Notes: a model not told the origin generated them from the sequence alone. 64,000 nt of DNA from Setoptus koraiensis (GCA_048013815.1 CM106585.1:11904001-11968000); one strand, 5' to 3'. Shown: positions 1 through 64,000, counted from the first letter of the stretch. Made by a program: numbers and translations.

Positions 1-537
1 GAACGCTATCGCGATCAACGATGGCAACTAGTGCCATCAATGAGAACTCCCAGGGCGGCTCCTGGATGCACAACATACGACGGTTCAATTTATGTTGCTG
101 GGGGGCATACTGGAAAGTGTCGCGTCAAGTCTGCAGAGAGATATGATCCCATTAGCAATCGTTGGATAGAGATTTCGAGTTTGTCAGTTGGCCGGGACCA
201 TCTAAGTCTAGTTGTATTGGACAAACACATTTACGCTGTTGGCGGCAAAACGTCACGCGGCTGGTCAGATATAATAGAAGTATACGACCCTGCAAAAGAC
301 GAGTAGGTAACCCCAAGAAGAACGCGCTCGATTCTTAGAGCTGCTGATTCTTGAATGATGATCGATCATTGGTGTCAAACAATTCTAATACCACGAAAAT
401 CGATACATACATCATCACTTATCATGTTATTATTATTTCAATACACATTTCAATTTAGGTGGACGAGGCGAGATTCAAGACGACTCTATTATTATGGAGG
501 TGCCGTGGCAATCCAAGGACTGAAACATCGGCGCTAG
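1..537 (+). CDS. Kelch-like (KLHL family) protein, 3' part only; exons <1-302 and 459-537
   Basis: Frame 1 is open from the window edge and encodes Kelch blades (IYVAGG, AERYDP, IYAVGG, EVYDP). The apparent stop at 306 lies inside an intron: donor GA|GTAGGT at 303 and acceptor TTTAG at 457-458. Splicing gives DPAKDE-WTRRDSRRLYYYGGAVAIQGLKHRR* and restores the conserved blade Trp. The same intron position occurs in both paralogs at 41-47 kb. Confidence 0.85.
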
Positions 538-1401
538 AGGAGAAAAATAGGATCCAAGTAAAGATCAAAAGAGCGTGACATGCTAATAGTTGGACAATAT
601 TCACATGAGATGTGATCAGCAACAAGTGCATCAGACAACAACAACAACCAGACAAACAATACTAATGACTACATCAGAAAGCACAGCGACAACATAAAAA
701 ATAGCGGTGATTACAATTAGGAATTACATTACATCACTCCAAACTTTTGGTGACGCTGTGCGCAGGCCAAGCGACAGTGTTGTTGCTAACTAACTGGCCG
801 TTAGTGCCTCGGCTACACACCATTGATTGTTACGTAACCGGAAAAGGTGGCCACTTCTCTATGACATCACACAAGCGACTCTTTGTCTAATAGCTAACTG
901 CAACAATGTCGTCAGACATAGTCAGCATAACAATCTGTGTAACCGGCTATGTCGGAAGTTTAGATTATTTATTTATTAATGACATCTGCAGCAATAAAAT
1001 CCATGAATAGGCCTCGAAATGGAACACTATTCAGTTAATGTTGAGAGTAGAAAAGATGACCACTCCTCATATCACTGTATCAAATGTTAGTCTGTCTGCC
1101 TTTGTCCCCAATCTGACCATTGTTTAGCGTTAGTTACGATTTAACACCAAAACGTTTTATTTTCACGAATAAATACCGTTTTAACTGTGGACTGTGCCCG
1201 ACAAACAGATAGAACAAACAAAGTTCAATTGTTTCTTTGTGAATGTCGAATCGAGCATTTAATTTGTTACGCCCATTCAAGCAGAGCGGGTCGTTATTCG
1301 AATGATCATGCATTTTCTATCTAATTGGTTGAAAAAGCTGCAGCAACTCTTATCAATCGTAGTTAAAATTGGTGAAAGTCATAGACAGTAAGTTAAGACC
1401 A

Positions 1402-2532
1402 ATGATGGCCAAATCAAAGCAAATCGACGCGCCTACGTATCTATGTTATTCTGTGATATATATTGTGCTGTTTCTGCCTGCTAGTATAGTGTCGAACAAT
1501 GATGAATATGCCAACAGTCAATCCATTAATTTAAATAATTTGCACAGTATTGACGATTTAGACCATGTTCACAATCATCATATCATTGGGCAAAAGAACG
1601 TTAGACAGTTGCCTCAGCAATTCGGTGAATTATTGAACTCGAATTATGTTCAATCTCTGCTGACCAGATTCTTGCCGCCAAAAATCATGGGCTTGTTAAG
1701 CCAGAGTGGCAGATTGTTGCCACCTTCATCATCATCAGCATCAGGTATGGACGGTAATACTATAGGCCAGAATCCATCAACGCTAGACGATTGGTTAGAC
1801 GTGTCCAGCTATCAGAAAAATTTGCCGGCGGAAAACTATCAAGATACTCTAGCTCAGCGTCAGCTATCATCGGAGAGTAACAATCAGCAACAGCAATCAC
1901 AATATCCAGCTCAACTCCAACAGCGACAGACACCCGGAAATCAGCTTATATCGCAGTCTAGTTCAAATCGACCTAGCCATGCTTCTACATCAATTACTAG
2001 CTCTTTAACTCAGCAGTTAAGTCAGATTGATTTGCATCAATTTGTACCCGTCATCACTCAATTAATCACCTTGTGGCCTACCATAAACAAAGTCATAAGA
2101 GGTTTGCGAAACGGCGGAGCTTCTACCACTGACATAGTGACACAAGGCGACACGAGACGCAACTTTTACTCATTGCAACAGCAGCAACAGGCTAACCAAT
2201 TTCCTTCGAATAACAACGATGATCCGGCATCCATGAGCTCTTCGGCGTTACACAATATTTTACAAAGTGTCACAGGTGGTGCATCCTCTTTGAATTCTTT
2301 GAGTCGATGGAGTGGTCCACTTTCGATCATGGGTCAGCTGCTATTGGGATCCGGAAATAGATCAAGACGATCTATTGTTGTCAATTCAAACGACAACAAA
2401 GTCAGAAGTCTCACCAGAAAGAGACGTTCTCCAGTTGTTTCGGTCAATCTTGAACCAGTCACTCACTTGTCAAGAGGTGCTGTAGCCATCAAACCTCCAA
2501 ACCACAAAAATATCAATCCGATCGTTATTTAG
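1402..2532 (+). CDS. Uncharacterised secreted or membrane-anchored Q/N/S-rich protein (376 aa from the ATG at 1402)
   Basis: Long intronless ORF. Hydrophobic N-terminal segment YLCYSVIYIVLFLPASIVS, low-complexity body, and polybasic sites RSRR and RKRR near the C-terminus. No family recognised. Confidence 0.6.
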   Translation: MMAKSKQIDAPTYLCYSVIYIVLFLPASIVSNNDEYANSQSINLNNLHSIDDLDHVHNHHIIGQKNVRQLPQQFGELLNSNYVQSLLTRFLPPKIMGLLSQSGRLLPPSSSSASGMDGNTIGQNPSTLDDWLDVSSYQKNLPAENYQDTLAQRQLSSESNNQQQQSQYPAQLQQRQTPGNQLISQSSSNRPSHASTSITSSLTQQLSQIDLHQFVPVITQLITLWPTINKVIRGLRNGGASTTDIVTQGDTRRNFYSLQQQQQANQFPSNNNDDPASMSSSALHNILQSVTGGASSLNSLSRWSGPLSIMGQLLLGSGNRSRRSIVVNSNDNKVRSLTRKRRSPVVSVNLEPVTHLSRGAVAIKPPNHKNINPIVI

Positions 2533-3153
2533 AGAATATTCCAAAGCTTATGCCATTATATTGATATGCATGCTTGTAAGTTAATGGAATTGGAGAATCA
2601 TCTTGATCTAACAGATTATAATTAGATACGAAGGGAAATATGACTATACAGAGATGGTAGGATTTATGCGAGGTATTCTCGATGGGACCAAAATGTCGTG
2701 TCGACCAAAATGCAGTTAGGGCAATGTAAGATGTTATTAGGTCGTCCATTTTGTAAACAACGTGCATAATGAATTTTGAGAGATATTTTTGCACGATTAC
2801 ATATGAGGATCAACAATTTAATCAACAAGCGGTCGCAGAAAGTTGCGACAAAACCGGACTGTCACCTGTAGACGAGCGGTTCTTTCTTGAACTCGACACA
2901 CTGTACAAAGACATTGGCAGATTCTCACACAGTACATGTACACACTTTTATGCTAGAAACGAGCACAACATCCAACTAGATAATTGTCATCTAGAAATAG
3001 AATGAATGTTTTTCTCCTAGAGAATCAGGCGAAATTGTTGAAAAAGACACCTAAGACCAAGATTGAGTGGATCCAACAAGATCGAGCTTTGAGTAAAATA
3101 TCTTGAGGATTAGTGAATCCCAGAAAAAATTCTTGCTGACAAACTTTTTGTTA

Positions 3154-4335
3154 TTATTGCAAAGATGTGGGTTTATCTTCATTCATATCATCGCGAGACA
3201 AATTGTCAAAGTAGTCCGCCACTTCAGCATACTCGTTAGCATCGTACGAACTCTCGACGGGTTCCCATCGGTGAGCTTCATCGTGAAGTATTTGGTCCCT
3301 CCGTGTTTTTCTGGCCATGCTAGTGTTCTTCTTGCGCTGGCGAATCAAAAAATCTTTCATGAGTTGCAATCTTGTGTCCGGATCGGGTGTGTCATCTGGC
3401 TTACTACTGTCATTTGTTTGCTGGATGAACATAGAGTTAGTCCATTCGGATGGAGGTAATGGGTCGCTGACGGCTCGGAATTCTCTGCTTGCAGCCGCCC
3501 GCTGTTTAGCCAGGTTGTTCAGTACTTTTTGATATAGTGATACGTAATCAAGTCCCAGCGCATGGTTGTCCATATCAGGCGGACAGTGGAACAAGGGCCT
3601 CGTGTCATCGATGTCATTTTTGTTCAATTCATTCTGCGTCGTCTTAGCATTGTATAATCCATTCGCTTGCTTAGTCTGAAGCTCTTTTGAGTTGCTTTTT
3701 TCTGTTCCTTTATCGGCTTTATCCAGTAGTCTTGCCAAGACTAGATCAACTGCGGCAGCTTTATCATAGATGAAATTTATCGGGGGTACCCTACCAGTTA
3801 GTTGGCGCTCACTAATACTCTTACTAAGTGTTGATGTAAAGGTGTTCAGTTCTTTGACTAGTTTATCAAGATCTTGCCTAGAAGATGAATAGTAAATATC
3901 TATGCCTTTCATAAAGGCTTTCGTCTCGATACTGGTGATTTTAACATCGAGATCTTCCAATCTGAGTCGCAAACTCTCTGTTGAAACTACATCACTGATT
4001 ATTTCAGTGTAATGCCTGTTGAGTACAATTTGCCTCCTCGTTATGTGTTTGATATTGACATGTTTGCTTTGTTGCAATAATTGAGGCGCCCCTTTGTGTA
4101 TATTAATAGAAACATCTGGTTTCAATTGGAACGTATCTCTAGGTTTGTTTTTCCACAAGCCCAGTAATTTTTTCATCTGACCAACCTGCTTGGTCAGCAT
4201 GGACGTCGGCCTGACGAATTGGGACGGCATCCTGGGGTAAATCTGGCTTGTCAGGTCGAAACAACAAAGATAATAATTAAATTCCCATGTTGATTTAGGT
4301 CTCGGCATGTAGTTTGGCTCGTTTTTATTGTTCAT
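3154..4335 (-). CDS. RBFA: Mitochondrial ribosome-binding factor A-like protein
   Basis: The central segment RRQIVLNRHYTEIISDVV...KITSIETKAFMKGIDIYYS...LSKSISERQLTGRVPPINFIYDK resembles the RbfA KH-like core of metazoan mitochondrial RBFA. The true start codon is uncertain. Confidence 0.72.
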   Translation of the reverse strand: MNNKNEPNYMPRPKSTWEFNYYLCCFDLTSQIYPRMPSQFVRPTSMLTKQVGQMKKLLGLWKNKPRDTFQLKPDVSINIHKGAPQLLQQSKHVNIKHITRRQIVLNRHYTEIISDVVSTESLRLRLEDLDVKITSIETKAFMKGIDIYYSSSRQDLDKLVKELNTFTSTLSKSISERQLTGRVPPINFIYDKAAAVDLVLARLLDKADKGTEKSNSKELQTKQANGLYNAKTTQNELNKNDIDDTRPLFHCPPDMDNHALGLDYVSLYQKVLNNLAKQRAAASREFRAVSDPLPPSEWTNSMFIQQTNDSSKPDDTPDPDTRLQLMKDFLIRQRKKNTSMARKTRRDQILHDEAHRWEPVESSYDANEYAEVADYFDNLSRDDMNEDKPTSLQ

Positions 4336-4776
4336 TCATTTTGATCACAGATATTCGTTAACTCGTGTACTGCAGCTCCATGAAGCACAGAACCTTCGAA
4401 AGGTGCGAGCGTGCCGCTCGTCGCAGATGTTTTGTCTGCTGAGGATGCGCAATCGATTTTGTTAAGTTGATTCCAGATAGTGTGCGTCTCGACACGACTT
4501 GTGCCAAAGAGCAATCCACTGTTCAAATCAGAAAATACAATGTGGAATCTAGCGTGTTCAATAATAAATGTGTCAATAAATAATTCACACGTAGAAGTAA
4601 AAGTGAATAAAAAATGAATTTGTTCATGAATATTTTAAGGATGAATATTCACCATTTTTGAATTTCACGCCGATAAAAAAATATGAATGGAATTCACGTT
4701 ACGCCGACGACTCTGACAAACATTTATTGAGATCATATTTTTATTTTTAGAATTTGGACCCACATTATCTCACGAC

Positions 4777-5478
4777 ATGGCAAGGACTATGAAAAAACGT
4801 TTATTTATTGTGATACTACATCTGGCGCATCTACTATGGGCCACCTGTATCCAGATACAATTGTATCTCATACTACTTTATTACTATGTAGCGTCTTCAA
4901 GATATTTCAACAAATTATATGGCCACTCCGAGGAATACATAAAGGAACTCACTAATAGCAAAATCACAAAACAACTCCCACAACATTTGGCTTTGTGTTT
5001 AACTAATGAAAATAGGAACTTCAATCTACCCTCTTTAGTCAATCTTATTACTTGGAGCAAACAACTAGGCATAGATTATATAACGTTATACGATGATCAT
5101 GGCAAGCTAACTGAACAACGGAATCAATTGGAGGACATTCTTTTAGAGAGGTCAGGGAAACCAATAGATAAAGTGAAAATACTCTCGCGTAGTGATGGTA
5201 GGCCAAAGTTCGTTAATTTAATTAGAAATTTTTCGATATTGCCAAAAGACAAGATCAATTTAAATTTTGTAAATGAACAAGTAACACAATCGGATGGCTG
5301 TCCACATCCCGATTTACTAATTATATTTGGAGTGACCTCAAGCATATATGGCTTTCCACCGTGGCAGTTAAAAACGACTGAAATATTTCACCTTCCAACT
5401 CATAGAAATATATCATTTGATAGTTTTGTCAGCTGCCTAGAACAATATACTAGAGTTGAAAAAAGAGTAGGCGCTTGA
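4777..5478 (+). CDS. NUS1: Dehydrodolichyl diphosphate synthase complex subunit NUS1/NgBR (cis-prenyltransferase family), 233 aa
   Basis: N-terminal TM segment, PQHLALCL, ITLYDDHGKL, PHPDLLIIFG...GFPPWQLKTTEI, and the C-terminal RxG motif (KRVGA). Confidence 0.92.
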   Translation: MARTMKKRLFIVILHLAHLLWATCIQIQLYLILLYYYVASSRYFNKLYGHSEEYIKELTNSKITKQLPQHLALCLTNENRNFNLPSLVNLITWSKQLGIDYITLYDDHGKLTEQRNQLEDILLERSGKPIDKVKILSRSDGRPKFVNLIRNFSILPKDKINLNFVNEQVTQSDGCPHPDLLIIFGVTSSIYGFPPWQLKTTEIFHLPTHRNISFDSFVSCLEQYTRVEKRVGA

Positions 5479-5726
5479 TTGTGTTCCAGCCAATGATGCC
5501 AACTACCTATTATTTAATTACCCATTCAAATATATTCTAGATCAGATGCACCTAATTGTCTGTAGTAGAAAACCTCTCGCCGGCGTTGAGGAGCAATATA
5601 GAAAATAAATGAACAACTATTTGAGATACACATCGATGATTTATTGAATAACAAAGATATCGATCTAGTTACTAAGCTCCACGAGGAGCTACCAATGACG
5701 GGTATTGGAGTTAGTAGACAGGTTTT

Positions 5727-6260
5727 TTATTTAGTGCAAAATTCGCCTGGATAAACACAATTTGAGTCTCCAGATTCGCATGGACAAGCGTCGACATATA
5801 AATCGGCCTTGATCTGAGCAGTGGTACATTTTTCGCCCAATATTGCCTTAGGTTGACAGCTTCTTATTTTAGATTCACGATCTAGCATACAACAGCCACT
5901 AATACAATCGCCACTATATAGACACATTTCACCAAGAGCTCTATTTCTTCTTCTAGGCTCCTCATCAATTGGATGCTGCATCATATCGGCATCACTCCAG
6001 GCATCATTGTAAGAGCTAAGTTTGCTTTGTTTTTCTTTCTCTCTATATTTTTTCTCTTTCATGACCAGCTCTTTGGCTGTATTGTGTCCTTCCATTTGCT
6101 CTTTGAAGGCGTCCTTCTTTGAGGGTGGCTTCGTTGGATCAGTGTCAGCAGAATGTACATTTAATGTGTTTATACAAACAATAATCATGACTAGTATCAC
6201 AACGTAGCAGACATTGGCCATATTTGCTGACGACAAACGCGATTTAGTTGTTGGATTCAT
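5727..6260 (-). CDS. Secreted colipase/prokineticin-fold (10-Cys) peptide precursor, 177 aa
   Basis: Signal peptide (VCYVVILVMIIVCINTLNVHSA) followed by a charged propeptide ending in RRRNR. The mature domain has the spacing C-x5-C-x3-CC-x10-C-x9-C-x13-CPC-x6-C-x6-C. Confidence 0.8.
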   Translation of the reverse strand: MNPTTKSRLSSANMANVCYVVILVMIIVCINTLNVHSADTDPTKPPSKKDAFKEQMEGHNTAKELVMKEKKYREKEKQSKLSSYNDAWSDADMMQHPIDEEPRRRNRALGEMCLYSGDCISGCCMLDRESKIRSCQPKAILGEKCTTAQIKADLYVDACPCESGDSNCVYPGEFCTK

Positions 6261-8391
6261 TTTGTGTGTGTCTGTGTGTTTAGGTGAAATTGCCTATCTA
6301 TGTGAGTTTGTCTTTCTAATCTGTGATCAATAGTTAATCAATAGCAGCGGACATGAAGCAATCGTTTCTAGTTTTGTTTTCTATCGTTGTTTGCCTTCGA
6401 TAGAAAATTCCTCGGTTTGTTGTCTACTATAAATTTATTATTATTTAGTTGAGTCAGTATGAATTTATGCTTTAATAAATAGTAAAAATGATCTTTTCAA
6501 TGTTCTCGTGATTGATTTCTATGACCTACACATCAATAAGACGCTGCTATCTTATGATTAGTAGAAATGAGTATTTTCGTAAATATGTTATTTTTTGATT
6601 GTTTTACTCGATTCGCTAGAGTATTCCGCACAGATCATATTAGCAGACCGTCTACGCCAATGGTAATTACATAGTTAGAATGGTAAAATGGTGATGATCC
6701 GGACTTAACTACGGATAAGAAGGTCACCTGTTGGAATTCTCACCTGTGCGTCTGAGTGTTGCTGCGAACAAAATTTAAGTCGCTGTTCTTCTGACTGATT
6801 ATATATTTGGAATATAAAGCCTTGTGGTGTGTTTGAGCTTAACCACTAGTGATATATTAGCATTCTTCTTCAGCTTCCACCATTAAAGGTTGTTTCTCTG
6901 TTGTTGCTGTTGCTGATTCCTTTCTCTGCCGTCTTCTCTCTCTATCTCTCGCTTTATCACAGTCTCTATCTCAGCAAGCTTGCTGCAAGCATGATAAGCT
7001 TTAACAAGTTGTTGTTGTAGAATGTGTGCGTGCATTAGAATTGCAAATATATTTCTAGAATTCTTATAAGTTTTTCACCTGCAAGTGTCTGAGCCGTTGA
7101 GTCCTCACTTGGTCTCTACCTATCTTTCTGTGTGGCTGCTTAAGTGCGATGAAAACAACGACAGCACTCACCTGTCGTGTTGTTGTTGCCAGTGAGAAGA
7201 AAAACAAGTGCGTGGCAAATTGCTCAGAACGAAGCCGATGAGACTGTACAAAAGACTCAGGGAATCTATAAGTTGTGTAATGTGTTTATCAGTTTCTCCT
7301 ATGGGTACTTACTCATAGCAGAAGCCCAAGTATCTAGCAAGGAATCTTGTCACTCTCATGCTGGGTATTCTGTGAAGTGTTGTTGTTGTCGTTACTAATT
7401 ACGCTGCAGATCTGCGGCTCTCAGCAGGCAGGCCTCCCCTTCTTTTTCTCCGCGATAATCGCTCATACTGTATTTCAATTCATCTCGGGATGGTTGTTGC
7501 ATAGTAAGCCATAGTTGTTGCTGATGCCAACAATCGAATTGGCTGCAGAAGAGAGTAAGATTATATTGCAAAAAGTTGATAAGTCATGGTATGAATGGCA
7601 GTTCCAACATCCTGGCAGACACATATGAATGATTTGGCTCGGCTTCCACTTCGACAATGAAACATTGTAAATATTAAAGACTCTACAGTGTATATTGTTG
7701 CAACAAATCCAGAAACGACGACGCGAATACCGCTGTCGCCACGAATGTGATCTTATTAGTATTAATCCATATGAAGCTGCCGAAAGTCACAAACACCATC
7801 TATGGTAGCGATAAATTGCCTGGATGAGTTTGATCCGTAAAACTGTTCAAATCCTGCTGATTCTATCTGTTCTCAGTGCGGTTAATCAAATCATTGAAAT
7901 TTTCTGTTTGATTGGCATTCGACCAGTTTTCTAATACTCAAAGAACTATGATTGTTTTTCACATCAGAGAAAATCACGGCTTTCTCAATCAAAGGTTCAA
8001 AACAACCGAAACACAGAATGAATGAAAATGTCGTAAAATGTGAACTGTTTGTGCGTCAACACGCGCGCAACACGTTCACCGATCATGTGATCATGGCGGC
8101 GTTTCATCATTTCAATGGAATGATTTCATATTTTATTTGCTGACATTTATTGTGTTGACATTTGTGAACCGAAAGAGTTTTTACTGTCGTTTCAATAAAT
8201 TATTTATCATTCGTTGTTGGGAGTTCTGACAACATTGTGATATTGTCATCATTGCCACTCCCTTATTGGTCATATCGAGATACAGCAACTTGCCACCACA
8301 CTTAACTCCTTCCAGAAGCAAGTTTGATTTTCCATAAAAAAGAATAAAATATCCATCTAAACTAATCAACTTATCCCAAAGAAGCCACATC

Positions 8392-9594
8392 ATGACAAAG
8401 GAATTATTGCTTGCAAGAGAAAAATTGAAGGCCAACAATTTGGAAGCCGGTCTTCCCGGTCGCGAGGAACACTATCAGCGGATACATAGTTTTCTTGTTG
8501 ATAGACTCAAAGTAAGAAGCACGAAAAGCAAATCAGCAGGCCCCGTAACCAGCCATGTTAATCAGACTGTTTTTGTTTGTGGCGTACCTGGCACAGGTAA
8601 AACAGCGACAGTCATGTCAGCCATCGAAGGACTGAAAAAAGTTACACCTAAGCCCTCATACACTTTGGTTGTCATCAACGGTATGCAGTTGACGGCGCCT
8701 GATAGAGTTTACTCAGAATTACTCTATCAGATGCAAGGCGATAGAATGGGCCCAGAAAAGGCACAGGATAAACTGACAAAAATTTTCACCTCGGATCGTC
8801 AAAATGCAACACGCAAACACACTATACTAGTGATAGACGAATTGGATGTCTTATACACGGACAGGCGCCAATCCATTTTTTACAATCTGTTCGATTGGCC
8901 AACATCAGCCGAATCAAAATTAATTGTTATTGCTATAGCAAATGCCATGGATTTGCCAGAGAGATTTATGTCTTCTAAAGTGATGTCACGTATGGGTTGG
9001 GATAAAGTCATATTTGAGTCATACACGAGCGACGGACTAGCGAAGATATTGTCAGCGCGTCTAGGCAAGAAGCTTATGGACAAATGTTTTGAAAGAAGTG
9101 CCATAATGTTGGCATCTAAAAAAGTCGGCCGTACATCTGGCGATGCACGTAGGATATTAGACACATGTAGAATGGCCATAGATCTGGCCATTGACGGTAA
9201 GATACCGACGGTGACTCCCGCACTGATTGATCAAGTGGCCAATCAAAATTTCGATGTACACAGGCGAAACGCTTTGTTGCGTTGCTCTAATATGCAGAAA
9301 TTAATACTGAGATGCATCCTAAAAGAATCCGATAGATTAGGCGAGGAAAATGTCAAAATTATTGGTGTACATACGCAATTTATGACAATGTTACGCAACT
9401 ATCCGTTCATAAAACGTCCAAACACTGACAAATTTTTTAAGGACGTTGTGGACATGGCTGGACAAAGCCTGATTTTCATCGACCAGGACAAGCCATTTCT
9501 AGAGAAGAGAATATTTATCAAGAGCTTGACCGACGACATCCAGGATCTCATTTTACAATTCACCATAGAAAAGCCAAAGCCAATTGAGTACTAG
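8392..9594 (+). CDS. ORC1: Origin recognition complex subunit 1, AAA+ and winged-helix region only (400 aa)
   Basis: LPGREE, Walker A GVPGTGKTATV, Walker B ILVIDELD, YNLFDWP, IANAMDLPER and SGDARR. These ORC1-type signatures distinguish it from CDC6. Confidence 0.92.
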   Translation: MTKELLLAREKLKANNLEAGLPGREEHYQRIHSFLVDRLKVRSTKSKSAGPVTSHVNQTVFVCGVPGTGKTATVMSAIEGLKKVTPKPSYTLVVINGMQLTAPDRVYSELLYQMQGDRMGPEKAQDKLTKIFTSDRQNATRKHTILVIDELDVLYTDRRQSIFYNLFDWPTSAESKLIVIAIANAMDLPERFMSSKVMSRMGWDKVIFESYTSDGLAKILSARLGKKLMDKCFERSAIMLASKKVGRTSGDARRILDTCRMAIDLAIDGKIPTVTPALIDQVANQNFDVHRRNALLRCSNMQKLILRCILKESDRLGEENVKIIGVHTQFMTMLRNYPFIKRPNTDKFFKDVVDMAGQSLIFIDQDKPFLEKRIFIKSLTDDIQDLILQFTIEKPKPIEY

Positions 9595-9640
9595 AGGTGC
9601 TGTAAATGTGTATAATAATGATAGGTTTTATTTATTTTAT

Positions 9641-10237
9641 TCAAACCTCCATGGCCTCCATTTCTGCGTCGGCCTCCTCTTCTGATTCGTCGGTGTAGTT
9701 GTATTCGGCCTCTGAATCGTCGTCCGCCTCCATCTCTTCGTCGTTGTCGGCCAATTTTTTAACAATTACATGTGCCTTCTTCTTTTTGTTGATGGCCATC
9801 AGTTCTTTAGCGGACATTTTGGCCGCCGGTGATTTGATGAGGGCTATGTCGCGCTTGACCTCGTTCATGTCACGCAAATTCTTGATCTTTTGCGCTGCTC
9901 TGGCCCTCAGTCTGGCCTGATGAGCCACGCGCCTCTGGCGAATGGCCTCGATTCTTTTCATGGCTTCGGCTGTCTGTTGCCATAGTGTCCTACTGTATTT
10001 GACGGGTATGTTTCGTTTCTTTTCCAAATCGAAGGCCGGATCAACCGTGAGCTCCTTGCCGTTGGCACGCCTATAGGCCTTGGTCCATCTAGTTTTGCGC
10101 GGGTTCTTTTTGTGTTTGAATTGCTTGTGACATTTGGATCGACAAAATTTAAACACCTTACAATCGTTCCTCACATATTGTATTCCGTGTCCTGGATAAA
10201 GGGGCGCCGAACAGAAGCTGCAGCGATCAACACGCAT
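9641..10237 (-). CDS. RSL24D1: Ribosome biogenesis protein RLP24 (L24e-like), 198 aa
   Basis: N-terminus [33 protein letters not shown]...[13 protein letters not shown], followed by [20 protein letters not shown] and an acidic tail. Confidence 0.95.
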
Positions 10238-11005
10238 GGTTTTACAATGGCCACACTAATCAAATTACTAAATTATTTTATACTAGTTAATAATGAATAA
10301 TATATATCATCTGCATAGAATATATATCATTTGTATATAATATACAATTACCAAATGATATGAATTGGATTTAATATGCATGCCTACGATGCAGTCGACG
10401 ATTTATTATTATTATCATTGGTATATTGGCACGCATGACGTGAATGGGCTGACTGGAAAAACGTGGTTTGTGGAAGCTCGGCGCGCCCTCTCACGCCCAA
10501 CTCGCCAGTTACTTTTGGATGCTCTCCGAGAGGCGCACGATTCGCGGCAAGCGAATGCACATCAAATAGCTCGAGGCAATCTCTCTATTTCTGCATTAAT
10601 TGCTGCTATTACATAATCAACTTTTTTGCTGCCAATCTGTGATACATTAATATTTGTTCATTCATGTGCAAACTGTATCACTACCACTGCTGCCAATGCT
10701 AGTGCTATGGTCAGCAGCAATACTGGAGAATAGTTGGCCAGGCAAACCGACCATTATTGCGCTGCGATGGTCAGTGAATGAGTGAACTAGTTTGAGACTC
10801 AAGCTCAACTTATCAGCTTGCAAAGCCGATTAAACAGCAGCCAGACACAACGGCCAGGTTATCTGGGCGATTACGTAAGCTCGGCAGAGTGTAGCTTGAT
10901 CAACAATGGCAACAAGTGACCTGGCAAGTGGCATGCAAACTGCCTGAACTCATTGATATTTGTGCAGCTATCAGTACTGTTACCAAGCGCACCTATTTCA
11001 TGAGC

Positions 11006-11077
11006 GGTTCGGTGGTCTAGTGGTATGATTCTCGCTTTGGGTGCGAGAGGTCCCGGGTTCAATCCCCGGCCGGACCC
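11006..11077 (+). tRNA. tRNA-Pro, anticodon TGG
   Basis: 72-nt cloverleaf: acceptor stem GGTTCGG/CCGGACC, anticodon arm CTCGC-TTTGGGT-GCGAG, T arm CCGGG-TTCAATC-CCCGG. A-box TGGTCTAGTGG and B-box GGTTCAATCCC are intact. Confidence 0.97.
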
Positions 11078-11080
11078 TAC

Positions 11081-11085
11081 TTTTT
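11081..11085 (+). terminator. RNA polymerase III terminator (T5) of tRNA-Pro
   Basis: TTTTT begins 4 nt after the discriminator base. Confidence 0.7.
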
Positions 11086-11857
11086 ACATTTTGCCAAGCG
11101 AGCTACACTTTTGCGAGCTTGCCACCAATTAGCTGACATCATTGGCAGGAACCACTAGTACAACACTAGCTAAAACCACAAAATGGCTACCATTAGGACA
11201 ACATCGTCAACAATTTTTATGTGTTCATCGTAGCGCGTCGGCGTCATTACGTAACGACACGACACCACACGACACGACACAACACGATAAAAGACAAAAA
11301 ACAAAGCTCATTAGTTCAGTTAATGAGCTTGCCGGCAAACAATGGAACATGGGAAAGCAAAGAGCACTCTGCGTAGCGTGGACTGTCAAACGTTTATTTG
11401 TTTGTTTGCTTTTTTATTGTTTAGTTTAGTATCTATTTATTTACCATAATTGACTCATTATGATCGAGGCCATAATGATCTAACACAGAAAGAGTTAATT
11501 TTAGATACACAAAATACCTAGATGCTTGCTAGGGACACAAGCGAAAGGGTACAGAGATGCGAGGTATGGTTGTCATAGTGATGACATGCATAAATGTAAA
11601 TCAAACATAAATTGTGACACAACAATAACAAAACAAGCACGCATACTGCACGTGAGCACAGGTGAGCAGGTAGACGATTGCGTAACGGTGGTGACCGATC
11701 GGTCGCTACCTAATTTGGGCACCAACACAACAACAGAGGAACAGTTGTGTGGATGATTGGCTGAATTGTGTGGCGATGGCTGGGGCGAAAAATTACAACG
11801 TATATTATAAAATATTGGCTGGATATCATTGACATCATAGACATCATTGACAACGGA

Positions 11858-14800
11858 TCATAGAATGGAGGTCAACTTGGTGCTGAATGTCACATTCTTT
11901 CTGAGAGTTTGCGATTGGCGCATTCTGGTGCGGCCGCTCTGGCCAGACTGCACTTTGCTACTATCCAACTGTGATGTGGCGGTGGCGGTGGTGGTGGCGG
12001 ACAGACGTCGCAGCGACAATTTGGCGCCACTTGTCGACAGGTGTTGCTGTTTGTGTTCGTCCGTCAGCAGGCTGCCCAACGACGACTTCTTGAGGGCGGA
12101 CTTGGGTACCGTCGGCTGATGCTTGCTGGGGGCCCCCGACACGCACTGACTCGATGAGCCGTTGAGTGTTATGGCGGAGTCGCCGCTAGAGGAGTTGTCG
12201 CCATCGCTGGATCCCTCGCTGTTCAAGTTGAAATCTGACTGATTTTGGAGCGCTCTGGTGGCGCCGTTGGCGCTTGCACTGGGTCGTTTCACCAGAATAG
12301 ACTTGACACTCTTGTTGGCCACTGTGACGGCTGGCCTCTGTTTGGCGCCCTCGATGCCAATATCCATTTGCTGCTTGGAGCTGCTCTTGGTCGTCGCTGT
12401 CGTGGTGGCTGTCTTGCCGCTGCCGGACAGTGACGATTTCGTTGGCGCCAACAACTGCTTGGACGGCTGCTTGAGAATTGACTTTTGCTGCTTGACCGAC
12501 GACGACGACTTGCCCGACTTGCCGACCAGTCCGAGCGCCATCGGCGCACCCATTTCGGCGGGCGCCGGCGCCGGATACGGCACCATAGCCACCGACATGT
12601 GCTGCTGTTGTGTCGACGATATTTGCGCCTGATAGGTGGCCGCCATGTGGTGCTGTTGCTGCTGATGATGATGACTCATTTGCAGTTGCATGTGATAATT
12701 AAACGGAATGGGGCCGCTCGTGTGATTGGGGCGCGCGGCCAAGAAGGGGCTGGCCGCGTGCTGCTGCTGCTGGGCCTGATGATGGCCAGGCGGATAAAAT
12801 TGATGGTGCGGATGGGGCGCCATCAGCTGGTGGAATTGTTGTTGCTGCTGCTGTTGATGTTGCATGAACAGCTGATACTGATTGATGTACTGATACAGGC
12901 CGGGATGGGGCTCCATCTGGTACGGTTGTTGCTGTTGTTGTTGTTGCTGCTGCTGCTGTTGTTGTTTTAGTTGTTGAGCTTGCAGTTTCATTTGCTTGGC
13001 TGCGGCCAGATTGGCGCTCGCCTTCGCTATGGCCAGCGCTCGGCTGTCGGGCCCGCTCACTTGACCGTCGGCCGGCCCGTTTTGGCTTTTGTCCGCACTG
13101 GACGACGAGCTCTTGATGCGCAGCGACGACCGGGCGTGCGCCAGGGCGGAAAATTTCAGCATCGACGACAGGGTCTTCTGATTGAAGCTCTGCCTCAGCA
13201 TGCTGAACGGGCCGCTCTTGCTGAGCGCTGGGCCGGGCGACTTGGCCTTGTCCGCAGCGGGCTGTCCGACATCGTCGCTCTGGCAACTGGTGTCGTCGGT
13301 GATGGTCGAGGCCGTGTCCTCGTCCGTCAGGTCGTCCACAAAGGCGTCCTGGTCGGCCGCTTGCTGGCCGCACTGTTCCACTTTAGTCCAGTTGCCTATG
13401 GAGTTGGCGAGCGATTTTCCGTTGTTGTGGTTGTTGTTGCTGTGGTTGCTGTTGTTGTTGTTGTTGTTGTCGTTGTTGTTGTTGGTGCTGTTGTCGACGC
13501 CCGTGGCGGCCAGTCTGCTCAGCGTCCTGGTGCGCTGCCTCGTGGTGGGCGGCGGCACGGGCGGGCCCGTGGCCATTTCCGGCTTGCTGTGGTGGTCGGC
13601 GGGCGCCGACAGCAGCGGGTGCGCCGCCGACGAGCCCAGCAGCGACAGGCGGCTCAGCGAGCGCGGGTCAAACTCGGACGAGCGCCTAAAATAGTCGGCA
13701 CTGTTGCTCGTGGCGGCGCCACTGGCCTTTTGACCGGGGTACTGATCGGGCTGGCACTGATCGAGTATGCAGTTCTCTCTGGCCGTGTCCTCTTTTGTGG
13801 CGCGCCTGAAATCCGAGCTGTCGGCCCGACCGTTCAATAAGTTGTTGCCGGCCGCCGCCGCCGACGACAACAGATGCGCCGGACTGACCGTGGCCCGCAC
13901 AACTCCGTCCGCCTCCGAGCTCGTGGTGCGGCTGGCCACTATCACCTGCTGCCGGCTTGCTGGCTGATTTCTGCTTCCGGTGTGCTGTTCCATTTGTGGC
14001 GCTGCCGTCGCCGATTGTCTGATTGTGATGGAGGTGACGCTCGTCATGGACCACTGGCCGCTTTGGCCGCCGATTGTCGGGTCGCTGTCGTCGGGCACGG
14101 GCTGCTGCTGCTGGTTGAGCAGCAGCGGCGGGCGCCTCTGGCGCGACTTTCCGAAGCCCACCGATCCGCCGGCCAGCAGCAACTTGGCGCTGCTATAAGC
14201 TTGCCGTTGTTGTTGCTGTTGTTGCTGCTGTTGTTGCTGCTGTTTCGTTTGCGTCACCGTGACCACGTTCCTGTGGTTGTCGTTGTTGTTGTGGTTGTCG
14301 TTGTTGTTGTGGTCGCTTGCGGGCGACTGGGCCGCGTCTTGGCGCAGCAACTTGCCCAGGTCGTAGCAGGACGATCGGTGCGCGAAGTGTGCGTGCTTCG
14401 AAGCCGGTTTCTGGCCGCTGGTCAGTGTCGCCACTGACTGGCCAACAACTGTTGCGCTGTTGTCGCTGGCGGGCGACTTGATTTTAGCGCTGCCGCTGTC
14501 GTTGTTGCCGTTTGACACAACGTTGTTGCCGTTTGACACAACGTTGTTGTTGTTGCCATCAATCATGTGTTTCGCTCTCGAGTCCCTGCCCCTCGGCTCG
14601 TCGTACGTGGCCCGGTTGTCGCTGTTGTCGACAGTGGCGACATTCAGCGATTTTGCGCCCGCTCGCGGCTCGTCGCTGGCCGTTTGCTGCCTCTTCAGTA
14701 TGCTGGTCCTCGGTTTCACCTGTGGCGGTTGACCGCCGCCGTTGCCGCCGCTCTGTAGCTGCTGATTGATGGACGGATTAAAGTTCACCTGTTTGCCGGC

Positions 14801-16975
14801 CACTCTGGTCTCACTATGTGACTGCTTGTCGTTGTTGTCGTTGTTGTCATTGTCACCTGAGCTGGCGATTCGGTTTTGTTTTGTTGTCGCGACAGTGTCA
14901 GCGACTTGCTGTTGCGTCAGCAGCGACTTGGCTCTCAGCGTCTCTATTTTGGTGAGCTTCTTCTTTGCCTTGATCGACCTAAAGAACTCCTTCATTTTGT
15001 TTGCGTCCGCGCCGCTCGGACACACCCAAACGAGAGCCTCTGTGGTCACCTGTTTGTTGCTTGTCACACTCACACTGCTGCCCATCATCGAGTTCGTTCG
15101 GGCGCCGCTCGGGCCCGCCGGGCCGGCCGCTCCCGATCCGATGGGCTCGTCCAGGGCCAGAGCGATGTCGTCCAGCGTGGTCTCGAGCTCATCCTCTCGT
15201 GAATGATCGATGGCCGCTAGTGTGTGCGTTTGTTTGGCAAGCGCGTCGCCGCCGCCGCCGCTCGCTTGCGTCAATATCCAAACAACCAGATTGCCGGCGT
15301 TGGATTGCGACGCAAAACAGAATAGTATGGATGTGAATGAGACCTTGTTGACAAACTGGTGCTGGTTGCTGAGCGGGCCGGCCGCTGTGGCCGGCTCCGA
15401 GCGCCACCATTCCAGGCCCGAGGTGGCGCTCAGGCCGACAATGTAGTTGACGTTGTCCTTGTGTTCGCGCAGCGAACTCGGGTACAATTTTTGCAAGCGG
15501 TGCCGGGCGGCGCCCAATACCGACTGTTCGCACAGCGACCCATTTATCTGGAATCTGTCCACTATTGAGGCGCCGATAAGCAGCTGATTGTGCACGGCCG
15601 ACGAGCTGCTGACCACCAGGGGCAGTTTGAGCGTGGGCACCGAGTCGTCGTCCAGCGTGAACTGTGCGATACCGTTGCCGATGTGGTTGCTGTGGTTGCT
15701 GTGGTTGCTGTTGTTGCTGTTGTTGCTGTTGTTGCTGTTGTTGCTGTGGTTGCTGTTGTTGGTGTTGTTGTTGGGGCGGTTGTTGGTGTGGTTGTTGACT
15801 ATTTTGTTGTCTAGTGTCAGGATGATTTTGCTCTGTTGCTCGAGTCGCAATTGCGTCTCGGCTCGCTTGCCGTTGAGCTGGCGATCGTCGTCCTCGGACA
15901 TGAGCACGGGGCTGTCGCCCTCGACGCCTATCACAGCCGCGCAATCGCTATTGTTGTCGTCGTCACTTTCGTTGCCGCTACTGCCGCTGACATAATTGGT
16001 TGTTGCGTAATCAGTCGTTACATAATCAGTCGTTACGTAATCAGTCGTTTCCGTCGCGTAATCGCTCGTTACGTGATCGGTCGTTACGTAATTGGTTGCC
16101 ACGTAGTCGCGCAGCTGATGCTGCTTGTAGGCGGTTTCGTTTGCGCTCACTTGCTCTATTAACTCATTGAGGCACTGCGAGACGACGCAATCTGACTTGG
16201 TTGACTTTGGGCCCGCTTGCTGGCTGTCAGGTGGCGCTGCTGAATTGCTGTTATTGTGGGCTACTTTGCTGTTGATGTTGGCGTTGATGTTGATGTTGCC
16301 GTTGCTGGCTGCTTGCTGTTCGCGGGCCATAGTTGCCGCTCGGTTTGAGTAGGGGGCGCCCGACGCGGAGGACGCGCCCGACGAGCCCGACGACGACGTT
16401 GACGGACAGTCGGGCGAGTGCGAGTTGAAGGCGCGCACCGACAAAATAGTTGAGGTGCTCTCACTTGAGTCAACGGACGAGCCCGTGGAAATTGTGGAGG
16501 CCAGCGAGGTGAGCGACGACGACAATGTTTGCGTCGACACAATTTGTCTGTCTAGCCCGTCGTCGTCGTCTGCCAGCTCAAATGTGTCGTCGTCGTCGTC
16601 GTGGTCGTGGTCATCGTGGCGATCGGCGTTGTTGCGCAATTTCGACTGGCGATTGACCACTGGCGCAGCCTGGTAGTCGTAACAATGCTGCGATGACGTA
16701 ATATCTACAGTACAGTTTGCGTTGTCGTCGCTGCTCAGTTGTTGCTGTCTCTGCTTGCTCACTGGCTGCTGGCATTGGCCGTCTCCTATGAGCACACTGG
16801 CGATGCTAATTGGCTGTTGTTGTTTGTTGTTGATCGCACTGGTTTGGTTGTTGTTGTTGTTGCTGTTGTTGTTGCTGTTGTTGCTGTTTGGGGCCGCTTG
16901 CAGCCTGGCGAGATGGCGCCGATGTACAATGGTGTTGCAATTGTTGCCGCTGTCGAACATGATGGCCGCCGACAT
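11858..16975 (-). CDS. 1705-aa low-complexity scaffold protein with a PTB/PH-like segment and several PP1-docking motifs
   Basis: 5.1-kb uninterrupted ORF with poly-Q, poly-N and poly-S tracts. One globular-looking region at about 14960-15560 (SILFCF, LVVWIL, EALVWVC, then a C-terminal helix). RVxF-like KQVNF and KNVTF plus SILK motifs. Candidate splice acceptor TTGTCTTACGTCACAG near 17160-17175 in the leader. Confidence 0.78.
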   Translation of the reverse strand: MSAAIMFDSGNNCNTIVHRRHLARLQAAPNSNNSNNNSNNNNNQTSAINNKQQQPISIASVLIGDGQCQQPVSKQRQQQLSSDDNANCTVDITSSQHCYDYQAAPVVNRQSKLRNNADRHDDHDHDDDDDTFELADDDDGLDRQIVSTQTLSSSLTSLASTISTGSSVDSSESTSTILSVRAFNSHSPDCPSTSSSGSSGASSASGAPYSNRAATMAREQQAASNGNININANINSKVAHNNSNSAAPPDSQQAGPKSTKSDCVVSQCLNELIEQVSANETAYKQHQLRDYVATNYVTTDHVTSDYATETTDYVTTDYVTTDYATTNYVSGSSGNESDDDNNSDCAAVIGVEGDSPVLMSEDDDRQLNGKRAETQLRLEQQSKIILTLDNKIVNNHTNNRPNNNTNNSNHSNNSNNSNNSNNSNHSNHSNHIGNGIAQFTLDDDSVPTLKLPLVVSSSSAVHNQLLIGASIVDRFQINGSLCEQSVLGAARHRLQKLYPSSLREHKDNVNYIVGLSATSGLEWWRSEPATAAGPLSNQHQFVNKVSFTSILFCFASQSNAGNLVVWILTQASGGGGDALAKQTHTLAAIDHSREDELETTLDDIALALDEPIGSGAAGPAGPSGARTNSMMGSSVSVTSNKQVTTEALVWVCPSGADANKMKEFFRSIKAKKKLTKIETLRAKSLLTQQQVADTVATTKQNRIASSGDNDNNDNNDKQSHSETRVAGKQVNFNPSINQQLQSGGNGGGQPPQVKPRTSILKRQQTASDEPRAGAKSLNVATVDNSDNRATYDEPRGRDSRAKHMIDGNNNNVVSNGNNVVSNGNNDSGSAKIKSPASDNSATVVGQSVATLTSGQKPASKHAHFAHRSSCYDLGKLLRQDAAQSPASDHNNNDNHNNNDNHRNVVTVTQTKQQQQQQQQQQQQRQAYSSAKLLLAGGSVGFGKSRQRRPPLLLNQQQQPVPDDSDPTIGGQSGQWSMTSVTSITIRQSATAAPQMEQHTGSRNQPASRQQVIVASRTTSSEADGVVRATVSPAHLLSSAAAAGNNLLNGRADSSDFRRATKEDTARENCILDQCQPDQYPGQKASGAATSNSADYFRRSSEFDPRSLSRLSLLGSSAAHPLLSAPADHHSKPEMATGPPVPPPTTRQRTRTLSRLAATGVDNSTNNNNDNNNNNNSNHSNNNHNNGKSLANSIGNWTKVEQCGQQAADQDAFVDDLTDEDTASTITDDTSCQSDDVGQPAADKAKSPGPALSKSGPFSMLRQSFNQKTLSSMLKFSALAHARSSLRIKSSSSSADKSQNGPADGQVSGPDSRALAIAKASANLAAAKQMKLQAQQLKQQQQQQQQQQQQQPYQMEPHPGLYQYINQYQLFMQHQQQQQQQFHQLMAPHPHHQFYPPGHHQAQQQQHAASPFLAARPNHTSGPIPFNYHMQLQMSHHHQQQQHHMAATYQAQISSTQQQHMSVAMVPYPAPAPAEMGAPMALGLVGKSGKSSSSVKQQKSILKQPSKQLLAPTKSSLSGSGKTATTTATTKSSSKQQMDIGIEGAKQRPAVTVANKSVKSILVKRPSASANGATRALQNQSDFNLNSEGSSDGDNSSSGDSAITLNGSSSQCVSGAPSKHQPTVPKSALKKSSLGSLLTDEHKQQHLSTSGAKLSLRRLSATTTATATSQLDSSKVQSGQSGRTRMRQSQTLRKNVTFSTKLTSIL
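15990..16110 (-). repeat. Coding 15-bp tandem repeat encoding (T-T-D-Y-V)-like pentapeptides, about 8 units
   Basis: Translation reads DYVAT NYVTT DHVTS DYATE TTDYV TTDYV TTDYA TTNYV. Confidence 0.85.
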
Positions 16976-17529
16976 GATATATGGTTGTTGTGTCTTACTT
17001 GTTGGTCTTGCGTCTTTATAATTATTGTTGTGTTGCTGTTGTTGTGCAATTATCTATTTTGTGGCGGCGCGGCCACTTTCACTGCGCTCGAGTCAGCGTG
17101 TCTCGAGAACCGATAATTATCATCACTTTGAGCATGTGTCAAACGGTGCCCATCAGCTGACTGTGACGTAAGACAATATGGTCGCAACTGACAGTTGACT
17201 GATTATTGATTATGTGTGCGCGCTGATTGAGCAATCTCTTCGGCGTAAACTTCAAACTTTTAACTTGTGACTTGAAACTTGTGACTTTTAACTTGTGATT
17301 GTTGTGTGTGTCGCATGAGCGTGTCTATTTAGGTGACTCTGACTCTGTCTGAGGCCATGCTATCTGGCCGCGATGTGTGTTGCGCAACGGCGATTTCTGA
17401 TAGAGACGTCTTGACGTTGCAGCCTCCAAACGCATATGAACTGTCACTTGCGGCTCGTCGTCCACTGTCGTTGCGCTGTAACGGTCCGCTGGTCGTGGTG
17501 TGGTCAGTCGTTTGTGGTTTACACATACT

Positions 17530-17647
17530 ACACACACACACACACACACACACAGCTAATCGTACAACAATTATTACATAAGTTTTGATGCTGCTCATCA
17601 ATGGTCGTGCAATGCGCAACTGACTCACCTGAGCCACACTGTGAGAG

Positions 17648-17691
<44 letters not shown>

Positions 17692-17697
17692 GTGTGT
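17530..17697. repeat. Inverted pair of dinucleotide microsatellites, (CA)~12 and (TG)~24
   Basis: CA run at 17530-17554 and TG run at 17650-17697, with complementary flanks CTACACA and TGTGTAG. Confidence 0.9.
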
Positions 17698-20159
17698 AGC
17701 CCAGGTGAATCAGGTGTCTCACAACTTGTTGCTATAACCGTTGTCTGGCAAGCCAGCAATTGAATAGTGTGTGTGTTGGTCGCTGATGCGGCCGCCGAGC
17801 CCGATAGAAAGTGACGCACGCCGCTTGTTGTTGCAGCGTTTTGTTTTTCAACATTTCGGCATCATCGCAACGCCAACAACAACTTGTTCGTCGCAACCCA
17901 GCACACTTGTTCCTGTTCGGCTTCTTCGTCGCTCTCTGGCTTCGCTCGTTCTCTCGCTTCTTCGGCTTCTTTCGCTTCTCTCGCTTCTTTGCCAGCGTTC
18001 GACAGCGTTCGACTGCGCTCGCCTGCGCTCGGCTTCTTCCAACGCCGCCTCCCAACGCCGCCATCAAGCTAGCCAGGCCAGAGTGTGTGCTGCAAGCCAG
18101 TTGCTCGCTGGCCAGACCGAGCGACCGTTATCTGCATCCCAGTCGTCATAGTAATGAGTAGTAATAGTCATGCACATTAGCGAGTGAGCCAAATTGGAGG
18201 AGTAGAAATTCAAATTTTTGAATACGAAATATCCTTTCGCTCGCTTGCGCTTGTGCGCTCACATTTAGCAGCCTGCCTAACCAACACGATCTGGCCGGCC
18301 GAGCCAGCCAGCCGGCCGGCCAGACTGCATCGTAATCGAGCGCGCCGCTCGCTGCCTCTACTGGAGTCGCTCGAGAGCCAGAGTTATTGCCCAAGTTATT
18401 GCCCAAGTTATTGCGAGAATTTTTGCCAGAGTTTTGCGAGTCAGTCGCTAGCAACAACAAAACTCTGGCTGGCCATCGGCGTGCCTGATACTTGATTGAG
18501 TTACGAGCACGACCAAACGGCGATGACGACGACGACGACAACGGCGCACTAATAATGTAACAATGATGAATAACGGTGCAGTGCCGACTGAAATACGGGC
18601 ACGCCGCCTAGCGGACGTCGCTCGCAAATTGTCAGGCGAGCGCTGCCAGTGGGACCGTGTCAGAGAGCGGATAGTTGGGGGCGCTGGCCAATAGGAGCGC
18701 TGTTTTGGGCCGTCGAGCTCTCGGGCTTAGAAACTTCAAATTTCTAATGCAAAGCGTGCATTGTGAGCATCGAGCTCACAAGCCGCTGGCTTGCGTGCCT
18801 TCCAATTGACAGTTAGCATCAGCTGACAGAGTCAGGCGACAACAACAACAACATCAACAGCAGCATGCTCTGGTCACCTCGGCTGGACATGCGGCCATTT
18901 ATCGCCTGGGCTGTTGATCGTGCCGTTGGCCAGCCAGTGCGATTGTGTGATTGAACGGCTTGCCGTGATTGCATAACACATATATAAATAGCGAGAGAGA
19001 GAGAGAGAGAGAGCGAGTTGAGTTTCAAATAAAGAGAGCGGTTACATAATGAATGGCCACTTGTGTCACTGTTAGCGCCGTGCTCTCAATACCAACGACG
19101 CCGGCCGAACCAGCGGCACCGACGCCAACAGCAACAAATCGAGCCGAAATACACAGGTAAGTGTCAGCTGGCGGCAGCGTCAACTGCAACAAGTGGTCAA
19201 ACTGACCACTGGCGCCAGTTTGGCGGCAGTTTAGCGGGCGGGCGGGCCAGCGAGAGTGGCCGGCCCGCCCGGTTATCTCTACTAACTTGCGGTCATCTCT
19301 GGCCAATCGCGGCCACTGGCTCGCCGAGCCGGCCGATACTTGAGTTGAGACTCTCAAGTTGAGAGAGTGACCAAACGACCGGCCCGCGCCACGACGCCGA
19401 CGGCCGCCATGACGGCCGGGCCGGGCCGGCACACACAACAAGGCGATCGTTATTTTTGTCGGTTGCATCACTCTCATGATCATGAGAACGCTGATCAGCT
19501 GGCTGCCCGTTTGTTTGGCCACTGGCGAGCTCGCCAAAACAAACCGTCCGACTGAACGGTGGTGCGTGCGTGTGTGTGTGTGCGTGCGTGTGTGTGTGTG
19601 TGCGCCGCCAACAGGTATTTGTTCAGTGTGTGCCAGTCAGTTTGTTTGTTTGTGTGTGCCGGGCTGTTGCCCCCGAGGCTCCCGTTTGCGTGTCTTCATT
19701 AGCGCCGAGTTGCATCACCTGTCCGCCAGCTCATTGATGGAATGCGGCGGCGGCGGCGGCGAGTCCCGGGTGGGCGTGCGTCGGGCCCGTTGGCCGTTGT
19801 TTGTTATGATCCGGCGCCCGTTGGCCGTTGTGCTGCACGCCAGCGATTGGTGAGCCGGTGAGCGGGTTGCGCGCCGGACCGCCGATCTCGCCGGGCTCGA
19901 AGCGGCGCCCGTCGAGTGCGAGAAACAAAATCAGATCAGCGTCATGATGACGTTAAGCGGCCGCCGAATCAGTTGTGGCGCCACCGACACCTTTGTTTGT
20001 TCGGTTGCGTCACCGCGCTCACCTGTTAGCCGCACAACGGGCGCAGGGCTAGCGTCAGCGCAACGCCGATGCGGCGATAGGCGAATAATGAGCTGAGTAA
20101 GTTACGCAACGCAAACAATATGGCGTGTCGGTTCAATGGGCCGGCCAAGCCAGTGGATG

Positions 20160-20312
20160 CTGCTACCGTTGTTGTTGCTGTTGCTGTTGCTGTTGCCGTT
20201 GTTGTTGCCGTTGTTGTTGTTGTTGCTGTTGTTGTTGTTGCCGCTGTTGCTGTTGACGTTGTTGTTGCCGTTGTTGTTGCTGTTGCTGTTGTTGTTGTTG
20301 CCGCTGTTGCTG
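20160..20312. repeat. Compound (GTT/GCT/GCC) trinucleotide microsatellite, non-coding
   Basis: About 150 bp of GTT-dominated triplets. It creates stop-free frames on both strands with no domain content. Confidence 0.85.
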
Positions 20313-20964
20313 TTGGCGAGTTGGTGTAATCGACAGTGTCAGTAATCGGTAATCTGTAATCAACTTGAGCCCGACAACAAAACCTTTTCGCCGCTCGCCG
20401 CTCGCCGCTCGCCTGAGCTCGCCGCAGCAATTGATTGATAACGACCGGCTGACCGACTGGCTCACTGGCCGGCTCACTGGCGGCTCACTGACCGACTGAC
20501 CGCTGGCCAAACGAACCGAGGAACCGAAGATTCGAAGAGTCGAAGAACCGAACGGCAACTGAACAACTGACGCGGCCAGCGGACTCAGTGGGTCGCAAAG
20601 CATCCACGCTGGATGGCGATAACAACAACCCGATAACGGCGACCACGGTAGCGCGGCCTTAACTGGTCTCGAGTCGACACTCTCGAGCGCTGCCAGCGCC
20701 ATGACGATAGTTAGCGCCGCTAAAACAAAGCCCGTAATATCCGAGGTGGCGCACGAAGGTGCGTGAAGTCGCCCGTTCATTGGCCAATTGTGTCCGCCGG
20801 CAAACAATTCTCGCTGGCCGGTCGCTCGCCATGATGAGCTGCTCATCATTAGACGTTGTTTGCACCGCCGGTAAGGCGCCACCTTTGGCTGCATGAGCCG
20901 CGTCGCCCGCGCGCGCGAATCGTCCGCGCCTCGACGCGCCTGCTCGGCGTGCGGAACCCGCCCA

Positions 20965-21028
20965 AAACCCGGCGAGAACCGGCCCGAAACCCGGCGAGAA
21001 CGGGCCGAAACCCGGCGAGAACGGGCCG
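20965..21028. repeat. Minisatellite, 3 copies of a 21-22 bp unit (AAACCCGGCGAGAACGGGCCG)
   Basis: Units start at 20965, 20987 and 21008. Confidence 0.85.
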
Positions 21029-23915
21029 AAACTCGAAAAACCGGCGTGTCGGTCCGGCTGAACGCCGGTGTTTTTCGGGCGGTTCGCCCGACGGCATAAT
21101 TGTGTACATATAATCAGATGTGATGCACACATGTAATTATGGAGATGTGGCCGCCGAGGGGCGGCGCACGATCGTGCGGGCCAGCGAGAGCTTGCCGAGA
21201 AAGAGCTCGCGGAGAAAAAGTTTTGCCCGGCGCAAGATTGCCCGAGCGTCGGCCACCCGAAACTTTGCGAGTCTCGCCGACGATTGGTCAGCGTGCGCGA
21301 TCGCTGTCATGGCACGATGAGTGGACAAGAACAGTGATGAGCCCGGCTGGGCCGGCCAGCGACGGCCGGGCGGAACGGGCGCAAAAAAAGATCACGCACC
21401 GACTGACAGACAGCCGTGTCATTTCCGGAAACGGCGAGCCGCGGACGTCAGCTCTGTTGATCTGTTGAGGCAAATATTTGTTGAACAATGTTGAGCACAC
21501 AACAGGCAGCAGCGGTGCGGTGCTCGATGGTTTCGAGAGCCCGATGCGGCCGTCGGCCGGCGAGCGACGCCACCGACGAGCGCACGATCTGTGCCAATGC
21601 CAGCGAGCTGCCGGAACAGACTCGGCTCAGCGCGGCTCGATTTCGACTGGCCGGCTTCGAGCGAGCCGGCTTACTGGCTGGAATTAGAGTGCGCTGAAAG
21701 TGCCGATTTCGGCACCGGAATCTCGAGTCGGGCGAGCGCGGCTCGCCGGCGTGCGCTCGGATTGCCAGAAAGCGGCAGCCGAGCCGCGAATCTCGAACGG
21801 CCAACTGCGAGTTTCGGCCTGGCGCTTCGAACTTCGTATATCGAACGGCGAATTTCGGCCTGGCGCTTCTAACGGCCAACTGCGAATTTCGAACGGCGAA
21901 CGGCGAACTTCGAACGGCGAACTTCGGCCTGGCGCTCGGCGGCGCCGGCATCCCGAAATTGGATTAGCGCTGGCCGCTGTCGGCAGTTGCGCAATTGGGC
22001 GATGCGATCGGCCCGGCGCCACTCACCTGTTGATTCGGCAGTGTCGAGCGACGGCATCGTGTGGCCGGCGCTCGAAGTTCGAGTTGGCGACGGCGAGGGT
22101 AGGCGAGCGGACATGGCGAGCCGATTGCCATGATAAGGCGTCGGATGCGCGCTCGCCGTCGCATGATTAATACAACAACAATAACAATAATCATATAAAG
22201 TAGTATTTTATTATTATATTGGCCGATTGTTGTTAATTATAGCGCCGGCTGCAGTGGCAACTGTCGGCTATTAATATAATTATATTAATGGCCATTGATA
22301 GTGGCCAGACTGTTGCGTAAACTTTCGCCGGCTGGCCAACTCTCTCTCTCTCTCTCTCTCTCTCGCTCGTCAGTTGGGCAGCGAGTTGGAAATTGGCGAT
22401 TCTCGATTCGCGGCGATTAGCAACTGCGCGCTGGTCGTTAGGACGTTCGACGCCCGTTCGACGCCCGTTCGAAGCTCGACGCCGTTCGAAGCCCGACGCC
22501 CGTTCGAAGCCCGACACCCGAACTGACCGCTCGGCTCACAACAACAAAAACGCTCGCACTCTTTTGGGCAAACAACGCAAAGCCGGCCAAAAGAGAAGCG
22601 GCAATAATACGCCGCTTGTTTGTTTCTATCGAGTAATTGTTGCCGTTGTTGGCGCTGTTGTTGTTGGTGTTGGCGCTGTTGTTGGCGCCGTTGTTGTTGC
22701 TGCTGTTGTCGCTGGCACGCCAATAATCACCCGTTTGTCGGACAGCTACGCCAATGCGTTAATTTAAATGGCTCCTTCCTCCTCTGCCGGCGCAGCGCTC
22801 GTCTCCGTCGAGCTCATCTCGCCAACTGTCGGCGCTGCCGGCCCCATTTTCGGCCGGCTAAGTGGTTGTTTGCACTCGTTTGACACGGCCTGTCGGCTCG
22901 CTGCTGCAGCCACTGATTGTTTCTGGCGCCAACACTTTCGGCTCACAGCGCGCCAATATCCACTTATCCACGCCAGCAGTATATATATGGCGGGCACAAA
23001 CGAAGCTCTCCACTGAAACAAATCGCCGGCCGGCTCCATAACGGGACGTGTGTCCAATGGGTTGCCACTGGCCGGCGATGCGCCGTTACTAGCGGATTAC
23101 TTACGCTGTTTACTAAGATATCTGCTGGCCAGCGCAACCGTTGGGATATTTCGCGGCGATTGCAGTTTTTCGTCTTTTCCGTTTTTCGCCATACTCGCGA
23201 AACTCTCTCAATTTTCTCAATTTCGTCCGCCAGTCGGTCCGCCGCGCCGCGCCGCTCGAGCCCATACCGGATGCTTATGCAAATGCTGCCCGCAAATGCT
23301 AATAACCGATGCCCGATGCTCCGCGCTCGCAGTCACACGGAAATATGTATGCATATTGCAATATATGCGCATTCCAATATATTTATATTGGCCACCGATG
23401 CGGCCGCGCCAACAATTGCCAATAACGGTAGTATTTGCAGTCGTATCAGTTATGTAACGGGGCAAATAGTAGCCAGTGGCGGCGCCAATTGGCGAGCGAG
23501 GCCCACACACACACACACACGAACGAGAATGCCAGTCTAGGCCGATTGTTTTCTGGGTTTGGCGGCCTCTATCGACGTCGCAGCGGTCATGCCGACGGGC
23601 CGGCCTAAATGGCGCAATGATAAACAAATTATTAATCAAGCGAAGCTGCGTGGGCGTAGCTGCCCATCAGTAGATGTTGGCCGTTGCCGAATTGCGCAAC
23701 CAATGCGAACTGGATTATTTACAGTTGGCTTGTTTGTATTTCGATCGCTGCCAACGGATCGGTTGGCAGCAACCGATTGGCCCGTTTCGGGACCAGCCCT
23801 GCCGGCGCCAGACCTATCTCTGTATGCTAATTGGCTCGCAGACACATGTACACACCACTACTGGCGGTTGTCCGCTGGCGAATTGCGGCCACTGCAATTG
23901 GCGAAACGGCAGAGA

Positions 23916-24136
23916 TGCGAAAAACTGCAATCGCGAGAAATCAGAAAAATGCGAAAAATGCGAAAAACTGCGATTGCGAAAAATCGGAAAAATGCGAAAA
24001 ATCAAAAAAACTGAAAATGCGCAGAGTCCGAAAAACGGAAAATGTGAGGATTCAGAAAAACTGAAAACGCGAAAAGTCCGAACAACTGAAAATGCGAAAA
24101 GTACGAGAAATCGAAAATTCGAAAATTCGAAAATGC
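23916..24136. repeat. Degenerate ~9-bp A-tract array (GAAAAATGC / GAAAAATC)
   Basis: GAAAA starts at 23944, 23953, 23962, 23978, 23987, 23996 and further positions. Confidence 0.8.
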
Positions 24137-27100
24137 GCCAGTCCGAAGTGCAAGAGTGCGCCGGCCGCTCGCCGGCGGTGTCACCGAGCGTCGTGACGGC
24201 GCCGGCGCCCCCAAGAGCGAATTAACTGCGGCCAGGGCCAGCGGTCTAATTGTGCAGCCAGAAACAGATTAAGAGAAAATTATCATTACGATTGTGCCGG
24301 CGCAAACGAAAATCACAGCCAGCCCGAAGTGTTTTCTGTCGCACACTTTTGGCGCTTCGACCAGGCTTCGAAAGTTCAACAACATGACGCCAACAAAAGA
24401 AAACTAATTTTAGTTCATTTGAACGCCGTGTGTCCACATATCCGAATGTGCGAGTGTGCAATTTCCATATATAACCAAATATATCCAAAATATCTAATGG
24501 CAGCGTTGGCTTGAGTGCGCCACAGCCAACGAGATTAGCTCTGGAATAACTCTCACTTGTTGCGCCGGCTCGAGTTGCCGCTTTCGCCAATTTATTTGCT
24601 CTGCTCGATTTGTTATGTTACACATGTTGTATGTGTTATTGTTGTTGGCCGCCACTTACCCACTACTGCTTCACTTATTACCACATTAGTTGCTACACTT
24701 ATTGCGCAACAACAAGCATCTAATTATCGCACGGCGATTTCATTTCTTCGCTCGGCTCGGCTCTTCGTCTAGCTCGGCTCTTCGTCTAGCTCGGCTCTTC
24801 GCTCGGCTCTTTGCTCGGCCCTTTGCTCGGCTCTTCGGGCCGCCCGAACGGCAAGCGAGAGCAATTTTCCGGGAAAGAAACGCTTTTTTGAATTAGAAAA
24901 GCGCTTCTCGAATTGGACGAAGAGTCGCTCTCGAACGGCGGCCTCGTTGTTCGGTCGGCGGCCACTGGCGCAGCGAAGGATGCGGGCGCTTTGTTGTGTC
25001 GGCAGCGAGCCAATACCGTTATTTCGTTGCCTTTTCCGTTGGCCTGTCGACGCAATCGGCAACACAATAACGACTTGAGACGACTCTCTCGGCCGGCACA
25101 ACGCATCGCCAATCAACAGGTGTATGCAGGTGAGTGTTTGGTCACAATTTCTGCAGCGCGACTCACACAAATATTTGCAGTCACACTACGGGCACAATGC
25201 GCCAGCCGGCAGTGATTACATAAGCAATTATGTAATGATAATGGTGGCGGCACTTGCTCGCGCGCATACACTCGGCCAACAACAGGCACACCCATATCGC
25301 ACCGTTATTGTTGCCAGTTGTTGCCGGTTGTTGCCGGTTGGCATTTGACGCTCGCCTGATTACGTCACTGACAATCGGCATTATTATTTGCCTACGATCA
25401 TCATCGTTTTCGGTCCATTGTTGTGGGCTGCGCTCTACTCATCATCGCACTTATGTGTGTTCCGTTACAATGCTCGACCAATCAATCATGCATCGTTACG
25501 TAATTAGACGCTCACCATTTAGGACGCTTCGTCGTCGGCGGCGGCGGCGGCGGTAACTCGTTGCGCAATCGCATCCCGCAATCGCCCAATGAATGTACAA
25601 TTCATCGCCTGTTCCTGTTCCATCATTCATGCGGCAACAGGTGATGAATTGCGCACGGGACAACAGCAAACGGTTGTGATGCAACCGCGTCGGGCAAGCG
25701 CGAGAAGAAGCGCCATCGTTTGCCAGCTCTGACCGTCTGACCGCCTGACAGTGCAACGCCGTTCCAGCTAACGGTACCCGTAGTCGTCGTCGTCGTTAAC
25801 AATTGCGCGAACAGCAAACGGTTGTTGTTGTCGCTGTTGGCATGTTGTTGTTGCTGTTGTTGTCGTTGTTGTGGCTGACAGTTTGGCCGACGGGCGAAAG
25901 TCACTGGCCAACGGTGGCGGCCGTCGCTGGCCGCGGGTCAGCTGATCAGCTCGTGCAACAGCGGGCATGTGTCAAACAACTGTCAGCTGTTTCAAGGGCC
26001 AACTGTCAGCTGGCTCGGGGCCGCCTAGCGGCCCTCACCTGTCCAGTTGTGAGCTGACCGGTGGCGCACAATCGGGCGCCAACGACCAGGATTCAACTGT
26101 GTGACCTTAGCGGCCGTCTCACTATCACTGGCTGTCACTGGCAGCGGCCGCTGCCATGAAACAAGTGACAGTTGTTTGACACATGCCAGCTGACCGATGC
26201 CGGCATCATATGATGGCATCGTTGATGATATGTCACTGTGTCACATTTCGAAGTTCGAATGATTCATTTGTTAGTCACAATTTGTGAGTCACACAAATTG
26301 TGACATATCAATGCGATACGATGACGCCAAGCCGCAGCACGCCAACGCCGACAGGTGATGCCGTCGGGCCGTTGCCGTGGCCTAATTAGGGCGCCCGATG
26401 CATGCCAAGTGCACTGACAGCGAGCGTCTTGTAAGCAACAAGCAGGCATTACACTTAACATGATGATTGCTGCCATTTATGGCTAAATTAGCCAAGTTCG
26501 CGCGGCAAGCGAGCAAACAAGCGGCCGGCACAACGAGCCTGTCGTGAGGTGGTCATCAAACTCTGATCGGACAATTTATACCAACAACAAGCTTGCACTT
26601 GCGCTAATAACAGCGGTCCGCTCATAACGGTTTGCGCACTTATCGGCTGACCGTTGGCTCAATTCAATTCACTCCAATGTAATAATGAGGCGAGCGATAG
26701 TAATGGTCACCTCGGGCTGCCAGCAACGCGATGAGTAATTACTCTTTCTTTCTCTTGCCGCTGCTGCTGTTTCTGTTGCCGTTTCTGTTGCTGTTTCTGT
26801 TGCAGTTTCTGTTGGTTCGGCCGAGCGCAATCTGGCTAGACTCGCTAAATGCAGCGACTCGCCAAACGCAGCGACTCGCCAAACGCAGAGACTCGCTAAA
26901 TGCAGACACTGGCCAAATGTGCAACAACTCGCTAAACGCTGCTCGCCACTGACCGGCTCGCCACTAAAATCATCAATCAGCGCTGTGTCAGGCTCATCGC
27001 AAGCCAGAAGGTTGCAACTGGCAAGACATACGACAGAAACGGTTAACTGATGCCGAGGCCGATGCGGCCACTTTTTCGGCCATTCAGCCCAGTTAATGGG

Positions 27101-27940
27101 GCGAGCGAGCGAGAATAAAATTGTTATTGCCTTGCTTTATTTATTCTTCGCACACCTCGCCCGCTCTCGTTTCACCTTGACTAACTCGTCATTTGGCCAT
27201 TGGTCCATTGTCTGTCGACACTCGACCGTCTCCACTTGAGGGGTCGCGGCGCGACTCGACAATGCGACTCGAGAATGCGGCTCGAGAATGCGGCTCGAGA
27301 ATGCGAAAGCCGAAAACTTTCGAGACTCTCCACTGTCCGCTGGCTCTCGAAATAACTCCAAGACTTGGAGTGCGAGTGGTCAACTTTTGCTGAATGACGC
27401 CGACGAGATAGCTACGCTGGAGACGCTCCCAACAGCGACACCGACCAACAGCGACCAACAGACGGGCACTAAAACGGCGACAAGTGCACAAATTGCAGTG
27501 GCCGCCAACAGCCTGTTGTGGGCAACAGGTTCACCTGTCCGTGTGTGTGTGTGTCACTGACTCCCTCAGATGTCATCAGCCGATTGCGTCATGTCAAGCG
27601 AGCGAGTGCTGGGTGGGCGCGCTGTGACATTGGCGTTTTGGTGTGCATTTAATTGCGCCGCTGTGTCCAGTGTCCTAATCAGAGATGCGCCCTATTAGAG
27701 AGCATCTAAACTATCTTTAAACTATCTTTAAACTATCGACCTCGATAGCTCGAACGGCCTGCAGCTAATTGCGAATCGCCGACCGAGGGGCACCGCGAAC
27801 TGGCCGCGGTTCTGAAGTGTTGCAAACTGTTTTATCCGTTCGCAATTCGAGGCCGCCCGAATGAGACTTGTCGACAGCGGAGCGGCCCCCCTTTGCCCGC
27901 CCGTTTGTCAGCGACTCTCGGCGGCCGGTAAGCCACGGGT

Positions 27941-28010
27941 TGGCGCCGCCAATGGCCGCTGGTGGCCGCCAATTGCCGCCAATGGCCGCCGATGGCCGCT
28001 GGTGGCCGCT
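27941..28010. repeat. 10-bp tandem repeat, about 7 degenerate copies (AATGGCCGCC)
   Basis: aatggccgct ggtggccgcc aattgccgcc aatggccgcc gatggccgct ggtggccgct. Confidence 0.85.
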
Positions 28011-28526
28011 GATGAGCAATTTCGTCCAAGAAATTGACCACCAAAAAGTGGCCAATTTTTTTGGAAAAAAAAATCGGCCGAAAAATCGACAACGGCGACG
28101 CTTTTTACGGCTCGCGCAACGAGTGACCGGATTCGGCCGAATCCTTCGCCGTCGAGCTCGATCGCCAATGGGCCTGCGCTGGTCAGTCGGGCTGGACGGG
28201 CAAGCCAGTCGGCGGCTCGACGAGTGGCCGCTGGCCGACCCAAACTCGCAAACAAACAACTCTATCTTGTTCGCCATTCTCGACCATCTTGATGGCTAAA
28301 TATTTATTAGTATGGTCGCGTTGTTTTGTCTGTCCAGTGTGGTCAGACGCGGACACAACAAATTATTTTTTTATAGCATGCGCACACACACAGTGTACGC
28401 GAGCGACAAGCAAACGACAACAATTATTGTCGACAATGGACAACGCTAATTAGGCCGAGCGCCTATGTAAATGTCGCCCGACGACTGGCCGTGCATTTTT
28501 CATTCAATCATTTCATTTTTTTTTTA

Positions 28527-28690
28527 TTTTCACTTTTCACTTTGCACTTTTCGCTTTCCATTTTCCACTTTTCGCCTGGGCACTGGTCGTTTTCCACTTT
28601 TCGCTTTCCACTTTTCAGTTTTCACTTTGCACTTTTCGCTTGTCGCTGTCGTCCACTTCTGGCTTTTCACCTTTCGCACTTTGCACTTGT
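28527..28690. repeat. Degenerate pyrimidine-rich ~7-bp array (CACTTTT / CGCTTTC)
   Basis: Repeated cactttt, cactttg and cgctttc units over about 160 bp. Confidence 0.8.
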
Positions 28691-31600
28691 TGCTGGCGAA
28701 CAGTTTACGCTGCCACCATCGGCAAAAAAGTTGACATGGACACATTGTGGTCCGGCCACAGACATGATGCTTGTATCACTTTATTGGGACCACTTTGGCT
28801 CGGCCATCGGCGGCCCGAAAGCGATAAGCGAGCCCATCTGGACTAATTAACGTTCGCAACAACCAATTAACGTCCGTCAGTGTGCCGAGCCGAGCCAGTT
28901 TGTTTTTATGCAACGCAAGCGCGCCTGAGCGACATACAAACACCGGCCCGTCGGTCCGGCCGCAATAAATGTCAATCTTTTTCGGGCCGGCCCGCCGGCC
29001 CGAAAAGATGTCGCGCATGCATCAAGTTGTTGTGTGCTCAACCATCGGGCTCCTATCCGAGCTCGGACATTGAGCGCTGGCTCGATTGGCGGCACGCACT
29101 CGAGCATACAAATGATGCCCGAGCTCAAATAAGGACATGCGACGCTCGTTCGCAGTCGCCGATATTCATTCGCCAATATTCATTCGCCGATATCCGTTCG
29201 CCGAAACCGAGCGAGAGCCCTGAATGCGTCTTGGCCGGCCCGACCGGGCGACTCGCCTGCCCGGCTCAGTTTTTCGTCTCGCTGTTGCCGACCCCGCTGC
29301 GGATTCCGCGTCTCGTGGCGCCGCAAAACTGCCGCGCCGTGAGCACATTCGTCGAAGCGGCCCGCTGCGGCGGGCCTCTGGCGGGCGCGGCGGCGCCGTA
29401 CCGTCCTCGAGCGGCCCGGTCGGGTCAGGCGGGGGTCGGCATGCACCGCCGCCCCCGCGCCACTCGCTTCAATTAGCCGATTTGAATTTGATCATTTTCG
29501 CCGTCGTCCAACGGCGGACACACACAACTTCCTGTGGCCTGCGAATATGACCGGCAGCCTCCATTGTTTGTTGTTTGGTGGCTCACTGTGCCGTTCAACG
29601 CCCTCTCTGCAGTGTTTGCCGAGTGGCCGAAATTGGCCGAAGCGACTCGAAGCGAGCCGCGCCGACTCGAAGCGACTCGAAGCGGGCCGGAGCGAGCCGA
29701 ATCGAGCCGAGCGGCGGCTCGACGACGGAGCCCATTTTGACAACACGACACTGCCATTGTTTCTGCGGCCGCTGCTGCTGTCGGCCGGTGGTGCCGAGAC
29801 AAGGGATAATTTTCGCTTGTTGAAGCTGGCATGTTGCGCAACATCAGCTTGCCGGTTGTGCTTGCCTGATGGGCCACTCTCACTGCTTGCGTGATCATTG
29901 TGTGTGTAATAATGCAGATAATCGTGATTGACACACGTATTATGTTGCTGCTGTTGTTATTGAATTGGCCGAGGCAGCTAGGCAAATTGAGCGGCAGCGG
30001 CGGCGTCGGGCAGCGGGTCGCCGCGGCGCCAAAACAGCGCCGGTCAGAAGCACGATCGAGGAGCCCTAACAACACCAAAGCGAGCGGACAGATTGATTTT
30101 CGACGCTTCTCGGGCTTCTCGTCGCACTTGCGCAACGCCGCTGACCGTTGTGCGAGCCCAATTTGCGCACACCACACCACTGATCCACCGCTGGCCAATA
30201 AATTGATTGATGCTGATTGGGCCCATCAATCAAGCCTCGGCTTCGCTCGCTGCGCCGCCCGGGTCCGGTGCGGCGGTGGTCCTGCGCGGTTTGCGCCGCT
30301 TGTGCGGTTTTTGCTGATTATGAGGATCTCGCGGATCTCGAGGGCTGTGCGGATCTCGCGGGTAGCGCGGATTGCGGTCGGCGGTCGCTCGATCTGATCC
30401 AGAGTTGAATCAGCGCCGAATCAAAGCTGGAACAGCAAAATTCCTCGTTTCGTGCTCGGCCCGGCGGCCGACCGACCGGCAATCGCGCCACAGCAACCGT
30501 CGGCGCAACCCTTCATCGGGCGCCACTCTCTCCCGCTATGTGTGTGCGCCTGCCGACGATTAGCCCGATCCTAATTATAAATCGGTCGGCCCGACAGCTG
30601 GCCAGCGTGCGCACGGCAAGACAAGTTTGGGTGCTCGAGGCTCTAGGAGTGACCGTTGGGCGGCCGTATGGTGAGCGATGGTTATCGCCGATCGATTAAT
30701 GATCCCATTGATGATGCGCTGCCCGTCGATGCTCGCCATCTATCAGCCGATGCGCATCGGCGATAGGTTTGCCCGTTGTTGTTGTTGTTGTTGTTGAGTT
30801 GAGTCACGGCTTCGAAATTCGAGCGCTTGCTCGCTGCAAGCCGCTTCCACCGAGCCGGCCGGCCCGCTCGAAATGGCCAGTTCGCGACGCTCACTTTGCA
30901 ACGGCCGCCAGGTAATCGCTGGCCGAATAATGGTAGCCCGAGAACAAGTTTTTTAATCAATCTCCAGTGCGTCAATTCGCCGCTAATTCACACACACACA
31001 CACACACACACATCACAATTGCTTGCTCGCTCGCTCGCTTGACCACTTGCCCGATTCGGAGCTCCGCTGCTCCACTAATCGAGCTCAAATGACGCAACTA
31101 TCGACCTGATGATCGTCATTTGCGCCATCTTGAAAGTGTGGCCGGCCGAGTCTGGCCGGCGCATCATTCGTTAGTGGTGAGTGTGTGTGTCCCGTGTGAA
31201 TTTGAATAACCCGCAGTTGCGCGCCGTCGACCTGTTGCGGGCCGCCGGCCCGCTCCGATTGCCGGCCCGTTTGGCCCGCTCTTCGCGCTGGCCAGCTCAG
31301 CCCTTCGGCCCGTTCGCATCGTTGGCCCGTTCGCATTGTTGGCCCAATCTCATTGTTGGTCCGATCGGTCTGCTGGCCCGCTCGGCTTGATCGCACGGGC
31401 AGCAGCATAGCACACGGGCTCGCTCCACGGTTATGCGGGCCGGCGGGGGAGCGGCGCTCTTGAAATGTGCGCTGCCGCCGAAACGGACAGGCCTCGCCAA
31501 TATTGTACGGTGCACCGCATACGCGAATATGGTGCCAATTCGAAGGGCTGTGCCGATGGCCAGAAATAATTTGATAAGACGATTCGAGAGCGATTTGATG

Positions 31601-32876
31601 CAACGTTCGCTGGCCGCCGGACCGAGGGAGAGAAAGGTCATAAAAGAGCTCGAGATAAGCGAGCGGCCAGACCAGATAAAGACGCCGCAAATAGACAATG
31701 TCCAGCTTATGCCAATCTGTTGTGCCATATTGTTGTTGCTGCCGCTGTCAGAGGGATTTGTTTCTTTCGCTAATCATATCGCACACACACACACACACAC
31801 ACACACGCAGATTCGACTAATGACCACTGAAAGATAAACATCAAACTAGTTAAAGAGCAGCCAACACTCTCCACTAACAACCGAATCGGCGGGCTGCTGG
31901 CGCGCGAGCTCGCCGACCGATTCGCTCGCGAGTCGCGACCGAGCGGCCGGCCGATCCGCTTGCGACCGAGCCGCCGACCGATTCAGTCGCTGCCGAGCGA
32001 GCGATTCGGGCAGGCCAGACAGTGAGCTGTCTCAAGTGTCTAGCCGGCCGACGCCAGCCAGATATTTATCCAGCTTGTGTGTCGTATTGCAGAGAGCCCG
32101 TGAACTATGAGCTAAGAATAGCCGCGGACTTTATTGTGTCGTAACATGCTTGCAGCTTATTGCCTAGTCGCAATATTGCGCAATGTTTATTTATTGAAAG
32201 AGATTGCTAACAAGTTGCCAGCGGCCGCCAGTGCGCATTGCGTAACCTTGGCAACCGAGCCAGCGACCATTGTGTTATGTAATCCATTATATGCATTCTA
32301 TCGCTCGATGGCCGCTCTCATAAAATCTCGCCCGGCCTCTGCGATGCCTGGCGAGTCGGCATTGCCGAGGATGTGCCAGGCAGCACAACATTGCATTTAT
32401 CACGTAGCTGTCGTTGCTGTAGCTGTTGTTGTTGTTGTTGCTGTTGTTGCTGTTGTTGTTGTTGCTGTTGTTGTTGTTGCTGCCGTTAATGTTTTGGCTG
32501 GCAGCTAAAGGTGATGAATGGTCGCACAATGGTGGCATAACTCTCTCGCCGATTGGATCGCTCTCTCGCCACTGATTAGTTGTTGCGACCCGCTGTGATG
32601 CGCCGTCCGTTCGCCGTGTCCAGCGAGCGGGTCTCAGATTACGCAATTCGAAGCCTTTGATTGTGTTCCACTTTTGGCCGCTCTCTCTCTCTCTCTCTCT
32701 CTCTCTGGCTGTGTCCGTCTGAGCCAATAGAGAGTCGCCAGAGAGTGGCGACGCAGCAACAAGTGGCCCGCGGTAAGTGTTCGTGGCGCTCACTCACTAT
32801 TTGTGTTTGCGCAACGAATACCCAATGTGATTGATGCAACCTCATCAACGCGATGCTCCAGTTACCTGGCGCTCGC

Positions 32877-32916
32877 CATTGCACCACATTGCACCACATT
32901 GCACCACATTGCACCA
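32877..32916. repeat. Perfect 10-bp tandem repeat (CATTGCACCA)x4
   Basis: Four exact copies followed by degenerate units. Confidence 0.92.
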
Positions 32917-34535
32917 TCCGCACCATTGTGCCACAGTGCTGCACCATTTCGGCCGGTGCCGCCGCCGGCATTGTCCACCTGAGCACCGGTTGCATCACCG
33001 CTCGACCCTTTTGTTGTTGCTGGCGCTGTTGTGGCAGCGGCGGCCGCGGCCGCTCGCTTGTTTGTTTGGAGCGGCCGGTCACGGTCGGACGGCATAACGG
33101 GAGGCCGGCCGACAAAAGGCGCCTTGTGCGGCGTCACATAGCTGGCCGGCCGGCCGACCGGTCAACAGTGCGTTCAGATCGGACGAGTGGCACGCATCGA
33201 GCGAGCGGTCAGGCCCGAATTGCCCGATTGCGGCCGGTCGACAAGCAACAACAGTGACGACAACAATAGCGACAACAGCGACAACGACAACTACGATAGC
33301 ACCGACAACAACGACAACAGCAACAAGCCGCAATCGGTAGAGCACAAACAACAAACAACGCACAACATAATGACAAAACCTTTGATTTGGCCAATGATGT
33401 TGGCCGCGAATAGTTGCAAAGTGCGGCCACGGCGTGACAAAAGCGACAATGCCCAGCGACAGGTAATGTGCGGTTGCGACCATTAAGGTCGCTCCAATCA
33501 GAGCGGGCTGCTTCGAATTCACGGCACCGGTCGCACCTGACTTTGGCCGGAGCGGGCCACCAAGCGGACACAGCGGGTCAACTGTCAGAGTGGTCAGCTG
33601 ACCGAATGCGTCAAACGGGCAAAATGTGTCAGTTGTCGGTGTTTGACGGACAGCGCACATTTTGTCCCAGCGATTGGCTGCCAGTGGCAAGACGGTCGGC
33701 CGCTGCCGTGAGATATTTGCTCTCGCTCGGGTCACTCCAGTGCGAAATCGCTTGTCATTGGCCGTTGCAGGAGAGGGCGCCCCGTTTGTTTTTCGGCCGG
33801 CCGGCGCTGATGTGAAGCGAGATAAAAAAGTGAATTTTAACATTGCAAACAACGCAAGTTTGTTTGCCGTGCATTGTCGCGTCTGCGACTGCCGTCAGCT
33901 CGCACTGGCAACGGAACAACAAGACAGGCCGACGACAGTGACAACAACGGGCCGGTAACGGGAAAGTGGCGCCAGGAACTGCGCCTGACATCTTTTCATT
34001 AGATTTGAAGATCAGATTGCGCGCCCGTCAGCGGACCCGCTCGCCTGTCCGTTCGGCCGGCTGACCGGCCGGGTTTTGCGCTCGGCGAGCCGCCGCCGCC
34101 GCCGGCCAGACAGACGCGGCCAGGCTGGCGGATCGGAAGCGAGTGACAGCGAGCGGAAAACTGTCCGCCGACTGGCTGCCATAAGTGACTCGCCGATAAG
34201 ATGAGTCGGCGGTGTGTTTGTGGCCGGTTAGCGCGGGCCGGTTAGCGGGCGAGCAGCGTTTAGATAGCGCATTGTTGAGTCGGCCGGCCGGCCGGCCAGT
34301 GGCAAACAAACGAGCGAGCGGCCGACAAACAATGTCAGCCGCCATTGTTTGTCGACCGTTTGCCGAGACGGGCGAGAAAAAGCGACAAGCCCGAAAAAAG
34401 CGCTACCTGTTGGCGTGGGTCTGTTGCGCGCTCGTCGTTGTCATCCGCGGTCTCATCTCCCTCTATTCGCGGTGGCTGCTTTTTTCCTTGTCAGTTGTTG
34501 ATAACTTATCAATGATAAGTCGAAAGGTTTCAGTG

Positions 34536-34591
34536 GAAGAGTCTCGGTCGAAAAGTTTCGGTCGAAGAGTCTCGGTCGAAGAGTCTCGGTC
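34536..34591. repeat. 14-bp tandem repeat (GAAGAGTCTCGGTC)x4
   Basis: Copies start at 34536, 34550 (2 mismatches), 34564 and 34578. Confidence 0.9.
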
Positions 34592-37219
34592 GAAAAAAGT
34601 TGCAGTGAGACAGCCGATAGTGTGTTTGTGTGTGTTTGTCAGTCTAATAGTCTCGTCGATGGCAGCGACCAAGGTGGTATTACTTCCTATTAGAGCACAT
34701 GCGTTTGTATTATGTAACATGCAGTGTACACAGCGACGAATGCAAGTGAATGGGACGAATATTGATCGATTTGGTCCGATTAGAGACTCGAGGAAACTCA
34801 CACACACTGGCTGGCCAGAGTCTGGCAGTTTCCACGACACACTCACGAGCGGCGCGGATGTTCAAAAGTCGTCGTCGGATTATCGCCAACGAAATCTTAT
34901 TACACATTATTACATAATAATGGCATACAATGGCAACAACAGCCGAACGCGATTGCCGTCGAATCGTCGAGTCGCCGAATCGTCGAGTCGCCAAATCGCC
35001 GAATTGAATTAGGCTCAACAACGACCGACAGTGCAACAGGTGATCGAATTACAGGCCACTCGTATGGGCGCCGATGAGCTCGCCAGAATTCGTCGCTCGC
35101 CAGTTGTTATCGGCCGGGCATGGCGTGTGTATTGTTGGGCATGGGAAACAGTTGAGGTTGCGAGTGTGTGAATTATTGCAGTGTTTGCGGCCGCCATTGC
35201 CATCCGCACAATCACTGCAACAATGGCCACCAATTCGCCAGCGTTGTCGGCGCTGTTCATGCAAAATGCCAATATTATCCAATCGCTGGTGTTGCGTAAT
35301 CGCTGGCGCTTGGCGCGTAGTAATTGGCTCTAGCTAACAGACGATTTGCTCAGGCGCCAATGGACGCGCCATTGCGACGCTAAAAACAAATTCACTTTTT
35401 GTTGCACAACACAAATCGTGAATTTAAATCAAATCGAAGCCGACCCATTGATGGCCCCATTGCCGGCCACCGATAATTGAACCTTGTTGCATAATACGGC
35501 TGCAGATGTTTGTTTCTCAAGTGACTCTCGCTTGCGTCGCTTCGTTTGTTTGTCCGCTCGTCACTTATCCGTTCGTTCGTTCGTTTGTTTGTTTGGCCAT
35601 TCGTTTGTTTGCTTGCTTGCAGCCACTGGCCAGGGGATTTATTAATGTGAGACATTCATTAGCTTTGGGCCATCTGATGACACTGTCACCCATAATCATG
35701 AATCTGTGCCGTATTTACATGCGAGTGTGTGTTACTGGACATCAGGCTCAAATGGCCAAAGTGGCGTGCAACTGAACAAAACCAGACCAGTTACTTCTTT
35801 TCGTCGTCGTTTATCTATTCTCTACGCTTCTTTATTTGCTTTATCGCTTTCTCTTTGCTGTCTCTACAGCAACAACATTCGAGCAAGCAACATGCGACTT
35901 GTCCTACTGAGATATGGTTCGAGCCATTCGAGCCGCATGTAACCAGCAATGTCTAGCAACGCCTGCCGCTTTGAAACGCTAATAATTGATTACATAATAC
36001 AGTGTACTTGTTGTTGTTGTTGTTTACTTTCGTTCTTTTCGTATTTTCGTCTTATTTATGTTTACTTTCGATAGTACACTATGTAACTTTACCGTTGTAG
36101 CCGTTTTATGTGTCTGTCAGGCGATTTTATTTATTTATTTCATTTCGTTCCATTTTGTTTGCTCGTTGTTGTTGTTGTTGTTATTATGGCCTGCTTGTTG
36201 CTGTTAGTATTAACAAGCAACGCTAGCAGTAGTAGTTTATTGTCGCTTGCTTGAGCGAATTCTCATTCAGTTCAAAATACTCAATCAATGATACAAACTG
36301 ATGAAATTTAAGCCTCGATCAGCCATCTCTTTCTTACTATTGAATTCGCGCCGAGCTGTTAGCAAACAAGGGGCTTTTCATGAGCAGATATCAACAGCGG
36401 CCAGCGAAACAGGCGTCAGTATAAACGGGCATGCAGCTCGATACCGAGTGAAGACGATACGAGAAAAACAAGTTTGTTTAGTATTGACATTCTCATTTAT
36501 GTCCACTCGTCTGGCCGTTACATTCGCTCTGTAGAACCTATAAATCACTGCCACTACTTACTGTATTACCGAATTTCGGGGTGACATCTTAGCGTTTATT
36601 AACGCTGTTTGCCACACAAATAATTATAATGTCGTTAGGTGCAATTACAAGTTTACTCTCTCTCTCTCTCTCTCTCTCCCCTCTCTCTAATGGCCGCTTT
36701 GTTAATAGCGATCAATTAGCAATGGCGCAATCGATTGGCCCCAGCTTGGTCGAACTGGACTCCAAATCGCGAATTTGAGCGTTTCTAGACGTGCCCAGTT
36801 CCAAGTGCGTCCCGTTCGCAACGATGACTTTGCTAGCATTGCGGAACGAACGCTCGCAGCAGGCGGAAAATTTTCTCGGCCAAAAGGCGATCGGGAGATA
36901 ATCCTCGCCTGTATGTAACCGCCCTCCCCCCCCCCCAAAAGGTCCTCTCGATGGTCGAGAGGCTCGCTCGGAGATCATTACATCAGAAAGACCAATTCTG
37001 CCCAAGTTACTTCTGAACGCGTTTGAAAAGAGCGCCATTTCTCTAGCCAGCTGTGGCACCTTGAGAGTGATACTGGTCAACATCTGACGCTACTCCAGTG
37101 CCAATTGTTTCATTTGGGCCACTTGTTTTTTTAAGTTAGCTGCCTATTCTCCGGATATATTATACATATATTATTAGATGTCGAGATAAGCAAAATTATA
37201 TGGTCATACCCAGACCGAT

Positions 37220-38962
37220 ATGGACAGCCCACGCCTGCACGACCTTCACGCTCAAGCCAGGGAGGCCGCGGAACGGTTGGAGAAACTCAGAGATGAAGGC
37301 TATCAATTGCTGGCAAAACACGACCAACTGAAGAAAAAAATCGATCAGACAATCGGCATCGAGTTTCTGGACAAATTCAATGCCTCACAACAGTCACATT
37401 GGCTCATCAACAGATTGCGAAAGATCAAAGATATCCATTTGTACTTGGAGGCAAAATTCGAATCATTAGATCTGTTGGATATTATAAGTAAATTTCAAGA
37501 GTTAGCAAAATGTTGCACAGAACTATTTATATTCAAGGCATGCCAATTTGACGTGTACGCTAACAATGTTCTTGTTTTCTGGAAGAATAAGCTCACCACT
37601 AGACTTTCGGACGAGTTCACCAAAGAATACTTCTCCAAAGTCAAATGGCCCAAGGTGCCCATCAACAAAATACAACATTCCTCCAAGAGCTCACCAGTTG
37701 CGCCCTTTCAGTCAATAATAGAAAAGTTCAAACTTTATATCAAAATCCTAATAATATTATCAAGCACTGAAACGTTGAACGACAAACCGCTAGACAATTC
37801 CAAACAAATCTGCTATCCCATACGTTTGATGTTGGAGCCAATCAAGGTCCGTTGCATCCACCATTTTATAAAGTCATCCAAAACGAATATACTAGCCAAG
37901 CCGGAATGGTACATGAATCTTGCCCTCAAGTGGATAGATGAAAACGCCAAATTCATTCAGGATGTAGTAGATCCAGTCGTGGGCGAATTCAGTCAGTACC
38001 CAGGTGCCTATCTGCAATTTGTTATGGGCATGATTGAGTTGGTGGCCATGCGACTCAAAGAGGACATAGTCAAAGTATCTAAAGGCATAGCAGACTCAGA
38101 GGATCCAAGTAGATGCGAACTTTATAATGGCATAGATTACAATAATATCTTCATTCAGATTTACACCGAGCTTACGATCTTTCTCAAGGAGATAAGAAAT
38201 CTCATCGGTGATGATAATTATTATAACTTTGAAGAATCACACGATTTATTAGCGATTTTGCTGGACAAACAAGAATTCGCAGAAAAAATTCTTGATCTGG
38301 AACGTAGTGGCGCTTACAAGCTTATCAAATCGATCACTTCATCTGATACATGCTGGAAACGACTGCTAGATGACGAGTTCGATGATCAGTTCAAAATCAC
38401 AGAATGTACTGATAGATTTATTCTCATGATACAATCCATATCTGAACGCCTGGAAAGTTTCAAACTGATTGATATTCAGCATCAGCTTGTCGAGCTCTTA
38501 TGTGATTTATTTGAGAGCTTTCTCGACAAACTCGAGAGCAAACTTCCCAGATTTGGATCAACGCAATTTGTCAAGGAATTATTCCTACTAGATCGTGCTT
38601 ATGGACTCGAAGGTGTTCAAAGAGGACTTAGACATCCCTATTTCTCCATACTAAACAATGTCAACTTTATACGTATGATCCTTCATGAACGTTCATTCTT
38701 GACGCAGCGCGTTCTTGACAATCTCGACAAGAATCCCAGTTTAGTCAAGGCTATTAGTGAGATATCGTCTAGGTACAAGCAACAATATAACGACATGATA
38801 GAGTATACTCTGGCTGTTTATGATGAATCAGAATGTGAATTAGGGTCGTTTTTGAGTTATGTCAAACCTCAAGTGCCTCAAAACGTTTACGAACATATTA
38901 AAGACGAAGCACAAAAGAGGTATCAGGAAAAGAAAACAAGGAGGCTTCTTTCAATGGAATGA
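37220..38962 (+). CDS. RINT1: RINT1/TIP20-like ER-Golgi tethering (NRZ complex) subunit, 580 aa, intronless
   Basis: PIRLMLEPIKVRCIHHF...KTNILAKPEWYMNLALKWI matches the RINT1/TIP20 signature. The protein has an N-terminal coiled coil and a helical body. Confidence 0.88.
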   Translation: MDSPRLHDLHAQAREAAERLEKLRDEGYQLLAKHDQLKKKIDQTIGIEFLDKFNASQQSHWLINRLRKIKDIHLYLEAKFESLDLLDIISKFQELAKCCTELFIFKACQFDVYANNVLVFWKNKLTTRLSDEFTKEYFSKVKWPKVPINKIQHSSKSSPVAPFQSIIEKFKLYIKILIILSSTETLNDKPLDNSKQICYPIRLMLEPIKVRCIHHFIKSSKTNILAKPEWYMNLALKWIDENAKFIQDVVDPVVGEFSQYPGAYLQFVMGMIELVAMRLKEDIVKVSKGIADSEDPSRCELYNGIDYNNIFIQIYTELTIFLKEIRNLIGDDNYYNFEESHDLLAILLDKQEFAEKILDLERSGAYKLIKSITSSDTCWKRLLDDEFDDQFKITECTDRFILMIQSISERLESFKLIDIQHQLVELLCDLFESFLDKLESKLPRFGSTQFVKELFLLDRAYGLEGVQRGLRHPYFSILNNVNFIRMILHERSFLTQRVLDNLDKNPSLVKAISEISSRYKQQYNDMIEYTLAVYDESECELGSFLSYVKPQVPQNVYEHIKDEAQKRYQEKKTRRLLSME

Positions 38963-39284
38963 TTTTCCATGACTCCCCATTTCCCGAAGAATAAGATCAT
39001 CATCTAAAAGTGATCGAGGATTTTCGGATATTTCCTGTTTCGATTGCGACAATCAGCCCAGTCGGTAGGAATATGGATCAATTTGTATGACAAGAATCGC
39101 AATAATTTTATCTCGAGACGAATAAAAAAATACGAGGCCTCCGGACCTCGAGTTTACGAGTTGTTTTTCCCCTGGTGTTCATCATTAATAAAGTAAAGTT
39201 TCAAATTTGATTGGCATGAATCAAATTGCGTTCGTCTGAACGTCATTGTTCCTAATTTGGACCAGACGATCTAGTTTGCTTCTC

Positions 39285-40335
39285 TCACGAGAGTTTTTCT
39301 CTCGTGCCTAATTGTTTTTTCCTTTGCGACCACATGTAACTCATCAACATAAGTATTGCTTTTGTTTGCATGTTGGAATTAAAAGTTAATTAAAATTGAA
39401 TTACAATTGTATCTAATGCTCAATATAATAAATGCAGTTCTTCTAGCAATATTGAATTCACATGAATGGACTTACTCGGGTATAAGAAGACTCCCACGTA
39501 AACCCTCAGTGCGGTGGGCAAACAAAACGAAATATTATACTCGTTTGGCAGCGCCAATGACCATTTCCCTGTTTTCTCGTAGAAATCAATACTGTTCAGC
39601 ACAACCATGGCTTCATGTTTTAATTTCGACGTTTGATAAATTGAAAAAGATAGCTGGAGTTAGCTGATACCGATCAATTAGCTGTGATGAAAGTTGTGAC
39701 AAATGTCATGCCATCAAGTGATGACTTACTCTCACAAAATCCTCCACAAGGGTACAGTGGTAAAAAGAGCGAATATCTTAGCCAAGTCAAGAGTTTAATC
39801 TCTTTGTTGATCACCCTCAAGGCGTAATAGGGATATCTAATGATCTCAATGGCAGACCAAACTATAAACAGATAAACAACAAATGGCTGTGTATTGTGGC
39901 GAATCTCTAATTCGTCCAAGAATATCATGACAAAGAACCTGCCAATAATTTGGGCGAATGGCATGAACGGTCCACCAGGAACTAGTCCCAGTATTGGATG
40001 AATAGATTCGATGAATTGCGTTATAGTTAAAAATTTAACCACAGAACATGCCGATGCTATTGTCTCTTCCGTTACAGATTGTGTCAGTGTCTTCGTGATG
40101 AGAGTGATGAAAACAGATAGAAATCCGACGGATAGGGTGAAATTGTACAAGAATAGATACAATTTACCAAAATTGAAGCCGGCCGCTGTTGATGAGAAAC
40201 AAAATTGCATTAATTAATTAGTATGATGGTTGACTTATGTAAACTAATGAATTATAAAATCAATTGAATTTTCAATCATTCAGTAATATTCGTACGTTGC
40301 CTTGCCATCGAATTGCTTTGCTCGCGGAGCTTCAT
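39285..40335 (-). CDS. HACD3: Very-long-chain 3-hydroxyacyl-CoA dehydratase (HACD3-like, PTPLA family), 234 aa; exons 40335-40296, 40185-39730, 39610-39476, 39358-39285
   Basis: YLFLYN, WSAIEIIRYPYY, LTWLRYSLFLPLYP and the catalytic Y-x6-E (YPCGGFCE). Splicing at GT-AG introns of 110, 119 and 117 nt joins the pieces into ...CETMVVLNSIDFYEKTGKWSLALPN...LYPTILMLMSYMWSQRKKQL. Exon 1 is the least certain part, and the paralog assignment (HACD3 versus HACD1/2) is moderate. Confidence 0.85.
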
Positions 40336-41054
40336 TGTTGCTTTTTGAATTTAAATATCTACGATGAAAATCGTCAGTTATAGTAAACGTTGTTCCTTCC
40401 TTAAATGACTTCACACTTTGGCTAATAGCTACAATGATGGGCCGATCAACTCTTAATTGCTAGGGTGAAAATTGTTGGAGCAAAAATTTCTGTGAATCGG
40501 AATGGACCGTATGAATATTTTCAGAGAAAATCAGTCGAAATATCTATTCCGAATATATGATCATTGAAACATAAGTCTCATCGAGTTCACACACTGATAC
40601 CTACAACTGAGCTGGAGGAGGCCTTGTATAGAATGGCGATCCTTGTCAATAGTTGACAGGAATGAGAAGAGGAAAAAATGTCATTTTCCTTTCACTTTTC
40701 AGTGTAAACTCACATACAATAGACATGAGAGGCAATAGCTTGGATAAATTGAACAATGAGATAGTGACAACAAAAATGAGCCTGCCATGAGATATACAAT
40801 GGACGAATCAAGGCTCGCCTCGTTCAATGCTCAACTCTTGAAGAGGAAGATGTCGCTGAAGCTTCTTTCAATAAATGGAGGTAAGAGCAGATTACGTCAT
40901 AAATCGTATGATATCTGATAGATATTCCATCGATAATCGATACAGCCTGCAGATGTTTTGAACGCTAAGAGATTGGTGCCTGAAAGACAAGATTCACAGG
41001 ATCAGATGATTGCGCCCACAAACATATAAAGTAATTTTAATTCCATTCCAACAC

Positions 41055-41330
41055 TGTCGTTCAACGTTTCAGTGCTTGATAATATTATTAGAATTTTGAT
41101 ATAAAGTTTGAACTTTTCTATTATTGACTGAAAGGGCGCAATGTTGTATTTTGTTGATGGGCACCTTGGGCCATTAGACTTTGGAGAAGTATTCTTTGGT
41201 GAACTCGTCCGAAAGTCTAGTGGTGAGCTTATTCTTCCAGAAAATAAGAACATTGTTAGCTTGTACGTCAAGTTGGCATGCTTTAAATATAAATAGTTCT
41301 GTGCAACATTTTGCTAACTCTTGAAATTTA
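41055..41330 (-). pseudogene. Inverted 276-bp fragment of the RINT1 coding sequence (source 37489-37784) with a 20-bp internal deletion
   Basis: The reverse complement matches TAAATTTCAAGAGTTAGCAAAATGTTGCAC...GAAACGTTGAACGACA of RINT1 almost base for base. It is frameshifted and absent from duplication copy B. Confidence 0.93.
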
Positions 41331-41571
41331 CAAGATTGATCTACAAGATTCACAGGATCCGATGATTGTGCCCACAAACATATAAGCAGAATGATTGGAT
41401 TGCTCTCAAAAATTTATTTGCAGCCTCGTCTATTATAATCGACCACCATTCACTAGTACAGATGAATGATTCCGATACCACCCGCGATTCCTAGGATTTC
41501 TAGAAATGAATCTGGCGTGAGACTCTCATAAGCCGCTCTAACAAGCATGCATATCATCAGTTAAATCGGCG

Positions 41572-43512
41572 TTAGTTTTGGATTTTTTCTACGGCTCTGC
41601 TATCGATCTCAGAGCCTCTTTTTTCTTTTTTTTTCTTTTTTCCGAGCCTCCAATCCCAGGGTCCCAATCCTTTCATAGCTAAAGCTTGCCCATATCTTTG
41701 AAGTTTCCTTGGTTTGCGTGTGGTCCATCTAATTGAGGCATGACATTTCGTCAGAAATAGATGAGGAAGATGTTTGTTTTAATTAATGAGTCGAGTGTTC
41801 ATTCAGAGAGGCAAATTAAAACAAATTGTGATCAACCAAAGGTATGTGATGATAAGGGCGATTCTCTCGAATCAATAGGGAGTAATTAGGGAGAATGGTC
41901 GGCAGCGATGTCCTATATTGTAAATGATTTCTCTAAAAATAATACCCATTTATGTTGTTACTTACTCGTTTTTAGCTGGATCGTATGCTTCAACTTTATC
42001 CGAATATTCCCCATCACCATTGATGCCTCCAACTGCAAAAATGAGTTGATTCAACACGACCAGACTGAGATCGGCTCTTGCCTCGCACATGGGTGCTATT
42101 GGCTCCCATTTATCTTCTCGGGGATCGTACCTCTCGCCGGAACTCAGGAGCGGGCCGCCCCGTCCCCCTACGACGTAAATGTAGCCGTTGTATGGGGTGC
42201 ATCCGAACAAACTGCGTGCGGTTGTCATCGGCGAGACTAACTGCCAATGATCGGGGCTATCCAGGCGTTCAACTGATGCAAGAACGTGGTCCCTTTCGGT
42301 TTTTCCGCCGATAACGTATATGAGGTCGTTCAGAGTGGCAACACCAAATTCGTATCTGCGACATCTGGGATATTGAAATTCCAACCAATCATTGGTGAGT
42401 GGTTGGTACAATTCAGCGGTCATATCACGGTTCTTTTCTGTACCTCCGATGACACATAGATTGCCTGCTACTATTGCTGTGGCCGCATTGTGTCGGGCCG
42501 ATTTCAGCGGTGGCATGCGCGTTGTTTTTTTGGAAAATACATCGTAACAAGATATATTCCTGTTATTCCGGAAGAACGGTGAGCCAAAATATAGGATATT
42601 GTTCGATTCGATAACCGCGAAGTCATTCGAAGCCATTGGAAGTTCTGTCACTGTCCACTTGTCTTCATTGGGATCATATCTTAGGGTAGGTTTACCGCCT
42701 GCGAAGATATACAAACACGTATGATGAGGACACTCAAGTGAATAAAATGAGCGAGCATTACAGGCGACAAAGCAAGCAGCACGATGATTTTGCGCCTTGA
42801 TTACGTATCCTAGACATCGCTGGTTTGATAGGATAATTGGATCACAAGCGACTCTGTCCATTTCCGACGCGCTCATCTCGGTTAGTCTAATTTTTTCAAA
42901 CAGATCAGCAAAATGTTCTGACTTGTTGCTGTGAGTGATCCACTTCTTGACAGTCTCAAACACAGCATATTCTGATTCTGCGACCAATCTGTCATCGCCC
43001 ACGAACTCGAGCATTTGTTCCACTGACAATAGCGCAAATTGATCGTCCTCCAAATCGGGCAAATTTCTCAAGATGTATCTTTCGGTTGCATGAGTGAGTT
43101 CCACAATTTTGTATCTATTACCGATGGCAAGTGTATCAACACAATTAGACGGATCTAAATTTTCCAGCAGATGATGGATGCATTTTTGCTCTAACGGTCC
43201 TATTTGCATTATGAGAGCTGCCTCCAATAACTCGAGAACGTTCTCATTGGCTACTTCTGTTTGGTGCGTATAAACATAATCTCTCACCTGTTGAACAATT
43301 CCGAATGGTATCTGGTGTATGACCGCTTTCGATTCTATTGATTCCTTGTAGCCGCTCGTTAGCATGGATCTGAAATAAGGCGTCGCCGCAACGAGGACAC
43401 ATCGGTGCGCCGGGATCGTTTTACCCTCGACCATCAGCGTAAAATCAAATTTCTTTCCGTGTGTGAGAATTTTTTTTCCACATAAATGTCTCAAATCCTT
43501 TAGGTTCGTCAT
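41572..43512 (-). CDS. BTB-BACK-Kelch (KLHL family) protein, copy A, 567 aa; exons 43512-41966 and 41728-41572
   Basis: BTB (AHRCVLVAATPYFRSM), BACK (SEYAVFETVKKWI) and Kelch blades. Donor GA|GTAAGT at 41965 and acceptor TTAG at 41730-41729 give DPAKNE-WTTRKPRKLQRYGQALAM...GKKKKKEKR...QN*. The start is taken at the shared MTNLKDL. Confidence 0.9.
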
Positions 43513-43949
43513 ATTGGAGCGTTGGTATGATTGCAAAACTATTGGTGGTCTGCAGCAACTTCAACTTCTTCGGTGTTTATGTTCGTTTTGCAACAGTTTT
43601 TCTGGACATCTCTTCCTCGGCGTTCGTTCACCTGTTCATGCATTCATGTGACGAGTACACGTGTTTTTCGGCGCGAGCTGACTCATTGACCAGCTTTTTC
43701 CTGCTTGAGATCTTGTAGATAAGCATTCGCGCCATCGATGGTCACTCGCTCACACCGTATGAGTCACTCGCTCACATCGTGTGAGTCGTCACACTGCAAA
43801 TCAACGAAAATCCAACAGCGCCGCTCTAGCGGATACCCAAATAAATTCAGCGGGGGACGAAGTGGACACGCAAGAAGTTGGAGCTCAGCACCGAAAACAG
43901 AGACCAAAAGTTCAAAATTATTATTCAAAATTATTTCCATGACCCTTAA

Positions 43950-44248
43950 TCAGACGTCGTACGTGGAGCTGGAAACTGCCAGCACCATCACGAACCACAT
44001 GGCTACTAGGGCCGACACAACTAGCAGGCCGAGAATCGATCCCATCTGAGCGCCCCACGCCACATTTGTGTCATTGTTTGCGTCTCCGCTGCCATAACTG
44101 TCCTCTACTAATTTAAATTCATTTTCGCCCCGTTCACTGTTAGAACACATTCTCAGAATTCATTGTCACACCAATGGATATCTCGGCGTCGTTTCGAGGT
44201 TTCAACGAATCAAACACGACGAGATTCTCCACTCTGTCGGGGACACTT
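43950..44248 (-). pseudogene. Truncated, internally deleted copy of the 47423-48838 secreted/TM protein gene
   Basis: It carries the TM-coding 3' end (GSILGLLVVSALVAMWFVMVLAV) joined directly to the 48104-48209 segment. About 490 bp are missing and there is no 5' end. Confidence 0.9.
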
Positions 44249-44299
44249 ACTGTTTATTTGAATTGTCTGGCTGTTTGAGATCGTGTATCAATTCGATCC

Positions 44300-44713
44300 A
44301 TGACAATCCAAGAATGCCTCATTACGCTTAGGTCCTTTCGGTTATCGCTTCACCTATTCCCCAATCTAGAACAGTTGCATTTGACTAGGAACATTTATAC
44401 TTTCAATCAGGATGACTTCCAGCATGCTTGTCACTATAAACAAATTCAATGTCTCAAATTAATATTACCCATTCTGTGTAAGCACTACTCAATCTTATCT
44501 TGGTTACTTAACCAATTCGAAGAAATCCAACTGTTACATTTTACCTCAATTAACGGGCTGATTAGTAAGAAGAGGCACCATTATAGACGCCATAGAGAAA
44601 GTGTTGATGAATGGATCTGGAGTGAGAATTTGAGAAGAGATACTCAAAACAACTCTCGCTCAACTCTTGAAGAGGAAGAAGTCTCTGAAGCTTCTTTCAA
44701 TAAATGGAGGTAA
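44300..44713 (+). pseudogene. Possible remnant of an LRR-like coding region (137-aa ORF)
   Basis: The LxxLxL-type pattern FPNLEQLHL / IQCLKLIL is suggestive only. The final STLEEE..EASFNKWR* is duplicated at about 40830-40883 with a stop-interrupted upstream frame. Confidence 0.3.
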
Positions 44714-47700
44714 GAGCAGATTACGTCACAAATCGTATGATATCTGATAGATATTCTCTCGATATTCGATACAGCCTGCAGATGTTTTGAACGCTAAGAG
44801 ATTGGTGCCTGAAAGACAAGATTCACAGGATCAGATGATTGCGCCCACAAACATATAAGCAGAATGATTGGATTGCTCTCAAAAATTTATCTGCAGCCTC
44901 GTCTATTATAATCGGCCACCATTCATTTGTACAGATGAATGATTCCGATATCACCCGCGATTCCTAGGATTTCTGGAAATGAATCTGGCGTGAGACTCTC
45001 ATAAGCCGCTCTAACAAGCATGCATGTCATCAGTTAAATCGGCGTTAGTTTTGGATTTTTTCGACGGCTCTGCTATCGATCTCAGAGCCTCTTTTTTCTT
45101 TTTTTTTCTTCTTTCCGAGCCTCCAATCCCAGGGTCCCAATCCTTTCATAGCTATAGCTTGCCCATAGCGAATTTTCATTGGTTTGCGTGTGGTCCATCT
45201 ATTTGAGGCATGACATTTCGTCAGAAATAGATGAGGAAGATGTTTGTTTTAATTAATGAGTCGAGTGTTCATTCGAAGAGACGAATCAAAACAAATCGTG
45301 CTCAACCACAGGTATGTGATGATGAGGGCAATTCTCTCGAATCAATAAGGAGAAATTAAGGAGAATGGTCCGGAGCGATGTTCCATTTTGTAAATTATTT
45401 CTCTAAAAATAATAAGCATTTATGTCGTTACTTACTCGTTTTTAGCTGGATCGTATGCTTCAACTTTATCCGAATATTCTAAACCTATTCTGTCCGTAAA
45501 ACCTCCAACTGCAAAAATGAGTTGATTCAACACGACCAGACTGAGACCGGCTCTTGCCTCGCACATGGGTGCTATTGGCTCCCATTTATCTTCTCGGGGA
45601 TCGTACCTCTCGCCGGAACTCAGGAGGGTCCTGTCGCCCCGTCCCCCTACGACGTATATGTAGCCGTTGTATGTGACGCATCCGAACAAACTGCGTGCGG
45701 TTGTCATCGGCAAGACGAACTGCCAATGATCGGGGCTATCCAGGCGTTCAACTGATGCAAGAACGTGGTCCCTTTCGGTTTCTCCACCGATAACGTATAT
45801 GCGGTCATTCAGAGTGGCAACACCAAAGTCGTATCTGCGATATTTGGGATATTGAAATTCCAACCAATCATTGGTGAGTGGTCGGTACAATTCAGCGGTC
45901 ATATCACGGTTCTTTTCTGTACCTCCGATGACACATATATTGCCTGCTACTATTGCTGCGGCCGGTTTGCGTCGGGCCGATTTCAGCGGTGGCATGCGCG
46001 TTTTTCTTTTGGAAAATACGTCGTAGCAAGCTATTTTCCTGTGATTCCGGTAGATCCGTGAACTACCAGTAAAGTATATGATATTGTTTGATTCGATAAC
46101 CGTAAGTAGGTTATCTCTCGTAACCATTGGAAGTTCCGTCACCGTCCACTTGTCTTCATTGGGATCATATCTTAGGGTAGGTTTACCTTCTCCGAAGTAA
46201 TACAAACACGTAGGATGAGGGCACTCAAGTGAATAAAATGAGCGAGCATTACATGCGACAAAGCTAGCAGCACGATGATTTTGCGCTTTGATTACGTATT
46301 CTAGACATCGCTGGTTTGATAGGATAATTGGATCACAAGCGACTCTGTCCATTTCCGACGCGCTCATCTCGGTCAGTCTAATTTTTTCAAACAGATCAGC
46401 AAAATGTTCTGACTTGTTGCTGTGAGTGATCCACTTCTTGACAGTCTCAAACACAGCATATTCTGATTCTGCGACCAATCTGTCATCGCCCACGAACTCG
46501 AGCATTTGTTCCACTGACAATAGCGCAAATTGATCGTCCTCCAAATCGGGCAAATTTCTCAAGATGTATCTTTCGGTTGCATGAGTGAGTTCCACAATTT
46601 TGTATCTATCACCAAGGGCAAGTGTATCAACACAATTAGATGGATCTAAATTTTCCACCAGATGATGGATGCATTTTCGCTCTAACGGCCCTATTTGCAT
46701 TATGAGAGCTGCCTCCAATAACTCGAGAACGTTCTCATCGTTTACTTCTGTTTGGTGCGTATAAACATAATCTCTCACCTGTTGAACAATTCCGAATGGT
46801 ATCTGGTGTATGACCGCTTTCGATTCTATTGATTCCTTGTAGCCGCTCGTTAGCATGGATCTGAAATAAGGCGTCGCCGCAGCGAGGACACATCGGTGCG
46901 CCGGGATCGTTTTACCCTCGACCATCAGCGTAAAATCAAATGTCGCCCCGCGTGTGAGAATGTTTTTTCCACATAAATGTCTCAAATCCTTTAGGTTCGT
47001 CATATTGAAGCGTTGGTATAATTGCAAAACTATTGGTGGTCTGCAGCAGCACCATTTTCTTCGCTGTTTATATTCGTTTTGTAACAGTTTTTCTGGACAT
47101 CTCACCTGTTCATGCATTCAAGTGACGAGTACACGTGTTTTTCGGCGCGAGCGGACTCATTGACCATTCATTTTTCCCGTTTGAGATCGTGTAGATAGGC
47201 ATTCGCGCCATCGATGGTCACTCGCTCACACCGTATGAGTCACTCGCTCACATCGTGTGAGTCGTCACACTGCAAATCAACGAAAATCCAACAGCGCCGC
47301 TCTAGCGGATACCCAAATAAATTCAGCGGGGGACGAAGTGGACACGCAAGAAGCTGGAGCTCAGCACCGAAAACAGAGACCAAAAGTTCAAAATTATTAT
47401 TCAAAATTATTTCCTTGACCCTTCATTTAACGTCGTACCTGGAGCTGGAAACTGCCAGCACCATCACGAACCACATGGCTACGAGGGCCGACACAACTAA
47501 CAGGCCGAGAATCGATCCCATCTGAGCGCCCCATGCTACATTTGTGTCAGTGTTGGCGACTCCGCTGCCATAACTGTCCCCAACTAATTTAAATTCATTT
47601 TCGCCCCGTTCCAGGTCACTGTTGATCGATTGATCCAGGGATTTGTCTCCAAACGACACTTTGATATATTTCGCCATTGACCCCACACCCAAACGCTTGA

Positions 47701-48209
47701 GTAGCCAACTTTTCAGCCCTGCCGAGTTAGTGTAGCACTGCACATCGTCATCAAATCTGCCGAAATTTTCCTCTTGCTCGTACCTATGAGCTTGTCTCCG
47801 TGTATGACCGTTTTTCTCCCTGACAACATCCAGTGTCACCATTTGCTCGGCCTCTTTGTCCAATTTGAGCGAGCTCTCTTGCTCCAGGTCCAGCTTCGCT
47901 TCAACCACGAGGATACCCTGGCAATATTGCACTGCTCCAATCCATTTTCTCACTATTTCGCTATCGCCTAGCTCGCCATCAATTGTATCGGCACTGTTTC
48001 GAGCAAAATAACCTTTCCAAGCCAATCTGGCGATGGCATAGAGGGCGCTCTGAGCGTACTCATCGATCAATCTGCAAGCTTGTTTTGTTTTGGCGAACTC
48101 GTTGAACACATTCTCAGAATTCATTGTCACACCAATGGATATCTCGGCGTCGTTTCGAGGTTTCAACGAATCAAACACGACGAGATTCTCCACTCTGTCG
48201 GGGACACTT
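44658..48209. repeat. Segmental duplication copy B (likely ancestral; continuous with the intact neighbouring gene)
   Basis: Aligns to 40829-44248 and lacks the RINT1 insertion and the deletions. Confidence 0.93.
45045..47003 (-). CDS. BTB-BACK-Kelch (KLHL family) protein, copy B, 573 aa; exons 47003-45436 and 45198-45045
   Basis: Same architecture as copy A, with an identical 237-nt phase-2 intron (45435-45199). The frame is open to an upstream ATG at 47117, so a longer N-terminus is possible. Confidence 0.9.
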
Positions 48210-48838
48210 GGTGTATATTTGACAGCTAAAGTGATTAGCTTGCGCACAACAGTGGAAAGATATCTGGCCTTTCCGCCATCAACAGGTTCATCATTTTTTC
48301 CAGATGACAAACTTACGATCCTCTCAATAGCTCTGCTGACCTGGACGTTCTCCTCTGCTAATTGAAGCTTGCCCGTCAGCGTCTTTTTGCACTCCAGAAC
48401 CACTTGTCCGACAAACAATCGAAAAAATGGCATTAACCTGTGCTCTTGTTGGTGCTTGAAATAGCCCCCCGAAGGGCTTGCATTTACTCCGATTTGTCTG
48501 TCGTACTGGAGCAGTTTTTCGGTGAATTCCGGCTCACAAACTGAGTGAATTCTAGACGCTTGCTCAACTAGTTCGCGGAGCACTCTAACATCCATCTGTC
48601 CTTCCACACTTTGCAGGCAAGTATTGATCGCGATTTTCTGTTGTTCCTCCATGGAGTTGTCAGCATTTTCTGGCACCAATCTGCTCGCCAAGTCCAGAAA
48701 ACTAGCTATCGTATCTATTTTCTGGGTCGCTTCAACGCATTGTTCTTTCGTAAGTGTCCCTGTCTCGCCACAGACAGTGCAGATGAATAAAACTAATGCG
48801 CCGAAATTGACTAGACATATCAACAACGAGTTATTCAT
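47423..48838 (-). CDS. Orphan signal-peptide plus C-terminal TM protein, paralog 1 (471 aa)
   Basis: Signal peptide MNNSLLICLVNFGALVLFICTVCG, a Cys-containing helical ectodomain and a C-terminal hydrophobic helix. It aligns along its length with the 49654-51123 product. Confidence 0.85.
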   Translation of the reverse strand: MNNSLLICLVNFGALVLFICTVCGETGTLTKEQCVEATQKIDTIASFLDLASRLVPENADNSMEEQQKIAINTCLQSVEGQMDVRVLRELVEQASRIHSVCEPEFTEKLLQYDRQIGVNASPSGGYFKHQQEHRLMPFFRLFVGQVVLECKKTLTGKLQLAEENVQVSRAIERIVSLSSGKNDEPVDGGKARYLSTVVRKLITLAVKYTPSVPDRVENLVVFDSLKPRNDAEISIGVTMNSENVFNEFAKTKQACRLIDEYAQSALYAIARLAWKGYFARNSADTIDGELGDSEIVRKWIGAVQYCQGILVVEAKLDLEQESSLKLDKEAEQMVTLDVVREKNGHTRRQAHRYEQEENFGRFDDDVQCYTNSAGLKSWLLKRLGVGSMAKYIKVSFGDKSLDQSINSDLERGENEFKLVGDSYGSGVANTDTNVAWGAQMGSILGLLVVSALVAMWFVMVLAVSSSRYDVK

Positions 48839-49653
48839 CTTTCTCTGCGGGATTTTGCTTCGTTCCTAATCAAGATAATCAAATAAAACAAACTCTGGTT
48901 GAATTTCGCTCTAAGGCACCAAGCTGAGCTCAGTAATTCTATCCATGCTTCCTCGAGTATCAGCACAGCTAAGCGTTCTTTCGGCGAATGAATCTAACAC
49001 TTTCTATACTGGATCCAAATCTATTTTTGGTCTAAAACATGAGGACTGCCTAATGTCCTTTTCGAATGTCAATACATGATGGCAACATTTAATATGCTTT
49101 ACTTTTTAAACTATCGGTATCGCAGGGGTCGACTCAATGCACAACAATCTCGCATCGTAAAATAATTGTGATCGCGCCTACGCTTGTCATTGTTTCGAGG
49201 CGCAACTAATGGAATCATCGTCGATTTGGCTCTGACTAACAGTTTTTTCGCCGACCCCATTCAAGCCTTGGAAATTCGGTCGCTGCTTCTCGAACAGACT
49301 TACTTCACCTTACGTCGAAAGGGATGCGGACTTAGACCCGCATCCGATAGCTCTGAACGAATTGACGCAAAAAAAGAGGAGACAGCTTTCAGACAGTTTA
49401 GATCTGGAAACGTCGAAAGCGTGTACTTTCGACTCATCACAACTAATTTTTTCATCTCGAGAGAGATGCAAAATTCAGAACACAGCGCTTGCACGCGGAT
49501 AAATATTCAGATATACTGCGTCAGATATATTTCATTCAGACAGGAGATGTCTCATGAAAACGATATCAGTCTTCTGCCGGTAGTCAATGATCGAAAATCA
49601 GTGCTCGGTGCATCGATCCGCTGCGATTTCGCGCATTTGCCTGCGAACACATC

Positions 49654-51123
49654 CTAACCCATTTTGTTCCACAAATAACTCAATCCCATGCCAGCGACGA
49701 AAACAAAAAGTATACAACCTATGGCCGCGGCGAAACCAATTCCTATTTCGGCACCTGGTGAGCCACCCAAATATGATACATGATGTGCTGCCATTCCATG
49801 ATGATGGCTAACAAAGTGAGCTGTAGTGTGACTAAAGACACCGCCAGACGCGCCCGAAGTGGCCCCACCAAATCGCACCTCACCTTCCGGATCTTCCAGA
49901 TCATTGAGCATTGTTTGCTTATAAGATTCGTCCATAATTGATAGCTTGACGTTCTTGGCAATCATGCGTTCTTCCTTGCCCAAGCGTCTCGCAAACCAGC
50001 CCCTCAGACCCTCGGAATAAGTGTAACACTTGATGTTTGAGTCAAACTCAGCGACCGTATCGTGGATTTCTTCGTACCTATGCACTGAGCTCTCTTGTTT
50101 GCTGATTGCTCCATTTTGTTGATCTCTGCTTAGCTCAACAGACACAATCTGTTCGTCGTTGAGAATATCATTGAATTTGACCAGACTCTCTTGTTCCAAA
50201 TCTGCTCTGGCCTCAACAATGAGCACACCTTGACAGTATTGCACCGACGTAATCCATTTATGGAGGCGCGCATCACCATCTAATTGTGTCTCTAGTGCGT
50301 CTCCATCATTGCGAGCCATATAGCCCCGCCAGGCAAGTCTTGTTATGCCATAGATGGAACTTTGAGCGTACTTGTCGATCAAATCGCAAGCCTTCCTTGT
50401 CTCTACGAACTCTTCTAGCTTCTGTTCCGAATTCACTATCATTAGCATTTTAATCACTGTGTCCGGCTTGGGTTTCAGCGATTCGATGAGCAACAGATTC
50501 TCCACTTTGGAGAATAACGACAATGATAGCCATGATGCTACTGGCAATTGCTCGAAATTTTCTCCATTTTTGTGTATCTCGGTGTTGCGCGTCGACAGCT
50601 TGAATGTTCTCTCAATGGCTCTGGCCACATCAGCGTTATTTTCTGCCAATTCCAGCTTCTTGGACAACGATCTCTTACATGTCACCGCCACTTGTCCGGC
50701 GAACAGTCTGAAAAAATACAAAAATCTATGCTTGTGTTTGCGCTTCAGATATTTACTACGGCTGACATTGCCTTTGATTTGTCTATCGTATTGCAACAGT
50801 TTGTCGATAAATTGCGGCCCGCAAACGGATCCAATTGTGGAGGCCTCCTCCACCAAACTCCGAAACACTCTGACATCGGTCTGGCCGTCTACACTTCGCA
50901 GACACTTGTTGGCCAGTGTGATCGCCTTATCGTTGAGTTGCGCTTCTGGCGGCACCAATACATTGGCCAGATCTAAAAATCCAGACAAAGTCGGAGATTT
51001 ATTTATTTTCTTGATCTTTTCCACACATCGGCTAACTCCAAAACTGTCACCGTGAGCGAATAAAAATCCACCGAAATAGATCAGGCAAATCAACAGCAAA
51101 CTGTTCATGTTCCTCATTCGCAT
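49654..51123 (-). CDS. Orphan signal-peptide plus C-terminal TM protein, paralog 2 (489 aa; probable start at 51108)
   Basis: Signal peptide MNSLLLICLIYFGGFLFAHG. It shares the blocks FLDLA..LVP, KLLQYDRQI, FFRLF.GQV, YCQG.L.VEA..DLEQES and CYT.S.GL..W with paralog 1 and ends in a Gly-rich TM helix. Confidence 0.85.
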   Translation of the reverse strand: MRMRNMNSLLLICLIYFGGFLFAHGDSFGVSRCVEKIKKINKSPTLSGFLDLANVLVPPEAQLNDKAITLANKCLRSVDGQTDVRVFRSLVEEASTIGSVCGPQFIDKLLQYDRQIKGNVSRSKYLKRKHKHRFLYFFRLFAGQVAVTCKRSLSKKLELAENNADVARAIERTFKLSTRNTEIHKNGENFEQLPVASWLSLSLFSKVENLLLIESLKPKPDTVIKMLMIVNSEQKLEEFVETRKACDLIDKYAQSSIYGITRLAWRGYMARNDGDALETQLDGDARLHKWITSVQYCQGVLIVEARADLEQESLVKFNDILNDEQIVSVELSRDQQNGAISKQESSVHRYEEIHDTVAEFDSNIKCYTYSEGLRGWFARRLGKEERMIAKNVKLSIMDESYKQTMLNDLEDPEGEVRFGGATSGASGGVFSHTTAHFVSHHHGMAAHHVSYLGGSPGAEIGIGFAAAIGCILFVFVAGMGLSYLWNKMG

Positions 51124-51793
51124 GCTGAGAATCTTATCTTAGTCCAGGCGCTCTGTTTTTCGATGATCAATTAGCAAATGTCGGAAACTGTTCTCGGCAT
51201 ATGGATCGTAGAAAGAAGCAGAGGAATGCTCGGAAAATCTATTTGCGATGTGTGTCGCGACCGTGCTTCAGCAAGTTTTTCGAGTGACTATCACAATTTC
51301 AATCGCAAAACACTTCTATTTTTGGATTGGATCAGACCTCCCTGGTCGCTCACTTTTTCGTGCCATTCTTTCGGGTCTTCCGGCAACACATTCAGGCAAC
51401 ACATTCACATGCCGCCAGCTACGACAACATACTAGTATTTCAATATATTTCCCTATTGTGATAAACTCTGGCTCGAGCCAACAACTAATTCTGTCTGGCA
51501 ACGTCAACAATGGATCGCTTTTAGGTGATGTTTATTGTTGATCTAATAATCGCTTCTTTCTATTTTACAATTTATTCGGATATTTTTATGCCTGGCTATC
51601 CAACCAGTGATATTTTATCTATTCGTTCTTGTCCTTGATCTACAATTAGTATCGAAACAGACAATTATTGTCACTAATTCAATTATTATATTTATGTTTA
51701 TTATTGGTTATTGTGTCGCCGTCTATCAGGGTGCTAAACAACAATTTGATCAATTTATTTGTAACATAGACATCGTATTAAGCAATCCATTGA

Positions 51794-54700
51794 TTAGTTA
51801 GTCCAATAGTAGTTGGAATAATGAGAAGGTATGTAGCTAGGCGGAGTGACCTGCTGTTGGGGCGCCAGCTGATGGTGGTGTTGTTGTTGTTGCAGAGACG
51901 GTTGTTGCTGCTGCTGTTGTTGCTGTTGTTGCTGTTGTGAGTGTTGTTGTTGTTGTTGTGGGTGTTGTTGTTGCTGGTGGTGGTGGTGGTGGTGATTGTG
52001 TGGGAGTGAATTTTGTGCGACACTCGTGGCGGCCTTCCTCTGCCTGGCGCGTCTATTACTGAACCAAATTTGGACCCGATTCTCTGGCAATTGTGTCCTC
52101 TGAGCGAGCTTCTCTCTAACCTCGACATTGGGATATTGTTCGCGCAAAAATTCCTTCTCGAGCTCGTCTATTTGTTTGGGCGTAAATGATGTGCGCGATC
52201 GTCGCTGTTTCGCTTGCTCTCGTTTCTCCCGAGTGCTAAGACCGTCGTTGGTGTTTGTGTCGCTGGCCGTATCATCGGCCTGACCGTTGTCGGTTTCGTC
52301 GTCGCCGGTGGCGTTGTTGTCCGCCAGGGCGAGCGCATCGCCACTGTTGTCCGTGTCATTGTTGACGATGTCACTGTTGCTGTGATTGTGATTGTTGTTG
52401 CTGTTGCTGCTGTTGTGATTATTTTGCTGCCCCTGGTGGCCGTAATCGGCCTGGTCGGCGGCGCCCAACAACAGGTTACCGGCAACAGGTTGCGGGTCAA
52501 GCGGGTGCTGATATGCGGTCGTCGTGGTCGGTTGTTGCTGTTGTGCGCCGGTCAGTTGTTGCGCGCCCGGTTGTTGCTGTTGCGCCGCCAGTAGGTGGTG
52601 CTGCTGATGGTGATGAAGCGGATGGTGCGCGCCCGGGTGAGCGCGCCCGTGGCTGTGGGCATGGTGCAGTTGCTGGTGGTGGTGGTGGTGGTGGTGATAA
52701 AATTGATGGTGATGCTGGTAGCCTATAAAATGTGATTGCCATTTAATGATCGCCATACCAAACGGGCCAATCGATCGGTGCGGATCGCGTCAATCGATCG
52801 GTGCGGATCGGGCCAAACGAAGTGGCGTCGGGACGGCGCAGGCCGGCGACGGGTGCGATGAGAGGAGAGATGGAGGTTAGAGCGAGATTTGAGTGTGTCG
52901 AGATTGAGTGTGCTGTGCTATGCGGTTCGTGCGGATCGAGTGTGTTTGCCGGCTGGGCGCGGCCCGCAGTGTCGGCCCGACCGGCACGGTGTCTAATGGT
53001 CTGTTTGGGCGCTGCCAGCTGACCAGTTGTGTCGCTGGCGGCGGCGCCGCCGCTCGTTGTTTGTGCGCGCTGCTGACACGTTAATTATTCAAATCACGGC
53101 CAACACTGGCCGTGATTTGTGATTTGAATACTCATCATCAGGTAGCAAAGGTGCGTTGGCGTGTTGTCGTGGCTGGCCCGTCAACTGACCAGCGGTCAAT
53201 TGGCGGCTGTAACGGCCGCGCGTGCGTGTGTGTGTGTGTCACCCATGGCTAGTTGGTGCCACTTGCCCACTTGTTTGCTGGCGCTGCTTTGTTTTCGCTG
53301 GCCCGCAACTGTCTTTCGGCGGCCGCGCGCTAATGATCCCAAAGAGAAGCCGTTGCCGCTGCGCTCTGTCCGCTCTGTCCCGTCTGGCCGCTCGCCGGGC
53401 TCGCGGACAAACCAATCGCGACCGGCAGCGGACGAGCGGCCGGTCCGGCGTGTTTGTTGTGTCAGTCGTGGCAGCTCGCGCTGTCCAACAGCCACCAGTA
53501 CAAAGCCAAAAACAACAAACATCCTAGGGGAGAGTTAATCTCCTCAAGGTGAATTCGCCGCCGACTAACTGTACTAATCAACGCGGCTCGGGTGACAGCC
53601 CAGCGCTGTGTACCCTATAGTGCGCATGCTTTATTGTCGGGGCGCTGGGTGCGAGCGGGCCGGCCGCTGCGGCCATCTCCGCGTCGAGCCCCCGCGGTCG
53701 CCTGCGATCACCGGGGCCGGACTCGCGGCCCGACTCGAAGCGCAAGTCGAGCGGCGACCCGAAATCGCGCGAGCGGCCCGAAATCGCGCGAGCGGCCCGA
53801 AATTGCGACCGATGCGACACCGCGTCACGATCTCGGCTGCGGCCTCACCTGTGCCCGGCGCCCCGACAATAAAACATGCGCACTATCCGGCCCGGCAATC
53901 GCAGGCGACCGCGCGTTGGGGCCCGATCTCATCTGGACGCAGCTCGTGGCGTCATATGGCACAGTGCACGGTGGCACATATGGTCTCGTTTATCTGGCCG
54001 CACAATTGTGCCAATGGGCCGCCGGTGCGCGGCGACACTTGTTCACCGTGTGGCCCGTCCAATTAGCGCCCGCGATAGTGTTCCATCAAGTGGTCAGCGA
54101 CCCCTCGTGTCGTTAAGCGGCGAACGTTCATTAAGATTTGTGACAGTGTTCTGGTTGAGTGGGCCTTTTGGGTCAGCGGACGGGCTGGACATGTTGCAGT
54201 GATAAACACTTTAATTAGCGCCGGGCCAGCCGGCCCGTTCGGCCGCACATTCGGGCCGAACGGGCGCGACAAATGATCGCGTTATAGGCGCTAATCTGTC
54301 GTGTTCTCACGCGCATTGTTTCTCGTTGTCGTGGCGAGCGTGCGACTGGCCAGAGGCCAAATAAACTAGATCTGGGGCTGCGTCGAAGCGTCGAGCGTCG
54401 AAGGTTCGAGCGTCGAAGAATCGAAGCAGCGCAAAATCGAACGCCGAACGCCGAACGCCGAGAAGTCGAACGCCGAACGAAGCAGCGAAGAGCTGATTGA
54501 GTGGACGATGATTTACTTGTTGTCACTACTGTTTTGCGTGCCGGTTGCACCCAATTCGAGCCGGCTCTCGACCGTCTCAACGGTCGAGCGAGCGGAGCGC
54601 CCGCGAGGGCGACCTTTCGACCGCTTGGGCCGACGCGTCGCGTCCAAACAGACAGATTGGCCCAAATCGGTTGCCGGCGGCCCGAAATAAACACCTTGTT

Positions 54701-57700
54701 TGTGTTTATTTTGACAGCACGCCAGATTATAGCGCCATAAAGCTAATTTAATCCTCCGGAGCGAGCTCCAGTTTGCCGCTCGCTGCCATCGATCACTCGG
54801 CGCTCTGTCCGCCGCCGGTCGCCGGCCCGGCCCGAGCACCCGGTGGTGGGCGCCGTCGGGTTCTGGGACGGCCGCGCGACAGTCGCGACGATCGCGGCGC
54901 GGTTAATTAATCAACTGCTAATCAAGGCGCTCATTGATGAGCGCGCCGGTCGCGCGGTTGCGGCGCTGCGCCGACAGGAATGCCAATCAATGGCCGGTCA
55001 ATCGTTGATCAATCGCTTTGCGCTTTGCGGCCAAATTTGCATGAAAAATGAAATGACCAATCCGACGACAAAGTGACAAAATGAATTTGATTCGTAAAGG
55101 GCAACGGCGAAATTGATTGAAATTCAATTTGGCCGCGCGCCGCTCGCCGGCCAATTTTGCCAATTTTGCCAATTTCGCCGATTTTACCGTTACCTGTCCT
55201 TTCAAGTGAGCCGATGGCCGGCCGGCGATTTGTGATTTGTGAACGGCGCATATTTTGCGAGCCGACATTATTGTTTCTGTTAACATATCGCATATAAACG
55301 CATATCATCGCTTGTATCGGCGCAGATCGCCGGCTCGAATCGGGCTCACAAATTGTGTGAGTCACAACGAGCGGTATTTATTATCGCGGCGCGGTGATCA
55401 TCGGCATTCGGTGCCGCTGACGACTGCTCATTTCTGGCACTCTCGGCATGCCATCAATCGCACTCGCGCCGGCCCGATCGGCTGCGGGCCGACGATTGGG
55501 CCGACGATTGATGGCGGCCGAACGAGCGGCTTCGATTGTTGCGCGGCGAGCGGCTTCTATCGGGCTGTTGCGAGCGGCGATTGTTGCGCAGCGGCCGCGC
55601 TTCTGGCGCAACATGGGCGACTCGCTGCGGGCCGGGCGTCGTCACGACGGCTCGCTCCGGCCGGCGCCCGACAACAACGCCGACAACAACAGCGACAACA
55701 ACAGCAACAACGACGACAACAACTGCGCCGACAATGCGGCTCGCGCAACTCGGCCCGGCGGTCGCCTACGGTGCGCGCGGTGTGTGATCCCGGCGACTCC
55801 TTGATCCAGCTCGGCCGAGTTTGATCCAGTTCGATCTGATTTGATCCAGTTTGATCCAGTTCGGCCGGTCGCTGTTGTCGCCGTCGTTGCTGTTGCTGCT
55901 GTTGTTGCGGAGTCACTGGCTGGCAGTTTCTCGACAGTGTTATCGCTCTATCGCTGGCAGTTAAACGACGGCGTGGTGCCGACAAAAGAAGTCAAACCAT
56001 CAGTGCAATATGATAATCTGTTTCCATTGTTGTCACTCGCTGATTGGCCGGCCCGACGACGGCGACCGCGTCGCCGCTGCTGTTGTCGCTGTCGTGGTTG
56101 TTGTTGTTGTTGTTGTTGAGGTCGCAGTTGTTGTTGTTGGGCCGCTGTTGTTGTTGTTGGGCCGCTGTTGTTGTTGTTGGGCCGCTGTTGTTGTTGTTAG
56201 CGTTGCCGGGTCGCCGGCGCTGCCGTGGGCGGCCGGCCCGCGCGCCGGTAACATTAACAAATGGCATTAACCTTAATGGTGGCACCGGTTAAATGGTTTG
56301 CGTATGTGTATCACACGACGCGGCAAACAAGCCACAAACGAGCCGCCAACATCGACACCTCTCGGCGCGTCCATTATTTATCCGCTCAAGCGCGCACAAT
56401 GTGGGCCCGGCGCCTTTCGGGCTCCGCTCCACAATTGTGCCCCCTCCGCGGGCCGAACAATTGACGTGAATGAGCGGCTCAAAGCCAACGAGCCGACACA
56501 AACAGCGACAACAATGAGCCGCAACAACGGCGACAACAACAACAACAACGGCGACAACAACACGACAACAACCACAACAGCGGCGACGACAACATTAACT
56601 TTGTAACATATGAGCAGATTTATGTAGCGTCAACAAGCGCCGACGACAGCGCCGCGGCTCATGTAAATGTCATGTAAATGTTGTCGCGGGCACGCAAGCG
56701 GGCACACAAGTGGCCACCGGCGGACCAGACCCACCGGCGCGGTGCGGCCGCACCGCGCCGCGACGCGCACCAAACAATGGATTGATGAATGAATTTGGCG
56801 TTGCGCTCAATCATAATCAAGGGGGCAGAAGCAACGAGATAGAGAGACTCGAGTAGCGGCGCTGGGGCGCGATCCAGTCCGCGCCGGGACCACCTACGGC
56901 GGCCGCCAGTCTAGCCACTCGACGGCCCGACAGACCGATCGATCTCGGCCTAATTGCGGCCGGCGAGCCGACGCAACCCGAGCGCCGCCACTCTCGCTGC
57001 TCGCCGCTCGCCGGCGCCCGAGCTCGCTGCTGGCCGGCGCTCGGGCTTGCGATGTCGCGCCGCATCGGCACATCAGCGCGCAGCAACGTCAACGCGCGAC
57101 ATCGATCGTCGCGGCACCGGCCATCGGGCCGACACCGTCGGTCGGGCCGAATCAATCTGGCGGCCGGGCACGCAGCGACGGCCCGAACGGACCCAAATGC
57201 ACCCAAATGGATACATCGCTCACGGCGGACACGTCGCTGTCGTCGGCGCGAATGTCGCCGATGCCACCGATGCCACATTTGCGACATACGAGGCGATTCG
57301 TGCTCGCTGTATGCTCGCTGTATGCGCTGACGGCCAGCGTCGGCCCCACCGGCGGCCCCATTTGGGCGCCGCCAGTGTCGCCAGTTAGTTAGTGGGTCGC
57401 ATTAGTTGGCCGGCCGCAGCCGCGTCGCCCGTGCGCTCGGGCCAGAAAGTATCCGTTGGCCGCGCGCGGCTCTCGTTCCGATCGGTGGCAGCGTCGCCGG
57501 CGACAGCAACGGGCGAATTCAAAAAATTTGTTTCTTATAATTAGCCATGACGCGTAACGTCGCGCGTCCATCACCGGCCTGCACGGCGCTGCCATTGTGG
57601 CCCGTTCTCTGGCTGCCCGTTCGCTGGCTTTTCGATCTCTGGCAGCCCGTTCTTCGGCTGCTCGTTCTTCGGCTGGCTCAGCTCGCGGCCGCCGGTTCGG

Positions 57701-59912
57701 TGTTTGGGGTTCGGCGTTCGGTGGACGTGCCATCGACGCTGAATCGACGCCGAATCGGCGCTGAATCGGCGCTGCGTCGACGCCCGATCGAGGCTCGATC
57801 GAACGCCGAAGCGACGGCCAGGCAACGGGCTGCCGCACGGGTCGGCCGCGACAAATTCTCTCAATGAACCCAGCCCGACAATCACAATGATCGCCGGCCA
57901 GCACAATGGCACCGACAGCGATGAGATATGTGCGATTTGTGCGCCGTCAGCGCGTGCACCGCGGCACTAAAATTTTGATTTTATATCCAGTCGGCGGCCG
58001 CGAACAACAGACACCGCCGCGGCCGCTCTCGTTTAATGTGTCGCCCCTCGCGGTTGTTGTCCTTGTTATACAACAGCGACAACAACGGCGCCGACAGCCC
58101 GCGGACAAACGGAAACCGAACATTAACAATAACAACAACGCGGTGCTGTATGGGCTGCATGGGGGCGCTGCGCGTAATAAATTATCGCCGGCGCCTATAA
58201 TCGCTCTAATCTACTCTCTCGCGGGCCGCTCGCGCCGCCCACCGGTCGCCAGCGCCCGCTTATAGATCAGCTGACAGGGCCGATCTATAGGGCGCAGCGG
58301 CGACAATTGGGGCCCGCGCGGGCCGCTCATATAGGCCTGCCCGCTGTTAATTGCGGCGTCTCGCTACTCACACTGTCTAATATTGTTTGTGTTATTCTGT
58401 CTTATATTATTGCGCGTGCATAATTAATTAACAAGTTCACTCACCTTGAATTTGCGCCTGATGAGCCCAGTGGGCCTGCTGATGTTGGTGCTCGTGCAAG
58501 CTGAACTGATTGCTCGTGGCCAGCTGATGCTGCGGGCTGGGACTGGCCGGGCCGGACTGCTTGGCGTGCATCGCCCCGGACTGGCTGCTGGCCAGCGGGC
58601 TGCCGCTCGACGGGACCGACTGGCCGGCGGGCACGCCCGCGCTGTCGGCGGCCGCGAGACAGCTCATCGGGTGATGGTGCGCATGATACGGGTACGGGCC
58701 GGCTTGCTGCTCCAATTGTTGCTGCGGTTGCGCCTGCTGCGGGTGCATGAGGTGCTGCTGCTGCTGGTGATGGTGCCCTATGGTAGAGCTGGGCATGTGC
58801 CCGGCGGCGAACTGCTTGTCGTGGTGGTGCCAGTCGGTCTGGTTGTTGAGCTGCTGCTGTTGCTGCTGCTGCTGATAGTAGTGCTGCGGTTGGGCGGCCG
58901 GTTGTTGTGGTTGTTGCTGTTGCGACGATTGCATCAGTGGCGCTTGCAACTGCAGTTGGGCTGACTTGTGTTGCTGGTGCAGTTGGTGCGGGTCCGGCGC
59001 GGCTAACGGGCCCGGCAAGCCGATTGCGGCCAGTTGCGGGTCTTGTTTCATGCTGTCGGGCAGCGGTTGCGGGTGCTGCGGGCCGGTGGCCCAATTGCCA
59101 CCGGCGGCAACGGGTTGTTGCTGTTGTTGCTGGCTGTGCAAATAGTGATTGCTTAATTGTTGCTGATGCTGGCTCAATTGTTGCTGGCTGGCCGTTATTA
59201 CACCTGCCGCCGCTGCTGCGGCAGCGGCCGCAGCCACGGTGGCCGCCGACAGGGCGCCCGACGAGCCCGTGGAGTCGCTGGTGGCGCCGCCGCTAGACAG
59301 GTGATGCTGGTGTTGCGCTTGCTGATGTTGCGCTTGCTGGTTGTGCAAGCTCTGGTGGTGATGGTGGTGGTGGTGGTTGTGATAGTGTTGTTGTTGCTGT
59401 TGTTGTTGCTGCTGTTGCTGGCTGTCGAGCTCCTCGATGGCCTTCTGAATGGAGTTTTTCTTCTTGCTGCCACCTATAATGCCCGGCTGAATGTGACCGG
59501 TTTGCTGCGCGGGCCGGCGGGCGGGTTGGCGACGACGCAACGACGGTAGCGGATATAGGTCGGTACGCGGGTGAGGTGCACGGGTAAGTTAGTTGTGGTT
59601 ATATTTTTGAAAATTAGAGTATATATAGGGGGGCGTGCAACAATCTTGTTGGGGTGCACTTACCTGGTAGCGGGTGAGTATTTTCGAGACGCAACCGTGC
59701 GACACCTTCAACTGTCGGCTGATCTGGCAAGGCCGCGTGCCGTGTCGGTGCATCTCCACTATCTTGGCTCGGATTTCTTGGGGCAGGGGGCGCCCGTTGA
59801 TGTAGTTGCCGCCCAGCTGATTGGTGCGGCCCTGGCCCTGGTACGGGAAGGCGACATAGTTGTTGATGAGGTAAGGCCTGAAGTGGTGCTGGTGGCTGCT
59901 CTCGTGTCCCAT
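51794..59912 (-). CDS. Pax3/7: Pax3/7 (paired/gooseberry group) transcription factor, 745 aa; exons 59912-59664, 59504-58445, 52722-51794
   Basis: PAI subdomain [45 protein letters not shown]|[14 protein letters not shown] and an S50 homeodomain [10 protein letters not shown]...LAQRTQL...[11 protein letters not shown]. Donors CAG|GTAAGT (59663) and AAG|GTGAGT (58444) and acceptors CGCAG (59506-59505) and TTTTATAG (52724-52723) keep the frame. Extra small exons in the 5.7-kb intron cannot be excluded. Confidence 0.88.
55801..55860. repeat. 10-bp tandem repeat (TTGATCCAGT), 6 degenerate units, in Pax intron 2
   Basis: ttgatccagc tcggccgagt ttgatccagt tcgatctgat ttgatccagt ttgatccagt. Confidence 0.8.
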
Positions 59913-60047
59913 GCTGCCGCTGCTGTGCAAGCTGCCGTCTATGGCTGAAAATATGCGCTTGTCACTGGTGGCTGTATTGTATGTACTGGAGGCTGGCGAG
60001 ACGCCTTCGACGTCGCAATTCGACTGCGATGTGCGACACTTGAGCGT

Positions 60048-60169
60048 GATTTCGGCGTGATTTTGCGCGATTTCGCGTGATTTTTCTGCGATTTCGCGTG
60101 ATTTTTGCGTGATTTCGGCGTGATTTTTCTGCGATTTCGTGTGATTTTTGCGCGATTTTGGGGTGATTT
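60048..60169 (-). repeat. Helically phased array of 12 AAATC motifs upstream of the Pax3/7 ATG
   Basis: GATTT on the + strand starts at 60048, 60059, 60069, 60079, 60090, 60100, 60111, 60122, 60133, 60143, 60154 and 60165; mean spacing 10.6 bp. Confidence 0.9.
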
Positions 60170-60321
60170 GAACTCGATTAGAACACGATTCGGAGGCGAT
60201 TCGAGTGCGTCGTCGGCGGATCTGGACGCGATTCGGTGCTGCGATCGGTCGCCAAGATTCGGCTGTGATTCGGCCACTCGAGTAACTGGGTTGGGTGCGC
60301 GCTGGTGCAAGCTCACTCGTC

Positions 60322-60366
60322 AACTGAACTGTCGGCTGGCTCGCCGATGATGCGGCCACTTTATTT
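60322..60366 (-). promoter_or_regulatory. Candidate Pax3/7 core promoter (arthropod initiator TCAGTT with an A-rich box about 35 bp upstream)
   Basis: Minus-strand TCAGTT at 60327-60322 and AAATAAA at 60366-60360. This is a motif match only. Confidence 0.3.
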
Positions 60367-62906
60367 GAGTTGACTTTGCTGCCACCGCATAAGATGCTGC
60401 CGCTGGTGCGCGGTGCGTGGTGCACGGCCGGCCGGGGGGGAGGGCGAGGGGCAGGCAGCGCCCTTGTGGTTTGCCACTGGCGCGTTCGAAGCGTTCGGAG
60501 TGTTCGCACAGTTCGCAGCGCGTTCGAGTGCCCTTTCGAAGCGTTCCATCGAAGCGGCGCTCGGTCGCGCTTGTTCGCGCATGTTCGCCCTGCCCGTACT
60601 GCGTCTATCTATAGTCGACTCTAAGCCAGTGTCGCTCTTTCGCGGCGCGCCGATATTCCCTCTGTGGTGCCCGTTGCCGCCGCCGCCGCTATAATGGCAC
60701 TATAACACTGCTACAATGTTACAATCGCCGGACGGCCGGCCGGCCGGTCGCGGGGTCACTTTGTGCCCGCCTATCCCACGTGTGCGTATCTGTCGCACAG
60801 CCGGGCCGGCCCGGCCCGAGAGCCGCTCCCGAGCCACTACTGTTCGATCACTTGGGCAGCTCAATATACTCGCCGACAGCGGCGCACAATGACAGGTAAA
60901 TTTCAGGTAAACAGTGCGCTTAATGATGCTTGTGAGTTGCGACTTTTTGCCTCTTGTTGCTTTGTTTTTGCTCCACTGGTGCCCATGCAAACAAACCTGA
61001 CAGTGTCAGGCTTAATGCTGCAGCGAGCGGCGCACAAAATGTTTGTTTTGTCTCTGTCGCTTCGGTTGGCTTCGCTGGCCCTTTGGCCTCTCGAGCCGCG
61101 ACTCGAGCGACTCGCCCGTTGTCGCGCTGGCTGGTGGTTCGGTGGCCATTTTCGAAGCCGAACCCCGCGACAGCGGCCAACACCATTGTTTGCCCGTGTG
61201 TCACTGCCGGTAACAAATGGTTTGCCAACTCAACAGGTGACAGGTCGCGTGCTGTATGCCAGCCAGAGAGAGAAATATGCCGACATTGTTGCAATGATAT
61301 CGTCATCGACATTGGGCAAACACAGCGCCAGAGACAAACAAGGCCCATTGTTTGCCCAGTGGCTGCCAATTGTTATTGATGGTGGCGCGCGGAGGCGACA
61401 CAAACCAATAGCGCACATAGGCAATCAGTTGGCCGATAATGATGAGCAATAATTCACGACGCCCCCGAGCCATGAATTATTATTGAAAATTGCCCACTTG
61501 CCTCGCGTTCATTCATCAATAATGAATGAAAAAATTGGGCAAAAATTTTGCATTTCATGATCGCGAAATGATCGCGCCAGACGCCAGTCAGCGCGCCAGC
61601 AACTCGACGTGTGTCGAGCAGTCAACTCGGGCAACTACTCGAGCGGCCAATTCAGTGCCGGCCGATACCCAAAGTGCTCACCTGTCCGCCTGCAATGATT
61701 TATGTGGCGCTGACACTGGCGGGGTGGCCAGTGCGCGCGGCCGAGCCAGCCGAACGATCATTAATAACTGTCATTCGACTTCCTATCCCCCTGCCCATAG
61801 TTCCAACGGCCGTCACTGTGTGGCCACTGCATTACATCATTGCCGAATCGGACTGTTATGATGCAACAAGCGCGGTGCGATATGATGTGATTGCGAACCT
61901 GTTGTTTCAATGTCGTCGTTTCGACATCGAGCCAGCCGGCTCTCCGACTAACGAGCCTCCGTCGACGGCGTTCCTCAGCGGGCTCGTCGGGCTCAGCGGT
62001 ACCCGAGGTGCGCCACACACTGGCGCTCACTGGCGCTCAACGGCGGCCACAAGCTCTCAATGCCAACGATCTCTGGTGCGCCACTTGTCCACTGGCGGCC
62101 AGGTGCGCAACTAGACGCTGGCCGGCTGAACAATAACGACGCGTGCCTCCGTATCCAAGGCGACCGCAACTTGCGCAAGTGACACTTTCGGGTGTGTATG
62201 TGCCGGCACAATTTCATCGCCGCGACATCGGCGGGCCGTTTATTTCGCCGTTGAAATAAAACGGAATATTCCCCATTATTTATTTATAATTTTTTCAAGC
62301 GGAATAAACGGCCCGATGTCGCGGCAATGAAATTGGCCCGCTGCTGGGCGAGCACGATGCCCAACGCACCCAACGGAGCGTGATCGAGCGGCACGGAACT
62401 AGGCGAACTCGGCAAGTCGCTGTTGCAGAGATAAGCGGCATAAACGCCGAGATAATTAGTTGTCGAGCGCAATAATCGTATCGTGGCTGGCAACGTTTGA
62501 AGGTGTGCGATGGCAAGTGTTTTTTGTTTTTTGCTCGAGCTTTGCCAGTGTTTGTGTATGTGTGCGATATGTGTTGTTAGATTGCGTGTTAGATTGCGTG
62601 TTAGATAGCCTTCGAGACACGATGAGGCATCGGCCGAGATCAGATATCGTCGTTGTTTGCCGAGACAAGTCTCTCCACGCAAAGCCAGTGCCGAGTGTCG
62701 ATTGAAGCGACATCATTAACTGATAGGCGACGACGACAACAACAACAACAACAATAGATGCCGAGCCGAAAACTCAAGCAATTGTCAAGGCCGACAGTAT
62801 CACATATCTTGCATATCTGGTTGTGGCGTCAGGCCTTTTACGGCGCACATTCGTAACTGTGATTCGCCAATGTTGTTCTCCCTGTGTAAATATCAGTTTT
62901 GTTGCC

Positions 62907-63009
62907 GAATTTGTGCCGAAATTGTCCCGAAATCGCCCCGAAATCTCCCGAAATCGTGCCGAAATCGCCGGAAATCGTCCCGAAATCGCCCTGAAATCGT
63001 CCCGAAATT
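62907..63009 (+). repeat. Helically phased array of 10 GAAAT(C/T)-type motifs upstream of the ATG at 63085
   Basis: GAA(A)T starts at 62907, 62918, 62929, 62940, 62950, 62961, 62971, 62982, 62993 and 63004; mean spacing 10.8 bp. Confidence 0.9.
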
Positions 63010-63084
63010 GTGTCTAGCGAGTGTGTGAGGTCCGAGAATAAGAACATCAAGAATCCAGTCAGAGGAGCAACCAATACGACCACA

Positions 63085-64000
63085 ATGGTGCAATACATGT
63101 TACGAAGAAACTCTGCTGAACATAAAGCCAATTATTCACGTGCGAAATCTTCGTTGGAGCTAGCGGTTGTTGTGCTGTGTTTGGCAACAACAACCACGCG
63201 ATTTTTATTGCAGTGCAGTGTTTCGGGACTAGAATTGGAGATCGCGCTGCTGCGCCACGACACATCGGCAAACGGCTCACAAGTGGCGGAAATGGACGAC
63301 AGGGCCAAAACGATCTATTCCGATCTGTACAGACAGGCGGTCGGGGGCCAAGTTAAATTTTTCGACCCGATTATCCAGCAAAACAATGCCAGCGAACAGA
63401 CAACATGGACACAACAAGCCGGCAGCCAGTACCTGATGAAACTGAGCATTGATCTCGGGGCCAACCGCACAACGTCGCTGAAATTGTTTGATTTCTTGGT
63501 CGACTGCGAACTCAGACTGGACGCTCGCCCGCTGCTGAACCGTTATCACCGGCCCGGCGGCGGCTTGGCGAGTCTGTTTTGGCGCAGTTACGTCAGTTAT
63601 GTCAGAATAACCAATGCGAGCAGCGAGGAATCGGCCATGATCGCGCCCAACGATGGCGCCCCCATGGCGTGTCAGTACGGGCATCGGGGGCACGACAGCA
63701 ACAACAGCAACAAGATCACTCTGACGGTCAACATAAACAACGCGGCCAGCAAGAGCGGCCCCGCGGACAGTCCGTTGTTTTTGTTGAAGCTTCAGAAAAT
63801 TTTATCCTCGCTCATGGATTTGGAGACGCTGATGCTGATAATTCTGGCCGTTTGGCTGCTCGTTTGTCTGGTGATCGCCATCATGATAAAGCGACGCGAC
63901 AAGCGACGAATGCGCCTGTTCCTGGCGCACGCCCGAGAGGACAACATCAACAGCGACAACGACCAACAATACGACGATTGTCGCCGGCGCCGCTGGTCCA
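63085..64000 (+). CDS. Uncharacterised type I membrane glycoprotein, 5' part (>305 aa, runs off the window; not in the ORF track)
   Basis: Manual translation from ATG 63085 is stop-free to the window end. It shows a signal-like segment LELAVVVLCLATTTTRFLLQCSVSG, N-glycosylation sequons (NGS, NAS, NRT, NAS), a TM helix LMLIILAVWLLVCLVIAIMI and a stop-transfer KRRDKRR. Confidence 0.8.
   Translation, partial: MVQYMLRRNSAEHKANYSRAKSSLELAVVVLCLATTTTRFLLQCSVSGLELEIALLRHDTSANGSQVAEMDDRAKTIYSDLYRQAVGGQVKFFDPIIQQNNASEQTTWTQQAGSQYLMKLSIDLGANRTTSLKLFDFLVDCELRLDARPLLNRYHRPGGGLASLFWRSYVSYVRITNASSEESAMIAPNDGAPMACQYGHRGHDSNNSNKITLTVNINNAASKSGPADSPLFLLKLQKILSSLMDLETLMLIILAVWLLVCLVIAIMIKRRDKRRMRLFLAHAREDNINSDNDQQYDDCRRRRWS

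What the first reader, a model, noticed from the sequence alone, without database searches (positions are those of the whole stretch)
58445..59912. Pax3/7 protein with PAI and homeodomain but no RED subdomain or octapeptide
After GIIGGSK the sequence gives only a degenerate first RED helix (IQKAIEEL, compare VEKKIEEY) and then runs into about 330 residues of poly-Q/H/A. The FSWEIRDRL helix-turn-helix and the HSIDGILG octapeptide are not visible in any exon or in the intron ORFs I could read. PAI also has unusual substitutions ([14 protein letters not shown]). Eyegone-type Pax proteins lack an intact PAI, whereas natural loss of RED in group III is not something I recognise. Drosophila Paired is known to work largely through PAI plus homeodomain, so the truncated protein could be functional with altered specificity. 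This would be relevant to reduced segmentation if the animal is a four-legged eriophyoid.
Basis: partly seen in the sequence, partly recalled or inferred. Interest (0 to 1): 0.72.

Follow-up and report, generated by a model that had tools for sequence, protein, structure and literature searches.

The report
Mite Pax3/7 gene without RED subdomain
This mite carries a developmental regulator of the Pax3/7 (gooseberry/paired) family that keeps its first DNA-binding half-domain and its homeodomain but has replaced the second half-domain and a co-repressor motif with a long glutamine-rich stretch, and related gall mites share this layout.

Summary
On the minus strand lies a three-exon, 745-codon Pax3/7-type gene. 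Exon 1 (59912-59664) holds the PAI subdomain. Exon 2 (59504-58445) holds the linker plus about 330 Q/H/A-rich residues. Exon 3 (52722-51794) holds a paired-type Ser50 homeodomain.

A RED profile, tblastn and an octapeptide pattern find no RED core and no octapeptide in any frame of the 64-kb window. The same profile finds RED at E 1e-39 in a canonical mite gene.

The architecture is not private to this genome. The annotated Fragariocoptes setiger (Eriophyoidea) protein has it, as do about 30 unnamed assemblies. Seven fetched loci all show PAI followed by a homeodomain, with no RED.

Two paralogue types exist, a slow one (A) and a fast one (B). The window gene is type B.

Exon 2 is flanked by introns of the same phases as the Dinothrombium exon that encodes linker, RED and octapeptide, and the upstream one also lies at the same place. 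So RED was lost inside a retained exon.

No RNA data exist, so the splicing is inferred. It is open whether any RED-bearing Pax3/7 remains in these mites.

I found no paper describing this. Aphid gooseberry-neuro-like proteins show an independent, partial RED decay. The scan had not noted this before on other DNA.

The parts
59664..59912 (-). Exon 1: start codon, the N-terminal [16 protein letters not shown] motif and the complete PAI subdomain (83 codons). It ends CAG|gtaagt, phase 0.
   Evidence: Pfam PAX positions 1-59, E 2.4e-27. Best solved match is the Drosophila Prd paired domain 1PDN, residues 1-58, E 5.6e-24. Sequence read. All 31 alignment-invariant PAI residues are kept, including the SHGCVSKIL recognition helix.
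59505..59663 (-). Intron 1 (159 nt, gt..ag), between RYQ and the linker.
   Evidence: Read. The same position and phase are found in Dinothrombium canonical Pax3/7 and in F. setiger.
58445..59504 (-). Exon 2: linker [14 protein letters not shown], a possible vestige of the first RED helix ([10 protein letters not shown], 59456-59427), then about 330 residues of Q/H/A/S-rich low complexity. It ends CAAG|gtgagt, phase 1. It stands where canonical genes encode linker, RED and octapeptide.
   Evidence: Stop-free over 353 codons. RED profile hit covers positions 2-35 only. The AlphaFold2 model has no compact fold (pLDDT 51.6, pTM 0.23). Relatives' ORFs end at the same ..QG|gt boundary. Independent DNA contigs show 0 substitutions and one 3-nt indel here.
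52723..58444 (-). Intron 2 (5.7 kb). It contains no RED or octapeptide coding potential. It holds high-copy CAA/CAG-type repeats at about 55.5-55.9 and 56.5-56.7 kb.
   Evidence: Six-frame RED profile, tblastn and pattern scans. Repeat depth.
51794..52722 (-). Exon 3: the acceptor ttttatag|GC completes a Gly codon with the G of exon 2. It carries an H/Q-rich and acidic stretch, the paired-type homeodomain (52207-52028, Ser50, no intron) and a Q/H-rich tail. Stop codon at 51796-51794.
   Evidence: Pfam Homeodomain E 5.3e-22. Best single-homeodomain solved matches are Pax3 3CMY (E 3.2e-19) and Prd 1FJL (E 3.9e-19). Sequence and frame read.

Best explanation
The window encodes a real, conserved member of the Pax3/7 (gooseberry/pairberry) family. 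The exon that ancestrally carried linker, RED subdomain and octapeptide has kept its splice sites, its frame and the linker, but its RED and octapeptide coding sequence has been replaced by a long glutamine/histidine/alanine-rich disordered stretch.

The product (about 745 residues) is a transcription factor. It contacts DNA through the PAI subdomain and the Ser50 paired-type homeodomain, which are tethered by about 530 disordered residues. It cannot make RED-type DNA contacts and lacks the EH1/octapeptide that recruits Groucho. So it most likely acts as a PAI-plus-homeodomain activator on composite or nearby paired and homeodomain sites, as engineered Drosophila Paired without RED does.

The loss is old. 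It is shared by two paralogue types (A slow, B fast) in eriophyoid-type mites, and the window gene is the fast type B.

What is shown: domain content, absence of RED and octapeptide, homology of the exon, and conservation of the layout. What is inferred: the splicing, and the DNA-binding mode and activator role.
For: - Domains and absence of RED and octapeptide. Positive control for the RED profile: Dinothrombium locus, E 1.3e-39.
- In-frame splice model with consensus sites.
- Exon homology: the Dinothrombium canonical gene has the same phase-0 intron after RYQ. A phase-1 intron follows its exon encoding linker, RED and octapeptide.
- Conserved architecture: the F. setiger protein P0013 runs PAI, low complexity, homeodomain. 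Loci L001, L003, L005, L007, L009, L041 and L043 all have PAI then a homeodomain on one strand within 1.2-5 kb and only linker hits to the RED profile.
- In about 30 relatives the ORF stays open from PAI through 100-250 low-complexity residues to the same ..QG|gt boundary.
- Constraint: all invariant PAI residues and the homeodomain core (F8, L16, F20, W48, F49, N51, R53) are kept.
- Polymorphism: in run X2, 0 substitutions in 958 exonic nt against 11 in 2957 intronic nt, and the one exonic indel is 3 nt. In run X1, the single exonic change (59739) is synonymous.
- Type-B assignment: PAI tree, flanking RINT1-like and another gene shared only with the type-B locus L005, and shared substitutions.
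- Types A and B co-occur in one metagenome.
- Mechanistic precedent: Prd lacking RED rescues segmentation, viability and fertility (PMC4345280).
Against: - No RNA run holds this locus, so no junction is observed. The exon 2 to exon 3 join spans 5.7 kb and rests on frame, consensus sites and comparison.
- The only spliced relative (P0013) is a computational model whose 3' end is wrong.
- PAI (74-79% identical to relatives) and the homeodomain (65% to canonical, 48% to type-B L005) evolve fast. This could mean relaxed constraint rather than new function.
- The polymorphism contrast is small (P about 0.03).
- Except for F. setiger, the relatives are unnamed assemblies, so 'eriophyoid-wide' is an inference.
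- I could not search the rest of this genome, so a RED-bearing Pax3/7 elsewhere is not excluded.
Confidence: 0.75

Rival explanations
1. PAI and the homeodomain belong to two separate transcription units: a PAI-only gene ending in the Q-rich exon (like nematode NPAX) and a downstream paired-like homeobox gene.
For: No RNA evidence links them. The gap is 5.7 kb. PAI-only Pax proteins exist in nematodes (PMC4901127). The exon-3 ORF has an in-frame ATG at 52756.
Against: PAI and the homeodomain are collinear on the same strand in all eight loci of both paralogue types, some only 1.2-1.5 kb apart. The phase-1 donor of exon 2 and the acceptor at 52723 join in frame, and the phases match the canonical Dinothrombium gene. 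In the relatives read in full, the ORF ends within about 60 codons of the donor-like ..QG|gt, and in five of them it ends right at it. An intronless marine relative fuses PAI and the homeodomain in one ORF.
Confidence: 0.1
2. The gene is a decaying paralogue (a pseudogene or one on the way there). Its RED loss and fast evolution reflect loss of function, while another gene does the Pax3/7 work.
For: It sits on a long branch in the PAI tree and has the unique GGNYING and GHIQPG changes. Its homeodomain is only 65% identical to canonical. A slower paralogue type A exists in related mites.
Against: There are 745 codons without a stop across three exons, with consensus splice sites. Every invariant PAI residue and the homeodomain core are retained. 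Type-B orthologues are kept in at least three other assemblies with the same layout. There are no exonic substitutions against 11 intronic ones, and the indel is in frame.
Confidence: 0.07
3. A RED-encoding exon exists but was missed. It could be very small, strongly diverged, outside the window, or lost in an assembly error.
For: A weak linker-like peptide lies in intron 2 at 56810-56673 (E 0.07). Short-read contigs break at the CAG repeats of exon 2.
Against: No RED-core hit in any frame of 64 kb, nor in seven homologous loci, although the profile finds the control at E 1e-39. Exon 2 occupies the very exon that carries RED in the canonical gene. Independent contigs of three runs reproduce the sequence around both exon boundaries. 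The 56.7-kb piece lacks everything after the linker, has no plausible splice sites and is at chance level.
Confidence: 0.05

Closest known systems
Canonical acariform Pax3/7 (gooseberry-like/pairberry; e.g. Dinothrombium tinctorium, Leptotrombidium deliense, Brevipalpus obovatus proteins P0160, P0124, P0166)
   Same: N-terminal ..RPFL..YPFQGQGR motif, PAI, the ETGSIRPGVIGGSK linker and a Ser50 paired-type homeodomain. The intron after RYQ is at the same place and phase, and a phase-1 intron precedes the homeobox exon.
   Different: They carry a full RED subdomain and the KHTIDGILG octapeptide in the middle exon. The window gene has about 330 low-complexity residues there, an NNY insertion in the N-terminal motif and many substitutions.
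Fragariocoptes setiger 'Protein gooseberry-neuro, partial' (P0013) and about 25 unnamed type-A relatives
   Same: PAI, linker, low complexity, homeodomain, with no RED and no octapeptide. They share FRP[FY]L[AI]NNY and the same exon boundary ..QG|gt.
   Different: Type A is slow-evolving (PAI 84-88% identical to canonical, against 78% here; homeodomain 76-89% against 65%). Its homeobox is split by introns, and its flanking genes differ. The window gene is the fast type B by tree, synteny and shared substitutions.
Engineered Drosophila Paired without RED (prd-Prd deltaPBC; Li, Li and Xue 2015, PMC4345280; citing Bertuccioli et al. 1996)
   Same: A Pax3/7-class protein with PAI and homeodomain but no RED. 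Prd also naturally lacks the octapeptide and has a His-rich tail.
   Different: It is a laboratory deletion, not a natural allele. The paper shows RED is dispensable for segmentation, viability and fertility but needed for two accessory-gland genes. Nothing is known about the function of the mite protein.
Nematode NPAX proteins (PAI-only Pax; Hobert and Ruvkun 1999, as reviewed in PMC4901127)
   Same: Natural Pax proteins that kept PAI and lost RED.
   Different: As reviewed, they retain only the PAI domain, and two of them keep the EH1 motif. The mite gene keeps the homeodomain and lacks EH1, and it arose independently within arthropod Pax3/7.
Aphid, adelgid and phylloxeran 'gooseberry-neuro-like' proteins (e.g. 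Acyrthosiphon pisum, P0083)
   Same: Pax3/7-class with intact PAI and homeodomain, but RED reduced to about 33 residues without its recognition helix.
   Different: They keep the octapeptide (YSIDGILSG), have no poly-Q expansion and are insects, so the loss is independent.

Membership tests
Pax group III (Pax3/7, Paired, Gooseberry, pairberry) | N-terminal PAI subdomain of the paired domain (beta-hairpin plus helix-turn-helix) | tested here: met
   Pfam PF00292 positions 1-59, E 2.4e-27. Best solved match is Prd 1PDN residues 1-58, E 5.6e-24. All invariant residues are kept.
Pax group III (Pax3/7, Paired, Gooseberry, pairberry) | C-terminal RED subdomain completing the 128-residue paired domain | tested here: not met
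   No RED-core match in any frame of the window. The control locus scores E 1.3e-39. The AlphaFold2 model of exon 2 has no compact fold.
Pax group III (Pax3/7, Paired, Gooseberry, pairberry) | Octapeptide/EH1 motif between the paired domain and the homeodomain (present in Gsb, Gsb-n and Pax3/7; absent in Drosophila Prd) | tested here: not met
   Two patterns and tblastn with octapeptide-bearing proteins find nothing in six frames.
Pax group III (Pax3/7, Paired, Gooseberry, pairberry) | Complete paired-type homeodomain with Ser at position 50 | tested here: met
   Pfam PF00046 E 5.3e-22. The sequence reads WFSNRRAR. Best single-homeodomain solved matches are Pax3 3CMY and Prd 1FJL.
Pax group III (Pax3/7, Paired, Gooseberry, pairberry) | Descent from the Pax3/7 gene (orthology by gene structure and nearest relatives) | tested here: met
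   The named nearest relatives are gooseberry, gooseberry-neuro and Pax3 proteins. The N-terminal motif is shared with acariform Pax3/7. Intron position and phases around exon 2 match Dinothrombium Pax3/7. The 58-column PAI tree alone is poorly resolved.
PAI-only Pax proteins (nematode NPAX type) | PAI as the only DNA-binding domain, with no homeodomain | tested here: not met
   A homeobox exon follows in frame on the same strand, here and in seven related loci. The splicing itself is not testable without RNA.
Eyegone / Pax6(5a)-type Pax proteins | Truncated or absent PAI with an intact RED | tested here: not met
   The arrangement is the opposite: PAI intact, RED absent.

The most novel reading that the evidence does not exclude
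Eriophyoid mites have no RED-bearing, octapeptide-bearing Pax3/7 gene at all. After the loss inside exon 2, the gene duplicated into types A and B, so a whole animal lineage would carry out Pax3/7 functions (segment-polarity or pair-rule-like patterning, neurogenesis) with PAI-plus-homeodomain proteins only. This would be a natural counterpart of the Drosophila Prd delta-RED experiment, arising in the lineage with the most reduced arthropod body plan.
Probability: 0.35. Interest if true: 0.75.

Novelty: new variant of a known kind. Interest (0 to 1): 0.6.

Why it matters
The paired domain's RED half is conserved from sponges to humans, yet its role in Pax3/7 proteins is barely understood. In flies an engineered RED deletion still supports segmentation.

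A natural RED loss that has been kept for a long time in two paralogues across a mite superfamily shows that evolution has run the same experiment. An independent partial loss in aphids points the same way.

These genes offer material to ask three things:
- what RED and the Groucho-binding octapeptide contribute
- how target-site choice changes when only PAI and the homeodomain remain
- whether this is connected with the simplified segmentation and four-legged body of gall mites

It also warns annotators that 'gooseberry-neuro, partial' models in these mites are probably complete with respect to the paired domain.

Tried and rejected
- A second linker-like peptide in intron 2 (56810-56673, [18 protein letters not shown]) looked like a relic or alternative exon. 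It scores at chance level (E 0.07 with the profile, 1.4-4 with tblastn), is GC-rich, has nothing RED-like after it and has no splice sites. I rejected it.
- IQKAIEEL as a RED helix vestige is not significant without the linker and is absent in type-B relatives. I keep it only as 'possible'.
- RNA evidence: no RNA run holds the locus. Read laying could therefore only check the DNA.
- I tried to learn which species the unnamed contigs come from. Cluster look-up gave no accessions, and a paper search for six run, assembly and metagenome identifiers gave nothing.
- I tested for a RED-bearing Pax3/7 in the metagenome that holds both paralogue types, by scanning metagenome contigs with a RED alignment. 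None of the 30 confirmed loci came from that sample.
- Synteny between type-A loci and the window: none was found.
- Searching this scan's notes for other Pax genes of the genome gave nothing relevant.
- I looked up Brevipalpus P0166 to read a second canonical gene structure. It is not on record.
- Each exon was handled by reference.

Full report
**What is there**

The finding lies on the minus strand. The ORF list and Pfam scan give three coding pieces:
- An ORF at 59589-60509 whose last part matches the PAX profile, but only positions 1-59 of 125 (E 2.4e-27).
- An ORF at 58437-59540 that starts with the paired-domain linker and then runs through Q/H/A-rich sequence. Its PAX hit covers only positions 58-90 (E 0.034).
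- An ORF at 51794-52756 with a complete homeodomain (E 5.3e-22).

Reading the DNA gives an exact model.
- Exon 1 runs from the ATG at 59912 to 59664 (83 codons, CAG|gtaagt).
- Exon 2 runs from 59504 (after gcgcag) to 58445. It has 353 codons plus one base and ends CAAG|gtgagt, phase 1.
- Exon 3 runs from 52722 (after ttttatag). Its first two bases complete a Gly codon and continue the homeobox ORF in frame to the stop at 51796-51794.
- The total is 745 codons without a stop.

**Is RED really absent?**

I built a profile of the linker plus RED region from the 52 canonical Pax3/7 proteins returned by the homologue search. I searched it against every stop-to-stop piece of all six frames of the 64-kb window at very permissive thresholds.
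- Only exon 2 matches, at profile positions 2-35 (linker and first helix, E 6.8e-5).
- A chance-level linker-like peptide in intron 2 (56810-56673) scores E 0.07.
- Nothing matches the RED core.
- tblastn with full-length Tropilaelaps, fly and hemichordate Pax3/7 proteins finds only PAI and the homeodomain.
- Two octapeptide patterns hit nothing in any frame.
- The same profile finds RED at E 1.3e-39 in a canonical mite locus (Dinothrombium), so the test has power.
- An AlphaFold2 model of exon 2 has no compact domain: mean pLDDT 51.6, pTM 0.23, with only isolated long helices typical of poly-Q.

Logan DNA contigs of three public runs reproduce the exon sequences and both boundaries of exon 2. 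An assembly artefact is therefore unlikely.

**It is not private to this genome**

A search with the PAI part returned as best hits about 30 proteins from unnamed Logan, ENA and JGI assemblies. It also returned one named protein, 'Protein gooseberry-neuro, partial' of Fragariocoptes setiger, an eriophyoid mite.
- All of these run PAI, ETGSIRPGVIGGSKKS, then low complexity, with no RED.
- The F. setiger model continues into a homeodomain.
- Many of the genomic ORFs stop at or just after ..QGE or ..QGK. That is a read-through of the same phase-1 donor as here (..QIQG|gtgagt).

I fetched seven such loci. In each, PAI and a homeodomain lie on the same strand 1.2-5 kb apart, and the RED profile hits only the linker (L001, L003, L005, L007, L009, L041, L043).

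Other acariform mites are different. Leptotrombidium, Dinothrombium and Brevipalpus have the canonical protein with RED and the octapeptide KHTIDGILG. The Blomia and Halotydeus models keep the octapeptide but show only the first part of RED.

**How the domain was lost**

The Dinothrombium gene has three relevant features:
- A phase-0 intron lies directly after ..NRYQ.
- A single exon encodes linker, RED and octapeptide.
- A phase-1 intron then precedes the homeobox exon.

The window gene has the first intron at the same place and phase (also in F. setiger), and a phase-1 intron at the end of exon 2. Exon 2 is therefore the homologue of the RED exon. The RED and octapeptide coding sequence decayed or was replaced inside a retained exon, with frame and splice sites kept. 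No exon was dropped.

**Two paralogue types**

The relatives fall into two groups.
- Type A is slow. It includes F. setiger, and its PAI is 84-88% identical to canonical.
- Type B is fast (P0036, P0070, P0102).
- One JGI metagenome holds both, on contigs of 14.7 and 42 kb with similar G+C content. This suggests two genes in one genome.

The window gene is type B on three grounds:
- It groups with the B sequences in a PAI tree. The split from all other rows has support 88/91, but the tree has only 58 columns and long branches.
- Only the type-B locus L005 shares flanking genes with the window: a RINT1-like gene (window 37.8-38.95 kb) and another at 63.8 kb.
- It shares type-B substitutions: [12 protein letters not shown], loss of Arg in SIRPG, GGSK followed by basic residues, RTSFT, and VE[VI]RE in the homeodomain.

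It also keeps the [10 protein letters not shown]-terminal motif of type A. This ties both types to one RED-less ancestor.

I could not search the rest of this genome. So I do not know whether it also has type A or any RED-bearing Pax3/7. A metagenome scan with a RED alignment found none from the sample that holds both types, but that scan was truncated.

**Is it functional?**

Evidence for function:
- The ORF is open across 745 codons, with consensus splice sites.
- All 31 invariant PAI residues are kept, including the SHGCVSKIL recognition helix. The best solved match is the Drosophila Prd paired domain, 1PDN residues 1-58 (E 5.6e-24).
- The homeodomain core and Ser50 are kept.
- Type-B orthologues are retained elsewhere.
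- In the ORFs of relatives listed, the low-complexity region stays open up to the conserved donor.
- Run X2 shows 0 substitutions in 958 exonic bases against 11 in 2957 intronic bases (about 3.6 expected, P about 0.03), and its one exonic indel is 3 nt.
- Run X1 has a single exonic difference (59739), which is synonymous: GGC to GGA, Gly58.

Evidence against, or missing:
- There are no RNA data.
- The gene evolves fast.
- The polymorphism sample is small.

**Likely mechanism (inferred)**

PAI and the homeodomain are the two domains that must sit in one molecule for Drosophila Paired to work. Paired lacking RED rescues segmentation, viability and fertility, and fails only for two accessory-gland genes (PMC4345280).

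I therefore expect the mite protein to bind paired-type PAI half-sites and TAAT homeodomain sites, alone or as composites. The Q/H-rich spacer and tails would serve as activation or condensate-forming regions. Without the EH1 motif there would be no Groucho-dependent repression. The 530-residue tether should loosen the spacing constraints between the two sites. None of this was tested.

**Comparison with the literature**

- The review of homeodomain proteins lists many domain losses in the PRD class. For RED it names only nematode proteins that retained only PAI (PMC4901127).
- A 2025 survey of arthropod Pax genes mentions only a predicted butterfly Gsb isoform lacking the last 43 RED residues (PMC12486386).
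- The Aculops lycopersici genome paper does not mention Pax genes. It does note loss of the Orange domain in hairy-family factors (PMC7738191).
- I found no description of the RED-less mite genes.

In passing, aphid, adelgid and phylloxeran 'gooseberry-neuro-like' proteins have RED reduced to about 33 residues while keeping the octapeptide. An intronless marine-metagenome gene also fuses PAI directly to a homeodomain. Loss of RED in this class has therefore happened more than once.

**Verdict**

It is also less singular: this is one of at least two RED-less paralogue types, with convergent cases elsewhere. The link to reduced segmentation remains speculation.

Exons were handled separately by reference.

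Noticed in passing
window 56673-56810 (minus strand), inside intron 2: A peptide, [18 protein letters not shown], resembles the paired-domain linker GSIRPGVIGGSKPRVAT (profile E 0.07; tblastn E 1.4-4). It is GC-rich, with nothing RED-like after it and no splice sites. It is probably chance.
   Followed up: yes
window about 55500-55900 and 56500-56700: CAA/CAG-type repeats in intron 2 attract Logan contigs at summed depths of 40,000-88,000, against about 200 elsewhere. This indicates a very abundant simple-repeat or low-complexity family in this genome. Short-read contigs also break at the CAG runs of exon 2 (58720-58768, 59323-59424).
   Followed up: no
window 37820-38950 (+) and 63787-63924: A RINT1/TIP1-like gene and a second ORF have homologues next to the type-B Pax gene on a 42-kb JGI metagenome contig (L005). 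Microsynteny is conserved, with a change of relative orientation.
   Followed up: partly
proteins P0083, P0048, P0077, P0085, P0071, P0069 (aphids, adelgid, phylloxera): Annotated 'gooseberry-neuro-like' proteins keep PAI, octapeptide and homeodomain. RED is reduced to about 33 residues (..PEEVRDTTI.. is the only trace) and lacks its recognition helix. This is an independent decay of RED in an insect Pax3/7 paralogue.
   Followed up: partly
L040 (marine metagenome contig, 854 nt; protein P0119): An intronless 224-residue gene fuses a PAI subdomain to a paired-type homeodomain, with only about 25 residues between them and no RED. The organism is unknown. In the PAI tree it sits in an unresolved fork with the window sequence and two type-B proteins (P0070, P0102), on a long branch.
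   Followed up: no
L003 (Fragariocoptes setiger contig JAIFTH010000471.1) 2857-4084: The deposited gene model P0013 misses the second homeobox piece (about 3139-3204, DIYTRESLAARTQLTEARVQ) and ends in a spurious tail at 3980-4081. Its homeodomain looks truncated only because of the annotation.
   Followed up: partly
window 59628 and 60023-60074: Run X1 (same organism label) differs from the window by a 1-nt deletion in intron 1. It also has three insertions of 13-22 nt in the repeat array just upstream of the gene, showing length variation in the region another note describes as a phased AAATC array.
   Followed up: no
protein P0121 (JGI, 509 aa on a 1950-nt contig): A single ORF holds a complete canonical Pax3/7 unit followed by a second partial paired domain and the start of a homeodomain. 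This is either a tandem duplicate read through or a chimeric metatranscriptome contig.
   Followed up: no
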